From contig JBHLOY010000001.1 in NCBI GenBank assembly GCA_048939995.1, positions 128,001-192,000 of the forward strand: a stretch of 64,000 bases of DNA, read 5' to 3'. A program made the translations under genes and the position numbers. Below, in pieces: positions 1 to 64,000 of this stretch; positions within the stretch are counted from its first letter, which is position 1, and every line of letters starts with the position of its first letter. The DNA is from Promethearchaeota archaeon (GTDB lineage Archaea > Asgardarchaeota > Lokiarchaeia > Sigyniarchaeales > SOKP01). The notes under the pieces were generated by a model, which searched no databases, was not told where the DNA came from, and saw only the letters and a program-made list of their open reading frames with translations.

Positions 1-3000
1 TAATTTAATATAAAAAGTTTCTTCTACCAATCTTCTATTTAAACCGAGAGAATTAAGAAACTTTTCTATCTTTAACTTGATATTACTTATTTGTTCCTTA
101 ATTTTTATTAAAGCTAATCCATGGAGCAGGACTAACAATGAGCTTATATTAAAATCCTTCTTTTCAGAGATAGATATAGCACGATTTAAATATAAATCAG
201 CAGCAAGTTTAAAATCTTCATTTTCTAATGCAGTTAGGATATCTTCATAATAATATTTTCTCATAACAGTGCGTTTCTTTAAAAAAGCTCCTTTTTCTCT
301 CATAATTTCTGATTTTGTTTGTCGTAGATTAGCAAGATTTTGTTCAAGTTGTACTGAAGCAATGGTTTGTTGTCCTATTTCTTTTCTTGAAATTCCTGCT
401 GTTTCCTTTTGCAAAGAGATTTCTTCAGGTATTAATGATTTTATATATTCACTTTCTGGTCCAAATAGGGCCAGCTTTTTAATCAAACCGTTCAAAATAA
501 TTTCTACTAATTCATTTAAATCATTTTCCATTGCAAAAAATAACTCTTTTAGAATGTTGACTTCTGGTAAATCTTCAATTTTAGAATCATATTTTTCTAT
601 TTTAGTTAAATTATCATAAAATGCAGTTTTAGCACTAATAATATCTATCGCTTTAATTATTAATAGGGATCCTATTATAAGGCTAACTGTTGCTTGTTTA
701 TAAAATTTTTTTTCCATTAATTGGGGGATAATATTAATATAATCTGTTGCTGCTTTTTGGTATTTTTTATTTAAAAGGTCTTCCAAAGCATGCCTCCAAT
801 ATTGATTTTTCATTAGTTTTCTCTTTGCAATGTCAGATTTTTCTAATTGGATATTTTCAACCAATTTATTGACTTTTTCCTTTAATTTATCTATTTCGAC
901 TAAACTGTTTATAATAGCTTTGCTTATTTCCACAGTTTTATCTTTCTCTAAAAGTTCTTCTTCTTCTCTAAATAAGGGTAAATTTTCAAAGAAATTTACA
1001 TAGTCTTTAAGATTGAAACTTTTTAGTAGCTTGTTTAAATCGATAAGATATTCAATTAATGTGATTGAAAATGTTTCTGACAATAATCTAACTAAGTTTG
1101 GAAATTTTTCTTTGATTCTTTTTAAAAAAGGCTCAATTAAAGCAAATTTATCTTGTTTAATTAAGATAAGAGCAATTATCGCTAAGGATACTCCAGCTAG
1201 GTTATATTGTCTTATGTTAATTAATTGGTTAACGCTCTCTTCATATTTTTCAATGGCTTTATCATATTCTTCAGATATCAGGAATTTTAAAGCCTCGTCA
1301 AAATATGCTCTTTTATATGCTTTTCTTTGTCGAAGTTCGTTATGACGATCTATTAAAGCATCTCTTGCTTTCTTTTCAATAAAAGATAATCTTTCTTTTA
1401 GAGCTTCTTTCTTGAAATCTTCTTCTGCCTTCCTAATCTCAATTGCACTCTTTTCAGACTCTAACTTCTCGATTTTTTTATTGATTTCTACTTTAATTTT
1501 GCTATCATCAATTCGGTCATTAATAGCATGAGCTCCCGATAAATTTCCAAATTCAATATATCTTTCAGCGATGATCTTATAGATTTCATTAAGATCAATT
1601 TTTATATTTTCTAAATAGGCTAGGGAAATTTCTGATGCTTTATTTACTAAATTCAATGTTTGTTCGATTCCCGGCACTGTTTTTTCAGATTCTAAGATTT
1701 GAAGGGCGTTTGACTTTATCACTTCAACAAATTCTTCTGCAATGGTTTGTGCTTGTTCATATAGTTCTTGATCTCTATATATCTTTATTGAACTTTCAAA
1801 AATTCGTTCTAATTCCTGATATTTTTTTTCTTTTTTTATTTCCTTTAATTTTTTAATAATAATTTGAAAATTTTTTATCAAGTATCTCTCTTTTGTTGTT
1901 TCAGATAACTCTGTAAATATTGGAAAGAATTGGTTCATAAATTTTCCCATTAGTAGGGTATCAAGTGATTTTCCAAGCAATTCTTCTTGAACTTCTTCTT
2001 TTCCGATACTTTTCATTAAATCTGCTTGAAATCTTATTCTTTCAGCTGCTTTGATGAATTCATTACTCTCGATTAGTATTTTAGCTTCCTTAATTATCTG
2101 CTCATTCATATTTGTTATTATTTTCGATTCTTCTTCAACAAATTCCTTTATAACCTTGACTGCGTTTTCAAGATTCTCTTGTATTTCCTTTCTCTTAAAT
2201 TCCTTAGCCTCTTCCTCTATTTTTTCCCTTAACATGGTTAATTGCTTCTTTACTGATAAAGAATTTAACTTGTTCATTAAATCAGTAGCCGACCCAAAAT
2301 TTAGCTCGTTAAGAAAAATCTTAATTAATTCCTCTAATAATTTATCAAGGTTGGCCTTTTTTACTCCATAAGATTCCCATAGATTTTCTATCTCATCATA
2401 GGTATATTTGGCAGCATAATTGTCCTTTTCTTTAATCTGTACTTCTAAAAGTTTAATAAGTATATCTACTTGCTTATAGGTAAACTTCTCTAAAAGATCA
2501 AAAAGCCCTTCTCTTTGATAAACTGTTATTGCCTTATAGATTTGATCTTTTGCCTCAATTAATTTTTCATTTTTAACTAAAAAATTAGCAGCAGCTATTA
2601 ACTTATCATCAATCTCGTTTAAAATCGTAAGAACGTTATTATGTGGCAAGCTATTTAGAATTTTAAAAGAGTTTTCAACCTTACAAGCAGATATCCATGA
2701 ATTGATTGCCAATTTAAAGGTTTCATTACTAAGTTCTATATCTTTTAATTCTAACGTTGCCCATTGAGCTGCTGCTAAATACTGTTTAGCTGCAGATTCA
2801 AAATCTCTCTTATTGAATAGTTTATTTCCCTCTAAAATGATTGATTCAGCATATAATTTTTTAAAGTTTTCAGATTTCTCTTTATCTATATTACTTATAA
2901 TTTTCGAGGCTTCTAAATATAAATTTACTTTTGAAAAGAGTAGAGCAGCTTGCTCACTAATGACATAAAATTCAGTTTTATTAAAAATATCCGCAATCAT

Positions 3001-3594
3001 AGCTGCTTTTCGAATAGTCTGAGCGGCATAAAAATACTGTTGCCTTTCAAAGTACAAATTTGCTAATAAGATAAAAATTGGAAATCGCATCCAAGCATTT
3101 TCAATATTCAAGGGTGTATCCCCAGTTATCATCGCTAAACATAGACATTGAAGGGGTTGATAAAACTCTTTTGGGGAAACATTGACAAAACCTTCTAATT
3201 GAGGATATTTTAACCATAAATTTTCAAGTAATTCATTTGTCGAGATGGGAATTATCCCATCAGGATTATAATATAATATAACCATGGGAATATCTCTTTT
3301 TACTGAATCAATAATTGGAAGAATTAGATCAAAATATTCTAATTCCTCGTTGTTTTGTGGATTTAGAAAATATATTATACCATCAGCCTCTGGAAGAATA
3401 TCATCAAAGTTGGTATTTATCATATCACAGATGAGATCAACTTCTAAATCGCAAACATCTTCAAACACGTTAATTTCATTATACCATAATAAAATATTGT
3501 CTTTTTCTTCACCATTCTCAATAAATGCATTAGAAATGAAATAGGGAGTATATTCCACATTCCCTAAAATTAATATCTTGAAAATATAGCGCAT
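1..3594 (-). CDS. Large protein (>1198 aa, runs off window edge): N-terminal degenerate small-GTPase-like domain followed by TPR/SNAP-like alpha-helical solenoid
   Basis: Absent from ORF track because it has no stop in the window. ATG at 3594 gives MRYIFKILILGNVEYTPYFISNAF...ADGIIYFLNP...RDIPMVIYYYNPD, then helical repeats (EGNKLFNKRDFESAAKQYLAAAQW). Frame spot-checked open at several places down to position 1. Confidence 0.8.
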   Translation of the reverse strand, partial: MRYIFKILILGNVEYTPYFISNAFIENGEEKDNILLWYNEINVFEDVCDLEVDLICDMINTNFDDILPEADGIIYFLNPQNNEELEYFDLILPIIDSVKRDIPMVILYYNPDGIIPISTNELLENLWLKYPQLEGFVNVSPKEFYQPLQCLCLAMITGDTPLNIENAWMRFPIFILLANLYFERQQYFYAAQTIRKAAMIADIFNKTEFYVISEQAALLFSKVNLYLEASKIISNIDKEKSENFKKLYAESIILEGNKLFNKRDFESAAKQYLAAAQWATLELKDIELSNETFKLAINSWISACKVENSFKILNSLPHNNVLTILNEIDDKLIAAANFLVKNEKLIEAKDQIYKAITVYQREGLFDLLEKFTYKQVDILIKLLEVQIKEKDNYAAKYTYDEIENLWESYGVKKANLDKLLEELIKIFLNELNFGSATDLMNKLNSLSVKKQLTMLREKIEEEAKEFKRKEIQENLENAVKVIKEFVEEESKIITNMNEQIIKEAKILIESNEFIKAAERIRFQADLMKSIGKEEVQEELLGKSLDTLLMGKFMNQFFPIFTELSETTKERYLIKNFQIIIKKLKEIKKEKKYQELERIFESSIKIYRDQELYEQAQTIAEEFVEVIKSNALQILESEKTVPGIEQTLNLVNKASEISLAYLENIKIDLNEIYKIIAERYIEFGNLSGAHAINDRIDDSKIKVEINKKIEKLESEKSAIEIRKAEEDFKKEALKERLSFIEKKARDALIDRHNELRQRKAYKRAYFDEALKFLISEEYDKAIEKYEESVNQLINIRQYNLAGVSLAIIALILIKQDKFALIEPFLKRIKEKFPNLVRLLSETFSITLIEYLIDLNKLLKSFNLKDYVNFFENLPLFREEEELLEKDKTVEISKAIINSLVEIDKLKEKVNKLVENIQLEKSDIAKRKLMKNQYWRHALEDLLNKKYQKAATDYINIIPQLMEKKFYKQATVSLIIGSLLIIKAIDIISAKTAFYDNLTKIEKYDSKIEDLPEVNILKELFFAMENDLNELVEIILNGLIKKLALFGPESEYIKSLIPEEISLQKETAGISRKEIGQQTIASVQLEQNLANLRQTKSEIMREKGAFLKKRTVMRKYYYEDILTALENEDFKLAADLYLNRAISISEKKDFNISSLLVLLHGLALIKIKEQISNIKLKIEKFLNSLGLNRRLVEETFYIKL

Positions 3595-3783
3595 TTTAAT
3601 CTATTTTTTCTTTCCTATAATTATTAGGATGTATTAGAATGTATTTCAAATTAACTATAAAAGAATGAATAGAAATTAACTTAACAAATCTTTAAAACTA
3701 TTATAATTATTAAAAATTATTAAATTAATTTTTCCTTTTATTTATCTAATATATTTATCATTTGCAGTAATAGGGATTTAATA

Positions 3784-4449
3784 ATGACTTACATCGAACG
3801 CAATTCGCATATAGTTGAAGCACGAATGATTGAACAAATGGAGAAGTCTTTTAAGTTAGGAAGAGAATTAATAGATACTGAATTAGATACTGGGATCCTC
3901 AATTTCATTGTCAAACCATTAGTAAAAACTTTTTATGATTATTGGACTCAAAATGACGCTCGATATGGTACATTAAAACAGATTAAAGTGACTCTAGAAG
4001 CGGGAAAAAGATTGATAGTTGATAAAAATTCTAAAGATGATTTCAATAATGTAATAGAAGAGCTTTTTCCTAAATATCTTAAAGCAGATCAAACTACACA
4101 TCAATGTAGAAAATCTCACAAAAATTACAATAAATTGGTTGAGATCACAAGAAAAACTTTTATTAATTATGTAAAAGAAGTTACCACATTTTTGGAGGTT
4201 AAAGAAGAAGTTAAAGATTACGGTGATCTGTGCAGAATGGCGTTCACTACCAAAGAAAACGCTCAAAGGAATTTGATAAGACAATTAGATTACACGGATG
4301 AGGCAATAAGTTTAATTGAAGAAGATCCAAGTATTCTAAATATACCTGTGGCTAAAAGAATTATCGTAAAAGTTTTACGGAAAGGGTTTGAACGAACAAG
4401 GAAAGAATTCATGCAAGCCTTAAATGATACTTATAATCAAGAACATTAG
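3784..4449 (+). CDS. Hypothetical alpha-helical protein, tandem paralog A
   Basis: 221-aa ORF, homologous along its length to the next ORF (Y.ERN; LD.GILN..VKP.VK.FY.YW; GTL.QIKVTL; KVLR.GFE.T). Confidence 0.85.
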   Translation: MTYIERNSHIVEARMIEQMEKSFKLGRELIDTELDTGILNFIVKPLVKTFYDYWTQNDARYGTLKQIKVTLEAGKRLIVDKNSKDDFNNVIEELFPKYLKADQTTHQCRKSHKNYNKLVEITRKTFINYVKEVTTFLEVKEEVKDYGDLCRMAFTTKENAQRNLIRQLDYTDEAISLIEEDPSILNIPVAKRIIVKVLRKGFERTRKEFMQALNDTYNQEH

Positions 4450-4553
4450 AAATATTAATTTTTTATGAATCTTTTTAAATCTTATAATCTATAATAATTA
4501 CCAATCTATGGCATTTATGGAGTTTAACAATAACTTGGAATTGAAATATTAAA

Positions 4554-5213
4554 ATGAGTTATTTAGAACGTAACTATTTGATTTTAGAGGAAAGAATGAA
4601 AGAACAGACCGAAATCTCTTTAAATTTTGGAAAATCTTTATTAGATAGCGAGTTAGATTTAGGGATATTAAATGTTGTTGTTAAACCAGTTGTTAAATCT
4701 TTTTATCAATATTGGGGTAAAGATGCTCGAAAGGGTACATTAGAGCAAATTAAAGTAACTCTAAATACTGCTAAGGCACTTATAGAAGATGGTAATTATT
4801 CAGAAGAAAAATTTAATCAACTAATTGATAAAAATTTCATTATCTATCTTCAGAATGATCAGACTGATCGTCAGTGTAAAAGAGATCATAAGAATTATCG
4901 TAACTTAAAAGAAATTACAAAGAATTGCTTTATTACACAAGTTCAAGAGAGTATTTTACTTCTAAACGTTAAGGAAGATAATGTAAAAACTTATGATGAG
5001 TTATCCCGAGCTGCATTTAAAACAAAAGAAAAAGCATTTAATGCTTTAAAAAGACAGTTAGATTTTAATGAGGCCGGTATAGAAATAGTGGAAAAAGATC
5101 CTTCCATTCTAAAAGTACTAGCTGGTAAAAATATAATCTTAAAGGTTCTTCGTAGAGGGTTCGAATTAACAAAGGAAAATTTACTAGAGGAATTGGATAC
5201 AATATTTAATTAA
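4554..5213 (+). CDS. Hypothetical alpha-helical protein, tandem paralog B
   Basis: 219-aa ORF, paralog of 3784..4449. Confidence 0.85.
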   Translation: MSYLERNYLILEERMKEQTEISLNFGKSLLDSELDLGILNVVVKPVVKSFYQYWGKDARKGTLEQIKVTLNTAKALIEDGNYSEEKFNQLIDKNFIIYLQNDQTDRQCKRDHKNYRNLKEITKNCFITQVQESILLLNVKEDNVKTYDELSRAAFKTKEKAFNALKRQLDFNEAGIEIVEKDPSILKVLAGKNIILKVLRRGFELTKENLLEELDTIFN

Positions 5214-5234
5214 AAAATTAAAAATGGTTAAACT

Positions 5235-6812
5235 TTGGATCATTCAATAAATAATGAAGAAAAGAAAAATCATGACCAAAATGATTTTAAGCGTAAGTTT
5301 TTTGTGAATATCTTTATTGAAATTTTTATTATTATGTGTTATTTATATGTATCAGAGCTTTTTGGTTCTATTTCCACCCCTTTTATTACATCTCACAATT
5401 TTTCAGTGAACTTTAGTTTAACTTTATTTATATTTTCTTTCTTTTCAGTATTAGCAGGTTCTTTGCATGGATTTATTTCTGGTTTTATAAGTGAATTATT
5501 ATTTCAATTATCTTTCTATTCCTCCATTCATTTGGATTGGATAATAATAATTTCATTATATGGTTTAATTTGTGGATCTTACCAATACAAACCATTAATA
5601 TATAAAAATCCTAAAAAAATATTGAATACAATTTTCATTTTAATTATTTCTTCTTTAATCGCTTTTTTAGTAATCATTTTCTTTCAATTCATCTTAAATA
5701 TAGGTGTAATTAACTTTTATGTTGTTCTGATTAATTATGGTGTTAAATTCTTAATTTTGGCTTTAATTTCTGTAGTTTTTTTTATCCCGATTTTATTATA
5801 CATATATGATTGGTATTTAGCCAAGGAAGAACGACACGTGTATAATTTGATTTTAACTCACCATCCAATCTCCGCTAGTGACCATACTTTTTATTTAAAA
5901 TTTGGAAGAACAAAAATTTATTTTTGTTCTAGGTGTTCGGGTGTAATTATTGGAGGGATAATCGCAGTATTTTTTTTCCATTTAATAGATTTGATTTTTA
6001 ATATATCGATTAGTCCTGAAATTGCTTTAATTCTAGTAATTTGCATTCCTATTCCCGGTTTGATAGACTGGGGTACCCAAAGACTACTATTGAGAAAAAG
6101 TACGACTTCTTCAAGACTGCTAACGGGATTTATAATTGGTATTGGACTTAATTTAATTAATTTTACTTATAAATACTATTTTATAACCATAACAATTATT
6201 GCAGTATATTTTTCTGTTCTTTTCTTATTAATGTTTTTTGGATATAGAAAGGAATTAAAAAAATTTCGTGAAGAACTAAATTCTGGTTATTATACAAGTG
6301 AATATAATATTATTTTTATTCATGGACTCGAAAGTTCTGGTAAAGGATTTAAAGGGAGGTATTTAAAATCAATATTTCCAAATATTCTTACACCAGATTT
6401 CAAAAGTTATGATTCTAAACAAAGTCTAAAATCAATATTATATGAAAGAATGATGCAATTAAATACTATTTTAGAGGAACAAAATAATTGGATAATTATA
6501 GGATCCAGTTTTGGAGGATTAATGGGTGCGTTATATGCCTTGCAGAATCCAGAAAAAGTTGAGCGCTTAATCTTATTCGCCCCATTTTTAGTAGAGGAAG
6601 AATTAATAGATATGAAATTAGAGCCAATCCGAATTCCTGTTATTGTATATCATGGCAAAAATGATGATGTGGTTCCAATAGATGAAGTGATGGCAAGAGC
6701 TAAAAAGTTGTTTAGAAATCTTGATTATAATATAGTCGACGACAATCATTATCTTCACTCCACTCTCAAACAAATAAACTGGAGAGATATGTTCACGCAA
6801 TTTAATTTATGA
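5235..6812 (+). CDS. Membrane protein: ECF S-component-like TM region + DUF2085-like domain + C-terminal alpha/beta hydrolase (YqiA-like)
   Basis: About 10 hydrophobic segments; GSLHGFISGFISE; YFCSRCSG and IDWGTQ; hydrolase motifs IFIHGLES, GSSFGG, HGKNDDVVP, DDNH. Confidence 0.7.
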   Translation: MDHSINNEEKKNHDQNDFKRKFFVNIFIEIFIIMCYLYVSELFGSISTPFITSHNFSVNFSLTLFIFSFFSVLAGSLHGFISGFISELLFQLSFYSSIHLDWIIIISLYGLICGSYQYKPLIYKNPKKILNTIFILIISSLIAFLVIIFFQFILNIGVINFYVVLINYGVKFLILALISVVFFIPILLYIYDWYLAKEERHVYNLILTHHPISASDHTFYLKFGRTKIYFCSRCSGVIIGGIIAVFFFHLIDLIFNISISPEIALILVICIPIPGLIDWGTQRLLLRKSTTSSRLLTGFIIGIGLNLINFTYKYYFITITIIAVYFSVLFLLMFFGYRKELKKFREELNSGYYTSEYNIIFIHGLESSGKGFKGRYLKSIFPNILTPDFKSYDSKQSLKSILYERMMQLNTILEEQNNWIIIGSSFGGLMGALYALQNPEKVERLILFAPFLVEEELIDMKLEPIRIPVIVYHGKNDDVVPIDEVMARAKKLFRNLDYNIVDDNHYLHSTLKQINWRDMFTQFNL

Positions 6813-6857
6813 ATTTAGTATGTTATCATAAGAGTTAACGTTTAAAAAATTGGTCCT

Positions 6858-6882
6858 AAAAATTGGTCTCCAATTTTTTTTT
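6858..6882 (+). terminator. Short hairpin plus T-tract downstream of the 5235..6812 gene
   Basis: AAAAATTGG-TCT-CCAATTTTT followed by more Ts; AAAAATTGGTC is also directly repeated at 6845 and 6858. Confidence 0.35.
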
Positions 6883-7001
6883 AATTCAGAAAATATATAT
6901 TTTATTTATATAAAATAGTATCTCTAAAACGATCGATTAGTCTGTTTTTAAAAATGAAAAAAAAATAAATTCAATTATAAATATATTAGTGTGATATTCG
7001 G

Positions 7002-8654
7002 ATGGTTAAAGAAAAATTATTTGTATGTCGTGAGTGCGGATTTGTATTTCCTAAGGAATTGTCTGAACTCATTGAGTCCAGAACTCAAGTTTACTGTGAA
7101 AGTTGTGGTACACCATTTTCCTTAGAGGGAATTACATTTAAACAACCAGAATTAAAATATCCTAAAAAGCCTATTTTAAAATCTCCGACATACCTAATAA
7201 CTGATAAGAGTAAATCAAAATTAAGTGAAGCTATTAAGAAATTCAATAAGTTTGCTTACTTGCCCATTTTGATATTCTCCGGCATTTTTATTGGTTTTTT
7301 ATTTGAGATATTTATTGATCCAAATAACTGGATTAACATTCTAATTAGTCATTTATCTCTTGGTATAGCAGGATTATTAATAGTTGTATATGACATTAAT
7401 TATATTTCACCCAGAATTGAATCAGAGAAATATGATGAGATCTTATTAGATGCTTTTTGTTTCGGTATATTGGGTTGTATTATTTTTGGTGTAGGGGTTC
7501 TTCTTTTGGTAAAGGGGATTTTAATAATTATCTATGTGATCTTAAATTCTAAAGAAAAAACATACAAAGTTTACAATTTTGGGCTAAAATTAAAGAATTC
7601 ATTAAATGAATTTTCTGCTAAAGCGGGAATAATAATTGCTTTTATGGTTCTATATAGATTCGCTCTAATAAACTTTGATGCTAAATTTATAATAAATATA
7701 GTTGATTTTATTTCTCAGAGAATTAGTAGTTTGGATCAATGGGTAGCATTTACAATTATCTCGATAACCTTAGCAATATATTGCTTCATTCCATTCTTAG
7801 TTCTTATTATTGATACGCGAAGAAGAGAGAAAATTAGAGAGAAGATATTAATCTCATTTAAAATGGCAATCGGTACGATTATCTTAGGAATTTTTGGTAC
7901 GATCTTTTTCGCCATAGGAATTTTCATTTTATTAAAAGGGATACTAATGTTTTTCTTAGCTGCTGGAAAACCAGCAGATTATTCAAAATTTCAAGAAGCT
8001 GTTGGTATGAAAGAAGTTAAGTATCCGGAAGATAGAAAGGAAGAAAAGCCTGAAAAATTAATCCCTAAGGAAGATTATATTATTCCTAAAGAAGAGAAAG
8101 TTGAAAGTTTAGAAGAGTTACGTGGAGTAGAATCAAAAGTGGAGTTACCCGATAAAGAAGTCGAAGAAAGCCCTATTACTAAAGTAGATGAGAAATCTGT
8201 TCAGATCGAAGAAGAGGTTATTAAAGAGAAAGAACCCATAGAAATTGAATCAGTTACGAAAGAACCAGAAACAGATGTAGATAAATTAAGGCTCCACGAT
8301 TCTTTACTCCCAGTAAAAGATGAAAAGGATAAAAAAGTTGTTAAGGAGTACTTCTCGAAAATCTTTACAGTTCTATCAAAGGAGATTAGAAGGCAAATAA
8401 ACGACCTCAAAATACCTAAAAAAGAAAAGAAAGATATTCTAAAAGAATTAGCTTTCTTAACGAAAGAGGAACAAGCTAAATATATTGAAGGTTTAGTAGA
8501 GATATATAAAGAACTTCCAGAAAAGTTAATCGAAAGAATTAAGAAACTTCCAAATGTGAAACCTCAGCATTATAACAAGATTATTGAACAATTGAGATAT
8601 ATGAATGCAGAGGAACAAGTTAATTTTATACATTTTTTAGAGGAAAATGCGTAA
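7002..8654 (+). CDS. Zn-ribbon membrane protein with charged linker and duplicated C-terminal helical domain
   Basis: CREC...CESC at N-terminus, multiple TM segments, E/K-rich linker, two ~42-aa helical repeats at C-terminus. Confidence 0.8.
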   Translation: MVKEKLFVCRECGFVFPKELSELIESRTQVYCESCGTPFSLEGITFKQPELKYPKKPILKSPTYLITDKSKSKLSEAIKKFNKFAYLPILIFSGIFIGFLFEIFIDPNNWINILISHLSLGIAGLLIVVYDINYISPRIESEKYDEILLDAFCFGILGCIIFGVGVLLLVKGILIIIYVILNSKEKTYKVYNFGLKLKNSLNEFSAKAGIIIAFMVLYRFALINFDAKFIINIVDFISQRISSLDQWVAFTIISITLAIYCFIPFLVLIIDTRRREKIREKILISFKMAIGTIILGIFGTIFFAIGIFILLKGILMFFLAAGKPADYSKFQEAVGMKEVKYPEDRKEEKPEKLIPKEDYIIPKEEKVESLEELRGVESKVELPDKEVEESPITKVDEKSVQIEEEVIKEKEPIEIESVTKEPETDVDKLRLHDSLLPVKDEKDKKVVKEYFSKIFTVLSKEIRRQINDLKIPKKEKKDILKELAFLTKEEQAKYIEGLVEIYKELPEKLIERIKKLPNVKPQHYNKIIEQLRYMNAEEQVNFIHFLEENA

Positions 8655-8670
8655 AAAGTAATGAATTACA

Positions 8671-9555
8671 ATGTCTCTTGAAAGAAAAAAGGAACCAAAA
8701 GAAACTAGGAAAGAAGAAATCTTACAGGAAAGTAAGTTTAGACGCCTAGATTTTACTCCTCTAAAAGAAGAAGAAAAGAGGGAAGTTCCCCCCCAATTTG
8801 ATGAATTAACTGAAATTGAGAGAGATGTTTTAAAAATCGCAAAGAATATTTTAAAATTAAAAAGATATGATGCAGATTTTGATTTAGAAATCGAAACAGA
8901 AGCAGAGCTACAGAAATATCCCATAATTGAGAAGTTATATGCCAAATGTATAGCAAAATTAGCATATAAAAAAGGATATAGTAAAGAGGATATATTTTTA
9001 GCTATAAGGAGTTTAGAAGATAAAACTTGGATTGTCACAAATGAAAGAAGAACAAAATTAGAAATTCTAAATAATGAAAAATTAGTTTCCATCCTAAATT
9101 TTATTGAATCTAATCCCGGCATTCATGCAAGGGATGAAAAAGTCGAAAAGGAATTAGATATTACAAGAACCCCTTTTTTGAAACATATTATGACCTTAGA
9201 GCGATTCAAACTTATACGTTCAAAAAAGATTGGAAAATCATTACATTATTTTGTGGTAGATATTCCAGAGGATTTTGATGAATTAAAAGTGATTTTTACA
9301 AACCCTCTAATTACGGATATTTTAGAAGAATTCGTTAAAGATGAGACCGTGTCAATATCTAGAATCGGTGAAATTCTTGATGTCTATTCTGGAACTATTC
9401 AATATCATATTAAAAAGATGAAGGAGATAGATTTAGTGAAATCTAGCAAAGATCAAAAAAATCAAACTATTCATATCGTAAACATTGAGTTACTAAAGAA
9501 ATACAATAATATCTTCAAGGAACCCGATTTTTCAAAATTACTGGATGGCTTATGA
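8671..9555 (+). CDS. Winged-HTH transcriptional regulator (tandem wHTH)
   Basis: ILNFIESNPGIH...KHIMTLERFKLIRSKKIG; ISRIGEILDVYSGTIQYHIKKMKEIDLV. Confidence 0.75.
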   Translation: MSLERKKEPKETRKEEILQESKFRRLDFTPLKEEEKREVPPQFDELTEIERDVLKIAKNILKLKRYDADFDLEIETEAELQKYPIIEKLYAKCIAKLAYKKGYSKEDIFLAIRSLEDKTWIVTNERRTKLEILNNEKLVSILNFIESNPGIHARDEKVEKELDITRTPFLKHIMTLERFKLIRSKKIGKSLHYFVVDIPEDFDELKVIFTNPLITDILEEFVKDETVSISRIGEILDVYSGTIQYHIKKMKEIDLVKSSKDQKNQTIHIVNIELLKKYNNIFKEPDFSKLLDGL

Positions 9556-9563
9556 ATTGTTCT

Positions 9564-10436
9564 TTAAATTAAAACTGATTTTATCTTGGGTAAAGAGCTT
9601 ATCAGTATTTTTATGGCAGTTTCAATCCCTTTCTCCATGTTAGGATGCAATTCATTCGAGTGGAGTAAATCATATTCAGGATGTCCTGGTAAATCTGAGA
9701 TTGAAAGGATTGATGCTGTCTTAAGATTGTATAACATTCCCAGTAAAAATAGTATAGATGATTCCATGTCTATTACCTTAACATTAATTGAATCCAAGAC
9801 TCTTACAAATTCGAAAGTTTCACAAAATAAAGCATCCGTTGTCCAGAGATCTGCTTCAATTGCTTTGATTAGAGAATTAGCTTCTCTTAATAATATTTCA
9901 TTTAAGATCTGATTAGGTTTAGAAATAAAAATTGTCTGATTGCCAGTAATAACATTTTGAATAGAAGATAAAGGATTGTTTATTGATTCTAATTGGTTTA
10001 CGATGCTTGGATTTGTACGGATATATTGTGGACTAGTTCCATCATCGCAATAAGCCAATCTTGGTATTACTATATTCCCTACTTCAATAATATCTTCTGT
10101 GTTTACAACTCCTCCACAGATATCGACTCTAATCACTATTTTTGCTTTAGATCTTTTTAGACATTCAATAACAAGAGCAGTATTGGGGCATCCCATTTGA
10201 GATCTTATTATGCTCACTTTTATTCCATTTAGAAAGCCATTATAAACTCTACCATGTGTAACTTTATTTTGTAGTTTTTGAATTAGTTTTTTCATTACAA
10301 TTTTTGTAGCTGGTAAAATAACAATTTCATTAACATTAGAGGAGGCTGTTTCTAAAATCATTCTCACGATTTTCTCATCAACACTAACAAATTTTAATCC
10401 AAAATTTAGTATCTCACTTTTTATTTTATTAAACAT
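9564..10436 (-). CDS. Purine/uridine nucleoside phosphorylase family protein
   Basis: MGCPNTALVIE, IRVDICGG, DDGTS, WTTDALF, IDMESS motifs. Confidence 0.8.
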   Translation of the reverse strand: MFNKIKSEILNFGLKFVSVDEKIVRMILETASSNVNEIVILPATKIVMKKLIQKLQNKVTHGRVYNGFLNGIKVSIIRSQMGCPNTALVIECLKRSKAKIVIRVDICGGVVNTEDIIEVGNIVIPRLAYCDDGTSPQYIRTNPSIVNQLESINNPLSSIQNVITGNQTIFISKPNQILNEILLREANSLIKAIEADLWTTDALFCETFEFVRVLDSINVKVIDMESSILFLLGMLYNLKTASILSISDLPGHPEYDLLHSNELHPNMEKGIETAIKILISSLPKIKSVLI

Positions 10437-10605
10437 TATTTATTCGATTTATATATTAATTAGATTTTAATTATATTTTATAAGCGGCTTGCTAATTAGA
10501 TTAGGACTTATATTTCTTAATAATAATTTTTAATATCTTAATAAAATACATTACTCTATAGTTATAAATTAGTAGGATACGTAGAATTTTAGGTGCCTCC
10601 TTAAA

Positions 10606-11895
10606 ATGAAAAAACAATTCATTGTCGATAATGAAATAACAAATGAATTCGTCGAAACTTATACTAAAACCACTTATCGAATAATTGGGCCACATAGACA
10701 TACAGCAATTAAACCATGCCATTGGTTAGAACAACGATTAATGACAGGGAGAGATAATAGGAATTGTTATAAAGGAGTATTTGGAGTTAAGAGTCACAGA
10801 TGCTTGCAGAATACACCATCATTACCTTTCTGTAATCATCAATGTGTTTTTTGTTGGAGAGACATTGAAATAGGGAGCCTTGGAAGCGAATTTATTGTTG
10901 AACCAGATGATCCAAAAGAATTAATTGAAGAAATGATTCGTCACCACCAAGATATTATTACTAATCACCTCCCATTAAGAAGATATTTAGAAAATTATGA
11001 AATTATGATTGATCTTCTTTATTATATACTAACGGAAAACTCTCAACAAAACATGAACTCACTTTCCAATTCTCTTCAAATAAGCAAAAGTAAGCTTGAA
11101 AGAGCAATAAACCTGTTAAAAAACCAAGAGTTCATAAGACCAGTTAATTCCACCTTAAAGAGTTTTATTTTAGATCAAGAGATTTCGTGTTGTATAGATT
11201 CCAGAGAAGAAGTTGAAATTTTAATTAATAGAGAGTTAACTTCTCCTGATGATATCATGCAAGCTCATAGTGAAGCAATGTATCCAAATCATGCTGCCAT
11301 ATCTTTAGATGGTGAGCCATTATTGTATCCCTTGATGAGTGATCTTATTAAAGAATTTAGAAATGAAAAAATGACCACATTCCTAGTAACTAATGGTACT
11401 CTACCAGATAAGTTAGAAAATTTAATGTCATTACCTAGTCAACTTTATCTTACTTTACCAGCCCCTAATGAAAAGCTGTACAAAAAAATTTGCCGTCCAA
11501 TGATCAAAAATGGTTGGGACAGCATCAATAGAAGTTTAGAGCTATTAGATTCATTATCTTGTAGAAGTTTAGTGAGATTGACAGCTGTTAAGGATTTGAA
11601 TCTCAATGAGAGTTTTATTAAAGATTATACAAAACTAATCGAAAAAGCAAATCCAAACTTTTTTGAGTTAAAAGGTTTTACTCTACAGGCTAAAGCACTT
11701 ATGATTAAAGATAGGCTTAAGACTGATACGCATATCCAGAATTTTTTCCCAGATTACGAATATTTACAAGAAATCGCCCATAAATTTGAATCAATCGGTA
11801 ATTTCCCGTTAATTTACACCAATAAAGCAAGCAGGGATTTCCTTTTTGCTGTTAATTGGAATAAAGATGAAGATCCTTCAATTAAAATCCCATAA
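10606..11895 (+). CDS. taw1: 4-demethylwyosine synthase Taw1/TYW1 (radical SAM) with internal wHTH-like insertion
   Basis: HTAIKPCHW, CYKGVFGVKSHRCLQNTP, CNHQCVFCWR, HAAISLDGEP, TFLVTNGT. Confidence 0.9.
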   Translation: MKKQFIVDNEITNEFVETYTKTTYRIIGPHRHTAIKPCHWLEQRLMTGRDNRNCYKGVFGVKSHRCLQNTPSLPFCNHQCVFCWRDIEIGSLGSEFIVEPDDPKELIEEMIRHHQDIITNHLPLRRYLENYEIMIDLLYYILTENSQQNMNSLSNSLQISKSKLERAINLLKNQEFIRPVNSTLKSFILDQEISCCIDSREEVEILINRELTSPDDIMQAHSEAMYPNHAAISLDGEPLLYPLMSDLIKEFRNEKMTTFLVTNGTLPDKLENLMSLPSQLYLTLPAPNEKLYKKICRPMIKNGWDSINRSLELLDSLSCRSLVRLTAVKDLNLNESFIKDYTKLIEKANPNFFELKGFTLQAKALMIKDRLKTDTHIQNFFPDYEYLQEIAHKFESIGNFPLIYTNKASRDFLFAVNWNKDEDPSIKIP

Positions 11896-11904
11896 ATCCA
11901 TTAA

Positions 11905-12552
11905 TCATTTTAAACTAGCTCGTTTTCTAAGGAAGAAGTAAATAAACTGATTTAATTTGCCAAAATTAATTTTTTTCAAAGCAGAAAATTCTAAAAAAGG
12001 TATTTTATATTTATTTTCATCTCGAAGATAATCGTCAAGATTAATTAATTCTATTCCAAATTCTTTAGCACCTTCGATTAATAATGATATAATCTGTTCT
12101 TTATCTCTATTGGATATTTTATCTATCTTATTAATAATTAATAGAAGTGGAATCTCAAATTCACTTAAAAATTTTAGTAATTCAAAACTCAAGGGAATAC
12201 TTTCTTGGCTTTTCACAAAATATTTACGGAGTTCATCTTCAATTCTTAATATATTAACTACCACCAAGCCAAGAAAATATTCAAAATAATGATTCTCTAT
12301 ATGAATCACTATTTGTTTTTTAATATGTTCTTCCCGCCTTTGACTAGATCGTTCCATATAGCCAAATCCGGGTAAATCAACAATCGTATAAGGAAGATCA
12401 GGTTGGGTAATTCGTTTGATTAGCAAGGTACTGCCAGGCTTTTTACCTGATTTACCTTTATATTTACTAGGTTGGGGTATCAAAAGTTTCGTTATTGCAC
12501 TTTTTCCTACATTTGAATTTCCAATGATTAATAGTAAAGGTTTATCTCTCAT
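11905..12552 (-). CDS. engB: EngB/YihA-family GTP-binding protein
   Basis: GNSNVGKS, KPGST, DLPGFG, NKID, FSAL. Confidence 0.8.
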   Translation of the reverse strand: MRDKPLLLIIGNSNVGKSAITKLLIPQPSKYKGKSGKKPGSTLLIKRITQPDLPYTIVDLPGFGYMERSSQRREEHIKKQIVIHIENHYFEYFLGLVVVNILRIEDELRKYFVKSQESIPLSFELLKFLSEFEIPLLLIINKIDKISNRDKEQIISLLIEGAKEFGIELINLDDYLRDENKYKIPFLEFSALKKINFGKLNQFIYFFLRKRASLK

Positions 12553-12569
12553 AAAATAAGTAAAGTTAG

Positions 12570-13469
12570 TTATATATCCTTAAAATCTTCTTTGAGAAAA
12601 TCTGAAAATATTTTCTTTTTTTCTTCCTCCTCTATAACAGGTTTAGTTATTATTGGTTCTCCTGCTTGTTCTAACAACTCCTTCAATACTTTTACTCCTA
12701 TATTTACTTTAAATTTTCCTCCACTTAGAAACCGAACTACTTGTTTTTCATTTAATGTTAGCCTTAAAATATAACCTAATCCAAAATAAAACTGATGTTC
12801 AGGTATAGGATCAATTGGGCTTTTGCTTGTGTTTTCTTTTAAAATGTCATACAATAATTCTTTACTAGCTATATGATCTTCCGCTTGAAAGACCAAATAA
12901 TGTAGTGCATGGTACCAGACTTTATCCTTTTTTTCTTTTATATAATCCAGAAACTTTTCTGCGGTCACTACTTCCTTTTCTTCCTTGATTCGCCTTTCTA
13001 AAAGCTCTTGTTTGATTCGTTCTTCTAAATCTGAAGATATTATCGATACAGATTGATCCTTTGTTTCACTTGCTTCTTCAGTTTGTTCCTTTTTAACAGA
13101 TTCAATCGCTTCTCGCATATCTTGTAATTCTTCAAAGGGGATTTCTTCCAAATCTGAGAAATCTGAAGCCATCGCTTCCCTTTGAGATAAATATTCATCT
13201 AACTGTCCACTATCAGCTTCTGGTTGAGTTTTTAGCTCTTCAACAATATCTAAATCAGTAATTTCATTAGCAGAAGTTGAAGCCATTTCTTTTACTTTAG
13301 AGATAGCTTGTTGTATATCTTTTAACTCTTCAAGATCAATATCATCTAAATCGGAAAAATCACTTTCGAGGTTTTCCATTTCAGAAAAGTATACCTCTAA
13401 ATCATCTTTTTTGGGCTTTCCCTCCTCTTCTTCTAACTTATCTTCATCTTTGTTTTGATTTTCAGGCAT
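12570..13469 (-). CDS. Hypothetical acidic protein with internal repeat
   Basis: 299-aa ORF; two SDFSDL...EEL.D...AI..VK repeats; folded-looking C-terminal domain. Confidence 0.75.
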   Translation of the reverse strand: MPENQNKDEDKLEEEEGKPKKDDLEVYFSEMENLESDFSDLDDIDLEELKDIQQAISKVKEMASTSANEITDLDIVEELKTQPEADSGQLDEYLSQREAMASDFSDLEEIPFEELQDMREAIESVKKEQTEEASETKDQSVSIISSDLEERIKQELLERRIKEEKEVVTAEKFLDYIKEKKDKVWYHALHYLVFQAEDHIASKELLYDILKENTSKSPIDPIPEHQFYFGLGYILRLTLNEKQVVRFLSGGKFKVNIGVKVLKELLEQAGEPIITKPVIEEEEKKKIFSDFLKEDFKDI

Positions 13470-13653
13470 AATTCAATAAATAAGAAGATAATGCTATGAA
13501 ATCTTAAGGATCCTTAATATTAATAATATCTCTTTAATTCTATAAATTTTAAGATTCTTATAATGAAGAATTATTTTCCATTATGGATTAAAAAACTAAA
13601 TTTAATACAATAAAAATGATTAACTAGATATACCACAAGATAGTGAATTCTAA

Positions 13654-14202
13654 ATGGATGAAATTAAATTCAAAATTGTAGTTATTGGAGATGCGGCGGT
13701 AGGAAAAACTTCATTAATAAGAAAGTATACTAAGGGTGATTTTCAAGAAGACTATATTGCAACGCTTGGAGCCCAGTTTACTCAATATGAAGAGAGAATC
13801 GAGAATGTCAACTTTAAACTAATATTTTGGGATATAGCTGGCCAAGAAGTATTCGAACAAATGCGTAAAAAATTTTACTCTGGAAGTAAAGGTGGAATTA
13901 TTGTTTTTTCACATTCTCCCGAACAACAAAATAGTTTTAGAAATGTAGATAAGTGGCTTTCAGAAATCCGAAAGAATTGTGGAAAAATTCAAATAATATT
14001 ATTTGGAAATAAAATTGATTTGGTGGATGAAAACGAATTGCGCAGAAATGAGAATTTAGACTGTTCTGATCCGAACGTAGAGAAATATGTTAAAGATAAT
14101 GATTTCTTAGGATATTATAAAACAAGTGCATTAACAGGTCAAGGAGTGTACGAAGCTTTTTACGCATTAGCAAAAAGACTACATTCTTTAAAAAATCATT
14201 AA
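13654..14202 (+). CDS. Rab/Ras-like small GTPase
   Basis: GDAAVGKTS, YIATLG, WDIAGQE, GNKID, KTSALTG; no C-terminal prenylation motif. Confidence 0.93.
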   Translation: MDEIKFKIVVIGDAAVGKTSLIRKYTKGDFQEDYIATLGAQFTQYEERIENVNFKLIFWDIAGQEVFEQMRKKFYSGSKGGIIVFSHSPEQQNSFRNVDKWLSEIRKNCGKIQIILFGNKIDLVDENELRRNENLDCSDPNVEKYVKDNDFLGYYKTSALTGQGVYEAFYALAKRLHSLKNH

Positions 14203-14242
14203 AAAAGTAAATATTGTAAAAGAAACAGTAAATTTAAAAAAT

Positions 14243-16495
14243 TTAAGTACGTTTATAGATAAACCTTTCCCAAGATTTTGTGGATGGCATTTCTTCGGGC
14301 ATACCTTTACGTTTTCTGATCTCCAAAATTAGATCTTCTTCTAGAGAGGGAGGAACTTTTTCAAAATTTTTGAATTCATAACCAAAGAAGGCTCGTCCTT
14401 GAGTTGAACTTCTAATTTCATCAGCTATACCCACAATTTCAGCAGCAGGAATCTGTCCTTGAACTCTTACATATTCTCCTTCTGGGATGACATTATTAAT
14501 TCTACCCCTATGTTTACTGATGATTGAGCTTATAGATCCTTCCGTACCTTGAGGTGTTTTTACATCTATTTTTTGTACTGGCTCAAAGAGATGTGGATCG
14601 GCATTTAGCATCGCAAGAGAGAGAGCAGAGTATGTCATAGCTGCTGTTTGGGCAAATTGTGTATGACGTGGGTCTTCGTGAATTACTAAATCTGTAAACA
14701 CAGCTCTAATACCCATTGCTGGTTCTTTTGCTATAATACATTCATCAATCCAATTTCTAAAGGAACTGATAAGATCATTTTTAATTCTATCAAATCTTTG
14801 TAGACCTGTTGCTCCATTTACGAGTAGATTCCCTTTATATACATCAATAATACGTCGTGCTTCTTTTGCATCCCAACCTGCTTTTTCTCTTAATATTTGA
14901 GCACGTTCTTTTTCGTCTTGTAAATCAGTAATATATCCTTCATCAATTAATTCTTCTGTTTTATCATCTAGAGGTTCAACATATAAGATGATTCGATTAT
15001 GTGCGTTAGATGATTTTGTGTTAAACTCTTTACTTCGGTGAGTGATTTTTTCTCTATAAACTATAATAGGTTCTCCAATATCAATCTGAACTTGGTTATT
15101 AATTCTTTTGGTAAGGATTTCAATCTGTAATGGATCGATCCCACTCAAAATATACTCCATTGATTCTTTATTTAATCTAAATTCGGCAGTTGGATCAGCT
15201 TGTAGCCATTTATTGACAACTTCACCTAATTTAGCTAGTTCCTGGGCATCTTTAGCTTTAACACTTCTTGATACAACCGCTTTACAAGCATAATGTATCT
15301 TCTCAAACGTTGGAATTTTTGAAATATCTTCCTTATCTTTCGGAACATTATCAGCATGAATGAAGGTCTCACCTGATGGACAAATAAATCCATATAGAGC
15401 AAATAAGTTGCCTGCTGGAACTCTTGGAATATCTAAAATATCTGTAATTTCCATTACCCCTAATCTTTTAACTCTATTTGAAGTACGGCTTCCGAGAAGA
15501 TAAATACTATCTGTCTGATCGAAAGTTCCTGAAAAAACACGACCAATTAAAGTAGCTTGATAATTTCGTTTGGGATCTAAGAATATCTTCGTAATCATAC
15601 CATATAATGGCCCTTTTGGATCACTTTTTACAAGTGCCTGACCAAGTTCTGAATTTAAATCTCCACCCCAAAGATGAGGAATTCTATACTTCGATGCTGA
15701 GATTGGATCTGGTAAATGATCAACAACCATTCTTAGCATTGGTTCATCAAGAGGGAGGTTATCTCTTAGCCATTGAATATCACCTTCGTTATATTTTTCA
15801 AAAACGGTTACCGGGGTTAGACCTTTTTCTTTTAGAATCTCGTAGGTAAACCCCCAGCCATGTTTTGCTGATCCAACGGCCACACTATTTTTAGCGAAGT
15901 CAACTCCCCAGTCTGATCCCTCAGGTCTTACTTTTTTAATCAGTTCATTCACTTGGCTTGTAATTTCGTCTATCTTTGCGTATGTATCTTTTGGGCTTAA
16001 TTTTAATTCACTTATTAATCTATCAACCTTATTGATAAAAAGTACAGGTTTGCAATATTCTTCTCCAACTGCAAGACGAATATTCGTCTCCGTTTGAGTC
16101 ATAACCCCTTCTAATGCATCAACTAAAATCATAGCTCCATCACTACCTCTTAAAGCTCGAGATACCTCTCCAGTGAAGGAAATATGACCAGGAGTATCAT
16201 TCAATTGGAGGATATATGGCTCATTATCATCAGGATTTCTTTCATCTCTAAATGCTAATAAAACAACACTGGTAAAAATCGTAATACCTCTTTCTTGCTC
16301 TTCATCATCTGAGTCCGTCATTTGGAGTTGTCCAGCATCTTCTGGACGCATAAGACCAGCTCGTCGTAATAAGTAATCGGTAGCAGTGGTTTTTCCATGA
16401 TCGATATGAGCAGTTATACTGAATATTCTTTTCTTCTCATATGAACCAGAAGTCACCAGCTTCGCGATTTCTTCCGGATTCTTTACTTTAACCAT
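14243..16495 (-). CDS. fusA: Translation elongation factor 2 family protein (aEF-2 or Asgard paralog)
   Basis: AHIDHGKTT, ERGITI, DTPGH, NKVD; domains IV and V recognisable; diphthamide loop reads HEDPRHTQ. Confidence 0.9.
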   Translation of the reverse strand: MVKVKNPEEIAKLVTSGSYEKKRIFSITAHIDHGKTTATDYLLRRAGLMRPEDAGQLQMTDSDDEEQERGITIFTSVVLLAFRDERNPDDNEPYILQLNDTPGHISFTGEVSRALRGSDGAMILVDALEGVMTQTETNIRLAVGEEYCKPVLFINKVDRLISELKLSPKDTYAKIDEITSQVNELIKKVRPEGSDWGVDFAKNSVAVGSAKHGWGFTYEILKEKGLTPVTVFEKYNEGDIQWLRDNLPLDEPMLRMVVDHLPDPISASKYRIPHLWGGDLNSELGQALVKSDPKGPLYGMITKIFLDPKRNYQATLIGRVFSGTFDQTDSIYLLGSRTSNRVKRLGVMEITDILDIPRVPAGNLFALYGFICPSGETFIHADNVPKDKEDISKIPTFEKIHYACKAVVSRSVKAKDAQELAKLGEVVNKWLQADPTAEFRLNKESMEYILSGIDPLQIEILTKRINNQVQIDIGEPIIVYREKITHRSKEFNTKSSNAHNRIILYVEPLDDKTEELIDEGYITDLQDEKERAQILREKAGWDAKEARRIIDVYKGNLLVNGATGLQRFDRIKNDLISSFRNWIDECIIAKEPAMGIRAVFTDLVIHEDPRHTQFAQTAAMTYSALSLAMLNADPHLFEPVQKIDVKTPQGTEGSISSIISKHRGRINNVIPEGEYVRVQGQIPAAEIVGIADEIRSSTQGRAFFGYEFKNFEKVPPSLEEDLILEIRKRKGMPEEMPSTKSWERFIYKRT

Positions 16496-16662
16496 TAAAA
16501 GTTCACATTAAGTTAATTCTAATTGATTTAAAATGTTGCAATTGTGAAAAAAAATATGTCAAATCATAAAAATTTTATGTTTTGATTGTATAAATTTGAG
16601 ATCGTTAGAAAATGAAATCAATTTGAATCAACAAAAACTAAAAAAAAGATAAAAATATAATT

Positions 16663-16974
16663 TTAGTCAGAAATGCGTTCTAATTTGAAACAAACAGGTC
16701 GTATTCCGTCTGGACACGCTGTATAGATCATATTCTCTCCAGTCCAAGTAGGAAAGCCCCCACCACGTTGCAAAATAGACACATTTTTATATAATCCAAA
16801 CCAAGCATGATGACAAAAGCCTTCCGGCATATTTGCTGTTTCATCAACAAGAAATTCTCTTCCTTCAGTCATCCCACATTTCTTTATAGGGGTTCCATCA
16901 GGCCGGATAAACTCATAACCGAGTACATCTTCAGGACCAAATTGTTTCACAACTGTGATTTTTACTTTGTTCAC
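16663..16974 (-). CDS. TIGR04076-like Cys-rich small protein, paralog 1
   Basis: KITVVK...C...PEGFCHHAW...CPDGIRPVCFKLERI. Confidence 0.75.
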   Translation of the reverse strand: MNKVKITVVKQFGPEDVLGYEFIRPDGTPIKKCGMTEGREFLVDETANMPEGFCHHAWFGLYKNVSILQRGGGFPTWTGENMIYTACPDGIRPVCFKLERISD

Positions 16975-16981
16975 GATTTTC

Positions 16982-17296
16982 TCAAAACTCCTTAATTCTT
17001 TCTAATTTAAAGCAAACTGGTTTTCTTCCATCTGAACATGAAGTGTGTTGGGTTCCTTCCTCATGCCCATAAAAGTTTCCATTAAAATATAGCACAGATA
17101 AGTCTTTATAAATATCTCGCCATGCCCAACCGCAGAATCCTTCTGGCATTTTCTCGATATGCTCCACTATAAATTCTTGACCTTCATCAAAAGCACTACA
17201 AGAAGTGATCTTTGTACCTGATGTGGAGAATATATCATGCCCAAAAACATCAATTGGGTTGAACTTCCTAACAACAGTAATCTTAATTTTTGACAA
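16982..17296 (-). CDS. TIGR04076-like Cys-rich small protein, paralog 2
   Basis: KITVVR...C...PEGFCGWAW...CSDGRKPVCFKLERI. Confidence 0.75.
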   Translation of the reverse strand: MSKIKITVVRKFNPIDVFGHDIFSTSGTKITSCSAFDEGQEFIVEHIEKMPEGFCGWAWRDIYKDLSVLYFNGNFYGHEEGTQHTSCSDGRKPVCFKLERIKEF

Positions 17297-17405
17297 ACCG
17301 ATAGTTCACCTTTAATTTGAAGTATTTAAATTAATGATTTTTGTTAATATATAGTTTATATTCTTGAACTTCATTCAAGTTTAGAACTGAAAATGAAGAA
17401 AAAAA

Positions 17406-18857
17406 TCATAGAGCCAAAATATAATTTTTCAAGACATAGATAGTTCGTTTAGCACTTCTCGATTTCGCTTCAAATGAGATTGAAACATTTGTAACTTCTA
17501 AATTCTTAGGCATCTTTTCTTTAACAAAATTTTTAATAAAAAATAAAAAATCAACATATTCTCTTTTTGTTTTAACCCATAAATAATGATCTTTTTTAAT
17601 AAAGTCTGGATTTTTTTGTTTAAATCGTTCAGCATGGATTTTCGAAGCCAAAGGAGGTCCTCTTCTTAGAAAAGCTTCGGATATTCTTGGTTTTTCACAA
17701 TAAATAGCCATATTATATTCATTTATCTCTTCTTCGAAATATATTTCAAACTCAATCTGTCCAAACCTATCTTCATGAGTAAACTCTTTTTCTCCATTAG
17801 CTTTAATGCTATTTCCTAAAGAATATAATTTATCGCGATTAATGGTGTAATGTATTTCTTGGTTTTTATTTTTCAATTCGATGATGTAAATGTTTGAAAG
17901 AAATGAATCCTTTTTATTTGAAAGGATTTCTTCAGGTATGGGAAAAATCTGAAACAATTGTTTACTAGGATTTTTTAGAAATTCTAGAATTTTATAATTG
18001 CAATATTTATAGGCTTGTTCTGAAATAGCTGAAGCCACATTTCTATTTTTATCAATAGGATCTATGATAATAAAATAATCATTTTGAAAATGAGTAATTT
18101 CATTTAACTCATCAGAAGGACGCTTAAAATAATCTAAAGGTTTATTCCTTAGAGAATCAAAGTTATTAAACACATTTATTAAAGACTTCAAGTAATAAAT
18201 TAAAAGTTCAGCACTATAGCCAAAAAAACCCATTTTACCGATGACACTTTTATCTCCATAACAATAGCATGCTTTAAAGAATTGTTTTAATAATCTTACT
18301 TCATCTTTTTGAGTATTTGATAGATTTTCCCTAATAAATTTACCATGCCAAGGAGATCTATCAACAGCTGTTATTGGTCCGTTCTGTTGTATATAATCTA
18401 AATCTAAATTGAAATAGAGCACAAGATCAATTTTAATTTTTAGATTATCAGTAAAATAATCAACAGAAACATAGGGGTGTTCAGCATAAAGTAATTGAGC
18501 ATTCTGAAATTCTTTATGGGTTAGTGATTTAATAATCCATTCTTGGCAGAGTTTTAGGAAATCTTTTTTTGATTCACTTTTTAATCTATTTTTTGTTAAG
18601 CCTTGATATTTTAATTTATAAAAATTGTAATCTAAGCCAATAAAAAGATCAATATCATAATCTCCCTGCAATTGAGTCTGTTTAATTCCAGTAGATCCTT
18701 GAGCTTCTATACTAGTATAATGGATATTTTGCTTTCTCGCAGTTTTAGATAGTAATTCTTTTAATTTGATGGTGATAGCGTTAGTTATTTTAATCTCATT
18801 CTCTGTAGGGGTGATTTCCTTAAGTATCTGTTCAAACACTGCTTTAATTGAATTCAT
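17406..18857 (-). CDS. cca: Archaeal (class I) CCA-adding enzyme
   Basis: GS...T.L.GD.DIDLF, YAEHPYV, ITAVDRSPWH, VRLLKQFFK, GF.GYSAELL, IDPID..RNVASA, GPPL. Confidence 0.92.
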   Translation of the reverse strand: MNSIKAVFEQILKEITPTENEIKITNAITIKLKELLSKTARKQNIHYTSIEAQGSTGIKQTQLQGDYDIDLFIGLDYNFYKLKYQGLTKNRLKSESKKDFLKLCQEWIIKSLTHKEFQNAQLLYAEHPYVSVDYFTDNLKIKIDLVLYFNLDLDYIQQNGPITAVDRSPWHGKFIRENLSNTQKDEVRLLKQFFKACYCYGDKSVIGKMGFFGYSAELLIYYLKSLINVFNNFDSLRNKPLDYFKRPSDELNEITHFQNDYFIIIDPIDKNRNVASAISEQAYKYCNYKILEFLKNPSKQLFQIFPIPEEILSNKKDSFLSNIYIIELKNKNQEIHYTINRDKLYSLGNSIKANGEKEFTHEDRFGQIEFEIYFEEEINEYNMAIYCEKPRISEAFLRRGPPLASKIHAERFKQKNPDFIKKDHYLWVKTKREYVDFLFFIKNFVKEKMPKNLEVTNVSISFEAKSRSAKRTIYVLKNYILAL

Positions 18858-18921
18858 TGATTTAAGAGGTTAAATTTTCTAATTAATAATAAACTTCTAT
18901 TTTTTTTTTAATTTAATTATT

Positions 18922-19644
18922 TTAACCTTTGATTGTGCTAATTGAGATTTGAATTTCATTATAAAATTCTTTTATATATGCCCGAATTAATTTAGCTTTT
19001 GATTCAATTTCTTGTTTATTACTCCCAACCCCTTTAATCTCATCTAAACGTTCCATCCAGAATCCTTTATAAATATGTTCAGAGTCTTGGAACTTGATTT
19101 CCAATTCTTGGCAAAGCAATTCAATGTTTTCTTCAATGACTTCATTTATTGAAGTGTTTAAAACAATTGTAACCATAAGAATTTCCTTATTCCCCCAGGA
19201 CCAATCAGAATCTATTTCGAAATAGTAATTCATCGAAGAGAAAAATACCGTTTGATAAGTAAAAAATTTTTCTTTTATTGCTGGTTCAATGAGATTACTT
19301 GCATTGTATTTTTCTCTCTCGGTAAACACATCTTCTGGGTATGAATAAAAAATAAGTGGTCCTTTTTTCCTATGAAAATATGTAATTATAACTCCTAATT
19401 TTGATGATACTTTTGCTTCTGGAATTAGAATTAGACTGTATGAAGCGTCCGGATTTATTAATTTGTCTTCGAGATATACTTTACTTATTGTAAATTTAGC
19501 TCCATTCTTATGTACACGAATCATTTGACTTCTGAGTCCTAATCCTCCATATTTTTTTGCTTCTAAAATTATCCTATTTCTATCTTTTTCGTGCATTATT
19601 TCCATTTCATGAAATGAAATAAATATTATCATATTTAAATGCAA
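18922..19644 (-). CDS. Hypothetical protein: AbrB-like N-terminal segment + longin/uDENN-like domain (true start probably 19605 or 19596)
   Basis: FTISKVYLEDKLINPDASYSLILIP, then GVIITYFHRKKGPLIFYSYP and NYYFEIDSDWSWGNKEILMVTIV. Confidence 0.55.
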   Translation of the reverse strand: MHLNMIIFISFHEMEIMHEKDRNRIILEAKKYGGLGLRSQMIRVHKNGAKFTISKVYLEDKLINPDASYSLILIPEAKVSSKLGVIITYFHRKKGPLIFYSYPEDVFTEREKYNASNLIEPAIKEKFFTYQTVFFSSMNYYFEIDSDWSWGNKEILMVTIVLNTSINEVIEENIELLCQELEIKFQDSEHIYKGFWMERLDEIKGVGSNKQEIESKAKLIRAYIKEFYNEIQISISTIKG

Positions 19645-19707
19645 CGAACATTTAAATGAAAAATAAATGAACAGAAAGTGTACAATAGAGAAAATAACTT
19701 AGATAGG

Positions 19708-21528
19708 TTACATCCCCCACCAGGGATGGTTAACTTTTCTCATTAAGATAACAAACTCTCTTAATGCTTCTTTTTGATCTGAAGTCAACTCATTAGTAAA
19801 TTTACCCATGAGTTGTCTCACATGAGATTCTGGAACGTTCACATATAAAGTTTCATCTTTTCCAATGTCTTTTCCTATCTCAATACCACGAATAGAAATA
19901 GCTACTTCAGAATCTCTAGTAGCTTTCTCTATAGTTTGACCTTTGTCTTGAATTTGATGAACTCGTCTAACTTTTTTGCCAGTATCAGTTACTAAAGATA
20001 CTTTTGGATATAAAGTACCCGCTTCTACATGTACTCCAAATACTGCAGGATCAGAATTTCTAAAGATATATTGCGGCATCATTTTAAGTTTCGCTGGCAA
20101 AATCAATTCGCTAAGTCCTTTAGCAGTATCCTCCGCCCTTCTTGTTTCAGCATATGCTATATACTCTTCTAATAGACGATATATTACATCATTAGTAAAA
20201 ATTCTAATATTATCAATATAGGCTTCTTCTTTAGCTTCAGGTAATATCGCGACATTGAAACCTAAAACAGCAGCAGAATATGGATCAAGATGCTTTACAA
20301 TATTTGCATTTATGATATCCTCCTTTTTAATGGATCCGACATCGGCAATGCTTATTTTAACACCGTTTTGAGTAAAGTGATTATTTAAGGCTTCAAGAGA
20401 TCCAAGTGTGTCTGCTTTTAACACAACTCCTGCTTTTTCTGTCTTTATTCTAATGCTTTGTACTTCATCTTCAATTTGTCTATAGATAATTTCTTCCTCA
20501 GAAGGACTGCCAATACCTCTTAGTGGTGATCCTGCTACTACATCATCAATATTAGGTGCTAAAATCTTTACACCAGCAGCTGCACTTACCATGTCCTCAG
20601 AATCAAACCTCTGACGAGGGTCTCTAATTTCATCTAATGGTTTTGGTCTTAATAACGCCCTAACTTTTGATTTAACTGGTTTTTCTAAACCACCTACTAT
20701 AAATTCATCTCCCTTATTGAGAATTCCATCGTAGATTAATACATCTAAGGTTACCCCTTGTCCTTTTTCTTTCTTTACTTCTAGAACCACTCCTTTCGCA
20801 GGACCTTCAGAAAATTTAAGATTCTTAGTTAAATACTGTTGAACTAAACCCATTAAGATCATCAGTAATGTCGATATTCCTTCACCGGTTTTAGCACTTG
20901 TAGGTATTATTGCTATTTTTTTAGTGAAATCTTTAATTTTATCGTATCTATCAATACCCTTAAAGCCCTCTTCTAGAAAGTTTCCCATTATTTGTAAAAT
21001 TTTCTCATCTAAATACTCCTTAACATGTGATTTTTGAGTATTATATGAATCAAGAAAATCAGCATCTTTTTTTGATTTCCATCCAGAAATTCTATCAATT
21101 TTATTGGCTGCAATTATAAAGGGTGTTTTCCTTTCTCGGAGTATTCTCACAGATTCCCACGTTATAGGTTGTGTTCCAGCAGTAACATCAATGACTAAAA
21201 TTGCGATATCAGCTACTGCACCACCTCTTCTCCTTAAATTTAAAAATGCCGCATGTCCAGGAGTATCTACAATGAGTATTCCTGGAAGTTTTATAGTTTT
21301 TTCAGCAAATTCCTGTTTTGATTTTTTAAGAAATTCTTTAATATCTTCAGTTGGGAAATAAGATGCCCCAATATGTTGAGTTATGCCTGCTGCTTCTCTC
21401 TTTTGAACTACCGTACCTCGAATATAATCAAGAAGTGATGTTTTTCCATGATCTATATGCCCTAGGATGCACGCTATAGGGGCTCGTATAGCCTTAGATT
21501 CTTCGATTTCTGTCATTATTAACTCCAA
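19708..21528 (-). CDS. infB: Translation initiation factor aIF5B (IF-2)
   Basis: RAPIACILGHIDHGKTSLLD, REAAGITQHIGA, DTPGH, NKID, KADTLGSLEAL; uninterrupted. Confidence 0.97.
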   Translation of the reverse strand: MELIMTEIEESKAIRAPIACILGHIDHGKTSLLDYIRGTVVQKREAAGITQHIGASYFPTEDIKEFLKKSKQEFAEKTIKLPGILIVDTPGHAAFLNLRRRGGAVADIAILVIDVTAGTQPITWESVRILRERKTPFIIAANKIDRISGWKSKKDADFLDSYNTQKSHVKEYLDEKILQIMGNFLEEGFKGIDRYDKIKDFTKKIAIIPTSAKTGEGISTLLMILMGLVQQYLTKNLKFSEGPAKGVVLEVKKEKGQGVTLDVLIYDGILNKGDEFIVGGLEKPVKSKVRALLRPKPLDEIRDPRQRFDSEDMVSAAAGVKILAPNIDDVVAGSPLRGIGSPSEEEIIYRQIEDEVQSIRIKTEKAGVVLKADTLGSLEALNNHFTQNGVKISIADVGSIKKEDIINANIVKHLDPYSAAVLGFNVAILPEAKEEAYIDNIRIFTNDVIYRLLEEYIAYAETRRAEDTAKGLSELILPAKLKMMPQYIFRNSDPAVFGVHVEAGTLYPKVSLVTDTGKKVRRVHQIQDKGQTIEKATRDSEVAISIRGIEIGKDIGKDETLYVNVPESHVRQLMGKFTNELTSDQKEALREFVILMRKVNHPWWGM

Positions 21529-21601
21529 GTAAAATTAGTTTCTTTCAATTAATGATCTAAATGTTCTTTATAATATAAAATAAGATATAAGTTAATTTAG
21601 G

Positions 21602-24472
21602 TTAATTGTGATTAAGATGTTGTTTAAGATATTTTCCAGTATAACTTTTCTCATCATTAATTATTTCCTCTGGAATACCTTCAGTTACAATATAACCCCC
21701 TTTTTCTCCTCCTTCAGGACCTAGATCAATGATATAATCAGCTGATTTTATTATATCCATATTATGTTCAATAACTATTACTGTATTCCCTTTATCAACT
21801 AATTTTTGGAGTACATTTAATAAGAATTGAATATCATACATATGTAGACCTGTTGTTGGTTCATCTAATATATAAAGAGTATTCCCTGTACTTGTCTTTC
21901 TTAACTCTCTAGCAATTTTTAATCTTTGAGATTCTCCACCACTTAATGTTGTAGATGATTGGCCTAGTTCTAAGTATCCTAATCCCACATCTACAACTGT
22001 TTTTAATGTTCTCTTTAATTTTGGAAAACTATCGAAAAATTCTAGGGCTTGAGTAAACGTCATTTCCAATACATCAGAAATTGTTTTTTCGCGATAAGTA
22101 ATTTCTAAAGTTTCAGCATTATATCGTTTTCCTTTACATAAATCACATCTTATAAATACATCGGGTAAAAAATACATCTCCTTGAGGATATAACCAGTAC
22201 CCCTACATTTTTTGCAATGTCCCTTTTTCGTATTAAAACTAAATCTCCCTTTCTTATACCCTCTTACTTTAGCTTCAGGAAGCCCGGCAAAAATATCTCT
22301 AATATAATCCAATGCTTTAGTATATGTTGCAGGTACCGAACGTGGTGTTCTACCAATTGGAGATTGATCAATATTTATAATTTTATCAATTTTTTCAAAG
22401 CTTTTTATTTCTTTAAAATCTCCAGTACTCATTCTTGAACTTCTCTTATTTATTAAATTGTGAAGCCCTTTAAATAAGCAATCAATAATTAAACTGGTTT
22501 TACCTGCCCCAGATACTCCTGTAATACAGGTGAACACTCCTAAAGGAATGTTTATATTAATATTTTTTAAATTATTTTCTCTAGCACCTAAAATTTCAAT
22601 ATATTCATTATTAATTTGCCTTCTTTTTCTTGGTAGTAAAATTCTCTTTTTTCCTGAAAGATATTCACCCGTTAATGTATTTGAACTTAAAATTGTATCA
22701 ATAGGACCTTCAGCTACTATTTCTCCCCCTTTCTCACCTGCTAATGGTCCTAAATCAATTATATGGTCTGAATTACGCATAATTGCTTCATCATGTTCTA
22801 CAACAATGACCGTATTTCCTAAATCCCTTAGTTTTTCTAACATTTTGATTAAGCGATCAATATCCCTCTGATGGAGCCCTACACTTGGTTCATCTAAAAC
22901 ATATAGTACTCCGACTAGACTTGAACCAAGCTGGGTGGCTAAACGAATTCTTTCTGCCTCTCCTACAGAAAGAGTATCTGATCTTCTACTTAATGTAATA
23001 TAATCCAATCCAACGTTATCTAAAAATGAAAGTCTAGCTGATATTTCTTTTAAGACTTCCTTGACTATTGCTTTTTGAACTTCGTCAAGTTCTAGTTCAT
23101 TGAAAAAGATAATAGAATCAATAACGGATAAGTTTGACAGTTCTGCTATATTTAAATCATTAATAGTTACTCCTAAGCTCTCTGGTTTTAATCTCTGCCC
23201 ATTACATTGCGGACAATTCACTTTGTTCATAAAACTTTCATATATCTCTCTTGCCCATTCTGAATTAGTTTCCATATACCTTCTCTGAAGCCAGGGAATA
23301 ATTCCTTCGAAGGATCTAACTACATTCCAAGAAGAGGTCTTTATATCATTATTATTATACCCATTATTTTCACTTTTAAAATGAAATTCAATAGTATCAT
23401 CACCAGTGCCAAACAAAATTTTATTTAATTTTTCTGGATCAATATTTTTAATCTTGGTTTTATTTGTATCAAATCCATAATATTTTGCAACTTGCTTTAA
23501 TAATTGCCAAGAATAACTGGTTAATGACCCAAATCCAGGGATATCTCTTATTGGAGTCTCTTGAAGAGGAACATTTAAATCGTCTCCTAATATTAATCCA
23601 TAATCCAATTCCATAACAGTTCCTAATCCACTACAATATTTACAGCTACCATGAGGAATATTAAAGGAGAACATTTTATGATCTAATTGTGGAATAGAAA
23701 TACCACAATCAACACAAGCAAGGTGCTCTGAATATACTTGCTCTCCTTTGCCAAGTACTTCTATTGCTACAATGCCTTCAGTCAAACTCAATGCTGTCTC
23801 TATTGAATCTGCTAATCTCGCCCTGATATCTTTTTTCATTATCAGCCTATCAACTACCACCTTAATATTATGTTTCACATTCTTATCCATTGATATTTCT
23901 TCATCTAACGTATATTGAATATTATCAACTTCTACTCTAAGATACCCTTGCTTTTTGAGGCTCAGCAATAACTCTTTATATTCTCCTTTTCTATCTCGAA
24001 TAACTGGAGCCTTTATTATAAATTTTTTATTTTCAGGAATTATTTCCAGTACTTGGTCTATGATTTGTTGAGGCGTTTGAGGTTTGATTTCTTTACCACA
24101 ATTAGGACAATGTGGAATTCCAACATTTGCAAACAGTAATCGATAATAATCATAAATTTCAGTTACAGTCCCTACTGTACTTCTCGGATTTTTAGATAAG
24201 GCTTTTTGTTCAATAGCTATTGCTGGAGACAATCCTTCAATAGAATCAACATCTGGTTTATCCATTTCACCTAAGAACTGCCGAGCATAACTTGATAGTG
24301 ATTCCAAAAATCTTCTTTGTCCCTCAGCATATAATGTATCCATAGCTAAACTGGACTTCCCACTACCACTGATTCCTGTAATCACAACTAATTTATTACG
24401 AGGAATTGTGACATCAATATTCTTAAGGTTATTCTGCCTTGCTCCTTTTATAATAATAGAATTGTTATTCAT
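21602..24472 (-). CDS. uvrA: Excinuclease ABC subunit A
   Basis: GARQNNLKNI, GISGSGKSS, second ABC module GVSGAGKT/LSGGE, Zn modules. Confidence 0.98.
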   Translation of the reverse strand: MNNNSIIIKGARQNNLKNIDVTIPRNKLVVITGISGSGKSSLAMDTLYAEGQRRFLESLSSYARQFLGEMDKPDVDSIEGLSPAIAIEQKALSKNPRSTVGTVTEIYDYYRLLFANVGIPHCPNCGKEIKPQTPQQIIDQVLEIIPENKKFIIKAPVIRDRKGEYKELLLSLKKQGYLRVEVDNIQYTLDEEISMDKNVKHNIKVVVDRLIMKKDIRARLADSIETALSLTEGIVAIEVLGKGEQVYSEHLACVDCGISIPQLDHKMFSFNIPHGSCKYCSGLGTVMELDYGLILGDDLNVPLQETPIRDIPGFGSLTSYSWQLLKQVAKYYGFDTNKTKIKNIDPEKLNKILFGTGDDTIEFHFKSENNGYNNNDIKTSSWNVVRSFEGIIPWLQRRYMETNSEWAREIYESFMNKVNCPQCNGQRLKPESLGVTINDLNIAELSNLSVIDSIIFFNELELDEVQKAIVKEVLKEISARLSFLDNVGLDYITLSRRSDTLSVGEAERIRLATQLGSSLVGVLYVLDEPSVGLHQRDIDRLIKMLEKLRDLGNTVIVVEHDEAIMRNSDHIIDLGPLAGEKGGEIVAEGPIDTILSSNTLTGEYLSGKKRILLPRKRRQINNEYIEILGARENNLKNININIPLGVFTCITGVSGAGKTSLIIDCLFKGLHNLINKRSSRMSTGDFKEIKSFEKIDKIINIDQSPIGRTPRSVPATYTKALDYIRDIFAGLPEAKVRGYKKGRFSFNTKKGHCKKCRGTGYILKEMYFLPDVFIRCDLCKGKRYNAETLEITYREKTISDVLEMTFTQALEFFDSFPKLKRTLKTVVDVGLGYLELGQSSTTLSGGESQRLKIARELRKTSTGNTLYILDEPTTGLHMYDIQFLLNVLQKLVDKGNTVIVIEHNMDIIKSADYIIDLGPEGGEKGGYIVTEGIPEEIINDEKSYTGKYLKQHLNHN

Positions 24473-24520
24473 ATCATATCCCTTTTTTATTATATTTACG
24501 ATTAATGAAAAGTTTCATGC

Positions 24521-26533
24521 TTATACCGCATAATCTTTTTTATATTCTTTGATTTTGTCTCTCAAGTATGCCGCATCTTCAAATCTAAGTTCTTTAGCAG
24601 CTAAAAACATTTTATTTTCTAAATATTGGACTATTAACTCTATATCTCCTTCGCTTTCCAATTCTTTAACTTTTTCTTTTACTATCTTTTTTAGTCTTTT
24701 CACTTCTTTTTCTTTATATTCCTGTTCTTCAGAGAGAGAATTTAGGATATTCTTTCTTATAGTTTGTGGTGTGACATTGTTCTCTTTGTTAAAATTCTGT
24801 TGCTTTCTTCTCCTTCTATTAGTTTCGTTAATCGCAGCCTTCATTGCTGAGGTAATTTTTTCCGCATATAATATAGCTCTCCCCTCAACATTTCGAGAAG
24901 CTCTACCAATAGTTTGAATTAATGATCTTGTATCTCTTAAAAATCCAAGCTTATCAGCATCTAAAATAGCTACTAATTTGACTTCAGGTAAATCAAGACC
25001 TTCTCTTAAAAGATTTATTCCAACAACTACATCAAAAGTTCCATCTCTTAATTGTCTTAAAATGTCAAATCTTTCCACAGTATCAACCTCTGAATGAAGG
25101 TATGAAATCTTAATTCCTAATTCAGAATAATATTCAGCAATATCTTCAGCCATTCTTTTAGTTAAGGTAGTTATTAAAACTCTTCCTTTACTATCCATAA
25201 CTTTTCTAATTTCACCTAATAAATCATCAATTTGATTCTTTGCTGGACGAATTTCAATCTCAGGATCTACTAATCCTGTTGGTCTAATAATTTGTTCTGC
25301 TGAAATTCCTTGAGACTTTTCAAGTTCCCACTCTCCTGGTGTCGCACTCATTAATATAATGAATTTAATTTTACTCTCCCATTCTTCAAACGTAAGGGGT
25401 CTATTATCATAAGCACTAGGAAGTCTCCAGCCATATTCGACCAGGTTTTTCTTACGAGAACGGTCTCCACCAATCATTCCATGGATTTGGGGTATTGTAA
25501 TGTGAGATTCATCAACGACAATCAAAAAGTCTTCTGGAAAGTAATCTATTAAACACATAGGAGGAGAACCAGGAGGTCTCCCATCTAAGTGCCTAGAATA
25601 ATTCTCAATACCTTTACACCATCCCATTTCTCTCATCATTTCCAGATCAAATTTTACTCTTTTTTCTATCCATTGAGCTTCAGGATACCTCTTTTCATCC
25701 ATAAATTTCTTTATTTGTTGTTCTAACTCTTCTTCTATCGATTTTAGTGCTTTCACTTTATTTTCCTCAGGAATAATAAAGTGGGTGGCTGGAAAAATTC
25801 TACAATTAGTAAGTTCCTTTATAATTTCATTAGATATAGGATGGATTTCTTGAATAGACTCGATTTCATCTCCAAAAAGGGATATTCGAATAGCAGTTTC
25901 AAGATATGCTGGAAAAATGTCAATTATATCTCCTCTTACTCTTACTACGCCTGGTCGAAACTCGATGTCCTTCCTCTCATAATTCATTTTAATAAGGCCT
26001 CTAATAATATCTCTTCGATTAATTCTTTGAGACACATTTAAAGAGATTGAAACTTTCTCCCATTCCTCAGGTGAACCTATTCCGTAAATACACGAAACTG
26101 TAGCTACAATGATAACATCATTTCTGGTTCTAATAGCATGGGTAGCAGCAAGTCGAAGACGTTCAATCTCCTCATTTACACTGAAATCTTTTTCGATATA
26201 CTGAGCTGTGACTGGCAAGTATGCTTCAGGTTGATAATAGTCATAGTAACTAACAAAATAATGGACTGCATTTTCAGGAAACAGTTCCTTTAATTCATTA
26301 TAAAGTTGTGCCGCGAGAGTTTTATTGGGAGCCATAATTAATGTGGGTTTCTGTATTTCTTGAATAATATTAGCTATAGTGAAGGTTTTTCCAGTCCCAG
26401 TTGCTCCTAATAAAGTCTGGAATCGTTTGTTATTTTTAATACCTTCTTTAAGGGCCTCGATGGCCGATGGTTGGTCTCCTTGTGGAGTGAATTCAGATTT
26501 TATGTTAAAACTAATACTCATAGGATGAATCAC
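24521..26533 (-). CDS. uvrB: Excinuclease ABC subunit B
   Basis: GDQP, GATGTGKT, YYDYYQPEAY, DESH, LIQTIGRASR, C-terminal UVR domain. Confidence 0.98.
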   Translation of the reverse strand: MIHPMSISFNIKSEFTPQGDQPSAIEALKEGIKNNKRFQTLLGATGTGKTFTIANIIQEIQKPTLIMAPNKTLAAQLYNELKELFPENAVHYFVSYYDYYQPEAYLPVTAQYIEKDFSVNEEIERLRLAATHAIRTRNDVIIVATVSCIYGIGSPEEWEKVSISLNVSQRINRRDIIRGLIKMNYERKDIEFRPGVVRVRGDIIDIFPAYLETAIRISLFGDEIESIQEIHPISNEIIKELTNCRIFPATHFIIPEENKVKALKSIEEELEQQIKKFMDEKRYPEAQWIEKRVKFDLEMMREMGWCKGIENYSRHLDGRPPGSPPMCLIDYFPEDFLIVVDESHITIPQIHGMIGGDRSRKKNLVEYGWRLPSAYDNRPLTFEEWESKIKFIILMSATPGEWELEKSQGISAEQIIRPTGLVDPEIEIRPAKNQIDDLLGEIRKVMDSKGRVLITTLTKRMAEDIAEYYSELGIKISYLHSEVDTVERFDILRQLRDGTFDVVVGINLLREGLDLPEVKLVAILDADKLGFLRDTRSLIQTIGRASRNVEGRAILYAEKITSAMKAAINETNRRRRKQQNFNKENNVTPQTIRKNILNSLSEEQEYKEKEVKRLKKIVKEKVKELESEGDIELIVQYLENKMFLAAKELRFEDAAYLRDKIKEYKKDYAV

Positions 26534-26646
26534 AAATCAGAAAGATGTTATAAACTAAGTATAAAATGAATATATAACTAATAAGACTACAAATATTCTA
26601 ATGTAGCATAATTTATGATTTTTATGAAATAGTGAAAAATAAAAAT

Positions 26647-29600
26647 TTAAGCTATCACGATTTCTTGATGGGTATCTTCAGCCCCTTCCATAGAACGAGC
26701 GGTTATTATTAACTTATCTCCAGTAATAATACTTCCGGGACTTAGTCCCAGAAATGTTTCAACATCTGTAAGTGAAATTGTAATAGTGATAAAACCACCA
26801 GAGTTTTGTATTTCAAATGAACTTCCATCTATAAAGCTGAAATTTGTTAATCGTACGTAAGTATTATTTATGTATACTGAATCTAAGGTAACATTTAATA
26901 ATCCGTTGTTTACAATCTTGATAACTAGCTCATCATCGCTTCTATCTGCCTCTGTAGTAATATCATCAATATTTATATTAAAATTAGTCGAATTAACGTA
27001 AGCATTAAATGTTGCAAAAGAGACTGCAGTAGTATTAGTGGTTATCTTTATATCAAATGTATTTGATGCATTTATTTTGAAATCTTGAATATTAAATGAA
27101 ACAAGTGCACATTCTTGAAAATCTAAATCAACATCTCCATAAATAAAGTTTACATCCGTTTCAAAAGATAATATGCTAGTTTCATTTATGTAAAGGTTAC
27201 TTAACCTAACGGGTTCTACTCCTGTATTTTTTATCAAGATTTGGCCAGTTTCATTCGCAGCTATAAAAGAGGCTTGTGTACCAAGAACACTCTTTATGAT
27301 CTTAATATCTGCTGAACTATTTACGCTTCGAATAAAACCAACATCCGCTGCTTTTATAGGTCCATCGAATGATGCAGACACAACTATACCAATGTCTTCA
27401 TTTACATCAACATCGAAGTAATCTGAAACAATGACCTTTATTGTTTTCTCTTCATTTGGGAAGATATTTACTTTCTTAGGATAAAAATTAACTTCATCGT
27501 CTGCAGTCCAAGCATCAGTTTGGGTTAAATATACTGAACCAATAGCCATAATTAAGTTCCCAGTATTTTTTATCTTAATATTCAATAATGTCGTTCCGTT
27601 ATCATAAGTATATGCATAGGTCTTATCTAACTCAATTGGGATATACTTCCTCAGAGAACTAGATGAAATAACTGATGCTTCTGGTGAAAGTATTCTATAT
27701 CGTGGTAAAAGGCTTATATCATAGTTCTCAGAATTAGGCACCATCAAGACCTCATCTTTTACCCCACCAGGGGTGATGACTCCAATTTTATGCACTTCTC
27801 CAAAATCAAGATCAAATGGAAAAAATTTGAGATCTGTAGTTATTTTAACATATGCTTTCTGTCCAACATTTAATATAGGAGAACCTTCTAAATAGATTTT
27901 TTGTGTAAAAATATTCTCTTCTGAATCAGCATAAAAATCATCTAAGATTACTACAGAATCACCAGTGTTTTCAACCTCAAGATAAATTTCTGCTTGATCT
28001 TCATTAATCTGTAAGACTTTACTGTTTAGTTCATTAATTTTAATCTTACTTGGCACAGCTTCTTTTACAAAGAATTTCTTAGTGGTATTGGAAAATGCAA
28101 ATGTTCTACCTTCTAAAGCTTCAGAATATGCTATTACCGAAATATTTACCACATCATTCTTCTCAAAAGGATTGCCACTTGACTTAATATCAACCCAAGC
28201 TAAGTCTTCCTCACCAGCAGGTATGATATCGGTATCCAAACCCTTTCCAAGATAATGATCATAAGAGATACCATTTATTAAAACACTTCTAATTTCCAAA
28301 TCCTTGGAACCTGTATTCTTGAGTTTGAAAGTGGCATATCCGGTGTCAAAGACTTCTGGATCTTTAATCTGGAACGATGATTCTAATGCTGTATAATCTA
28401 ATTTAAATAGTTTAACAAATCCACTTCGAGAGAAATACCATGGTATAAATACTTGAGAAAAGTATCCTCCATTTTCTGGGATACTATTAACCCAAAAATC
28501 TCCATCATTATCCTTTCTTACATTATTAATTTGGTTTCGATAATAATCTTCGAAGGTTTGAATGTTATCGCTAGAAATGGGGGCGGTTGAAACATTCCAA
28601 AACATTAATCGCACCACTTGAGACTGAAACCATAACTTTGTAGGACGTCCGGAGGTTTCATTATAAATCTCATCCTCAACAAATACTGAATTTGGACCCC
28701 AATTGTCTTCTTCTAATCCCCAACTTTTATATCTCTCGTAATGGTCATTACAGATACGCATCATCCAAGGCCATTTTCCTTCATCTCCGCCTAATTGGTT
28801 AAATAGATATCCGAAATAGACTAATACGTAATCTGCTTTCAGAAGTTTCAATATTTTAGCACTATAAATTTCATCTGATTGCATCAATGCCATACCAGTT
28901 AAACCTATTCTGGTTGAATTAATTGTCCCGTTATCATTTACCGTGGTCATATTTCCGATGGGGGTTATCCAGTATCCATAATCCCACCAACTGACAACAA
29001 CAGTCGAGCCTGGTAAATTTGTTTTCATCCAAGTAAGCGATTCTTCCCAATCGTGATAATAACCTCCAGGAGCTAGTTGACTTTGTCCTAATTGCGTAGC
29101 TGAATAATTTGAAGCGTGCCAGACTTGTGCAAGACACATAATTCCTACAATAAAGTATACAGCTACAACTTCACCTCTACCGATCATCTGTTTCACTTGT
29201 CGTTTTCTTTTTCTACTTATACTAATACGTTTTTCTCCAATGAAACTTCCAAATATTTTCAGTACATTCACTAACCCATATGCACCGACTATGCTAGCTG
29301 CAGGTGCAAATAATAAAATTATACGAATCATGCTCCCTGTAAAATAAAACAAAAATAAAACAAATATTATCAATAAGATATCAACTGCTTGAGATCTTCT
29401 GAATAAAAAGAATAGACCAAGAGGTATTAGCATTAGTGGAATTAAAGTATTATAATAAAATACACTCCATGAGCTTGGTGCATGTTCAGCTACAGATGCT
29501 GTAAGATGAAACGCATCCCGTAATAATGGGCTAAGAACACTCTGTAATCTCTTGCCGAATCCAAAAGGAATTATATCTGGGGCGATCCAAACTATTATTG

Positions 29601-30564
29601 CAAGAATTAGTATAGCTGGTATTAGTCCCCATTTAACTAAATTTATTAGTTTATTATAAAATCGAGGATATTGATTCCTCTTAATATGGATATAATGATA
29701 AACTACTAGAATAATTGCAAATAAAAAAGTACCACCTAATACAATGTTTGTAAAAAATGAGCTAAATTTAAAATTAGTGTACAACATAAAGGTAAGCAAT
29801 CCCATTCCAATCACCCCTGAATAAGCGATTAAAACGTTTGGAGTGTATTTTTTCGTAATGATTAGAATAAGAACGGTAATTGGTATTAAGTAATAAAGAA
29901 AATAATAACCACCCCAACCAAGGGAAAGATAACCTAAAAATAATCCTCCTAAAAGAGCATGGGTGATTTTACCGGTTCGGATTGCCTTTACAAAAAAATA
30001 AAGTGTCATGATAGTGGCAAAAACCCCGATAGTTTCATTATCAAAGAAGCCAGCAACTGTACGTTGCATATAACCAGGATTAAAGGCAAGGAAAAATGCT
30101 GCAACTAAACCCAGTTGTCGATTTAAGGTTTCTTTTCCCAATAAATACATGGCAAAAACAGTCAATCCCCCCATAAAAGCAGGGAAGTAAAAGCATATAT
30201 CGTATAGAGAGAGTGGTATTCCAATGGAATTAAAAAAGTTATAAATTATTACTACTGTGAAGGTTAGTCCAGGTCGTAAATTAAATCTATCAAATCCTTG
30301 AGGAAACCAACTTTTATAGTCGTGCCAATTGAAGTATTCAAACAATGAGTGTTGGGAAAGATATTCTGCATTATAATATTGAATCCATGGATCAAATGCC
30401 TTAATTAAATTATTACCTAGATAAACAGGAGATAACCTAATTACGATTGCTAGTACAATAACTAAAAGGAGAGCAATAAAAAGCAAAACATTCTGAGATT
30501 TAATAGTTACACCTGCTCTGAAACGATCCTTTAGATTTCGGAGTGATGATAAAATTTTAGGCAT
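26647..30564 (-). CDS. aglB: Oligosaccharyltransferase AglB/STT3 with long C-terminal array of beta-sandwich repeats
   Basis: FDPW, GFFDNE, SVAEH, WWDYG, DNGT, DEGK motifs; many TM segments. Confidence 0.95.
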   Translation of the reverse strand: MPKILSSLRNLKDRFRAGVTIKSQNVLLFIALLLVIVLAIVIRLSPVYLGNNLIKAFDPWIQYYNAEYLSQHSLFEYFNWHDYKSWFPQGFDRFNLRPGLTFTVVIIYNFFNSIGIPLSLYDICFYFPAFMGGLTVFAMYLLGKETLNRQLGLVAAFFLAFNPGYMQRTVAGFFDNETIGVFATIMTLYFFVKAIRTGKITHALLGGLFLGYLSLGWGGYYFLYYLIPITVLILIITKKYTPNVLIAYSGVIGMGLLTFMLYTNFKFSSFFTNIVLGGTFLFAIILVVYHYIHIKRNQYPRFYNKLINLVKWGLIPAILILAIIVWIAPDIIPFGFGKRLQSVLSPLLRDAFHLTASVAEHAPSSWSVFYYNTLIPLMLIPLGLFFLFRRSQAVDILLIIFVLFLFYFTGSMIRIILLFAPAASIVGAYGLVNVLKIFGSFIGEKRISISRKRKRQVKQMIGRGEVVAVYFIVGIMCLAQVWHASNYSATQLGQSQLAPGGYYHDWEESLTWMKTNLPGSTVVVSWWDYGYWITPIGNMTTVNDNGTINSTRIGLTGMALMQSDEIYSAKILKLLKADYVLVYFGYLFNQLGGDEGKWPWMMRICNDHYERYKSWGLEEDNWGPNSVFVEDEIYNETSGRPTKLWFQSQVVRLMFWNVSTAPISSDNIQTFEDYYRNQINNVRKDNDGDFWVNSIPENGGYFSQVFIPWYFSRSGFVKLFKLDYTALESSFQIKDPEVFDTGYATFKLKNTGSKDLEIRSVLINGISYDHYLGKGLDTDIIPAGEEDLAWVDIKSSGNPFEKNDVVNISVIAYSEALEGRTFAFSNTTKKFFVKEAVPSKIKINELNSKVLQINEDQAEIYLEVENTGDSVVILDDFYADSEENIFTQKIYLEGSPILNVGQKAYVKITTDLKFFPFDLDFGEVHKIGVITPGGVKDEVLMVPNSENYDISLLPRYRILSPEASVISSSSLRKYIPIELDKTYAYTYDNGTTLLNIKIKNTGNLIMAIGSVYLTQTDAWTADDEVNFYPKKVNIFPNEEKTIKVIVSDYFDVDVNEDIGIVVSASFDGPIKAADVGFIRSVNSSADIKIIKSVLGTQASFIAANETGQILIKNTGVEPVRLSNLYINETSILSFETDVNFIYGDVDLDFQECALVSFNIQDFKINASNTFDIKITTNTTAVSFATFNAYVNSTNFNINIDDITTEADRSDDELVIKIVNNGLLNVTLDSVYINNTYVRLTNFSFIDGSSFEIQNSGGFITITISLTDVETFLGLSPGSIITGDKLIITARSMEGAEDTHQEIVIA

Positions 30565-30710
30565 ATTTTTAATTTAAATTCTTTTATTTTAAATACTAAT
30601 TTCAATATGAAATTAGAAATTAAACTTAGATATAAAAAAAATCCTTATCATTAAAAGATTATTTTTTAATATATTAAACGGTCTTGATATTATAACAAGA
30701 TATCAATTTA

Positions 30711-31556
30711 ATGAATTTTATGTCATCAAAAAAGAGAAAATTTCTTTTTAAATTCTATTATATTGGATCAAAAAAATTTTATGGATCTCAGAGACAAATA
30801 AATTTTCCGACTATTGAAAGTTATTTAATTGAAGCTCTGTTAAATAAAAAATATATAACTGATGTTAATACAGCTAATTTTGATGTCGCAAGTAGAACTG
30901 ATAAGTATGTCTCTGCCAGAGGAGCTGCTTTCTCAGTTATAATAAATAAAAAACCAATACTGATGGAATTAAATTCTGAATTACCATATGAGATTGGATT
31001 ATGGGCATATGCTCACGTTCCCTTTGACTTCTCTTCAAGGTTTGATGCCTTATATCGTTATTACAAATATATATTACCTTTAGGAAGCAGAACCTCTCTC
31101 AATATTTCCCTTATAAGGAAGGCATGTAAAATACTCGAAGGAACTCATGACTTTAAAAATTTTGCGAAGAGAGAAAAAGATAATATAAACACAATAAGAA
31201 CATTAAACATGGTTTCAGTTAATGTAAAGGAAGATTATTTAATTTTAGGTTTTAAAAGTAAATCTTACTTAAGACAACAAGTTAGAAGAATGGTTAAAAA
31301 ATTAATTGAGGTTGGGATGAAAGAGCTTGAACTTGCTGAATTTTTAGAGTTATTTAATACCTCTAAAAATATTTCGTACCAACCAGTCAATCCAGAAGGA
31401 TTGATATTATGGGATATAGTCTATAATAATACTCATCAATTTGTGATAGATCCAGCTTCAAATAAGAGAATGATTCGATATTTTCATCAAAGAGAAGAAG
31501 AAAGTGATCTACAGAAGATTTTATTTCATGTCTTGCAACATGACAATATTGGCTAA
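30711..31556 (+). CDS. truA: tRNA pseudouridine(38-40) synthase
   Basis: GSQRQ, ASRTDKYVSA, GTHDFKNF, SYLRQQVRRMV. Confidence 0.92.
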   Translation: MNFMSSKKRKFLFKFYYIGSKKFYGSQRQINFPTIESYLIEALLNKKYITDVNTANFDVASRTDKYVSARGAAFSVIINKKPILMELNSELPYEIGLWAYAHVPFDFSSRFDALYRYYKYILPLGSRTSLNISLIRKACKILEGTHDFKNFAKREKDNINTIRTLNMVSVNVKEDYLILGFKSKSYLRQQVRRMVKKLIEVGMKELELAEFLELFNTSKNISYQPVNPEGLILWDIVYNNTHQFVIDPASNKRMIRYFHQREEESDLQKILFHVLQHDNIG

Positions 31557-32492
31557 AAGCGCTTTTATTTGAATCTCTTCTGTAGCCCCTTGGCTTATAC
31601 GGTATTCAAATTCAGCTAAAAGTTTAGAAAGTTCTATTTTCATATCTTCAGATATATTTAAATCGTAAATCTCCCTATGCATACTTTTAATAATATTTAT
31701 CCCTGAAAGCCCATACTCTTCAACTATATCATTTAATAATTTTATTGAGAATTCTAATTGACCCTGAATAGCAGTTTGAAGTATATTTATTATTCGTTCA
31801 TGAGGAACCTCTCCAGCAACTCGAAATACAATATTCTGATCGAGTTTTCGAGAAATAGTGGAGCAAGATTGTAAATAATTTATTCCCCTTCTACAATCGC
31901 CTTTAGAAACATCCACTAATGCCTTCAAGCCATCGTCAGTTATTGTAATGTCTTCTTCTTTCGCTATATATCTTAATCGATCTTTAATATCGTCACTGGG
32001 CAGTGAAGAAAATCTGAAAACTACACATCTTGATTGGATTGGTGGGATAATTTTATTAGAATAATTGCAAATTAAGATCATTCTACAGTTTTCTGTATAT
32101 TGTTCCATAGTTCTTCTAAGTGCTTGTTGAGCGGGTGCTGTCATATTATCAGCTTCATCAAGAATCAGTATTTTAAAAGGAATGTCTATTGGAGGCCTCG
32201 TCTTTGCAAAATCTTTAATATATGTTCTAATAACTTCTATTCCTCTTGCATCACTTGCATTTAATTCAAGATATGTTGAATTTAATGCCATTTTTCTTCC
32301 AAACAATTCTCTAACTATTGCTAATGCGGAGGTTGTTTTTCCTGTGCCTGCTGGTCCAGCAAAAATAAGATGTGGCATTGATTTATCTTTTATAAATTGT
32401 CGAAGTCTATTGATTATTCCTTTTTGATTTACAACGTCATTTAATCTTCTTGGACGATATTTTTCAACCCATGGACGGTTTTCAATGGACAT
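31521..32492 (-). CDS. rfcS: Replication factor C small subunit
   Basis: PWVEKYRP, GPAGTGKTT, ELNASD, DEAD, SRC; no intein. Confidence 0.97.
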   Translation of the reverse strand: MSIENRPWVEKYRPRRLNDVVNQKGIINRLRQFIKDKSMPHLIFAGPAGTGKTTSALAIVRELFGRKMALNSTYLELNASDARGIEVIRTYIKDFAKTRPPIDIPFKILILDEADNMTAPAQQALRRTMEQYTENCRMILICNYSNKIIPPIQSRCVVFRFSSLPSDDIKDRLRYIAKEEDITITDDGLKALVDVSKGDCRRGINYLQSCSTISRKLDQNIVFRVAGEVPHERIINILQTAIQGQLEFSIKLLNDIVEEYGLSGINIIKSMHREIYDLNISEDMKIELSKLLAEFEYRISQGATEEIQIKALLANIVMLQDMK

Positions 32493-32601
32493 TGGTAAAC
32501 AAAAACTTTAGTTAAAAATATAATATTATTAAAAAATACTATTTAAGAATTAAAATTTCTTTCTATATTAGTAAAAAAAAATAAAATAAATTTGAGAAGA
32601 G

Positions 32602-33906
32602 ATGTCTAATTATCTAATAAATAAAATAAAATCAAGGTGGATCTTAGATTCACGTGGTAATCCTACAGTAGAAACTGAAGTTTATACTAAAGATGGATTC
32701 GCTCGTTCAGCAGTTCCTTCAGGTGCATCAACAGGAGCTTTAGAGGCTTTAGAACTCCGCGATGGAGGAAATGCTTTTTTGGGGAAACACGTAACTAAGG
32801 CTGTGAGAAATGTTAACGAAATATTGGGAAAAAAGTTAATTGGTTTTGATGTAAGGAATCAACAAGCATTAGATGAAGAAATGATTTCTATAGATGGGAC
32901 AGAAAATAAAGGGAATATAGGTGCAAATGCTATTTTATCTGTTTCTCTTAGTACTGCTAAATTGGCTGCAAAGATATTAAATAAACCCTTATTTTCATAT
33001 ATTTATGATTTAAGTTATCATAAATCGAATGAGAACTTTTTATTACCGATACCCTGTTGTAATATCATTAATGGAGGAAAACATGCTGGAAACAATTTGG
33101 CAATACAAGAATTTATGATATTACCCATGAGAGCTCATAATTTTTCGACAGCAATTGAAAATGTAGTTGAGGTATACCAAACCTTAAAAGAAATATTAAA
33201 TAAAAAATATGGTAAGTCTGCTATTAATGTTGGTGATGAGGGGGGTTTTGCGCCTAATGTATCAGACACGAGAGATACATTTGATGTTGTCATAGAGGCT
33301 ATTGAAGAGGCAGGATTTCTCATTGGCGTGGATTTCGTATTAGGTATCGATGCGGCAGCAAGTGAATTCTTTAAAGAAGATCTATACTCTATCGATGGAA
33401 AAAAGCTCAGCGAAGAAGAACTTTTACAATTCTATCTTGATTTAGTTCATGATTATCCTTTAAAATCCATTGAGGACCCTTTTGATGAAAAGTCATTTAG
33501 AGGGTTTACAAACCTTACAGCAAAATTGGATAAAACAATTCAAGTGGTATGTGATGATTTAACTGTTACAAATATGAACTTGTTAAAAAGAGCTATTGAT
33601 GAGAAGGCGGGGAATGCTTTATTACTTAAGGTAAATCAAATTGGAACATTAACTGAAGCTATAAATGCTTGTCAACTAGCATTTAAAAATGGATACAATG
33701 TGATGGTTTCACATCGTTCTGGTGAAACTGAAGACTCATTTATCGCAGATTTATCTGTTGGATTATGTTCTGGACAAATCAAAAGTGGAGCACCATGCCG
33801 TAGCGACAGAACTAGTAAATATAACCAATTACTTAGGATTGAAGAACTTTTAGGTCAAAATGCAAATTACCCAGAAAGCTTTTCCTCCTGGAAACATTAT
33901 CAGTAA
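32602..33906 (+). CDS. eno: Enolase
   Basis: DSRGNPTVE, PSGASTG, GDEGG, KVNQIG, SHRSGET. Confidence 0.98.
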   Translation: MSNYLINKIKSRWILDSRGNPTVETEVYTKDGFARSAVPSGASTGALEALELRDGGNAFLGKHVTKAVRNVNEILGKKLIGFDVRNQQALDEEMISIDGTENKGNIGANAILSVSLSTAKLAAKILNKPLFSYIYDLSYHKSNENFLLPIPCCNIINGGKHAGNNLAIQEFMILPMRAHNFSTAIENVVEVYQTLKEILNKKYGKSAINVGDEGGFAPNVSDTRDTFDVVIEAIEEAGFLIGVDFVLGIDAAASEFFKEDLYSIDGKKLSEEELLQFYLDLVHDYPLKSIEDPFDEKSFRGFTNLTAKLDKTIQVVCDDLTVTNMNLLKRAIDEKAGNALLLKVNQIGTLTEAINACQLAFKNGYNVMVSHRSGETEDSFIADLSVGLCSGQIKSGAPCRSDRTSKYNQLLRIEELLGQNANYPESFSSWKHYQ

Positions 33907-33923
33907 ATATACGAGATTAAAAG

Positions 33924-34565
33924 TTACTGACTTTTAATAAATCTATAAATATTCACATCAATACTTTTAGTTTTTTGATTATGGAATTCGAAGGTTTTAT
34001 CAAGTTTTAATTTAAAAGGAAAATAATAATCAATCCGCCAATCCAAATTTTTTATGAAATTTACAATAAAATTATGGACTTTTCTATTAGCTAAATGGAT
34101 TGAGTATACTACGCCAGAAAATTCGAATGCTTTTGTTAAAAAACTTCTATCTGCTCTACTTTTTTGTACTCCAAAAGGAGGATTCATGATAGTAGTAATT
34201 CTATTACTTTTGGGTAAAAATTCTGAGCTGAGTTCCAAATTGTTGATATCTGCACACAAAGGAAAGATTATGTGCTCAAGTTGAAGTCTTTTAACATTTT
34301 CTTTGAGGATCTGCATAGCTAAAATATCAATATCAATACTTATTATACAGTTCGGATGAAAATAGGCAGATGCTATTGATAATCTTCCTGTTCCAGCACC
34401 AAAATCAAAGATAAGGTGATTTGTGATATCATTAAATTCAAACCCGGCAAAAAAAGTAATATCTACAGCACTAACTGCATCAATACAATATTGTTCTAAT
34501 TCAATTTTGGGATCAGAAAAAGTGGCTGTATTTTGAATAATAGAAGTCATTTCTTTTTTCTTAAT
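33924..34565 (-). CDS. METTL5-like SAM-dependent RNA methyltransferase (ATG at 34550; possible ATT start at 34565)
   Basis: PKIELEQY, DFGAGTG, MNPPFG, YSIH. Confidence 0.85.
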   Translation of the reverse strand: MKKKEMTSIIQNTATFSDPKIELEQYCIDAVSAVDITFFAGFEFNDITNHLIFDFGAGTGRLSIASAYFHPNCIISIDIDILAMQILKENVKRLQLEHIIFPLCADINNLELSSEFLPKSNRITTIMNPPFGVQKSRADRSFLTKAFEFSGVVYSIHLANRKVHNFIVNFIKNLDWRIDYYFPFKLKLDKTFEFHNQKTKSIDVNIYRFIKSQ

Positions 34566-34667
34566 TTTAAACGCCTGAAACTTAAATTTAGAGTTTTTAT
34601 AAATTAGTATGGATAAATTTAATTAATTTATTTAATAATAATTAAATAGAGAAATTAAAAGAATGTT

Positions 34668-35273
34668 TTGAAATATATGAAAGAAGCGATTAAAAATAAA
34701 GATATCGTTATTACTGGTCAATATCTAGGTGTTGTCGAGGAATTCCTTCCTGATAAGCAATCCTCTTACGTAAAGGATGGTAAAATTTATGCTACTAAAA
34801 CGGGTATAATTTTAATTGATAAAAATAAAAAACGAATTGAAATTAAAAGTCATCAAGAAGAGGATAGAAAAACTGTTAAGATCGGTGATATTGTTATAGG
34901 AACTGTCCTTTTTTTAAGACAATATTCTATCGGATTGAATTTCCATACCATAAATAATAAACTTCATTTTAATAGTTCTTATTTTGGTAATATTCATGTC
35001 TCACAAATCTCCCATAAATATGTAGAAAAAATTGCTGATGCATTTCAAATAACAGATATTCTACGTGCTAAAGTAGTCGAGCAAACTACTAATGAGTTTA
35101 AATTAAGTACTGTTGGAAACAATTTGGGTGTAATCCATGCTGATTGTGTAATATGTGGTACTACACTTGAAAAAATTGGTCATAATAAATTACGTTGCAA
35201 TAGATGTGGTAATACGGAAACGAGAAAATTAGCAAATGATTACGGGAACGTTAATGAGAGTTTAAGGTATTAG
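34668..35273 (+). CDS. csl4: Exosome complex RNA-binding protein Csl4
   Basis: LGVVEEFLP, S1 domain (GDIVIGTV, IHVSQIS), LGVIHADC..C...C..CG.TETRKLA Zn ribbon. Confidence 0.92.
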   Translation: MKYMKEAIKNKDIVITGQYLGVVEEFLPDKQSSYVKDGKIYATKTGIILIDKNKKRIEIKSHQEEDRKTVKIGDIVIGTVLFLRQYSIGLNFHTINNKLHFNSSYFGNIHVSQISHKYVEKIADAFQITDILRAKVVEQTTNEFKLSTVGNNLGVIHADCVICGTTLEKIGHNKLRCNRCGNTETRKLANDYGNVNESLRY

Positions 35274-35322
35274 ACAACACCCTTAATTATATTCTAATTT
35301 ATGAAAATAAAGGAGAGAAATA

Positions 35323-35547
35323 TTGGTCAAACGTGGAGGAAGACGAGTAATTCATTTTTATAATCCAAGCGGAAATTTAGATAATACTATCAAATTTCTG
35401 GAAAATATTCAAAAAAAAGTCAATTATCTCAATTTAAATTGTGAAGTAGAAGGAAAAACAATAAAAGTAACCTTATATGGGCCGAAAGACCTTCAATATC
35501 TCGCAATTGGTAGATTAAGAGAATTAGCAAATCAGTTCTTATCATAA
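35323..35547 (+). CDS. Small hypothetical protein between csl4 and rpoL
   Basis: 74-aa ORF with AAGGAG upstream, co-oriented within the operon. Confidence 0.65.
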   Translation: MVKRGGRRVIHFYNPSGNLDNTIKFLENIQKKVNYLNLNCEVEGKTIKVTLYGPKDLQYLAIGRLRELANQFLS

Positions 35548-35654
35548 AAAGTATTCCCAAAAATTTCTGGTTTTTTATTACTTTAACAAAACAAAAAAAA
35601 TTTATTTTATACTATATTAGAAATAATAGATTTGAAGGTTATGGTGAAATTACT

Positions 35655-36140
35655 ATGGCAAAAAAAAAACCTAAGAAAGAAGATGATCTTGAAGGATTAG
35701 ATGATGATTTTCTCGATGATATTGAAAACGTTTATCCAACTTTGAAGAAATCGAAGGAACAAAAGGAAAATGATTTGGATCTTGCTATTGAAGATGAAGG
35801 ACTTCAAGAGGAAGAACTTGAATATGAAATGGAAGAAATTCCTAAGCCTCCAGAATATAAATATTTAAATTTGGCTATTGTAAAAGGAGAACAAGAGAAC
35901 GACTATCACCTGAGTGTGGAAGGTCAATCTCATGGATTTTTAAGTATTTTGGTTAAACATCTCCTTAATACAGAAGGAGTAAATTCAGCAGCTTATAAAG
36001 TTACTAGGATTGATCCCCCCGAGGTATTTGTACGATTAGAAAAAGGTAATAAAATAAAAAATGTCCTTCGGAAAGCAATACAATCCTTAAGGAATGAAGT
36101 AAACGAAGTAGAAAAGGTATTTAAACCAATTATAAAATAA
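35655..36140 (+). CDS. rpoL: RNA polymerase subunit Rpo11 (L) with acidic N-terminal extension
   Basis: VEGQSHGFLSILVKHLL..EGV.SAAY; position downstream of csl4. Confidence 0.75.
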   Translation: MAKKKPKKEDDLEGLDDDFLDDIENVYPTLKKSKEQKENDLDLAIEDEGLQEEELEYEMEEIPKPPEYKYLNLAIVKGEQENDYHLSVEGQSHGFLSILVKHLLNTEGVNSAAYKVTRIDPPEVFVRLEKGNKIKNVLRKAIQSLRNEVNEVEKVFKPIIK

Positions 36141-36196
36141 ACTTTAATTCTGATTATATATAAAATTTATAAAAGTTTAATCTTGAACTAACATTA

Positions 36197-36655
36197 ATGT
36201 CCTATGATTTTTTAATTAAAGATTTAACACTGAAAACATCTCAAAAAGCTATTGGTACAGATAAAGGATTAGCTAAAATAGGAGATGGTATTGTAAATTT
36301 TGTATATTCGGTAGCAAAGTCTATCTATTTAACAAAAAAGAGTTTCAACAATAAAATAATTAGAACAGGTAAAAAAGTTAATAAAACTATTTTATCTAAT
36401 GCATTAAAAAACGCTAACTTAAAGAGCTGCGCAAAAACTAGAGCTGATGCTCATGATCTGGCAGACACAGCTGAAGCAATAATAGCATATATCTGGTTAT
36501 CAGGAAAAATGAATATGGATTCTATGATCAGGATTATATTTGAAAATCTTTCCGGTAATCTTGATATTAGAACAGAAGAAATCCGAAATGCTACTATAGC
36601 ATTCACACAATTATTAGAATCAATAAAAATTTATCTCCCTACCTCTAAAGTATGA
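36197..36655 (+). CDS. Archaeal ribonuclease III-like family protein
   Basis: DKGLAKIGDGIVNFVYSVA, KV...ILSNALK, ADTAEAIIAY.WL. Confidence 0.75.
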   Translation: MSYDFLIKDLTLKTSQKAIGTDKGLAKIGDGIVNFVYSVAKSIYLTKKSFNNKIIRTGKKVNKTILSNALKNANLKSCAKTRADAHDLADTAEAIIAYIWLSGKMNMDSMIRIIFENLSGNLDIRTEEIRNATIAFTQLLESIKIYLPTSKV

Positions 36656-37212
36656 AACAATTTCCAATTACAATAGGATTTGATGATGCTAAATTTGAGT
36701 TGAAATCAAAAGTAAAAACAACTCAATTAATCGGAGTAGTCTGTCAAGGTATGAGGCTAGTTAGAGTATTAATAAGTCCAATTTCTATTGATGGAGATGA
36801 TGCAACTATTAGTTTAATCAAACTTGCTAAACAAAATGAAAAACATATTCAATATGTTCTTACGGATACAATAACTTTTGGAGGATTTAATATTATAGAT
36901 TTAGAAGAGATTTATACTAAGCTAAAAAAACCGATTATAGCAGTTACAGAACGAGAAGTAGATCTTGATTCGGTTAAAGTAGCTTTAATCAATAAATTTC
37001 CTAAAACCTATAAGAAAAAGCTCCAATATATTATAAATGCTGGAGAATTATTTGAAACTACAGTAGAAACTGCGGGTGGTCGTTCAAAAATATATCTTCA
37101 CTTAAAGGGAGTAATATTTGATGAAGCTAAAGATTTACTAAAAAGATTATGCATCGATTCAAAAATGCCAGAACCTGTAAGAATTGCTCATCTAATTGGG
37201 AAGGCTTTTTAA
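36652..37212 (+). CDS. DUF99 family (endonuclease V-like) protein
   Basis: IGFDD, IDGDDAT, ITFGGFNIID, PEPVRIAHLI. Confidence 0.85.
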   Translation: MKQFPITIGFDDAKFELKSKVKTTQLIGVVCQGMRLVRVLISPISIDGDDATISLIKLAKQNEKHIQYVLTDTITFGGFNIIDLEEIYTKLKKPIIAVTEREVDLDSVKVALINKFPKTYKKKLQYIINAGELFETTVETAGGRSKIYLHLKGVIFDEAKDLLKRLCIDSKMPEPVRIAHLIGKAF

Positions 37213-37700
37213 AACGTAGCGACTTCATATTCTAATATTTCCTTCATTCGCTCTCGTAACTCAGGATGAATAGCAGTCATCCCATAGGTTTTTAACCCGC
37301 CTAACCTCCTTTGCACCTCTTGTGCACTCAATGCTCCTTGGAGATCCTGTTTATTTGCTATAGCAATGATTTTAGTGCCCAAATTCCGCTCAAATCTATC
37401 ATAGATCTCCTTAGTCTTCTTCACACTTTCCTCTGTAGAATCACACACCAGCACAGCTAATCCCGCACCCCGTAGGAAGTCTTTCCACATAAATTTGAAC
37501 CGCTGTTGACCCCCTAAATCCCAAATACTTACTTTCTTTCCATTTAAAATAGAATCCTCAACTTCTAATCCCACAGTTGGAACCCGCTTCTTTGGAACTT
37601 CCCTCCCTTGTAATAAAGACAGTAAAGAAGTTTTCCCTACTCCACCTTCCCCCACAATACAAATCTTTGATTTAGTTGTGAAAACCTTAACCGACCCTTT
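37209..37700 (-). CDS. Arf/Rab-like small GTPase; start codon uncertain (reading frame open to 37700)
   Basis: SKICIVGEGGVGKTS, PTVG, WDLGGQ, ANKQDL. The track's GTG start (37655) lies inside strand beta1. Confidence 0.88.
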   Translation of the reverse strand, partial: KGSVKVFTTKSKICIVGEGGVGKTSLLSLLQGREVPKKRVPTVGLEVEDSILNGKKVSIWDLGGQQRFKFMWKDFLRGAGLAVLVCDSTEESVKKTKEIYDRFERNLGTKIIAIANKQDLQGALSAQEVQRRLGGLKTYGMTAIHPELRERMKEILEYEVATF

Positions 37701-38068
37701 CTACTTAATTTGCTTTAAATAGAAAGGATAAACCTCTGTTCAAAAATTAAAATAATATTCGCATAACATGAGAAGTTTAGAAGTAAATCATTCTGGATTT
37801 TCCCGAAATATGAAATAGACATGCATTAATGCTACCAAAACAGCGTATTAAGTTAACAAAATATGAGAAAAGCATATATCAGAGTTTATATTATAGTTTT
37901 TTAAGTGGGAGACTACTCTATGACCGCGCCAGTTTCATGATCGAGCGCAGATCTAATAATTGCTTACTAATTAAAATATTAATAAAAATGGTAAATACTA
38001 ATAGAAATAGTGAATTAAAAAATATTTATATATAAAAATTTAATAAAAAAACAGAATAAATTATAGCT

Positions 38069-39406
38069 TTATGCTCCAGTTTCAATATCCTTGACTATGC
38101 CAACTGCAATAGTCCTGCCCATATCACGAACGGCGAATCTCCCCATCTCCGCAAACTGGTCATAGCGCTCCAAGCACATCTTTTTTATAGGCTGTAGTTT
38201 AATGACAGCAGATTCATTTCGCTTTATGAACTTCGGTGCATCTTCTATGACCGCTCCTGTTTTCTGATCAAGCTTTTTGCTGATTTCTATGAACTTTGCT
38301 GCGACCTGAGCAGTATGAGCGTGAATTACAGGGGTATATCCTTGAGCAATAGCGGTTGGGTGCCAAATAACTATAATTTGCCCTGTCCAATTGCCATTTG
38401 GGAATATGACGTTAGGGGGATTGTTTGGGTGACCAAGGCAATCTCCTCTCCCTACATCCTTCATTTCAAGGCCTCTAATACTGAATCCAACGTTATCACC
38501 TGGTTCAGCTTGAGGAATTTCCTCATGATGCATTTCAATGCTTCGGATTTCACCTTGAAATCCAGTTGGCATAATGATAATTTTGTCACCTTTCTTAAGT
38601 ACACCAGTTTCGACTCTACCAACTGGAACAACACCGGTTCCTTTAATTCTATACGCATCCTGGATTGGGAGTCGTAATGCCTTATCAGTTGGTTTTGGTG
38701 GTATCTCAAATTGATCGATTGCGTCAATGAGGGTTGGACCATCATACCAAGGCAATTTATCGCTTTTCTTTGAAAGATTTTGCATCATCAACCCTGAGAC
38801 AGGTACAAATGGAATCTTTTTAACAGGGAATCCTATATTTTTTAAGAGATCTGAAACTGCTTCTTTGCATTCATTAAAGCGTGCTTCACTATAGTCATAG
38901 TTATCTGCTTTATTGATTGCTACAACTAATTGTTTTATTCCAAGAGTTTGAGCTAAATAAGCATGTTCTCGTGTTTGACCATTGGCAGCAATTCCAACTT
39001 CCATTTCACCTTTTTTACCAGATACAACTAAAATAGCAGCATCAGCTTGTGAAGCACCCGTGATCATATTCTTTACGAAATCAGCATGACCAGGAGCATC
39101 AATTATTGTGAAATATTTGTTTGGAGTTTCAAATTTTCTGAAAGCTAAATCGATAGTAATACCTCTTTGGCGTTCCTCTTTTAATTTGTCAAATACGAAT
39201 GCATAGGACCAAGAATCTCGATCGAACTCTTTTGCTAATTTTTCTAATTCGCGAGCTTCTCTATCGGTGACTGCTCCTGTCTCTATTAACAGGGCACCCA
39301 TCATTGTGGACTATATGGGATTAAACCTAAGTGGTTATCTAATCATTCCATGATCGATGTGCCCAATAATAACTAGATTCAGATGTTGTTTTTGTTTTGA
39401 AGACAT
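38069..39406 (-). CDS. tuf: Translation elongation factor 1-alpha, two exons: 39406-39346 and 39312-38069 (434 aa spliced)
   Basis: Exon 1 MSSKQKQHLNLVIIGHIDHG+A joined to AG+STMMGALL restores GHIDHGKST; downstream ERQRGITID, DAPGH, NKAD, GRFAVRDMG. Confidence 0.95.
39313..39345 (-). other. Candidate 33-nt bulge-helix-bulge (archaeal endonuclease-type) intron in EF-1alpha mRNA
   Basis: Insert UGAUUAGAUAACCACUUAGGUUUAAUCCCAUAU; central helix AUGG/CCAU; 3-nt bulges AA^U and AU^A; intron stem GAUUAGA/UUUAAUC; in-frame stops if unspliced. Confidence 0.88.
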
Positions 39407-39549
39407 TTCTTTATCAACTTAATTTTTTTTTAGATAATATAATATTAATTGAATATAGATTTTATTTAAAGATATTAGTTCTAAGTCTTGCTCAATATTT
39501 ATTTTTTACTATAAAAATAAGGTAATTTTGTATATAATAAGAAGGTAAG

Positions 39550-41084
39550 CTAATTTTTTTCATTTTTTAACTGAATTATTTCAGATAAAGTTTTATTACA
39601 ACTTTTTTTCTTAATTGGAGCTGAAATATTCCATTCATTCATTAATTTACGTAAGGTCTTAATATTTACCTCCAAACCATTAGCTACGTCTTGGACAGAA
39701 AATCTATCAACCAAAAATTGAAGATTATTTTCATTTTCTACTTTTGACTTTAGAAGATCATAAGCCTCACGATAAGTATCAAAATATCTCCTTTTCCTTT
39801 CAAGGGAATCGACACAATTTTCAGTACTACTTATCATTTCATTGAATAAAACCGCTCCTAATGAGAGTTCCCATACTATCCTTCGAGATTTGATAATGTC
39901 ATCCGGTGATGGTTCATTTTTAACATAGACTTTGTATTTAATGTCAAAGACATCCTTTATTTTATCTAAAAACCATTTTTCCGATGAACAAATCTTTGTA
40001 GTCCCCTCTATCCTATCGGCATCATATACACCTAATAACCAAGATAAAGCATGTTCTCTATTATTTTCATTAAGATTCAATACAAAGTCGGGAATTTCCT
40101 TAAATTTAATTCTTTCTAAATCTTTAAATAAAGGTTTACATGTAAATTGTACATTTATAAGTGTGAATTTCTTTTTCTCTCCATGATAATCAATTATTCT
40201 TTCTCTTTCATTCAATTTATTTTTAGGGTTTAATCCTAAGACTTCACAAAATTTTAATAAATGAATTTTGTCCTAAATAAAAAGCCTAACCAATATGCTT
40301 TATCTTTTGTATTTATTCTTTTAAAATAATCATATTTTAGCTTTGGTTCCTTTACTTGCCACTGCTGATGTGAATAATCTTTTAAATTAGGATTACATTT
40401 TTGATACTTCTCAACTATTTTTGAACTTATTCCAATCTCTTTATTAGAGGATAATAAATTCTCTTCTAACATCTTGATTTGTTTCTTAGAAAACTTATAA
40501 TCAGGATTGTATCCAGAATTATTCGGATTTTTCAGTCTCCCAAAAATATGTTTTAAGAATTCCTTCCCTCTACCAAAATATTTAATACTTACATATTCTC
40601 GAAGTTTTGTAATAGAAAGTGAATCTAGATTTGGATCTACTTGTACCACTGCTTTAAGTAAGTCATTGATGAAATTATCTGTGGGGTATTTTCCAATTTT
40701 TTTTGGCTGACTTTCAAGATCATAATTAATATTGCTAATTTTTACACCCCTTTTGATAGGTACATCTCTATTTTCCTTTCTTTTCGATATCGTATTTTTA
40801 TCTTCAGAATCTCCCATCCAATGAATCGAATCACATTTCTTTACTTTTTTCTCTTGAGAGCCTTTATTTATCCAATCTATCTTATCAAACTTAGTTGTAT
40901 TTTTCTCATTAGGAGCATTATTTACCCAATCTATCTTATCAAATTTACTCTCTTTGTCTACTCTCTCTCTTTTTTTATTATCTTTCAATATTTTTTCTTC
41001 ATTATCATCATTATAATCAACCACAATATCATTATCTGTTTTATTTTTCTTAACAGAGTTATTGTTCTTTGTTTTAAAACTCAT
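39550..41084 (-). pseudogene. Decayed free-standing double-motif LAGLIDADG endonuclease (track ORFs 40254..41084 and 39550..40215)
   Basis: DYFKRINTKDKAYWLGFLF is truncated before the expected ADG; frame change at ~40274 continues DKIHLLKFCEVLG; second motif WLLGVYDADR; C-terminal HTH-like SVQDVANGLEVNIKTLRKLM. Confidence 0.75.
40818..40946 (-). repeat. Three 54-bp (18-aa) tandem repeats, KFDKIDW-type
   Basis: KFDKIDWVN / KFDKIDWIN / KCDSIHWMG; CCAATCTATCTTATCAAA identical in two copies. Confidence 0.85.
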
Positions 41085-41124
41085 TTTTTTTTAACCATTT
41101 TCTCTTTTTATTTTTAATTTAAAA

Positions 41125-41520
41125 CTAAAAATTAAGGAATGAATCCTTATCATTAGCTGTTTTACATAAGTATCGCTCACTTTCGTTTAATACTAAGGCG
41201 TATCTATTTCGAAGGCTAAGGAGCATGTCCCTTTCCCTCAAATTTCCTGTAAAAATCTCGTTACTAGGATAGCCTAAGCGGAAAAGAATTTTCGTTCTTG
41301 CAGAATCTATGGCGCTATCATAGAGAAGATATGGTCTTTGTTCCGAAATAATGTACCCTAAACCTTTTGCGTCACATTCCTCAATATTGTTTGAAAAATA
41401 GCTATTAAAAGTATTTTTCATAATGAATTCTGCTGATTCGGGAACTCTTCGCTAGTCACTCTTACCCCATTCCTCTCTAGTTTCACTACTTTTAGTCCGA
41501 ACTTCCTCAATTTCAGCCAT
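41125..41520 (-). pseudogene. Hypothetical gene with in-frame TAG at codon 23
   Basis: ATG 41520 MAEIEEVRTKSSETREEWGKSD*RRVPESAEFI continues in frame into track ORF 41125..41421. Confidence 0.55.
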
Positions 41521-41683
41521 ATTGATATTATAGAACCTCTATATTTAAAGAAAAAACCTTCTCAAAAAAAACCATTAATTCTCTTAATTAGGATATAACT
41601 GGTATGAAAAAATTGAAGAATTAATTGATTTTAATAATAACGAGTTTGAATTTGCAAGATAAAAAATCAATTCTCAACGATAA

Positions 41684-42208
41684 ATGCTAAAATATTATAA
41701 ATCATTAGAATTTCTTCTACATAAATGTATAAGAGTAAGTAGCGAAAATCTAATGAAAAAACCAAAAGCATTAAAAATAAAATCTATTTTCAGTGATAAA
41801 AAAACATTTTTCTGTGGAGAATGTGGATCAGCCATTAAATTACTAGATAAAACCTGTAAGAAATGTGGGTTCCAAAATAAAGTCAGAATAATGGCTATCC
41901 AAGAATTAGAGTCAAGGGAGATAAATATTAAACATGATTTAGATAGACTTGTAAGAGAAATGAAATCTAAATGGTTAATTGCACAATCTGTACAATTGAA
42001 AGAAATGGAAATAGATTTATTAATGGAAGCGGCTCGGAAAATTAAATTAAGAAGGGTGCAACTAGAAATAGGAAGTATCCCAGAAGATAGAATAAGGTGG
42101 GTAAAATCCCAATATCATGAAAAAAATAGAACTATCCAAGAAATCGCTGATGATCTAGGTGAAACCATGATCATCGTGAGGAAATACGTTGATTCTAATG
42201 TACAATAG
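41684..42208 (+). CDS. Zn-ribbon + HTH hypothetical protein
   Basis: CGECG...CKKCG; RTIQEIADDLGETMIIVRKYV. Confidence 0.7.
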   Translation: MLKYYKSLEFLLHKCIRVSSENLMKKPKALKIKSIFSDKKTFFCGECGSAIKLLDKTCKKCGFQNKVRIMAIQELESREINIKHDLDRLVREMKSKWLIAQSVQLKEMEIDLLMEAARKIKLRRVQLEIGSIPEDRIRWVKSQYHEKNRTIQEIADDLGETMIIVRKYVDSNVQ

Positions 42209-42359
42209 AATTATAAAGAGTCTTTGGATTTAAATATAATAAAGTAACTTTCCAAAAGAAAAGAGGTTAGAGAAAACTACTTCTTCTAGAAAAATTAATT
42301 AAAGACGTTAAGGTTTTTGTCAATTAGATCTATAGATGAAACAATTTTAAGATAGAAAA

Positions 42360-42608
42360 ATGATTTGTCCAAATTGTAAGAATCAAGTTGTCCCAGAAAG
42401 GATATATATGAAACCTATAAAGGATTATTGGATTCTGGGCAGTCCTCAATGTCACATTTTACTTTATGAAGAGATTGTATATACTACTGAAAAGAGTAGA
42501 AAAATGGCAGAGTTAAAGAAAGAATTAAAAAGAAGGGGATTCGATAATTCTGTTTTAAAAGAATTAGATAGTAAGAAAAAAAGAGAAGTTAATAATAAAA
42601 ATCCCTGA
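42360..42608 (+). CDS. Small Zn-ribbon-like hypothetical protein, possibly degenerate
   Basis: MICPNC...GSPQCH (second CxxC lacks its first Cys). Confidence 0.45.
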   Translation: MICPNCKNQVVPERIYMKPIKDYWILGSPQCHILLYEEIVYTTEKSRKMAELKKELKRRGFDNSVLKELDSKKKREVNNKNP

Positions 42609-42751
42609 TCGAATACGATGGCAACCCGAATTAATATAGATGATTTGCTTAGAAACACTCAAGTAAGACGGTATGATATTCTGGCTTTAAGTGAAGATTT
42701 TAGTAGAATCACTGTGGTTTAACTTTTTAATTGGACAGTTGTTATATATTT

Positions 42752-43213
42752 TTAATTCAATAATTTTTTAGAATTTCCTTTAAGATCTAGGTACAATTCT
42801 CCCTTATTCTCCAATAATAAGTTGAATATTCCATTGACTTGTTTTTGAAAGTTAATTATTTCGCCATTTTTATCAGTAAATTCAATTACAACTTTTCTCT
42901 CTAAAAATTCATGAAATACTTGTTGGATATTATAAATATTTACTCGCGTTTCCATGAAAAAATCTAATAAATGATGTAGATAAAAAGCTTTAACATATGA
43001 TTGTTCTTTGCTATATTTCTTTTCTAAATCTTTATAATGAAAAAATTTTAACTGTTTCAAGACAATAGAATCTTCTTCATCAAATAAGTGTTTTAATTTC
43101 TCGTTAAAGGTCCACTCTGTACCATAGTCAATATTTCTATCCACAAAATTAGCGATTAAGCGATCTATTCCTGCTTTATCTGTCCATTTATTATGAATAA
43201 CCCAGTTTGGTAT
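42752..43213 (-). CDS. Hypothetical putative metal-binding helical protein; probable ATA start at 43213
   Basis: (M)PNWVIHNKW...VDRNID...FYLHHLLD; frame extends 23 codons upstream of the track's GTG. Confidence 0.65.
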   Translation of the reverse strand: MPNWVIHNKWTDKAGIDRLIANFVDRNIDYGTEWTFNEKLKHLFDEEDSIVLKQLKFFHYKDLEKKYSKEQSYVKAFYLHHLLDFFMETRVNIYNIQQVFHEFLERKVVIEFTDKNGEIINFQKQVNGIFNLLLENKGELYLDLKGNSKKLLN

Positions 43214-43363
43214 GCTAATAACCTTTTTGAAGAAATTTCTAATATATTTGTCTAAAAATTAACGTAAAAAATAAATCTTAAGATTCAAAGATAATAAAAA
43301 TAATGAAATATGGATTGTTCATTGTAATAACTATATCAGAAAAAGAATTAGTTCGGAACTATT

Positions 43364-44188
43364 ATGGTAAGAAGTAGGTCATCATTTCCAAACGAAGGGG
43401 AATTTGTGGTTGGAAGAGTTAATCATATTGAAGATCAATATGTTTATATAGATTTATTAGAGTATGAAGGGCTTTCATCGGAAAATAATGCAAGAGGTAT
43501 GGTTCATATAAGTGAAGTATCAAGTAGGTGGATTAAAAATATAAGAAGGTTTGTTAGAATTAATCAGATAGTCGTTGCAAGGGTTTTAAGGGTAGATCCT
43601 TCTAAAGGTCATATTGATTGCTCATTAAGAAGAGTAAATTCTGCCCAACGAGCAAAAAAGAAAAAGGAATTTAAGTATAAAATAAAATTTGATAATCTCT
43701 TACAAATTTTAACTGAAAATGAGGATATACATCTTAATTTGGATGAAGCTTATGAGCAAGTTGGTTGGCCACTTGTTGATCAATATATTGATTTCCAAGA
43801 AACGGTTGAGGCATTAAAAGAAAATGGGGAAGAAGTAATGAATAGTTTGAAGAGTGTTCCTGAAAATATAAAGAATGAATTCATTAAAATTGTTGATGAT
43901 AATGTTGAAATCTCAACCGTTAATATCACTGGAAAAATAAAATTAATGAACACTGATGGAGACGGAATCGAAAAGATTAAAGAAGCATTATTAGATGTAA
44001 AGAAGATTGTGCAAAAGCCAAAAGAAACTAGAAAATTAAGTTTATCTTACATAGGTGCCCCTTTCTATAGATTAGAGATAATTTCTAAGGATTATCTAGA
44101 TGCTGAAAACATACTTTCTGATGCTCTTGAAATTTTAGAGCAAAGATCAAAAACTACAAACACTTCTTATGAATTTATTAGAGATTAA
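43364..44188 (+). CDS. eif2a: Translation initiation factor 2 alpha subunit
   Basis: FPNEGEFVVG, HISEVSSRWIKNIR, VLRVDPSKGHIDCSLRRV, YIGAPFYR. Confidence 0.95.
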   Translation: MVRSRSSFPNEGEFVVGRVNHIEDQYVYIDLLEYEGLSSENNARGMVHISEVSSRWIKNIRRFVRINQIVVARVLRVDPSKGHIDCSLRRVNSAQRAKKKKEFKYKIKFDNLLQILTENEDIHLNLDEAYEQVGWPLVDQYIDFQETVEALKENGEEVMNSLKSVPENIKNEFIKIVDDNVEISTVNITGKIKLMNTDGDGIEKIKEALLDVKKIVQKPKETRKLSLSYIGAPFYRLEIISKDYLDAENILSDALEILEQRSKTTNTSYEFIRD

Positions 44189-44204
44189 GCGAATCTGAAA
44201 AAAA

Positions 44205-44396
44205 ATGACAAAATATCTTAAAAAATGCAAAGAATGCAATAGATATAACTTACACAATCCAGAATCTAAATGTATGTATTGTGGAGGAGAACTAATAAAT
44301 CCCCATCCGGCTAAATTTTCATTAACAGATAAGTATGGAAAATACCGTATTCAGTATTTTAAAGAAGAATTTAAGAAAAAGTATAAACAAGATTAA
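44205..44396 (+). CDS. nop10: H/ACA RNP protein Nop10
   Basis: KC..C.RY.L...C..CGG...PHPAKFSLTDKYGKYR; follows aIF2alpha. Confidence 0.93.
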   Translation: MTKYLKKCKECNRYNLHNPESKCMYCGGELINPHPAKFSLTDKYGKYRIQYFKEEFKKKYKQD

Positions 44397-45070
44397 GAAA
44401 TGTCTATTTTTTCAGCTACTTTTTCATTTATAAAAATCACAGCATTTTTATCAGGTAAGTTTGCAACATCATTTTTCTCAAAGGGGCCATAATTAATAAG
44501 GTCAATCCCCACGATAGCCTCTGCTTTTTTAAGAAACCTAATAAGTGTATAATTATAGCTTACTTCCCTTTCTTTGATTTTTGCCTCTTTAAGTAACTTA
44601 AGTTCTTTAGATTCGATTTCTTCTGCTTTTTCTAAGTCGAATTCATTATCTAAAACAGTAGGCTTTATTGTCTTATCAAAAATTTCTTCGAGTGTATAGT
44701 GATTTTCACCTAATGAAAGGTTTTTTACTTTTTCATAACCCTTGAACGTACTTATCAGGTTTTGATAAAGGAATCTCTCAGATTCGAGTAGATCTTCCAA
44801 ATTAACTTCTTGATTTGCCAATGCAGCACCTATAATTTTATTTTTCCTAATTTCTAAAAGATCATTAAATAAAAAATTTATATTAATCTTATAGGATTCA
44901 ATTAGTTGGAATTGAATTTTATCATTTTTATCAACTTGAAATGAGGTAATGTCAGCTAATAACTTGTTATAATCTTTAAAATCTACTTGCTTTAAACGGG
45001 TTAAATTTGCTTCTTCAAATTCTTTAAGCCAGTGTTGATAAAACTTCGTATATTCACGTTTTAAATCCAT
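44393..45070 (-). CDS. gins15: GINS subunit Gins15/Gins51
   Basis: Helical A domain (R.NKII..A, LLESERFLY) + B domain LIRFLK....IVGIDLINYGPF...DVANLP; downstream of priS. Confidence 0.88.
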   Translation of the reverse strand: MDLKREYTKFYQHWLKEFEEANLTRLKQVDFKDYNKLLADITSFQVDKNDKIQFQLIESYKININFLFNDLLEIRKNKIIGAALANQEVNLEDLLESERFLYQNLISTFKGYEKVKNLSLGENHYTLEEIFDKTIKPTVLDNEFDLEKAEEIESKELKLLKEAKIKEREVSYNYTLIRFLKKAEAIVGIDLINYGPFEKNDVANLPDKNAVIFINEKVAEKIDIS

Positions 45071-45151
45071 AGTTCTGGAACTTTGGTTCTATTTATAGAA
45101 AATATTTATAGCTTTAGAATATTCTACACTTTTTTAATAAAAAAGTTTTCC

Positions 45152-46432
45152 TTATATTTTTATTGCAACTTCTTTACATAAAAGGAATACAGCAAAATGG
45201 TGAGGAACTTCCACTATTTCACCTTTTTCAAAAGGTCCATATTTTTTTCCTTTTAATTCTGTTAAAGGTACTAGTTCTTCGACGATTTCTAACTTTTGAG
45301 TTACATTGTCATCTACCTTAAAAACTATTGGATCAAGATTATCAGTTTCTTCATTTAATGGATTGAAGTTATTGAGGTGATTAATGTCTACCTCTTGAAC
45401 TTTAAATCCTGTTTTCCCATGAAGTGAGCCAGGATACCTGATCAATCTATGTATATCTATAGTAACAGGCTCATCAATTTGAACTCCAACATTTTTAATT
45501 ATACCCTTTAAAAATTTCGTCCATTGATCTATAGTATGAAAGCCTTCAATAGACCAAACTCTACCTTCACGGGATAAAATATTATTCCTGACCAATTCTT
45601 TTGAATCTAAAAAGCTTTTGACTTGGTTTTTAGTAAATTCATTTTCAAATAGAAAATGTTCAATATCTAAATCTGTTTTTGATAATAGATTCTCAAATCC
45701 ACTTAATATTTTATGAGGCCATCCAATACTCTCCCTTGAAAAGCCAAAAATATTTCCACTCCTAACACTTAAACCTAAAATATCTAATGATATGTTAGTT
45801 CCCGTGATATAGTCTGCAATCTCTCTTCTTTCATTACTTGAAAGATTTCTAATTTTGCTACTATCTATTTTTAAATGATAACCCCTATGTCCCGAAAATG
45901 TTACTTTTAATTGTTCAATAGTTATCCCAAAATCTGGTATTAAGAAGTCATAGATTAATTTTTTGATTTCTTGTTTAGCTCTATTTAAGCAAGATTCACA
46001 TATCCAAGCTATTCTTTTTATTTTTAATGAACCACATTTAGAACACTTTTCAGTCATACCTTTATCTATTTTGTTGCATTCCTTGCATATCCAAATATCA
46101 TGCTCTTCTTTGCATGGAGTATAAAAATGATCTACATCAATATCAAATATTAAATCACAGCCTTGATACCCTTTTAACTGCATCTCTGGGAAATCAGGTT
46201 TCTGGTAAATTGTTCCGCTGGAAAATACATGTTTAGGAGATTCTTTAACTAAATAATCTCGTAAAAACTCATCAGACTCAAATCCAACATGCCGGATCAT
46301 TATGTCTTTATCCCAAGGAATGAATCCAAATTCGCGTTGATTAAAAGAACTTACAATTGGAATCTGAGTCTTGTATTCATTATAATAAGCTTTAAATAGT
46401 CTTTTTAAGAAGATATTAGTTTTTGTATTCAT
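45152..46432 (-). CDS. priS: DNA primase small (catalytic) subunit
   Basis: REFGF, DLIFDID, FSGHRGYH, IDEPVTIDIHRLIRYPGSLHGKTG. Confidence 0.96.
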   Translation of the reverse strand: MNTKTNIFLKRLFKAYYNEYKTQIPIVSSFNQREFGFIPWDKDIMIRHVGFESDEFLRDYLVKESPKHVFSSGTIYQKPDFPEMQLKGYQGCDLIFDIDVDHFYTPCKEEHDIWICKECNKIDKGMTEKCSKCGSLKIKRIAWICESCLNRAKQEIKKLIYDFLIPDFGITIEQLKVTFSGHRGYHLKIDSSKIRNLSSNERREIADYITGTNISLDILGLSVRSGNIFGFSRESIGWPHKILSGFENLLSKTDLDIEHFLFENEFTKNQVKSFLDSKELVRNNILSREGRVWSIEGFHTIDQWTKFLKGIIKNVGVQIDEPVTIDIHRLIRYPGSLHGKTGFKVQEVDINHLNNFNPLNEETDNLDPIVFKVDDNVTQKLEIVEELVPLTELKGKKYGPFEKGEIVEVPHHFAVFLLCKEVAIKI

Positions 46433-47610
46433 TTTTTCTTTTTACTATAAGAGTCAATACCTTTTATTCTACTTATAAATTGTTTATATTGGAGATAGAA
46501 TAATGGATGAGTTATTTTCTTATTTAATTTATCTTTTTTAGAAGTAAATCCATTTAGACATAAATCATCTTTATATTTAATAGCCATACATAAGTTTAAA
46601 GATTTTAACGATGAACAAGAATGTGGCACATAACCTTTTTTTTTAGCAAATTCCACTTGATATTTTGTCTTTTCACGATCAAAATCTGGTAATGTAGAAA
46701 AAACATCAATTATCTTCTCAATAGGATATTCTAATGCATGTAAGAAAAATACAAGGAACAATCTTTCAATATGAATTAAATTTTGATGGTCTTGTGCTTT
46801 ATTCAATATTTCTTTTATGCATGGAGGGAAGTTAAATAAAACATCTTTACCTTCTTGATATGTTAGATTAATTGAATATTCAAAACTCTCTTTTTTCAAA
46901 TCCCATAAATGTAAGATATTATCGTATAATTCTTTAAAATCCTTAACTTCTAGCATTTTTTGTTTGAACTTTTCTATTGATTTTTTATTATCTTTTTCTA
47001 TATCTAAGAATTTATTTCTCACATACTCTTGTAGAAGTCTAGCTAAAGTTCTTTTTTGTACATATATATAACCATTTTCTAAAGGGTTATTTATCAACCT
47101 TCTATAGTCATCTTTCAAATTAATCGACAATTTCAAATAATCAAGGAAATAGATTAAAAAATTAGTTTTTAATTCTTCATGTTGATCTTTATCGTAAATT
47201 ATCCTGAAAGTTTTTTTATTTTCAAGATATTTGATATTAATATTTAAGTCTTGACATATGTAGAAGAGGTTAGAATCGCCTTCATTTTTTAGTTTAGAAT
47301 AGATGAGTTTAGAATAAAGATTGGCGATTCTATTTGTAATTCTATTATCAGAAAATATATATATAAGAATCCTTAAAATTAAGTACAGTTCAACACTGAT
47401 TCTATCAAGATTAAAATCAGCTATCTCTTCAAGATTTTCAAAAGCAGCAGCAAAGAATTTAGATATCATTTCATATAGATTTATTTGAGGATATTTTAAA
47501 AAAACTCTAGAAATAAAATCTTCTGGATTCTGAGGTGCCAAATCTTTGTGATACTTCTCAAATGAATTAAGCCATGGATAATCAATTGTTAAGTGTAAGA
47601 GAGTCTCCAT
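46429..47610 (-). CDS. priL: DNA primase large subunit
   Basis: YPWL, L.NGYIY, FPPCI, HIERLFL, PDFD...T.YQV, CSSLKSLNLC. Confidence 0.92.
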   Translation of the reverse strand: METLLHLTIDYPWLNSFEKYHKDLAPQNPEDFISRVFLKYPQINLYEMISKFFAAAFENLEEIADFNLDRISVELYLILRILIYIFSDNRITNRIANLYSKLIYSKLKNEGDSNLFYICQDLNINIKYLENKKTFRIIYDKDQHEELKTNFLIYFLDYLKLSINLKDDYRRLINNPLENGYIYVQKRTLARLLQEYVRNKFLDIEKDNKKSIEKFKQKMLEVKDFKELYDNILHLWDLKKESFEYSINLTYQEGKDVLFNFPPCIKEILNKAQDHQNLIHIERLFLVFFLHALEYPIEKIIDVFSTLPDFDREKTKYQVEFAKKKGYVPHSCSSLKSLNLCMAIKYKDDLCLNGFTSKKDKLNKKITHPLFYLQYKQFISRIKGIDSYSKKKK

Positions 47611-47699
47611 TTTTCCAAATCCTCATTTGAAATTTGTTTCAGGTTAAATAGTTGAGTAGAAATTAAATAAGTTATGAGTAAGAAGGATTATTAAAAAAC

Positions 47700-48527
47700 T
47701 TAGAACTCATCAAATTCATCCATATCCTCATTTTCTTGAAATTCATCTTTATCAACGCGAGGAGCAAGGAAATAGTACAATATTCCTCCATTCAAAAGAT
47801 TAAATATCATTTTTAATGGATAATCAGTTTTGAGAAAAATATCTAATTTTTCTGTGATGGAAGCAAGCTTAAGTATTTTTTTTAAGAAAGATATTGAATA
47901 TGCACCAATTTCCGTTTCTTCTATCTTCTTTTCGGGGAGATCATTTAATTCAATATTATATTCCATTTCTCCAATTTGACCGGAGGAATTAAACGTTAAT
48001 CCACTACTTTCGTCAACTTTTATGTTTAATATATCAGAATATATCTCCGCATCTTTTATAGCGTCTACTAATAGATCTGGAGAGAAATCTGGAGGTGTCA
48101 TGGCCCATGTAGCAAGATATTCAATCTGCTGTAATTTATCAATGGAAACCTCTTCTCTGGTTGTTCCTAATACTGATAAACTAAATGTACGAACACGATT
48201 GGAGTTTTTATTTTTCATTTTAATTTTTATTTTCTGATCACTTTCTTGGAATTGTATCTCAATCGAATCATCCACGGTACTTCTTTTTAAAATCTTATCT
48301 AGGTCATCAATATTTAGACTAATTTTTTGTTGTTTAACACATTTATAATCATCAAACTTATCTTTATCCATTGTAAATTTTATTAAACTAACCATACTCT
48401 CGTCATAGGAGGTAATTTCAAAGTCTTTTGAATTGACTTTAAATTCACTTTCATCGCTAAAACTTGCAAAGGTTTCAATAATTCCTCTTAAAATCCGACT
48501 ATCTTCTAATTTTAGTGAAAATGACAT
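47700..48527 (-). CDS. pcn: PCNA sliding clamp
   Basis: D...VSL, LDKILKR, YSISFLKKI, DYPLK, YFLAPRV. Confidence 0.93.
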   Translation of the reverse strand: MSFSLKLEDSRILRGIIETFASFSDESEFKVNSKDFEITSYDESMVSLIKFTMDKDKFDDYKCVKQQKISLNIDDLDKILKRSTVDDSIEIQFQESDQKIKIKMKNKNSNRVRTFSLSVLGTTREEVSIDKLQQIEYLATWAMTPPDFSPDLLVDAIKDAEIYSDILNIKVDESSGLTFNSSGQIGEMEYNIELNDLPEKKIEETEIGAYSISFLKKILKLASITEKLDIFLKTDYPLKMIFNLLNGGILYYFLAPRVDKDEFQENEDMDEFDEF

Positions 48528-48698
48528 TTTTAATCCGTTCTTTTATTTTAATAGTTATAATGATTTGATATTAATATCTTTTTTACCACACTGTTTATAA
48601 AATTCAGTATTAGAGGTTTAATAATAGAAAATTTTAATATTTCAATTATTTATTATTAATAATCTTCAATTTTTAAATCTATATAAATAGAAAATTTA

Positions 48699-49040
48699 AT
48701 GATTTGTATGGAATATAATAGAAAAGACCAACCCTATGCAAAACAGAGAATGATAAAAGACATTTTTGATGAAGATTTACGAATTCAAGTTACAGGTTAT
48801 TTTAAGGAAAAAATTGATGAGAATTTAATTGTTTTAAATGATCAAACAGGAGATATTAAAGTAAATCTTAAGGATGTTGACTTTAAGTTCAAACAAAATG
48901 ATTTAATAAATGTAATTGGTGATTTGATTATAAAAGTGAACGGAGAGAAAGAACTTGAAGCCGAGATTATACAGAATATGAATAGTCTCAATTTTGAATA
49001 TTATAAAAAAATCTATGAGATTAAAAAGGAGTTAGTCTAA
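48699..49040 (+). CDS. Small single OB-fold protein (RPA small-subunit-like)
   Basis: IQVTG, LNDQTGDIKV, DLINVIG, AEIIQ...LNFEYY. Confidence 0.65.
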   Translation: MICMEYNRKDQPYAKQRMIKDIFDEDLRIQVTGYFKEKIDENLIVLNDQTGDIKVNLKDVDFKFKQNDLINVIGDLIIKVNGEKELEAEIIQNMNSLNFEYYKKIYEIKKELV

Positions 49041-49240
49041 AAATTTTTGTATTTCTAATGTATAACCATTAGGATCTTGAAAGAATAAATGGATATATAT
49101 TGAACTTTTGATTTAAATTTGGGGGATTGGAAATTTATAGACCTGAATTTAGAAGTTTTTTATATTAATATGATTAATCCATAAATTTTTTAAAGATAAT
49201 AATTTAGTGATTTAAATTAACTAAATTAGGTTCCTTTAAA

Positions 49241-49579
49241 ATGGTTGATTTTTGTCCAGATTGTTCGAGTCTTTTAAGGAAAAAAACTGAAGATGGAAGA
49301 GTTTATCTTTTTTGTAAATGCGGTTATCAAAGAGAAGCAAAGAAAAAGGCAGATGATACTGAAAGAATCATAAATAAAAAGAAAAAAGATTTGGAAAAAA
49401 AATTATTAATATTATCTGAAGAAGATAAAATCTCTATTCATGTTAAAGTAAACGAAATTTGTCCTAAGTGTGGGCATACTAAGGCAGAGGCTTGGCAAAG
49501 GCAGATCAGAAGTGCAGATGAGCCAAGTACCTCTTTCTTTAAGTGTCTTAAATGTAAATATACATGGAGGAAAAATTGA
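49241..49579 (+). CDS. tfs: Transcription factor S
   Basis: FCPDC...CKCG; CPKCG...Q.RSADEP.T.FFKC.KC.YTWR. Confidence 0.92.
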   Translation: MVDFCPDCSSLLRKKTEDGRVYLFCKCGYQREAKKKADDTERIINKKKKDLEKKLLILSEEDKISIHVKVNEICPKCGHTKAEAWQRQIRSADEPSTSFFKCLKCKYTWRKN

Positions 49580-49595
49580 TTATATATATTTAAAT

Positions 49596-49617
49596 TCGTG
49601 AAAGTTTAGTTTCACGA
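49596..49617. terminator. Hairpin between convergent tfs and DUF885 genes
   Basis: TCGTGAAA-GTTTAG-TTTCACGA, perfect 8-bp inverted repeat. Confidence 0.45.
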
Positions 49618-49650
49618 TAATTTTCTGAAAAGTCAAGCAATATTAGATAG

Positions 49651-51285
49651 TTATAATTTTTTTATTTTTTCTTCAAAATATACTTTTAACAAGTAGTAAG
49701 GTAAATCCCCACTTCTAAGAATGGTGTCATGAAAGAATTTTAAACTGAAATTAGGTCCCATTATTTCTTCTACTTCACTCAGTAAATCATTAATTAAAAG
49801 TTTTCCAATTAGGTATGAAAGTTGATAAGCAGGTGTAGAAGTATATCGTAAAACTTCTGCCCTAGCCTCAGTTTCTCCCATTTGTAATATATTCATTAGC
49901 ATTTGAATAGCTTCTTCAATAGTACGCTGTTTGCAATGTAATTGGATATCTAAATTGATTCTCATTGCCCGAAAAAGTTGCCCTCCTGTTACTAAAAATT
50001 TGGCTTTATTGAAATCTTTATGAAATTCTTGCTTAAGCATCATCTCCTCACAGTAATGAGCCCATCCTTCTATAGTTTCTAATGCATCACCCATCAATCG
50101 CGTGATAGGAGCAAATTCATTATTACATGCAAAATCTAAATGATGGCCGGGATATGCTTCATGAACCACTGCATTTGCTAATGTTGTGTAAGAATATATT
50201 GTAGATTCTCCTTCATTCTGCGCAGGAGTGATCATATAAACTCCTGGTTGATATTTACTGTAATAGGGCGCTTCATAATAAGCTGCTGAAGAAATGGTTT
50301 GGATAAGATGCGGGGGAGTCTCAATTATTGACAGACTCTCTTGAGGAATGGTAGCTAGATTATGAGATTCAATAAACTTTTTTGCTCTTTCAGCTTCACT
50401 TCGTGCATATTCAAGTACTTCTTGAAAATTGCTTATTTTATCCTGTTTAAAAAATTCTATAATTACTTCGTTAAGTGGCTTATTAGGATTAATTTCTTTC
50501 GCTATTTCGACTACCTTTTTATAGAGATTATTAAATTCTTTGGTTCCTTTTTTTAAAATCAATTTTCGATCCCAAGGAAGTTTCCTTAAATCCAATAGTT
50601 TATCGAATTTTTCGGGTCCTAATGCCCAAGCAAATTCGTCTTTATCTACTGGTAAACTTTTTATCCATTCTAAATGGGGAGATATTGCTGATTCACTCTC
50701 TTTAATTGCATTAACAAGCCTATCTTTAAGATCTGGGAGTACTTCTGATGTTTCACTGTAAACTTTAATAAGATTTAATAAAAATTTAGGAGTCATTTGA
50801 ATTTGCTCTAATGCTAAATCTCGCCATACTATTGGGATAGGAGTCTTGTCAAACCTAGATTGAAATTCTGCTAAATATTTGGGTAGATTTGTTAAATGGG
50901 CTATTATAGCTTCCGCCACATCAGTAGTTGCTCCCTTTCGTTGGAATAAAAGGAAGCTGGTTTCTTGAAAATACTCTAATCCATTGGGGAGTTTTTTCCA
51001 TAAAGGGAAAGCCTCATGCATGAATAAATTGATGTTATGATAGTATTCCAAGGTTTTTAGTGATATCTGGTTTTCAAAATTTAATTTTTCGGTTTTTAAT
51101 TCTTTAAGTTCATTAATCCATTTAGTAAACCAATTTAGGTTCTCTTCTAAGTGTTCTTTTGTTCCCGATTCTACAACTTTTTCATACTCTTCTTTCCCTA
51201 ATTTAACAGCCATTCTTGGATTACGCTTAAAGTATTCCTTCAATCTTCTATCGACTATTTGATCGAATTTTGTATTCTCATCCAT
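49651..51285 (-). CDS. DUF885 family protein (putative metallopeptidase fold)
   Basis: HEAYPGHH, EGWAHYCE, EVLRY...PAYQLSYLIG, FHD.IL..G. Confidence 0.88.
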   Translation of the reverse strand: MDENTKFDQIVDRRLKEYFKRNPRMAVKLGKEEYEKVVESGTKEHLEENLNWFTKWINELKELKTEKLNFENQISLKTLEYYHNINLFMHEAFPLWKKLPNGLEYFQETSFLLFQRKGATTDVAEAIIAHLTNLPKYLAEFQSRFDKTPIPIVWRDLALEQIQMTPKFLLNLIKVYSETSEVLPDLKDRLVNAIKESESAISPHLEWIKSLPVDKDEFAWALGPEKFDKLLDLRKLPWDRKLILKKGTKEFNNLYKKVVEIAKEINPNKPLNEVIIEFFKQDKISNFQEVLEYARSEAERAKKFIESHNLATIPQESLSIIETPPHLIQTISSAAYYEAPYYSKYQPGVYMITPAQNEGESTIYSYTTLANAVVHEAYPGHHLDFACNNEFAPITRLMGDALETIEGWAHYCEEMMLKQEFHKDFNKAKFLVTGGQLFRAMRINLDIQLHCKQRTIEEAIQMLMNILQMGETEARAEVLRYTSTPAYQLSYLIGKLLINDLLSEVEEIMGPNFSLKFFHDTILRSGDLPYYLLKVYFEEKIKKL

Positions 51286-51442
51286 TTTTTACTCATCCCA
51301 ATTACTAAATTAATCTACAATATAAGATAATTTTTGAAAGTTTCAAACCCATTTAAATATTAAAAGCTAAAATTATTTAAAGTTTATAGAAACTGCTTTT
51401 AAATGAGAAAAATCCAGTTAATGCATTTAAGGATATACTAAT

Positions 51443-51649
51443 TTAAGAAAGAACTTCTAAAATTTTTGTTAGTATGCGTGCTTTTCCCCCAGTAGACTGA
51501 AGTAAAAGTTTCCCGCAAACTAAACAAGATACATCTGTCGCGGAACATCCAAATATAATTTGTTGATTTCCGCAGTTAAGACATTTAACCCTTAAAAACC
51601 TGCTTTTTGGACCCGGAATCAAGTCTTTTTGTGCTTTCTTTTTCGGCAT
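51443..51649 (-). CDS. rps27e: Ribosomal protein eS27
   Basis: [15 protein letters not shown].....V.C..CG..L...TGGKA. Confidence 0.96.
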
Positions 51650-51662
51650 CTTAAATAACCCA

Positions 51663-51944
51663 CTATGCTGCTTGTAATTCTAATCTTTTAACACGATAAG
51701 ATTTAGCGTATTGTTTTTTACCACATTCGCTGCATTCTAATAAAGGTGTTGTCCTTTTATTGATTTTTGCGTTTTTATGAAAGATTTCTTTAGGAAATGA
51801 CCCATATCCTTTTTTCTTTCTTTCTAATCTTCGCCTTCCGTGATTTAGCATCCTTTCTTTTCCTTTTTTATATATGGATACATTATGCTTAGTATGTTTT
51901 CTGCAGTTTTTACAATATCTCTGAACAGTTCGAGGATATTTCAT
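51663..51944 (-). CDS. rpl44e: Ribosomal protein eL42 (L44e)
   Basis: MKYP....YC..C.KHT.H.V..YKKG, GYG, LEC.ECGK. Confidence 0.95.
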
Positions 51945-52040
51945 TTGTATTGACCTTCTTTCTTTAGAATGACATAGATAATTCTTTATAAATTTTAAAT
52001 TTTATTAGTTCTGATTAATTTCTTAATAAATTAGGTCTAA

Positions 52041-53024
<984 letters not shown>

Positions 53025-54929
53025 TCAACTAAAACGAAATGCAGATAACTTAGATTTTGGTAGAACATCAATTACTGTTCTAACTGAATTTTGATTTGTT
53101 AAATTATAATTAAAAATAGCCCCCCCTTTTAGTTTTACTTCGAATTTTTTAAATATTGAAATTTGATTTTCAAGTGGTAAATTTGATTCTGTTCTTATGA
53201 TATTCATAGAATAACCTCTAAATTCTTCTTCTAAACCTTGATTTATTGTACTTATTGGGGGATATAAATACTCATCTTCATGTGGTTGACTCAAGATATA
53301 ATCTTGATTTTCATCTTGAGCTTTTTCATCAACAATTTTATTCATTAAAGAAATAATTTTTAATGCAAATTTTTGGCTTGTGTCAATTCGATCAAGTTCA
53401 ATTCCGCAATGTAATTTAATCGCCTTATTCAGTCCAAAAAAGGATACAGACTTTATAGAATTCCTTAATAAACCCTCTCCTTTCTCATTAAAAAATGATT
53501 CGGTTATCTTATCCCATTCTCTTATTTGATTCAATTTCTTATAAACTAATTTAGATTTAATTTTGTAAAATTCGAATATTTTTTTCAATCTTTCACTAAT
53601 TAAATCATAAAATTTATCGTCATTTTGATTACTTTGTAAAGCTATAGAATGCAAATTGATTAGAATTTTATCCAAAATTACTCTATTGTCTCTAAGGTTA
53701 CAATTATCGTTTGATTTTAAATTAACAATGGAGGAATTCAATAAACTCGAATTTTTATTACAAAATAATAAGGATTTTCTTAATTTGGGGATTATATGAT
53801 GACATAAAAAATCAGAGTCAAGTATATTTAATTTAGAAGAGTCTAATATAACTAAAGGCATATTATTTTTAGCCACAGAATCAAAATGCGAGCTTAAAGA
53901 AGTAAAGAATTGTTCATTTAGAAAAGGTGCATGTTGACATGAAAAGTCTAAAGCCAAATGTGTTTTTGATTTAAAAATTTGATTTATTAATAGGTTAAGT
54001 AATTTTATATTTTTGAAAGGAATAAGCGAGAGAAGATGTTTACTAAAATCTCCTAGAACAATATCTTCTGAAAAAAATGGTTTGAATAACGAGATAACTT
54101 CAAATAACTTTAAAATTATGATTGTAAAATCAAATAAATCTGATACATTCTTGATTTTAATCGAAAGAGATCTCTCAATATAATTTAATATAGATTCAAC
54201 ATTAACGTAGAAACTCAGAGGTCTTAAACCCCACTGGTTTAAATTTAGAAGTACTATATCTCCAGATAAGTATAGATCAGCTAAAGAATTTGGCAAAAGA
54301 TTCAGCAAAAGAAATTGCTCAGAAACATCAGAACCCAGTCTTTTTAAGAATTGAATAGGATTAACCGATTTATCTTCAAATAAAGTAAGTACTTCGTAAG
54401 GAGGTGTTCCCAACCTAGTAAGCTTATGCCTTACTTTTTCCAAACCATTTTCTAATAATACAGCATTAATATATTCCCTCATTAGAGGAGTAGTAAGGTA
54501 ATCTATTTTGGTCTTCGTTAAACGTTCCTGAACTTCAAGTGCAATTTGCTTTGCCAGATATTTTTCCATTGATCCTTCTTTTATTAAGTATTCCTCTATC
54601 TTCTTGATATTAAATGGTTCTTTAGAATACTTAGATGTCCTTATCATAATCGTTTTATTTTGAGCATTAAGAATCTGTTCCATTAAAATAATGTTATTCA
54701 AAATTTTTTTTCCTAAAATACTAATTTGATAACCCTCTTCTATCGATTCTATTAGATCAGATTCCTTTAGAGTTTTTAGATGGAATGATAAATTAATATT
54801 ACTTTGATTTATATCACAGATTTCTCTTTGAAGCATCGAAAAAGATAACGGGATTGAGCTATTATTTAATTTCTTTAAGATATCAATTCTAACCTTCTGT
54901 CCCAATATCCGTAAATGCTTTTCAATCAT
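53025..54929 (-). CDS. ArsR-type HTH + ATP-cone + degenerate class III ribonucleotide reductase (NrdD)-like domain
   Basis: RIDILKKL...LSFHLKTL...LI; IRTSK...EPF...KI...L.KE...LTTPLMREYINAVLLENG; RHKLTRLG.P.Y.V; LLP..LAD..LSGD.; FFGLNKA. Confidence 0.72.
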   Translation of the reverse strand: MIEKHLRILGQKVRIDILKKLNNSSIPLSFSMLQREICDINQSNINLSFHLKTLKESDLIESIEEGYQISILGKKILNNIILMEQILNAQNKTIMIRTSKYSKEPFNIKKIEEYLIKEGSMEKYLAKQIALEVQERLTKTKIDYLTTPLMREYINAVLLENGLEKVRHKLTRLGTPPYEVLTLFEDKSVNPIQFLKRLGSDVSEQFLLLNLLPNSLADLYLSGDIVLLNLNQWGLRPLSFYVNVESILNYIERSLSIKIKNVSDLFDFTIIILKLFEVISLFKPFFSEDIVLGDFSKHLLSLIPFKNIKLLNLLINQIFKSKTHLALDFSCQHAPFLNEQFFTSLSSHFDSVAKNNMPLVILDSSKLNILDSDFLCHHIIPKLRKSLLFCNKNSSLLNSSIVNLKSNDNCNLRDNRVILDKILINLHSIALQSNQNDDKFYDLISERLKKIFEFYKIKSKLVYKKLNQIREWDKITESFFNEKGEGLLRNSIKSVSFFGLNKAIKLHCGIELDRIDTSQKFALKIISLMNKIVDEKAQDENQDYILSQPHEDEYLYPPISTINQGLEEEFRGYSMNIIRTESNLPLENQISIFKKFEVKLKGGAIFNYNLTNQNSVRTVIDVLPKSKLSAFRFS

Positions 54930-55141
54930 AGAGATCTTTTTGTCGGAATCCCAAGTTATTATTAAAATCGTAAGATTTCTTTCAATTTGATTAACTAAAT
55001 TATGAATTTCGCGATATTTAAAAATTTAGTAGAAATACTGCCTAAAACTAATTCTGATAATATCTAGGTGATAATTATAAGATTTTTTACTTTTTAAAGG
55101 ACTAAATGATAAAACAAGTAAATCAAGAAATTTTAAAGATT

Positions 55142-55759
55142 TTAACGTGCTGAGATTGCTATTCTCTCTATTTCATCCTTTCTTTTCACTGCTCTCGAAT
55201 CTTGACTATTCTTTGCTGCTAAAATTAGCTCTTGTGCTAAGTTTTCTTCAAATTGTTTCACATTCGAACGTGATCTAGAGCCAATAGCTTGAACTATATA
55301 TTTGAGTGCTAAATCTACTCTGCGCTGAGGTGATACATCTACAGCTGAAGCATAGCTTATGCCTCCCATCGCGATCCTTGTAGTTTCCTCTCTTGGAGCT
55401 GTATTGCAGATTGCATCAACGAGTATTTGAATCGGATTCTGCCCAGTGGTTAGTTCTATCAAAGTAAAGGCATTCTTAATACTATTTAATAATTTACTTT
55501 TTTTGCCTGAATTATATGAGCTTTTATGTCCCTTTATTTTGCTTCCAATAAAACCAGGTGCTAATAGTCTATTAACAAACCGTTCAATGATGGAAACTCG
55601 AGAGGTTTTCCAAAACCTTTTATGTTCATGTCTGCCTGCTGAGTGAGGAATAATAACCGGTTTTAAATTAATGTATTTTTCTAATGTCCAATCACTGATT
55701 TCTATATCGATATAAGTCCATTTATCAAATAGCTTGATTTCTGCTTTTTGTTTGCTCAT
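55142..55759 (-). CDS. rps7: Ribosomal protein uS7
   Basis: KLFDKW, PHSAGRH, NPIQILVDAI, PREETTRI, DVSPQRRVD. Confidence 0.97.
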   Translation of the reverse strand: MSKQKAEIKLFDKWTYIDIEISDWTLEKYINLKPVIIPHSAGRHEHKRFWKTSRVSIIERFVNRLLAPGFIGSKIKGHKSSYNSGKKSKLLNSIKNAFTLIELTTGQNPIQILVDAICNTAPREETTRIAMGGISYASAVDVSPQRRVDLALKYIVQAIGSRSRSNVKQFEENLAQELILAAKNSQDSRAVKRKDEIERIAISAR

Positions 55760-55770
55760 TGAAATTCCCT

Positions 55771-56205
55771 CTAGCGCATTGGCTTTTCCTTTATACCTTT
55801 GATTAGTGCATCTAAAGAAACCCCATTCACTTTAACAACCTTATAGCGAACTCCTGGTAAATCTCCAATTGAGCGTCCCTTAGCTCCACCAATTCCTTCA
55901 ATGGTAACCCTATCATGCTCCTCAATGAAATTAAGGGCTCCATCGCCTGGAAGAAAAGCAGTCACACCTTTTCCATTCTTTTTTAACTGCACCCTCACGC
56001 ATTTTCGAATAGCAGAGTTAGGTTGTTTACTTTCACGTCCAACTTTCTGAAGAACAATCCCTAAAGCTTGGGGAGAACCTTCAAGTGGATCAACCCTCTT
56101 CTTTAATTTAAGTTTCTTCCGTTTATATTTCGTTTTTGACCAACGGAGTTTTTTTCGATTAGTTCTAAGTTTTCTTGCTGAAAATAGACCTTTAGGCTTA
56201 CTCAT
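55771..56205 (-). CDS. rps12: Ribosomal protein uS12
   Basis: [31 protein letters not shown]. Confidence 0.98.
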
Positions 56206-56303
56206 ATAAATCGTTTTGAATTATAGCTAATTTTGATATTAATGTAATACAAAGATGAGTATAGCTTTAAACTTAAAATTTTTGGATTAGGAATTTTAGA
56301 CCT

Positions 56304-56777
56304 TTAATTTTTAGTATTAATTATTACATTATCTACTTCAAAATGCCTTAGTACTAATTCTTTTATTTTCCTAATCATTGAACCCTCTTTTCCAATTGCT
56401 TTTCCTCTATCTTGAGGTCGTACTGAAATAATCACTGTCTTCTTTTGATTTTTATTTTCTCTAATTTCTATATTCAGCATTTTGATTGAATTTTTCGAAG
56501 TATTTAATATAAACTGTATAAATTCTTCAAGCTTATCTGACCAAGGGATGACATCAATTTTCTTTTGCAATTTAGCCATCAGATCCTTTACGTGTTCTCC
56601 AGCTTTTCCAATTGCCTTTCCCACATCCTCTTTTTTTACGAGAAATATTACAATCTCAGTATCATTTTCGGGAGATTGAAATATTAAGCAATCCTTGATT
56701 ATAGCCCCTGTAATATTATTAAATAAAGAAATAAGCTCCATTGATTGTCTATCAAATCTAATATTTTTTTTTAACAT
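56304..56777 (-). CDS. nusA: Archaeal NusA (two KH domains)
   Basis: GKAIGKAG and GKAIGKEG; conserved position after L30e. Confidence 0.93.
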   Translation of the reverse strand: MLKKNIRFDRQSMELISLFNNITGAIIKDCLIFQSPENDTEIVIFLVKKEDVGKAIGKAGEHVKDLMAKLQKKIDVIPWSDKLEEFIQFILNTSKNSIKMLNIEIRENKNQKKTVIISVRPQDRGKAIGKEGSMIRKIKELVLRHFEVDNVIINTKN

Positions 56778-56800
56778 TTTTAAGGAATCAACTTACTAAA

Positions 56801-57175
56801 TTAATTTGCCTTTGTTTTTAAAGACGTCAAATCTGAGTCGCCAAAATCATTTATACCAATTACTGACACCATATATGGCTTACCCATAGCAAGACCTAAA
56901 TCCCAAGAAGAACCTTTATATCTATGAACAAATGTTCCATCCTTCATCAACGAAATATAATAATTTATCTGGTCCTCAAATTCCTTTGGGCAATTATTAG
57001 CAATAATTAACATCTTAAAAGGATTTTGTCGCAATTGTTTTAAAACTTGCTCTTTACCATAGATAATTTTTCCCGTTTTATAGACTACTTTAATATTTGT
57101 ATCTATATCAAATTCCTTTTCTTTTTTACGGGATAAATCAATCGTATCGCTAATCTTTTTGCTTTTTTTTGGCAT
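56801..57175 (-). CDS. rpl30e: Ribosomal protein eL30
   Basis: TGK..YG, IIANNCP, YKGSSWDLGLAMGKPY, GDSD. Confidence 0.94.
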   Translation of the reverse strand: MPKKSKKISDTIDLSRKKEKEFDIDTNIKVVYKTGKIIYGKEQVLKQLRQNPFKMLIIANNCPKEFEDQINYYISLMKDGTFVHRYKGSSWDLGLAMGKPYMVSVIGINDFGDSDLTSLKTKAN

Positions 57176-57377
57176 AGTTTCACAAGTAATTATCCTTTTA
57201 ATAAATCAATAATAAGGTAATAAAGTAAATACATTATGCTTTAAATTTTTAACGCTATTTTCTTGAATCGATTTTTTCTTTACAATAAGAGTGTATTATT
57301 AGATAAAGAAACATTATAACAATTAAAATATTTTCTTCAATTTAATTTTAAATTTGATTAGAACTTTTAAATTGGGA

Positions 57378-58583
57378 TTATTTTTGTGATGGATTTAGTT
57401 CTTTCAAAATTCTTAAGTTTTCATCGAGATCGAATCGAACATTGACTCTTCCGCTTCCCATAGGAATTACTTGTCCTATTATTACATTCTCTGGAATACC
57501 CCTCAAAAGTTCCTGTTCTCCGTAAAGTCCTGCATCTAATAACTGATTAACTGTAACTTCAAAAGCAGCTCGAGCAAATACACTTGATTTTGAACCCGAA
57601 ATCCCATGCCTGCCAATCGATTGAATAGAGCCAGTTACACACATTAAGTCAGATAAAATCAATAAATGCCTTAAATCTACATCCAAACCTTGTTGCTCTA
57701 AAACTTTTTGAGATTCTTTTATTATCATATTTCGAGCTGCCTCTATTCCATATAATTTTTCAATTTCATGTATATGATTCGAAACTGTCCTGGTTGTATC
57801 AACACCTTCAATCTGAACAACACTTTGTAAATTGGTACCCTCAGTTTTTATAACCCATTCGTGAGTCTGATCGGTTGGAGTGAGTAACCCCCTTTTTATT
57901 CCTCTTATCCCTTTTACGACTTTTTTTAGAATTTTTTCTCTTAATTTTTGAAGGTTTTGCAAATCTTCAATTCCGGGATCAATTATTATTGAATTTCCTT
58001 CCCGTTTTATTGTTCCTTTTTTCTTATATCTCTTTAAAACTTCAGGAATTTTATCAATTTCAATCCCTTTGCTTTCACAGAGTTCTGGAATAAGATGAAT
58101 TACAATTTTCCAATCAATAAAATCAAGATCAACATCTGAGGCAATCTGTTCTATACGGATTTGCTCAATGCGATTATGAACTTGGATCGCCTTGTTTTCT
58201 GATTCTCGATATCCCTTTTCAAGATAGATATCCATAGCAGGAGTTGCTGGAAATCTTCTAGCATCAACAATCTCAATCAATCTAGGGAGACCTTGGGTGA
58301 CTGAAAATTCTTCTACACCGGCATAGTGAAAGGTTCTTAAGGTCATCTGGGTTCCTGGTTCTCCAATTGATTGAGCAGCAACAGTCCCAACTGGTTCGCT
58401 TGATTCTACAATTGCATTATTAAAATTAATATAAATTTTATTTAATAAGTATTCTAATTGTTCCTCCTCTAAATCTTCATCTTTTATTCTGTTTCTTATT
58501 TTTTCTATCAAATCTAAGGGAATTCCATCTTCTTGTAACTCACTTAATTTCTTTTCTAATAATTCTTTTGTTGCTTTGGTCAT
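57378..58583 (-). CDS. rpoA2: RNA polymerase subunit Rpo1C (A'')
   Basis: [43 protein letters not shown]. Confidence 0.98.
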
Positions 58584-58594
58584 TTTTTATAACC

Positions 58595-61537
58595 TCATAC
58601 TTTTTCGCCAAATTTTTCTTTTTTCCATTCGAGATATCCTTTAGTGATTTTTCCTCTCCAAATAGCATTTTTTCCCGTCTCTTTCTCATAGAGCTGCATC
58701 TTACTATCTTCATCTAATTTTTCTTTTTTAGCTTCAGGTTCTTTCTTCTTATCAGGTTGAGCCACCTCTTGTTTGGGTTTTTTTGTTGCTTTCTTTGTTT
58801 CTTTCTTAGCTTCTTTTGGTAATTTATTTAATTCTTCCCGAATCTCAGTTACATCCAGAGACTTAGCCTTAAGTAGAAGAACATCTAGATTAACAGCAGC
58901 CCCATGATCAGTCATTTGTGGGTTTACAGAATCGTCACCAAAACTAAATTGAATAATGTTTTTATCTGAATTACGAACTGTCCCATCATTTTCTATAATC
59001 ATGTCTTGCAAAGCATTAACCAATCTACGTTGCATATAACCTGAAGTACTGGTTCTAACTGCAGTATCTACTAATCCTTCTCTTCCACCCATGGCATGAA
59101 AGAAAAATTCTTCAGGATTTAACCCATTTCGATATGAGGATTCAACGAAACCGCGAGATCTTGGGCTGAGATCATTAATTTTGAAGTGAGGTAGGGTTCT
59201 CATACTATACCCTCGATTTATCCTTTCACCTCTGATTGCTTGCTGTCCTACCACAGCAGACATTTGCCCAAGATTTAAAATATTTCCTCGTGCTCCAGAT
59301 TTCGTCATAATAACAGAATGAGCCTCATCTCCAATATAATGAGCTGCTGTTTCTTCTGCCTTTTTACGAGCTTCAGCTAATACTTGTCGAATTCTTAACT
59401 CTAGTGTTTCTCTCATAGAACGCCCTGGAGCTCGTTTTAAGATTTTTGTGTCATTTTCATAAAATGCTTTAATTAACTTATCAGCTTCTTTATCAGCATC
59501 TTCTAAAATTTTCTTGATTGATTTGTAATCACTCCCCTTTACATAAACTTCATCTAAACCCATTGTCATTCCATTCTTACGTATCACATATAAAAGCATT
59601 TTAGTAGCGTTATCTAAAAATATACGTCCCCTTGCATTACCATGATCTTTAATTATTCTTTGCAGAATACTATTCGATTGCATTGCTCCAAATGAATTTT
59701 CATCAATTGTACCAGTTACTAACTCACCATTTTTAATTACCACATAAGCATCATATGAACAATCTTCCTCCTCACATACTTCACATTTTTTACAAAATTT
59801 CGATTTGATTCTAATATTTAAATCGTCAGGTAGTAAGGTGCTGAAAATTTGTTTACCTGAATACATGGGTTCAGGTTCCAGATTTACAGGTTTGAGATGA
59901 TCTAAGGAAAATTCTGGATTAAAATCAAAAACGCCCCCTAAAAATAACAATTTTAAAGTTTCTTTTTTATTATAAAGAGAATCTTTACTTGTAAATTGAA
60001 AAACTGAGGATATAAAATCTTGAATACCGCCTAATATAGGTCCTCCAAAACGAGGTGAAAGAATATGTTCTTGAACTTTTAATAATAATTCAGCTTCAGT
60101 ACGGGCTTCTTCACTCTGTGGAACATGCAAATTCATCTCATCCCCGTCAAAATCAGCATTATAAGGGGGACACACAGTTAAATTAAGTCTAAAGGTTTTT
60201 CCATCCATTATTTTAACTTCATGGGCCATGATTGACATCCTGTGAAGGGAGGGTTGTCGATTAAATAATACAAGGTCACCATTATTTAAGTGGCGTTCTA
60301 CTGTATAACCAGGGGCTAGCATATCTGCAATCATCTGCCTATTTTTAACATAACGCAGATCAATTCTCCTGCGATCGTTTCTAATAATATAGTTTGCCCC
60401 AGGATGTATATGTGGTCCGTTTAAAACCAGTTGTTTCATATGCTCAATGTTCCAATCATTTACATTTGTAGGTATAGTTAAAATCTTTGCTACATCTTTA
60501 GGAACTCCTACATCATTTATACTTATATAAGGATTTGGAGAAATCACGCTTCGAGCAGAAAAGTCTACTCTTTTCCCACTCAAATTACTTCTGAATCTTC
60601 CTTCTTTCCCTTTTAGTCTTTGGGTAAGCGTTCTCAAGGCTCTTCCAGAACGATGTCTCGCAGGAGGAATTCCAGAAACTTGATTATCAAAATATGTAGT
60701 TATATGGTATTGTAATAGTTCCCATAAATCTTCTACAATTAAATGAGGTGCTCCAGCATCAATATTTTCTCTTAATCTTTGGTTAATTCTAATAACATCT
60801 ACTAATTTGTGAGTTAGATCATCTTCAGAACGGATGCCACTATCTAATGTAATTGAAGGTCTCGCACATACAGGAGGAATAGGTAATACTGTAAAAACTA
60901 CCCATTCAAGGCGAGCATTCTCAGGGGAAATTCCTAAAATCCGTAGATCATTGTCATTCATTTTCTTTAAACGCTCGAGTATCTCGATTGGAGTTAACCT
61001 GCGAGATCCTTTTGTCTCTTCTTCTTCATAAAATGTAGTAGGTTTTTCTATAATTATTTTCTTTTTCTTTGCTCCACAATAAGGACATACTTTAGATTTT
61101 CTTGCTCGCTTGAATACCAATCTTGAAACTTCCTCATCTCCCTCAAAAAACATTTTACGATGCTTTACTTGATCTTTTCTAAACCTTTCTTTTTCTTCTT
61201 CTGTTAACATTAATCTGGAACATTCAGGACAAATAGATCTCAATACTTTTAATACTTTTTTTGAATATCCTACATGGATGACTGGTCTGGCTAGTTCAAT
61301 ATGGCCAAAATGACCCATACAATTACTCACTAAATTTCCACATGTTTGACATCTTTGTCCCGGCTCTATTGTTCCTAATCTCTGATCCATTAATCCACTA
61401 GGAATGGGGAGTCCATCCTCATCATAAGTATCAGCAGTTATTATCCTTGCTGCGGACATTTTACGTATTTCATCAGGAGAGAGAAGCCCAAATTTTATTT
61501 TCTCAATCATTTTTGTTCTTGAAAAACTATAACTCAT
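58595..61537 (-). CDS. rpoA1: RNA polymerase subunit Rpo1N (A') with C-terminal extension
   Basis: C.GHFGHIEL, GKRVDFSAR, NRQPSLH, YNADFDGDEMN, SGYMQRRL. Confidence 0.98.
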   Translation of the reverse strand: MSYSFSRTKMIEKIKFGLLSPDEIRKMSAARIITADTYDEDGLPIPSGLMDQRLGTIEPGQRCQTCGNLVSNCMGHFGHIELARPVIHVGYSKKVLKVLRSICPECSRLMLTEEEKERFRKDQVKHRKMFFEGDEEVSRLVFKRARKSKVCPYCGAKKKKIIIEKPTTFYEEEETKGSRRLTPIEILERLKKMNDNDLRILGISPENARLEWVVFTVLPIPPVCARPSITLDSGIRSEDDLTHKLVDVIRINQRLRENIDAGAPHLIVEDLWELLQYHITTYFDNQVSGIPPARHRSGRALRTLTQRLKGKEGRFRSNLSGKRVDFSARSVISPNPYISINDVGVPKDVAKILTIPTNVNDWNIEHMKQLVLNGPHIHPGANYIIRNDRRRIDLRYVKNRQMIADMLAPGYTVERHLNNGDLVLFNRQPSLHRMSIMAHEVKIMDGKTFRLNLTVCPPYNADFDGDEMNLHVPQSEEARTEAELLLKVQEHILSPRFGGPILGGIQDFISSVFQFTSKDSLYNKKETLKLLFLGGVFDFNPEFSLDHLKPVNLEPEPMYSGKQIFSTLLPDDLNIRIKSKFCKKCEVCEEEDCSYDAYVVIKNGELVTGTIDENSFGAMQSNSILQRIIKDHGNARGRIFLDNATKMLLYVIRKNGMTMGLDEVYVKGSDYKSIKKILEDADKEADKLIKAFYENDTKILKRAPGRSMRETLELRIRQVLAEARKKAEETAAHYIGDEAHSVIMTKSGARGNILNLGQMSAVVGQQAIRGERINRGYSMRTLPHFKINDLSPRSRGFVESSYRNGLNPEEFFFHAMGGREGLVDTAVRTSTSGYMQRRLVNALQDMIIENDGTVRNSDKNIIQFSFGDDSVNPQMTDHGAAVNLDVLLLKAKSLDVTEIREELNKLPKEAKKETKKATKKPKQEVAQPDKKKEPEAKKEKLDEDSKMQLYEKETGKNAIWRGKITKGYLEWKKEKFGEKV

Positions 61538-61770
61538 TCGATATAACCCTCTTATAATTTAATTATAAATATGAATTTGAATCTTTTTCTGAAAAAAATA
61601 AGAAAATATCATAGAAGATAACATCCTCTTAATATTGTAATAAATATGGTTCTTAAGAAATAGTTTAATGAACCCAGCACTGTAAGATAAAAAAGTATGC
61701 AAATATTAAAAATTTTACGTTTTAGGCATTATTTTAATGCATTTTTTAAAAAAAATTAAAAAAAGTAAGT

Positions 61771-62265
61771 TCATTTCATCCCAAACCATGGGCCACTGTC
61801 TAAATCTTCAAGGAAATATTTCTTGTCTTCCTTTTTCTTGATTTCTTCTCCTGCCTTAAGAGCTAATTCATGATATTTTTCAAAATCTTTTTTATTTTTT
61901 AATAAAGCTGATGCTCTAGCCATAGCCTCATAAGCAAAAGCTAAATCAAAATCATCAATATCATTCTCTTCTGTTAGCTTTAAACATTGTTTTGCATGAT
62001 ATAACGCAGGTTCACCTCTTCCTAAAATTGAATAGACACGAGAAATTATCCATTCTCCTCTCTGAAGATTAATTGGTCCACCTTTTCCTTTAGATACTAA
62101 AATACCCCAATGATATCTTGATGTATGAGCCGTATGAACCATATTCACATTATCCTCATCAGTTCTATCTTTTTTATCAAGATAATCCCAAGTTTTATTG
62201 AAAGTGCCTTTTGCGATTTTCTCATGGACTTCAATATTTACTAATTCTGACATTTTGCAAATCAC
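61771..62265 (-). CDS. Conserved hypothetical TPR-like helical protein
   Basis: FNKTWDYL, AHTSRYHW, RGEWIISRVYS, AFAYEAMARA. Confidence 0.75.
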   Translation of the reverse strand: MICKMSELVNIEVHEKIAKGTFNKTWDYLDKKDRTDEDNVNMVHTAHTSRYHWGILVSKGKGGPINLQRGEWIISRVYSILGRGEPALYHAKQCLKLTEENDIDDFDLAFAYEAMARASALLKNKKDFEKYHELALKAGEEIKKKEDKKYFLEDLDSGPWFGMK

Positions 62266-62444
62266 ACCATTAAATAATTAATAATAATTATTTTTTTGAG
62301 TACTTTAATCAATTCCTTTTGAAATATCAATTATTTCTTTTCTAAGATTGATATAGTAATCCTGGGACATGACTTATTTTATAAATTATAAATAAGGAAG
62401 TATAATCCCATTTCAACTAAATTCCAAACATATTTGAAGATGAT

Positions 62445-63431
62445 TTATTTTAAAAATTTTTTAGGTATCTCTATAGAGAACGTACACTCCAAGGCACCCT
62501 TTAAAGCAGTTTTAACAGGTTCAACCTTTACAGGTTGTTCGAAAATTTGGTCCCAGTAGAGTTTATACCAACCAGCACTACAGTGACAGAAATTTTTGGT
62601 GAGATGATCCTCGGTTCCATTCTTAAATGCTCCCCGAATCCAAGGGCAGTAACATAGAAAAAATTTTTTCATTTTTTCATCTTTTGTATTTAAATAATTG
62701 CTTGTTTGATAAGGGAGTTTACTTACGTATATCTTATTTCCTTCTCTTACACCTTGACTTAATTTTTGATTGTTTTTTACAAACTCTAGAACATCATCAT
62801 CAATATACTGAGCGAACTCTAAAGTACCTGCCTCTTTATGTTCTTCTAGCCTTGCAATTAAATCTCCGTGTTTCTTTAAAAGAAAACCATCAATCCCTAA
62901 TTCCTTAAGAGCTTTTTTATCTCCCTCAATATCATCTGGAGGGCGTCCATGAAGACAAGGTGAGAGAAGCTTAATTGTGTTATCCTCTCCAAGTTTATCC
63001 TCCACTCTTTTCAAAATTTCTTTAGTAAAATCCGGTTTATTTTCAGGATGAGTTCCTAATGGGGGGATTACTAAATCTTTAAAAATTTCATCTCTTATCT
63101 GCTCACCATAAAATTCAGCTATTCTTGAATAAAGCGTATCCATTGCATTATAAGATTCAACAATATCTATAGCTTCTGTTATAAAATCGTAATTTTTAGA
63201 ATAGTTAGCATAAGTTATAATTGCTTTAAGAAAATCTATAACAGCATCTTTATCAGTAGAAACTAAATGCTCAGTATATTCAACTAATTTATTAGGTTTG
63301 ACTTTCTCAAGTGTTAGATTTAAATTATTAAGATATTTTTCATAATCCTTTATTCTAGCTAGATAATTTTTTATTGTAGTTCTATTAACCTTATTTTTCT
63401 CTAAAAATTCGAGAAAATCAGTCTCATTCAT
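62445..63431 (-). CDS. Hypothetical protein: integrase SAM-like N-terminus + Cys-rich V4R/DUF6144-like domain
   Basis: FLEFL....TIKNY; CYCPW...FCHCSAGW....W...F...V.V......G...C.F.I. Confidence 0.65.
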   Translation of the reverse strand: MNETDFLEFLEKNKVNRTTIKNYLARIKDYEKYLNNLNLTLEKVKPNKLVEYTEHLVSTDKDAVIDFLKAIITYANYSKNYDFITEAIDIVESYNAMDTLYSRIAEFYGEQIRDEIFKDLVIPPLGTHPENKPDFTKEILKRVEDKLGEDNTIKLLSPCLHGRPPDDIEGDKKALKELGIDGFLLKKHGDLIARLEEHKEAGTLEFAQYIDDDVLEFVKNNQKLSQGVREGNKIYVSKLPYQTSNYLNTKDEKMKKFFLCYCPWIRGAFKNGTEDHLTKNFCHCSAGWYKLYWDQIFEQPVKVEPVKTALKGALECTFSIEIPKKFLK

Positions 63432-63545
63432 TCTATTCCTTATTTTTAGTTTTTTATAATATATTTTATATTTTAAAGAAAATTTTTAAGGATTATGAGT
63501 AGAAAATTAAGATTTAACTTATCTTGAGAAAATTTTTTTTGAAAA

Positions 63546-64000
63546 ATGAAATTAAATAGAATCTTTGAGAATAAATTTGTACTTTTTTGTGTTCAGTTCT
63601 TAATTTTAAGCTTAATCTTATTCCTTTTTAGATATAATTTTAATATAAGCTTCGATTCTGTTACTTTTGATATACATCGGCAAATTATCCAATTTTTAGC
63701 AAATTATATAATGTATGATAATTGGTCAAGTTTATTATTAATTTATATTATATGGATTTTAGTTTCCTTAATCCCAATTTTCATTTATAGGAATTTTAGG
63801 AAAGTTTATTCGATAAATTTGTTAACTTTCTTCTTACCAAACTTTTTCTTTTATGTTTTTTTGAGTAGATACTCCCCCAACTACTTTAACTTAGAACTTT
63901 TTAATCTTATGACAAAAACTATTGTTTTATGCATTGTTATTGTCATTTTTTCAATTGGAGCGTCTTTACTTGTAGCAAAATTATTCAAGGAAGATTATGC
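63546..64000 (+). CDS. Membrane protein, partial (runs off window edge)
   Basis: Not in track. ATG 63546 MKLNRIFENKFVLFCVQFLILSLILFLF... is open to 64000 with about 4 hydrophobic segments. Confidence 0.75.
   Translation, partial: MKLNRIFENKFVLFCVQFLILSLILFLFRYNFNISFDSVTFDIHRQIIQFLANYIMYDNWSSLLLIYIIWILVSLIPIFIYRNFRKVYSINLLTFFLPNFFFYVFLSRYSPNYFNLELFNLMTKTIVLCIVIVIFSIGASLLVAKLFKEDY

What the first reader, a model, noticed from the sequence alone, without database searches (positions are those of the whole stretch)
39313..39345. Bulge-helix-bulge intron interrupting the P-loop codon of EF-1alpha: candidate endonuclease-spliced mRNA in an Asgard archaeon
Seen: the track's EF-1alpha ORF lacks its G1 motif. 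The missing N-terminus (ATG 39406, MSSKQKQHLNLVIIGHIDHG) is upstream, separated by 33 nt that give in-frame TAA (39337-35) and TAG (39313-11). Removing exactly 39345-39313 joins GGA A|AG TCC ACA = G-K-S-T (434 aa). Independently, the RNA folds with BHB geometry: 4-bp central helix AUGG/CCAU, 3-nt bulges AA^U and AU^A, 7-bp intron stem GAUUAGA/UUUAAUC. Cutting after the second nt of each bulge gives exactly the protein-predicted junctions. The exon-side closing helix is short (C-G, then imperfect), so the motif is slightly relaxed. Established: BHB motifs are cut by archaeal splicing endonuclease EndA and ligated by RtcB; mRNA examples are rare (cbf5 in crenarchaeotes). Inference: an essential translation factor depends on tRNA-type splicing here, conceptually like non-spliceosomal HAC1/XBP1 splicing. 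I know of no report for EF-1alpha but cannot check the literature.
Basis: partly seen in the sequence, partly recalled or inferred. Interest (0 to 1): 0.97.

Follow-up and report, generated by a model that had tools for sequence, protein, structure and literature searches.

The report
Mobile mini-intron in Asgard EF-1alpha
The only gene for the essential translation factor EF-1alpha in this Asgard archaeon is broken by a 33-base insert shaped like the introns that archaea cut out of tRNAs, so the message almost certainly has to be spliced, and the insert appears to spread between species with a DNA-cutting gene that sits just upstream.

Summary
Confirmed. Removing 39345-39313 is the only 33-nt cut restoring GHIDHGKST in the genome's single EF-1alpha gene, and it falls exactly at bulge-helix-bulge (BHB) cut positions. 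Ten related genomes and 13 metagenome contigs carry 29-33-nt inserts in the same codon, many frameshifting. Seven further sites in the gene carry other inserts; all 8 sites have a full 4-bp central helix (joint chance about 1e-11). Two EndA subunits and RtcB are encoded, and six more genes of this genome carry such inserts. Spliced RNA was not seen, and the BHB is not the lowest-energy fold in wider context. The scan found such EF-1alpha introns before on other DNA; the searchable literature knows only cbf5 as a coding-region case. Added here: a free-standing LAGLIDADG gene lies directly upstream in 8 of 10 genomes with this intron and 0 of 91 without; the intron is scattered over the tree, and two clades show co-conversion tracts around it. 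This points to collaborative homing, not HAC1-like regulation. The window's endonuclease copy is dead.

The parts
39346..39406 (-). EF-1alpha exon 1 (61 nt; codons 1-20 plus first base of Lys21)
   Evidence: 20/20 identical to the N-terminus of intronless G019 and G010
39313..39345 (-). 33-nt BHB intron splitting the P-loop Lys21 codon (A|AG); in-frame TAA 39337-35
39348..39351 (-). central helix, exon strand (AUGG), followed by bulge 39347-45 (AA^U)
   Evidence: invariant in 8 distinct same-site introns
39315..39318 (-). central helix, intron strand (CCAU), followed by bulge 39314-12 (AU^A)
39319..39344 (-). intron hairpin; first three pairs conserved, two of them with compensatory changes in relatives
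38069..39312 (-). EF-1alpha exon 2 (rest of Lys21 to stop); alone it gives a 411-aa ORF lacking G1
   Evidence: GTP_EFTU matched only from profile position 20
39407..39512 (-). tuf upstream region of the endonuclease-linked haplotype
   Evidence: 79-80% identical to G029/G018/G275, 60% to the closest relatives G019/G010
39550..40272 (-). free-standing LAGLIDADG endonuclease pseudogene, 3' part (motif 2 WLLGVYDAD), ending about 140 nt upstream of tuf
40254..41084 (-). same pseudogene, 5' part; a deletion of about 73 nt near 40275 removes the acidic end of motif 1 and shifts the frame
   Evidence: alignment to G029 and G275

Best explanation
The insert is an archaeal BHB intron in an mRNA. After transcription the junctions fold into a 4-bp helix with two 3-nt bulges; the two-subunit splicing endonuclease EndA cuts after the second base of each bulge, RtcB joins the exons, and the P-loop lysine codon is restored (shown: geometry, junction, enzymes, no other tuf; inferred: cutting and ligation). 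The intron is a passenger, not a regulator. It most likely spreads by collaborative homing: a free-standing LAGLIDADG gene just upstream of tuf cuts the intronless allele at or near the insertion site, and repair from an intron-bearing allele copies intron, neighbouring exon codons and often the endonuclease gene (shown: co-occurrence, patchy tree, conversion tracts in two clades; inferred: the cut site). In this genome the endonuclease has decayed and the intron stays because only exact loss is viable. About 0.92 for splicing, about 0.6 for the homing route.
For: Only one register restores GKST and it equals the BHB cut sites. Same-codon inserts of 31-33 nt in 10 genomes and 29-32 nt in 13 metagenome contigs, all ending in the CCAU helix strand, many frameshifting. 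Seven other sites in the gene (offsets 26, 36, 48, 54, 62, 294, 1259) carry unrelated 29-43-nt inserts, each with a 4/4 helix in a protein-restoring register; joint chance 10^-10.7. Two of three intron-side pairs covary; 94% of cells pair against 30-47% for slid registers. Single tuf; EndA with Tyr/His/Lys, a second subunit without the His, and RtcB. Six more genes of the genome show the geometry, four with empty alleles in relatives. Homing: endonuclease gene or remnant directly upstream in 8/10 genomes with this intron, 0/91 loci without it, 84 of these with at least 1 kb upstream, and in 4 of 7 further metagenome loci with enough flank; family is LAGLIDADG by profile and fold; intron needs 12 changes on a 106-row tree; synonymous identity collapses in codons 9-23 between intron-bearing genes and intronless sisters: G029/G273 3/15 against 104/109 downstream, G218/G264 3/15 against 97/108.
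Against: No read or contig shows the spliced junction; the one RNA run covers only 38416-38566. With 25-nt flanks the BHB is 2.7 kcal/mol above the predicted minimum, and the exon-side helix is one pair. The covariation is modest (24/500 shuffles reach it). Genomes are not independent: the endonuclease link rests on about four lineages. In this genome exon 1 is not significantly converted relative to G019/G010 (p 0.4, 0.07), and the tuf-adjacent endonucleases form two clades not shown to be one. The endonuclease family is common elsewhere in these genomes (69/135). Its target is unknown.
Confidence: 0.9

Rival explanations
1. A spliced BHB intron, but inherited vertically and lost many times; the upstream endonuclease is a hitch-hiker with another target.
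For: The endonuclease of this genome is only 67% identical to that of G029, compatible with old common descent; exon 1 here follows the species tree; the purA intron is shared by all five relatives tested, so vertical retention happens; cbf5 introns show secondary loss (PMC2738675).
Against: 16 of 106 rows scattered with at least 11 forced changes; conversion tracts in two clades; intronless members of two sister clades share the ancestral upstream sequence while intron-bearing members of both share another; the G036 remnant (genus g1) is closer to the G265 enzyme (genus g28) than to the G029 one; no endonuclease beside tuf genes with introns at other sites.
Confidence: 0.3
2. The intron is a regulatory switch that couples EF-1alpha output to splicing capacity, like HAC1/XBP1.
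For: It sits in an invariant codon of an essential gene; an alternative fold competes with the BHB; a 5'-UTR BHB intron affects expression of a Haloferax gene (PMC7714728).
Against: Absent from about 113 of 123 family tuf genes including the two closest relatives; introns at eight unrelated sites; conserved codons are also where homing elements persist (established knowledge).
Confidence: 0.07
3. The insert is bypassed during translation (ribosome hopping or frameshifting), without splicing.
For: It is short, forms a hairpin and has an early stop codon.
Against: The Lys21 codon is split, so no intact AAA/AAG exists on the unspliced RNA here, and there is no matching landing codon; lengths in all three frames occur at the one site; bypass does not explain the helix-bulge geometry at eight sites.
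Confidence: 0.02
4. Pseudogene or assembly error.
For: The genome is a 38-contig assembly, 98% complete; no contig laid was shown to span the insert.
Against: Near-identical insert in three other species; exon 2 intact and 97% identical to G019; tuf sits in its conserved neighbourhood and no second copy was found.
Confidence: 0.02

Closest known systems
cbf5 pre-mRNA BHB intron of Desulfurococcales and Sulfolobales (PMC2738675)
   Same: 16-44-nt intron without an ORF, relaxed BHB, cuts after the second bulge base, splits an invariant codon between its first and second base, hetero-oligomeric EndA in the host.
   Different: Other host gene and phylum; here at least 8 sites in one gene and at least 7 genes in one genome; patchy among close relatives; linked to an endonuclease gene; splicing shown by cDNA for cbf5, not here.
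Non-canonical tRNA introns of Asgard archaea (bioRxiv 10.64898/2026.10.13.758758)
   Same: BHB geometry, repeated gains, two EndA paralogues, no splicing yet shown in an Asgard cell.
   Different: That study covers tRNA genes only (no mention of mRNA, EF-1 or homing in the text) and leaves the route of arrival open.
Collaborative and trans homing by free-standing endonucleases of phages (PMC2988022; T4 mobE with the nrdB intron, PMC2790892)
   Same: Intergenic endonuclease gene beside a conserved gene that carries an ORF-less intron; co-conversion of flanking exon sequence.
   Different: Known cases involve HNH-type or other phage enzymes and self-splicing group I introns; here a LAGLIDADG and a 33-nt protein-spliced intron on an archaeal chromosome; target cleavage untested.
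LAGLIDADG-encoding BHB introns of archaeal rRNA genes (I-DmoI type)
   Same: BHB splicing plus a double-motif LAGLIDADG enzyme (I-DmoI among the best structural matches).
   Different: There the enzyme is encoded inside the intron; here it lies outside, upstream of the host gene.
5'-UTR BHB intron of Haloferax HVO_1309 (PMC7714728)
   Same: mRNA substrate of the splicing endonuclease.
   Different: Lies in the untranslated leader and does not break a reading frame.

Membership tests
Archaeal BHB intron | 4-bp central helix between the two junctions | tested here: met
   AUGG/CCAU; 4/4 at all 8 tuf sites
Archaeal BHB intron | two 3-nt bulges, cut after the second base, giving the functional product | tested here: met
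   cut positions equal the only register restoring GKST
Archaeal BHB intron | intron-side flanking helix | tested here: met
   7-8 contiguous pairs here; two compensatory pairs in relatives
Archaeal BHB intron (strict form) | exon-side flanking helix of two or more pairs | tested here: not met
   one C-G pair, absent in 2 of 8 relatives; the motif is the relaxed form, as for cbf5 (PMC2738675)
Archaeal BHB intron | motif is formed by the precursor RNA | tested here: inconclusive
   minimum-energy fold with short flanks, 2.7 kcal/mol above it with 25-nt flanks
Archaeal BHB intron | host encodes EndA and an RNA ligase | tested here: met
Archaeal BHB intron | spliced RNA in vivo | tested here: inconclusive
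   the only RNA run does not cover the junction
Archaeal BHB intron | cleavage by EndA in vitro | not testable with these tools
   needs a bench assay
Group I or group II self-splicing intron | ribozyme core of some hundreds of bases | tested here: not met
   33 nt; no Rfam match at the locus
LAGLIDADG endonuclease (upstream gene) | two LAGLIDADG-type motifs and the fold | tested here: met
   in relatives: profile matches only LAGLIDADG enzymes in PDB, best E 0.0014; model pLDDT 88 matches I-HjeMI, I-AniI, I-SceI, I-DmoI; Pfam only below cut-off
LAGLIDADG endonuclease (upstream gene) | intact frame and motif 1 in this genome | tested here: not met
   deletion of about 73 nt with frameshift
Collaborative homing pair | endonuclease gene and intron travel together | tested here: met
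   8/10 against 0/91; lineages not independent
Collaborative homing pair | co-conversion of exon sequence around the intron | tested here: inconclusive
   clear in two related clades, not significant in this genome
Collaborative homing pair | enzyme cuts the intronless allele at the insertion site | not testable with these tools
   needs a cleavage assay

The most novel reading that the evidence does not exclude
One family of Asgard archaea has a population of tRNA-type mini-introns in the coding regions of many core genes, spliced by the tRNA machinery, and at least the EF-1alpha P-loop intron is spread between species by a free-standing LAGLIDADG endonuclease encoded next to the gene: a homing route for ORF-less, protein-spliced mRNA introns in the closest prokaryotic relatives of eukaryotes.
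Probability: 0.55. Interest if true: 0.92.

Novelty: new variant of a known kind. Interest (0 to 1): 0.84.

Why it matters
Coding-region introns in archaea were known from one gene, cbf5. Here an essential translation factor and at least six other genes of one Asgard genome appear to need the tRNA splicing enzymes, so mRNA splicing would be routine in part of the group closest to eukaryotes. How short BHB introns arrive is an open question in the current literature; the link to an adjacent endonuclease gives a testable route. In practice these genes are called truncated (the 411-aa form of a relative stands in the public collection), which affects a standard phylogenetic marker. The complete genomes of the same order have unbroken tuf, purA and uL11, which may be why this was missed.

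Tried and rejected
RNA evidence: one metatranscriptome with a small share of words held a single identical 151-nt contig in exon 2; no junction cover. A contig of run X3 skipping the intron was about 80% identical, so an intronless relative, not spliced RNA. A pattern scan of all GTDB contigs was too loose and returned chance hits. First reading of the G176 insert as a compensatory change at the same site was wrong: it lies one base downstream and is an independent intron. No second copy of the intron sequence in the genome (best 24/33), so no donor among tRNA introns was found. A single-sequence fold of the endonuclease failed; the alignment-based one worked. Pfam did not recognise the window's endonuclease pieces. 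The de novo BHB scan gave 40,922 raw candidates and is not a census; only six were checked against relatives, and for purA and the CoA-transferase no empty allele was found among five relatives. The sigma-70 promoter scan is not suited to archaea and gave nothing above chance.

Full report
Observation. The minus strand reads ATG at 39406, twenty codons ending GHIDHG, then 33 extra bases, then the rest of EF-1alpha. Unspliced, the frame stops after three codons. Of 24 registers for a 33-nt deletion only 39345-39313 restores G-K-S-T; the product has 434 residues and is 97% identical to the uninterrupted protein of the nearest relative. A search of the whole genome (98% complete) finds no second EF-1alpha; other hits are 25-38% identical GTPases. 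The downstream ORF lacks the start of the GTPase domain.

RNA geometry. The junctions form the helix AUGG/CCAU with 3-nt bulges AA^U and AU^A, an intron-side stem of 7-8 pairs and a single exon-side pair. Cuts after the second bulge base equal the protein-defined junctions. One site alone is weak evidence (4.9% of shuffles). The BHB is the predicted minimum with flanks up to 12 nt and 2.7 kcal/mol above an alternative with 25-nt flanks, so it may form during transcription or be captured by the enzyme; this is inference.

Same site in relatives. A pattern search of 400 genomes of the phylum gave 11 hits: ten at this codon, in three genera of the family, 31-33 nt long, and one in a distant family one base downstream with its own helix CGGC/GCCG. 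Thirteen metagenome contigs add lengths of 29, 31 and 32 nt (three further hits were chance, two repeat known genomes). The helix is invariant, the loop varies, and two intron-side pairs change on both sides (modest support, 24/500 shuffles). Most of the 123 family tuf genes have a plain lysine codon.

Other sites and genes. Family members carry unrelated inserts at offsets 26, 36, 48, 54, 294 and 1259 of tuf. At all eight sites a protein-restoring register has a 4/4 helix; joint chance 10^-10.7. In this genome a scan for BHB motifs that rejoin broken frames found purA, uL11, metG, a PurM-like gene, a MoxR-like ATPase and a CoA-transferase; relatives show empty alleles for uL11, metG, the PurM-like gene and MoxR, and extra introns in uL11. 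Earlier notes of this scan named five of these six.

Machinery. The genome encodes two EndA paralogues, one with the Tyr, His and Lys of the catalytic triad and one without the His (residue reading from my knowledge of the family), as expected for the two-subunit type that accepts relaxed motifs (PMC5829648 abstract), and an intact RtcB. ARAGORN finds only 20 tRNAs, in keeping with heavily interrupted tRNA genes.

RNA data. No usable test: the one RNA run holds a 151-nt identical contig in exon 2 only.

Mobility. About 140 nt upstream of tuf ends a broken ORF pair (41084-39550). Intact homologues in relatives have two LAGLIDADG-type motifs; their profile matches only LAGLIDADG enzymes in PDB and the model (pLDDT 88) matches I-HjeMI, I-AniI, I-SceI and I-DmoI. 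The window's copy has lost about 73 nt in motif 1. Among 101 tuf loci the gene or a remnant lies directly upstream in 8 of 10 with this intron and none of 91 without (G010 has a 44-residue trace beyond the next gene); tuf genes with introns at other sites lack it. Four of seven further metagenome loci with enough flank have it. All stages of a homing cycle are present: intact enzyme plus intron, damaged enzyme plus intron, intron alone. On a DNA tree of the gene body (106 rows, FastTree; G227, G176 and short rows left out) the intron needs 12 changes, 11 forced by strong branches. Intron-bearing genes differ from intronless sisters at nearly every synonymous site of codons 9-23 but hardly downstream: G029/G273 3/15 against 104/109, G218/G264 3/15 against 97/108, a tract wider than the BHB needs. 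In this genome the upstream region is of the G029 type (79-80%) though the gene body and eIF2-alpha group with intronless G019/G010 (60% upstream), and the intron is 31/33 identical to that of G029; exon 1, however, follows G019. The history here is therefore mosaic and not resolved. The tuf-adjacent enzymes fall in two clades not shown to be one, and the family is common at other loci, so the link rests on few independent lineages.

Comparison with the literature. Nine searches of the held library found cbf5 as the only coding-region BHB intron (PMC2738675, PMC7714728) and a 5'-UTR case in Haloferax. A 2026 preprint on Asgard tRNA introns does not mention mRNA or homing and leaves the route of arrival open. 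Collaborative and trans homing are known from phages (PMC2988022). Subscription journals are largely missing from the library. This scan noted EF-1alpha BHB introns before on other Asgard DNA; those notes are not independent support.

Verdict. A real, most probably EndA-spliced mRNA intron (0.9), a new variant of a known kind, with a plausible and testable homing partner (0.6). Interest 0.84.

Noticed in passing
G000 C7:109897-109926(-), C23:129198-129234(-), C6:82172-82203(+), C23:175418-175447(-), C7:20329-20358(+), C38:64707-64737(+): 30-37-nt BHB inserts in purA, uL11, metG, a PurM-like gene, a MoxR-like ATPase and a CoA-transferase of this genome.
   Followed up: yes
L117, L118, L119 (uL11 of G010, G029, G273): Further 28-36-nt BHB inserts 21 and 50 nt downstream of the site used in this genome; G010 and G029 carry two introns in uL11.
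   Followed up: partly
L108, L106, L107, L109, L110, L111: Six more BHB-split candidates from the de novo scan (for example C17:377423-377452, minus strand), not checked against relatives.
   Followed up: no
family-wide: A large family of free-standing double-motif LAGLIDADG genes (69 of 135 genomes, often several copies) that Pfam does not recognise; some sit beside other conserved genes such as an RNA polymerase subunit.
   Followed up: partly
window 41125-42608: Three small ORFs between the conserved hypothetical gene and the endonuclease pseudogene, absent at this place in G019, G010 and G029; one has a weak zinc-ribbon match.
   Followed up: no
window 42764-43213 (-): Conserved hypothetical protein of about 150 residues that precedes tuf in most of the family; no Pfam match; largely deleted in G019.
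   Followed up: partly
L006:1509 (G036 tuf): EF-1alpha seems to start at ATT; no ATG in place.
   Followed up: no
whole genome: ARAGORN finds only 20 tRNA genes in a 98% complete genome, many with introns; probably multiply interrupted tRNA genes.
   Followed up: no
window 37209-37655 (-): Small Arf/Roc-like GTPase whose called ORF begins inside the first strand before the P-loop; true start probably upstream and non-canonical.
   Followed up: no

Follow-up and report, generated by a model that had tools for sequence, protein, structure and literature searches.

Collaborative homing has been described for phages, where, as far as the pair is summarised in PMC2790892, the free-standing endonuclease F-CphI is associated with a group I intron of psbA (Zeng 2009; Bonocora and Shub 2009). 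In phage T4, the free-standing nuclease encoded by mobE mobilises the neighbouring nrdB intron by co-conversion; MobE is an HNH nickase and acts away from the insertion site (PMC2790892). In archaea, the closest described element is the BHB intron in the cbf5 pre-mRNA of Crenarchaeota, which is 16–44 nt long, interrupts a conserved codon and is removed by EndA; the parts of that report considered here name no nuclease partner for it and call its origin unclear (PMC2738675). In the literature consulted, which covers the field incompletely, a pairing of a nuclease with a BHB intron has not been reported for archaea, and such a partnership was found for phages only.

In this study, we analysed a 64,000-nt stretch of DNA, referred to here as the window, from a Lokiarchaeia genome (G000); other labels beginning with G, L or P denote genomes, loci and proteins of its relatives. 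The locus described below resembles the F-CphI/psbA pair in that a free-standing endonuclease gene lies near an endonuclease-less intron of a conserved gene and is inherited jointly with it. It differs in its location on an archaeal chromosome, in the use of a LAGLIDADG enzyme with a predicted rather than a known cut site, and in its partner, which is a protein-spliced BHB intron of about 30 nt in tuf and not a self-splicing group I intron. As in T4, a neighbouring free-standing nuclease would mobilise the intron by co-conversion; however, whereas MobE acts at a distance, the comparative data on tuf point to the intron site itself. The intron shares with that of cbf5, as far as the latter is described in PMC2738675, a short BHB structure, a position in a conserved codon of a protein gene and a size too small to encode a nuclease, but in contrast to cbf5 the Asgard BHB introns occur in several genes, some of which have an adjoining nuclease gene.

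The nuclease gene and the intron of tuf

The original prediction placed a co-oriented LAGLIDADG gene about 140 bp ahead of tuf, and this arrangement was confirmed: the two-motif gene (41084–39550, minus strand) has the same orientation as tuf and ends 143 nt before its ATG at 39406 (Table 1). It had also been read correctly from the sequence that the KAYWLGFL helix is cut by a frameshifting deletion near 40274 and that AGG stands at the expected glycine of the second motif. Compared with intact alleles, the deletion takes out the catalytic R-D-G, beta1 and most of beta2, and the reading frame shifts at 40277/40274 into DKIHLLKF; the catalytic Asp of motif 1 is absent from the window copy, so that both catalytic residues are not encoded in one frame. 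The reference intact alleles (L031 and L042) show 2–5 further mismatches to the window over about 2 kb. A homology search recovered full-length alleles of 535 aa from the same species (P0001 and P0009), which consist of a low-complexity N-terminus, a helical region, the nuclease and a C-terminal HTH-like segment, and in P0001 both LAGLIDADG helices end in the catalytic Asp. The description of the nuclease as dead holds for the allele in the window; elsewhere in the species the gene is present at full length. Of 100 aligned homologues, 99 have Gly at the position altered in motif 2; among them the Arg is found solely in the window species, where it is present in every allele including the intact ones. 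The clade formed by G000, G131 and G140 has in addition an unusual Arg preceding the first catalytic Asp, which is found in 2 of 100 homologues.

Table 1. Features of the tuf locus in the window (positions are those of the 64,000-nt stretch)
Feature	Position	Strand	Basis or remark
tuf (EF-1alpha), 434 aa once the intron is removed; no other copy found in the genome	38069..39406	-	
ORF-less BHB intron, 33 nt, within the P-loop Lys codon of tuf	39313..39345	-	205 nt from nuclease stop
Spacer upstream of tuf, presumed promoter/5' UTR, 143 nt, cassette-type haplotype	39407..39549	-	
Free-standing two-motif LAGLIDADG endonuclease pseudogene	39550..41084	-	ORF calls, homologue alignment, fold model
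C-terminal helix-turn-helix-like segment	39632..39699	-	Secondary structure of model; weak HTH matches in relatives
Second LAGLIDADG motif LLGVYDADR, Asp kept, Gly to Arg (AGG 40014-40012)	40012..40038	-	Alignment
Break point, TT in place of 75 nt of the intact allele (net -73 bp, frameshift)	40274..40277	-	Alignment with intact alleles
First LAGLIDADG helix KAYWLGFL, truncated before catalytic Asp	40278..40301	-	Alignment with intact alleles
Extra 1.6 kb on nuclease side, ORFs of 98, 174 and 82 aa	41085..42684	.	
Retained empty-site spacer, left junction of inserted block	42685..42735	-	96% to intron-less sister G019
Conserved 130-aa host gene	42752..43144	-	Directly upstream of tuf in closest empty alleles

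An assembly error is an unlikely cause of the deletion. The Logan contig L400 carries the identical deletion with 0 mismatches over 3.8 kb, although it may share the genome's own sequencing run, and the points of divergence between the two alleles coincide exactly with the ends of three other Logan contigs and with N gaps in two scaffolds, which is what would be expected from mixed alleles in an assembly graph. The 73-bp deletion is thus probably segregating within the population of the window species and, together with the Gly-to-Arg change in all alleles seen, it places the nuclease of this species in a phase of degeneration. That the protein was under purifying selection in the past follows from the dN/dS of the nuclease, which is 0.13–0.30.

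As modelled by AlphaFold (pLDDT 93), the intact nuclease matches the two-motif LAGLIDADG structures of bI3 maturase, I-AniI, I-DmoI and I-SceI (Foldseek E 8e-7 to 3e-5, 12–19% identity), and the 50 PDB matches listed for it are LAGLIDADG-fold proteins throughout. A Pfam scan of both window fragments, of the intact allele P0001 and of P0002 gave no match to a LAGLIDADG profile, and PF14528 scored above its cut-off solely in a relative from the GH38 clade described below. The identification as a nuclease rests on the motifs and the fold. The named enzymes and the tuf-side protein have the same fold and two catalytic Asp motifs in common. I-DmoI, bI3 maturase, I-AniI and I-SceI are encoded inside their introns, whereas the gene next to tuf lies outside the intron and has a long N-terminal and an HTH-like addition.

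If the tuf intron is left unspliced, two in-frame stops result, and excision of 39345–39313 restores GHIDHGKST; no second tuf copy was found in the G000 genome. The intron RNA folds as a canonical BHB, with a 4-bp central helix between two 3-nt bulges and predicted splice sites after the second base of each. By direct count of this BHB, the central helix is paired in 13 of 13 related alleles, with a compensatory change at 6 of the 7 inner-stem pairs; RNAalifold favoured an exon–exon pairing over the central helix. The host genome encodes two EndA genes/subunits and one RtcB. Judged by these features the intron is of the EndA/RtcB type and not self-splicing.

Distribution of the pair and the foreign tract

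Members of the nuclease family were found at many loci in 80 of 135 genomes, with up to 10 matches per genome, and since the family is so common the proximity to tuf needed testing. The original prediction had itself warned that the proximity could be chance, and had suggested that the co-occurrence of nuclease and intron be examined across genomes. When the tuf locus was compared across 124 genomes of the family, a BHB intron was present at this P-loop base in 10, and a nuclease gene or remnant lay directly upstream of tuf in 8 of these 10 alleles versus 0 of the 114 others, 106 of which have at least 700 nt of flank. The warning was justified as to the abundance of such genes, but these counts make a chance arrangement unlikely. 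The introns paired with a nuclease are 29–33-nt BHB introns, and the upstream gene is intact in G140, G081 and G121, frameshifted or partial in G000, G131 and G074, and a mere remnant in G018 and G129; the two remaining introns have no adjoining nuclease. In five genomes tuf is interrupted elsewhere, and there no nuclease lies next to the gene.

On the tuf tree the alleles with the P-loop intron do not group together: a single clade is rejected (AU p 7e-80) and 8 changes are needed. In seven independent pairs the nuclease follows the intron in five, opposes it in none and shows no difference in two (sign test, p=0.0625). Eleven metagenome loci add two further lineages, each of which has both paired and orphan tuf introns. 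Outside the family, the P-loop (GK) intron was found in 0 of 19 genomes from other families of the order, and four archaeal non-Asgard matches of a GTDB-wide pattern scan, among the 80 of 90 matches listed and with bacterial matches left aside, were rejected as chance matches.

Several observations on individual loci may be recorded here. In G010, whose tuf is intron-less, eIF2-alpha and the 130-aa gene are separated by about 1.4 kb of decayed DNA (L181:3850-5330), which contains a nuclease fragment closest to the tuf clade; this fragment is short and lies one gene further from tuf. The tuf inserts of L077, L078, L079, L081 and L087 are 29–33 nt long and occupy five other positions, four in the G1 region and one after DAPGHAD. 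The tuf genes of G129 (L086) and L303 have ATT at the expected start codon, and the P-loop of G054–G056 (L171–L173) reads GHIDQGK.

The extent of the DNA that travelled with the intron can be read from the most closely related sister pairs. Where one sister has the intron and the other lacks it, the first 60 nt of tuf hold 11–13 differences, against 0–6 in later windows: G131 and G133 have 13 differences there and 0–2 in each of the next six windows, and G121 and G120 have 12 and then 1–4, while like pairs (G018/G131, both with intron, and G021/G133, both empty) have none in these 60 nt. In these pairs the promoter and 5' exon track the intron rather than the host tree, and the foreign tract takes in nuclease, spacer, 5' exon and intron, and its end lies shortly beyond the intron. 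The distribution of the spacer haplotype likewise crosses the host tree. The spacer of G000 matches those of G018, G131 and G140 at 83–85%, but those of its own sisters G019 and G010, which resemble other empty alleles, at 63–66%. The 5' exon of G000 is sister-like (96% to G019), so that its tract is a mosaic.

At the far end of the block, the left junction of G000 is unlike that of G131, G140 and G018 and, as the sister-type empty spacer has also been kept, this indicates a separate gain. The extra 1.6 kb in G000 has no nucleotide match in any fetched locus of other species; its 174-aa ORF is zinc-ribbon-like by a weak Pfam match, and Rfam gave nothing credible at 41000–42800. The nuclease dS between G000 and G131/G140 is 0.94–0.95 and thus lies inside the host-gene range of 0.76–1.64, from which it follows that these events are old; a recent transfer between G000 and G131/G140 is unsupported. 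The nuclease remnant of G129 (genus g1) is closest to the enzymes of genus g22, and between G081 and G121 the nuclease dS is 0.96 versus 0.24 for tuf. In the nuclease trees the two tuf-adjacent clades are not joined with strong support, and monophyly of all tuf-adjacent nucleases was not recovered.

Relatives of the nuclease beside other genes

A clade nested among the tuf-adjacent enzymes (85/90 support, which is moderate) sits upstream of the aIF2-gamma gene in G128, G014 and G015, and in all three this gene has a 29–30-nt BHB intron at the same P-loop base as tuf, about 440–470 nt from the nuclease gene. On inspection, what tuf and aIF2-gamma plainly have in common in sequence is the P-loop word, and the pairing at aIF2-gamma is the best indirect evidence that this word may be the nuclease target. 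All six members of another clade are divergent from a GH38 mannosidase gene that has a 30-nt BHB intron after HWDRE. G000 has neither intron nor nuclease at aIF2-gamma or GH38. The family was also found beside BHB introns in genes named by inspection as a DhnA-like aldolase, a CobO/BtuR-like P-loop gene and an MglA-like small GTPase (L073, L263, L074 and L290), of which a copy may hold as many as two. As a control, 257 gene copies taken from flanks without a nuclease were scanned; this weak background of 32 distinct and mostly less conserved genes gave two weak matches.

Not all members of the family have an intron at their side, and not all introns have a nuclease. No intron was found near the members beside rpoA', aIF5B, proS, purQ/purS and the fwdA of G018, and these members show that an intron would not be the family's sole means against self-cutting. 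Conversely, 23 of the 29 aIF2-gamma introns and 9 of the 15 GH38 introns have no adjoining nuclease; such orphan introns are expected where nucleases invade, decay and are lost in turn (PMC3943268). These genomes are generally rich in BHB introns, and the P-loop base interrupted in tuf also carries introns in EF-2 and aIF5B.

Across four kinds of translational GTPase gene, introns of 29–32 nt at this base were recorded at L196–L224 (aIF2-gamma, at least 29 of 135 genomes) and at L401–L404, L406 and L418 (EF-2 paralogues and aIF5B); most have a BHB-type central helix, and in G046 this helix has a compensatory change. The 30-nt BHB intron of the GH38 alpha-mannosidase (L225–L239) is present in at least 15 genomes, and its sequence is identical in G005 (genus g1) and G086/G113 (genus g22), suggesting spread across genera. 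G000 itself has, outside the window on contig C17 (near 375400 and 377425), another LAGLIDADG remnant, also decayed, and a 30-nt insert of fwdA at a distance of about 1.7 kb from it; in G018, fwdA is intron-less and an intact relative lies beside it. Four loci (L059–L061 and L065) encode family members as long fusions, with open frames of 800–1300 aa and unrelated N-terminal regions.

Explanations for the pairing

We consider it fairly probable that the locus reflects collaborative homing with an ORF-less, EndA-spliced mRNA intron whose nuclease is now decaying. The gene of a free-standing LAGLIDADG enzyme would have spread within a single piece of DNA that also held the promoter and first ~20 codons of tuf and a 29–33-nt BHB intron. 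The enzyme would cut the uninterrupted P-loop coding sequence of an intron-less tuf, and repair from the donor would copy the nuclease gene through to just past the intron. Once the intron interrupts the target in the DNA, the allele would stay uncut, and host EndA/RtcB would excise the intron from the mRNA and so keep the essential gene functional; the intron would be unable to decay and would outlast the nuclease. Of this scheme, the comparisons above document the linkage, the patchy distribution, the polarity of the tract, the fold, earlier purifying selection and current decay. The co-spread of intron and nuclease put forward in the original prediction gains from the co-conversion tract and from the related pairs at other intron-bearing genes, and is limited by the phylogenetically corrected p of 0.06 and by the members beside intron-less genes.

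These last members would fit a trans-homing process in which the target lies in the tuf promoter or 5' exon, base changes there protect the allele and the intron is passively carried in the tract. The cassette has its own spacer, any of the 11–13 differences in the first 60 nt could give immunity, and T4 mobE sets a precedent, in that it mobilises the nrdB intron although it does not nick at the site of insertion (PMC2790892). However, such hitch-hiking leaves unexplained why a nested clade should stand at aIF2-gamma with an intron at the same base 440–470 nt away, and members of the tuf, aIF2-gamma and GH38 clades were never found beside an intron-less allele of known status; we regard it as rather unlikely. 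It is more improbable still that an ancestor had both elements and that they were lost together in its relatives through recombination with empty alleles. The general abundance of BHB introns and the similarity of nuclease and host dS in the G000/G131/G140 group would be in line with old linkage of this kind, but many joint losses would be required, and the differing left junctions, the empty-site spacer kept in G000, the affinity of the G129 remnant to another genus and the discordant dS values of G081/G121 all speak against it.

The HTH-like segment, a dN/dS well below 1 and the unusual motif-1 Arg might instead point to a domesticated DNA-binding protein or maturase that serves the expression or splicing of tuf. 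This is very improbable, as the gene has been repeatedly broken or lost while the intron of the essential gene stays (G000, G018, G129, G127 and G149), and most aIF2-gamma alleles with an intron have no such gene. Even less credit can be given to chance proximity in a genome family rich in LAGLIDADG genes and mini-introns: however widespread and numerous the nuclease genes are, none lies directly upstream of the 114 tuf alleles without the P-loop intron, and the pairing recurs at other genes.

Beyond tuf, we tentatively propose as possible that free-standing LAGLIDADG enzymes of one Lokiarchaeia family are the agents by which tRNA-type mini-introns spread, and perhaps arise at the cut sites, in essential protein genes; the family would retarget between paralogues that share the P-loop word, as from EF-1alpha to aIF2-gamma, and orphan introns would remain after the nuclease has decayed. 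The mobility of ORF-less archaeal mRNA introns such as that of cbf5 was open, as far as it is treated in the parts of PMC2738675 considered here. The tuf locus and its relatives offer a concrete mechanism, in which a neighbouring homing nuclease would provide the mobility and the host tRNA-splicing machinery would make the insertion harmless. A single family displays several stages of the homing cycle, from intact and frameshifted genes to remnants and orphan introns, and appears to have switched from one GTPase gene to a paralogue as its target. Its intact members, such as P0002 and the enzymes of G121, G081 and L301, have predicted targets. For genome annotation, it is of consequence that the genes for EF-1alpha, aIF2-gamma, EF-2 and aIF5B are mis-called, with the P-loop missing, in some Asgard genomes. 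If the proposal is true, it would describe a general way in which mRNA introns are gained and spread in Asgard archaea.
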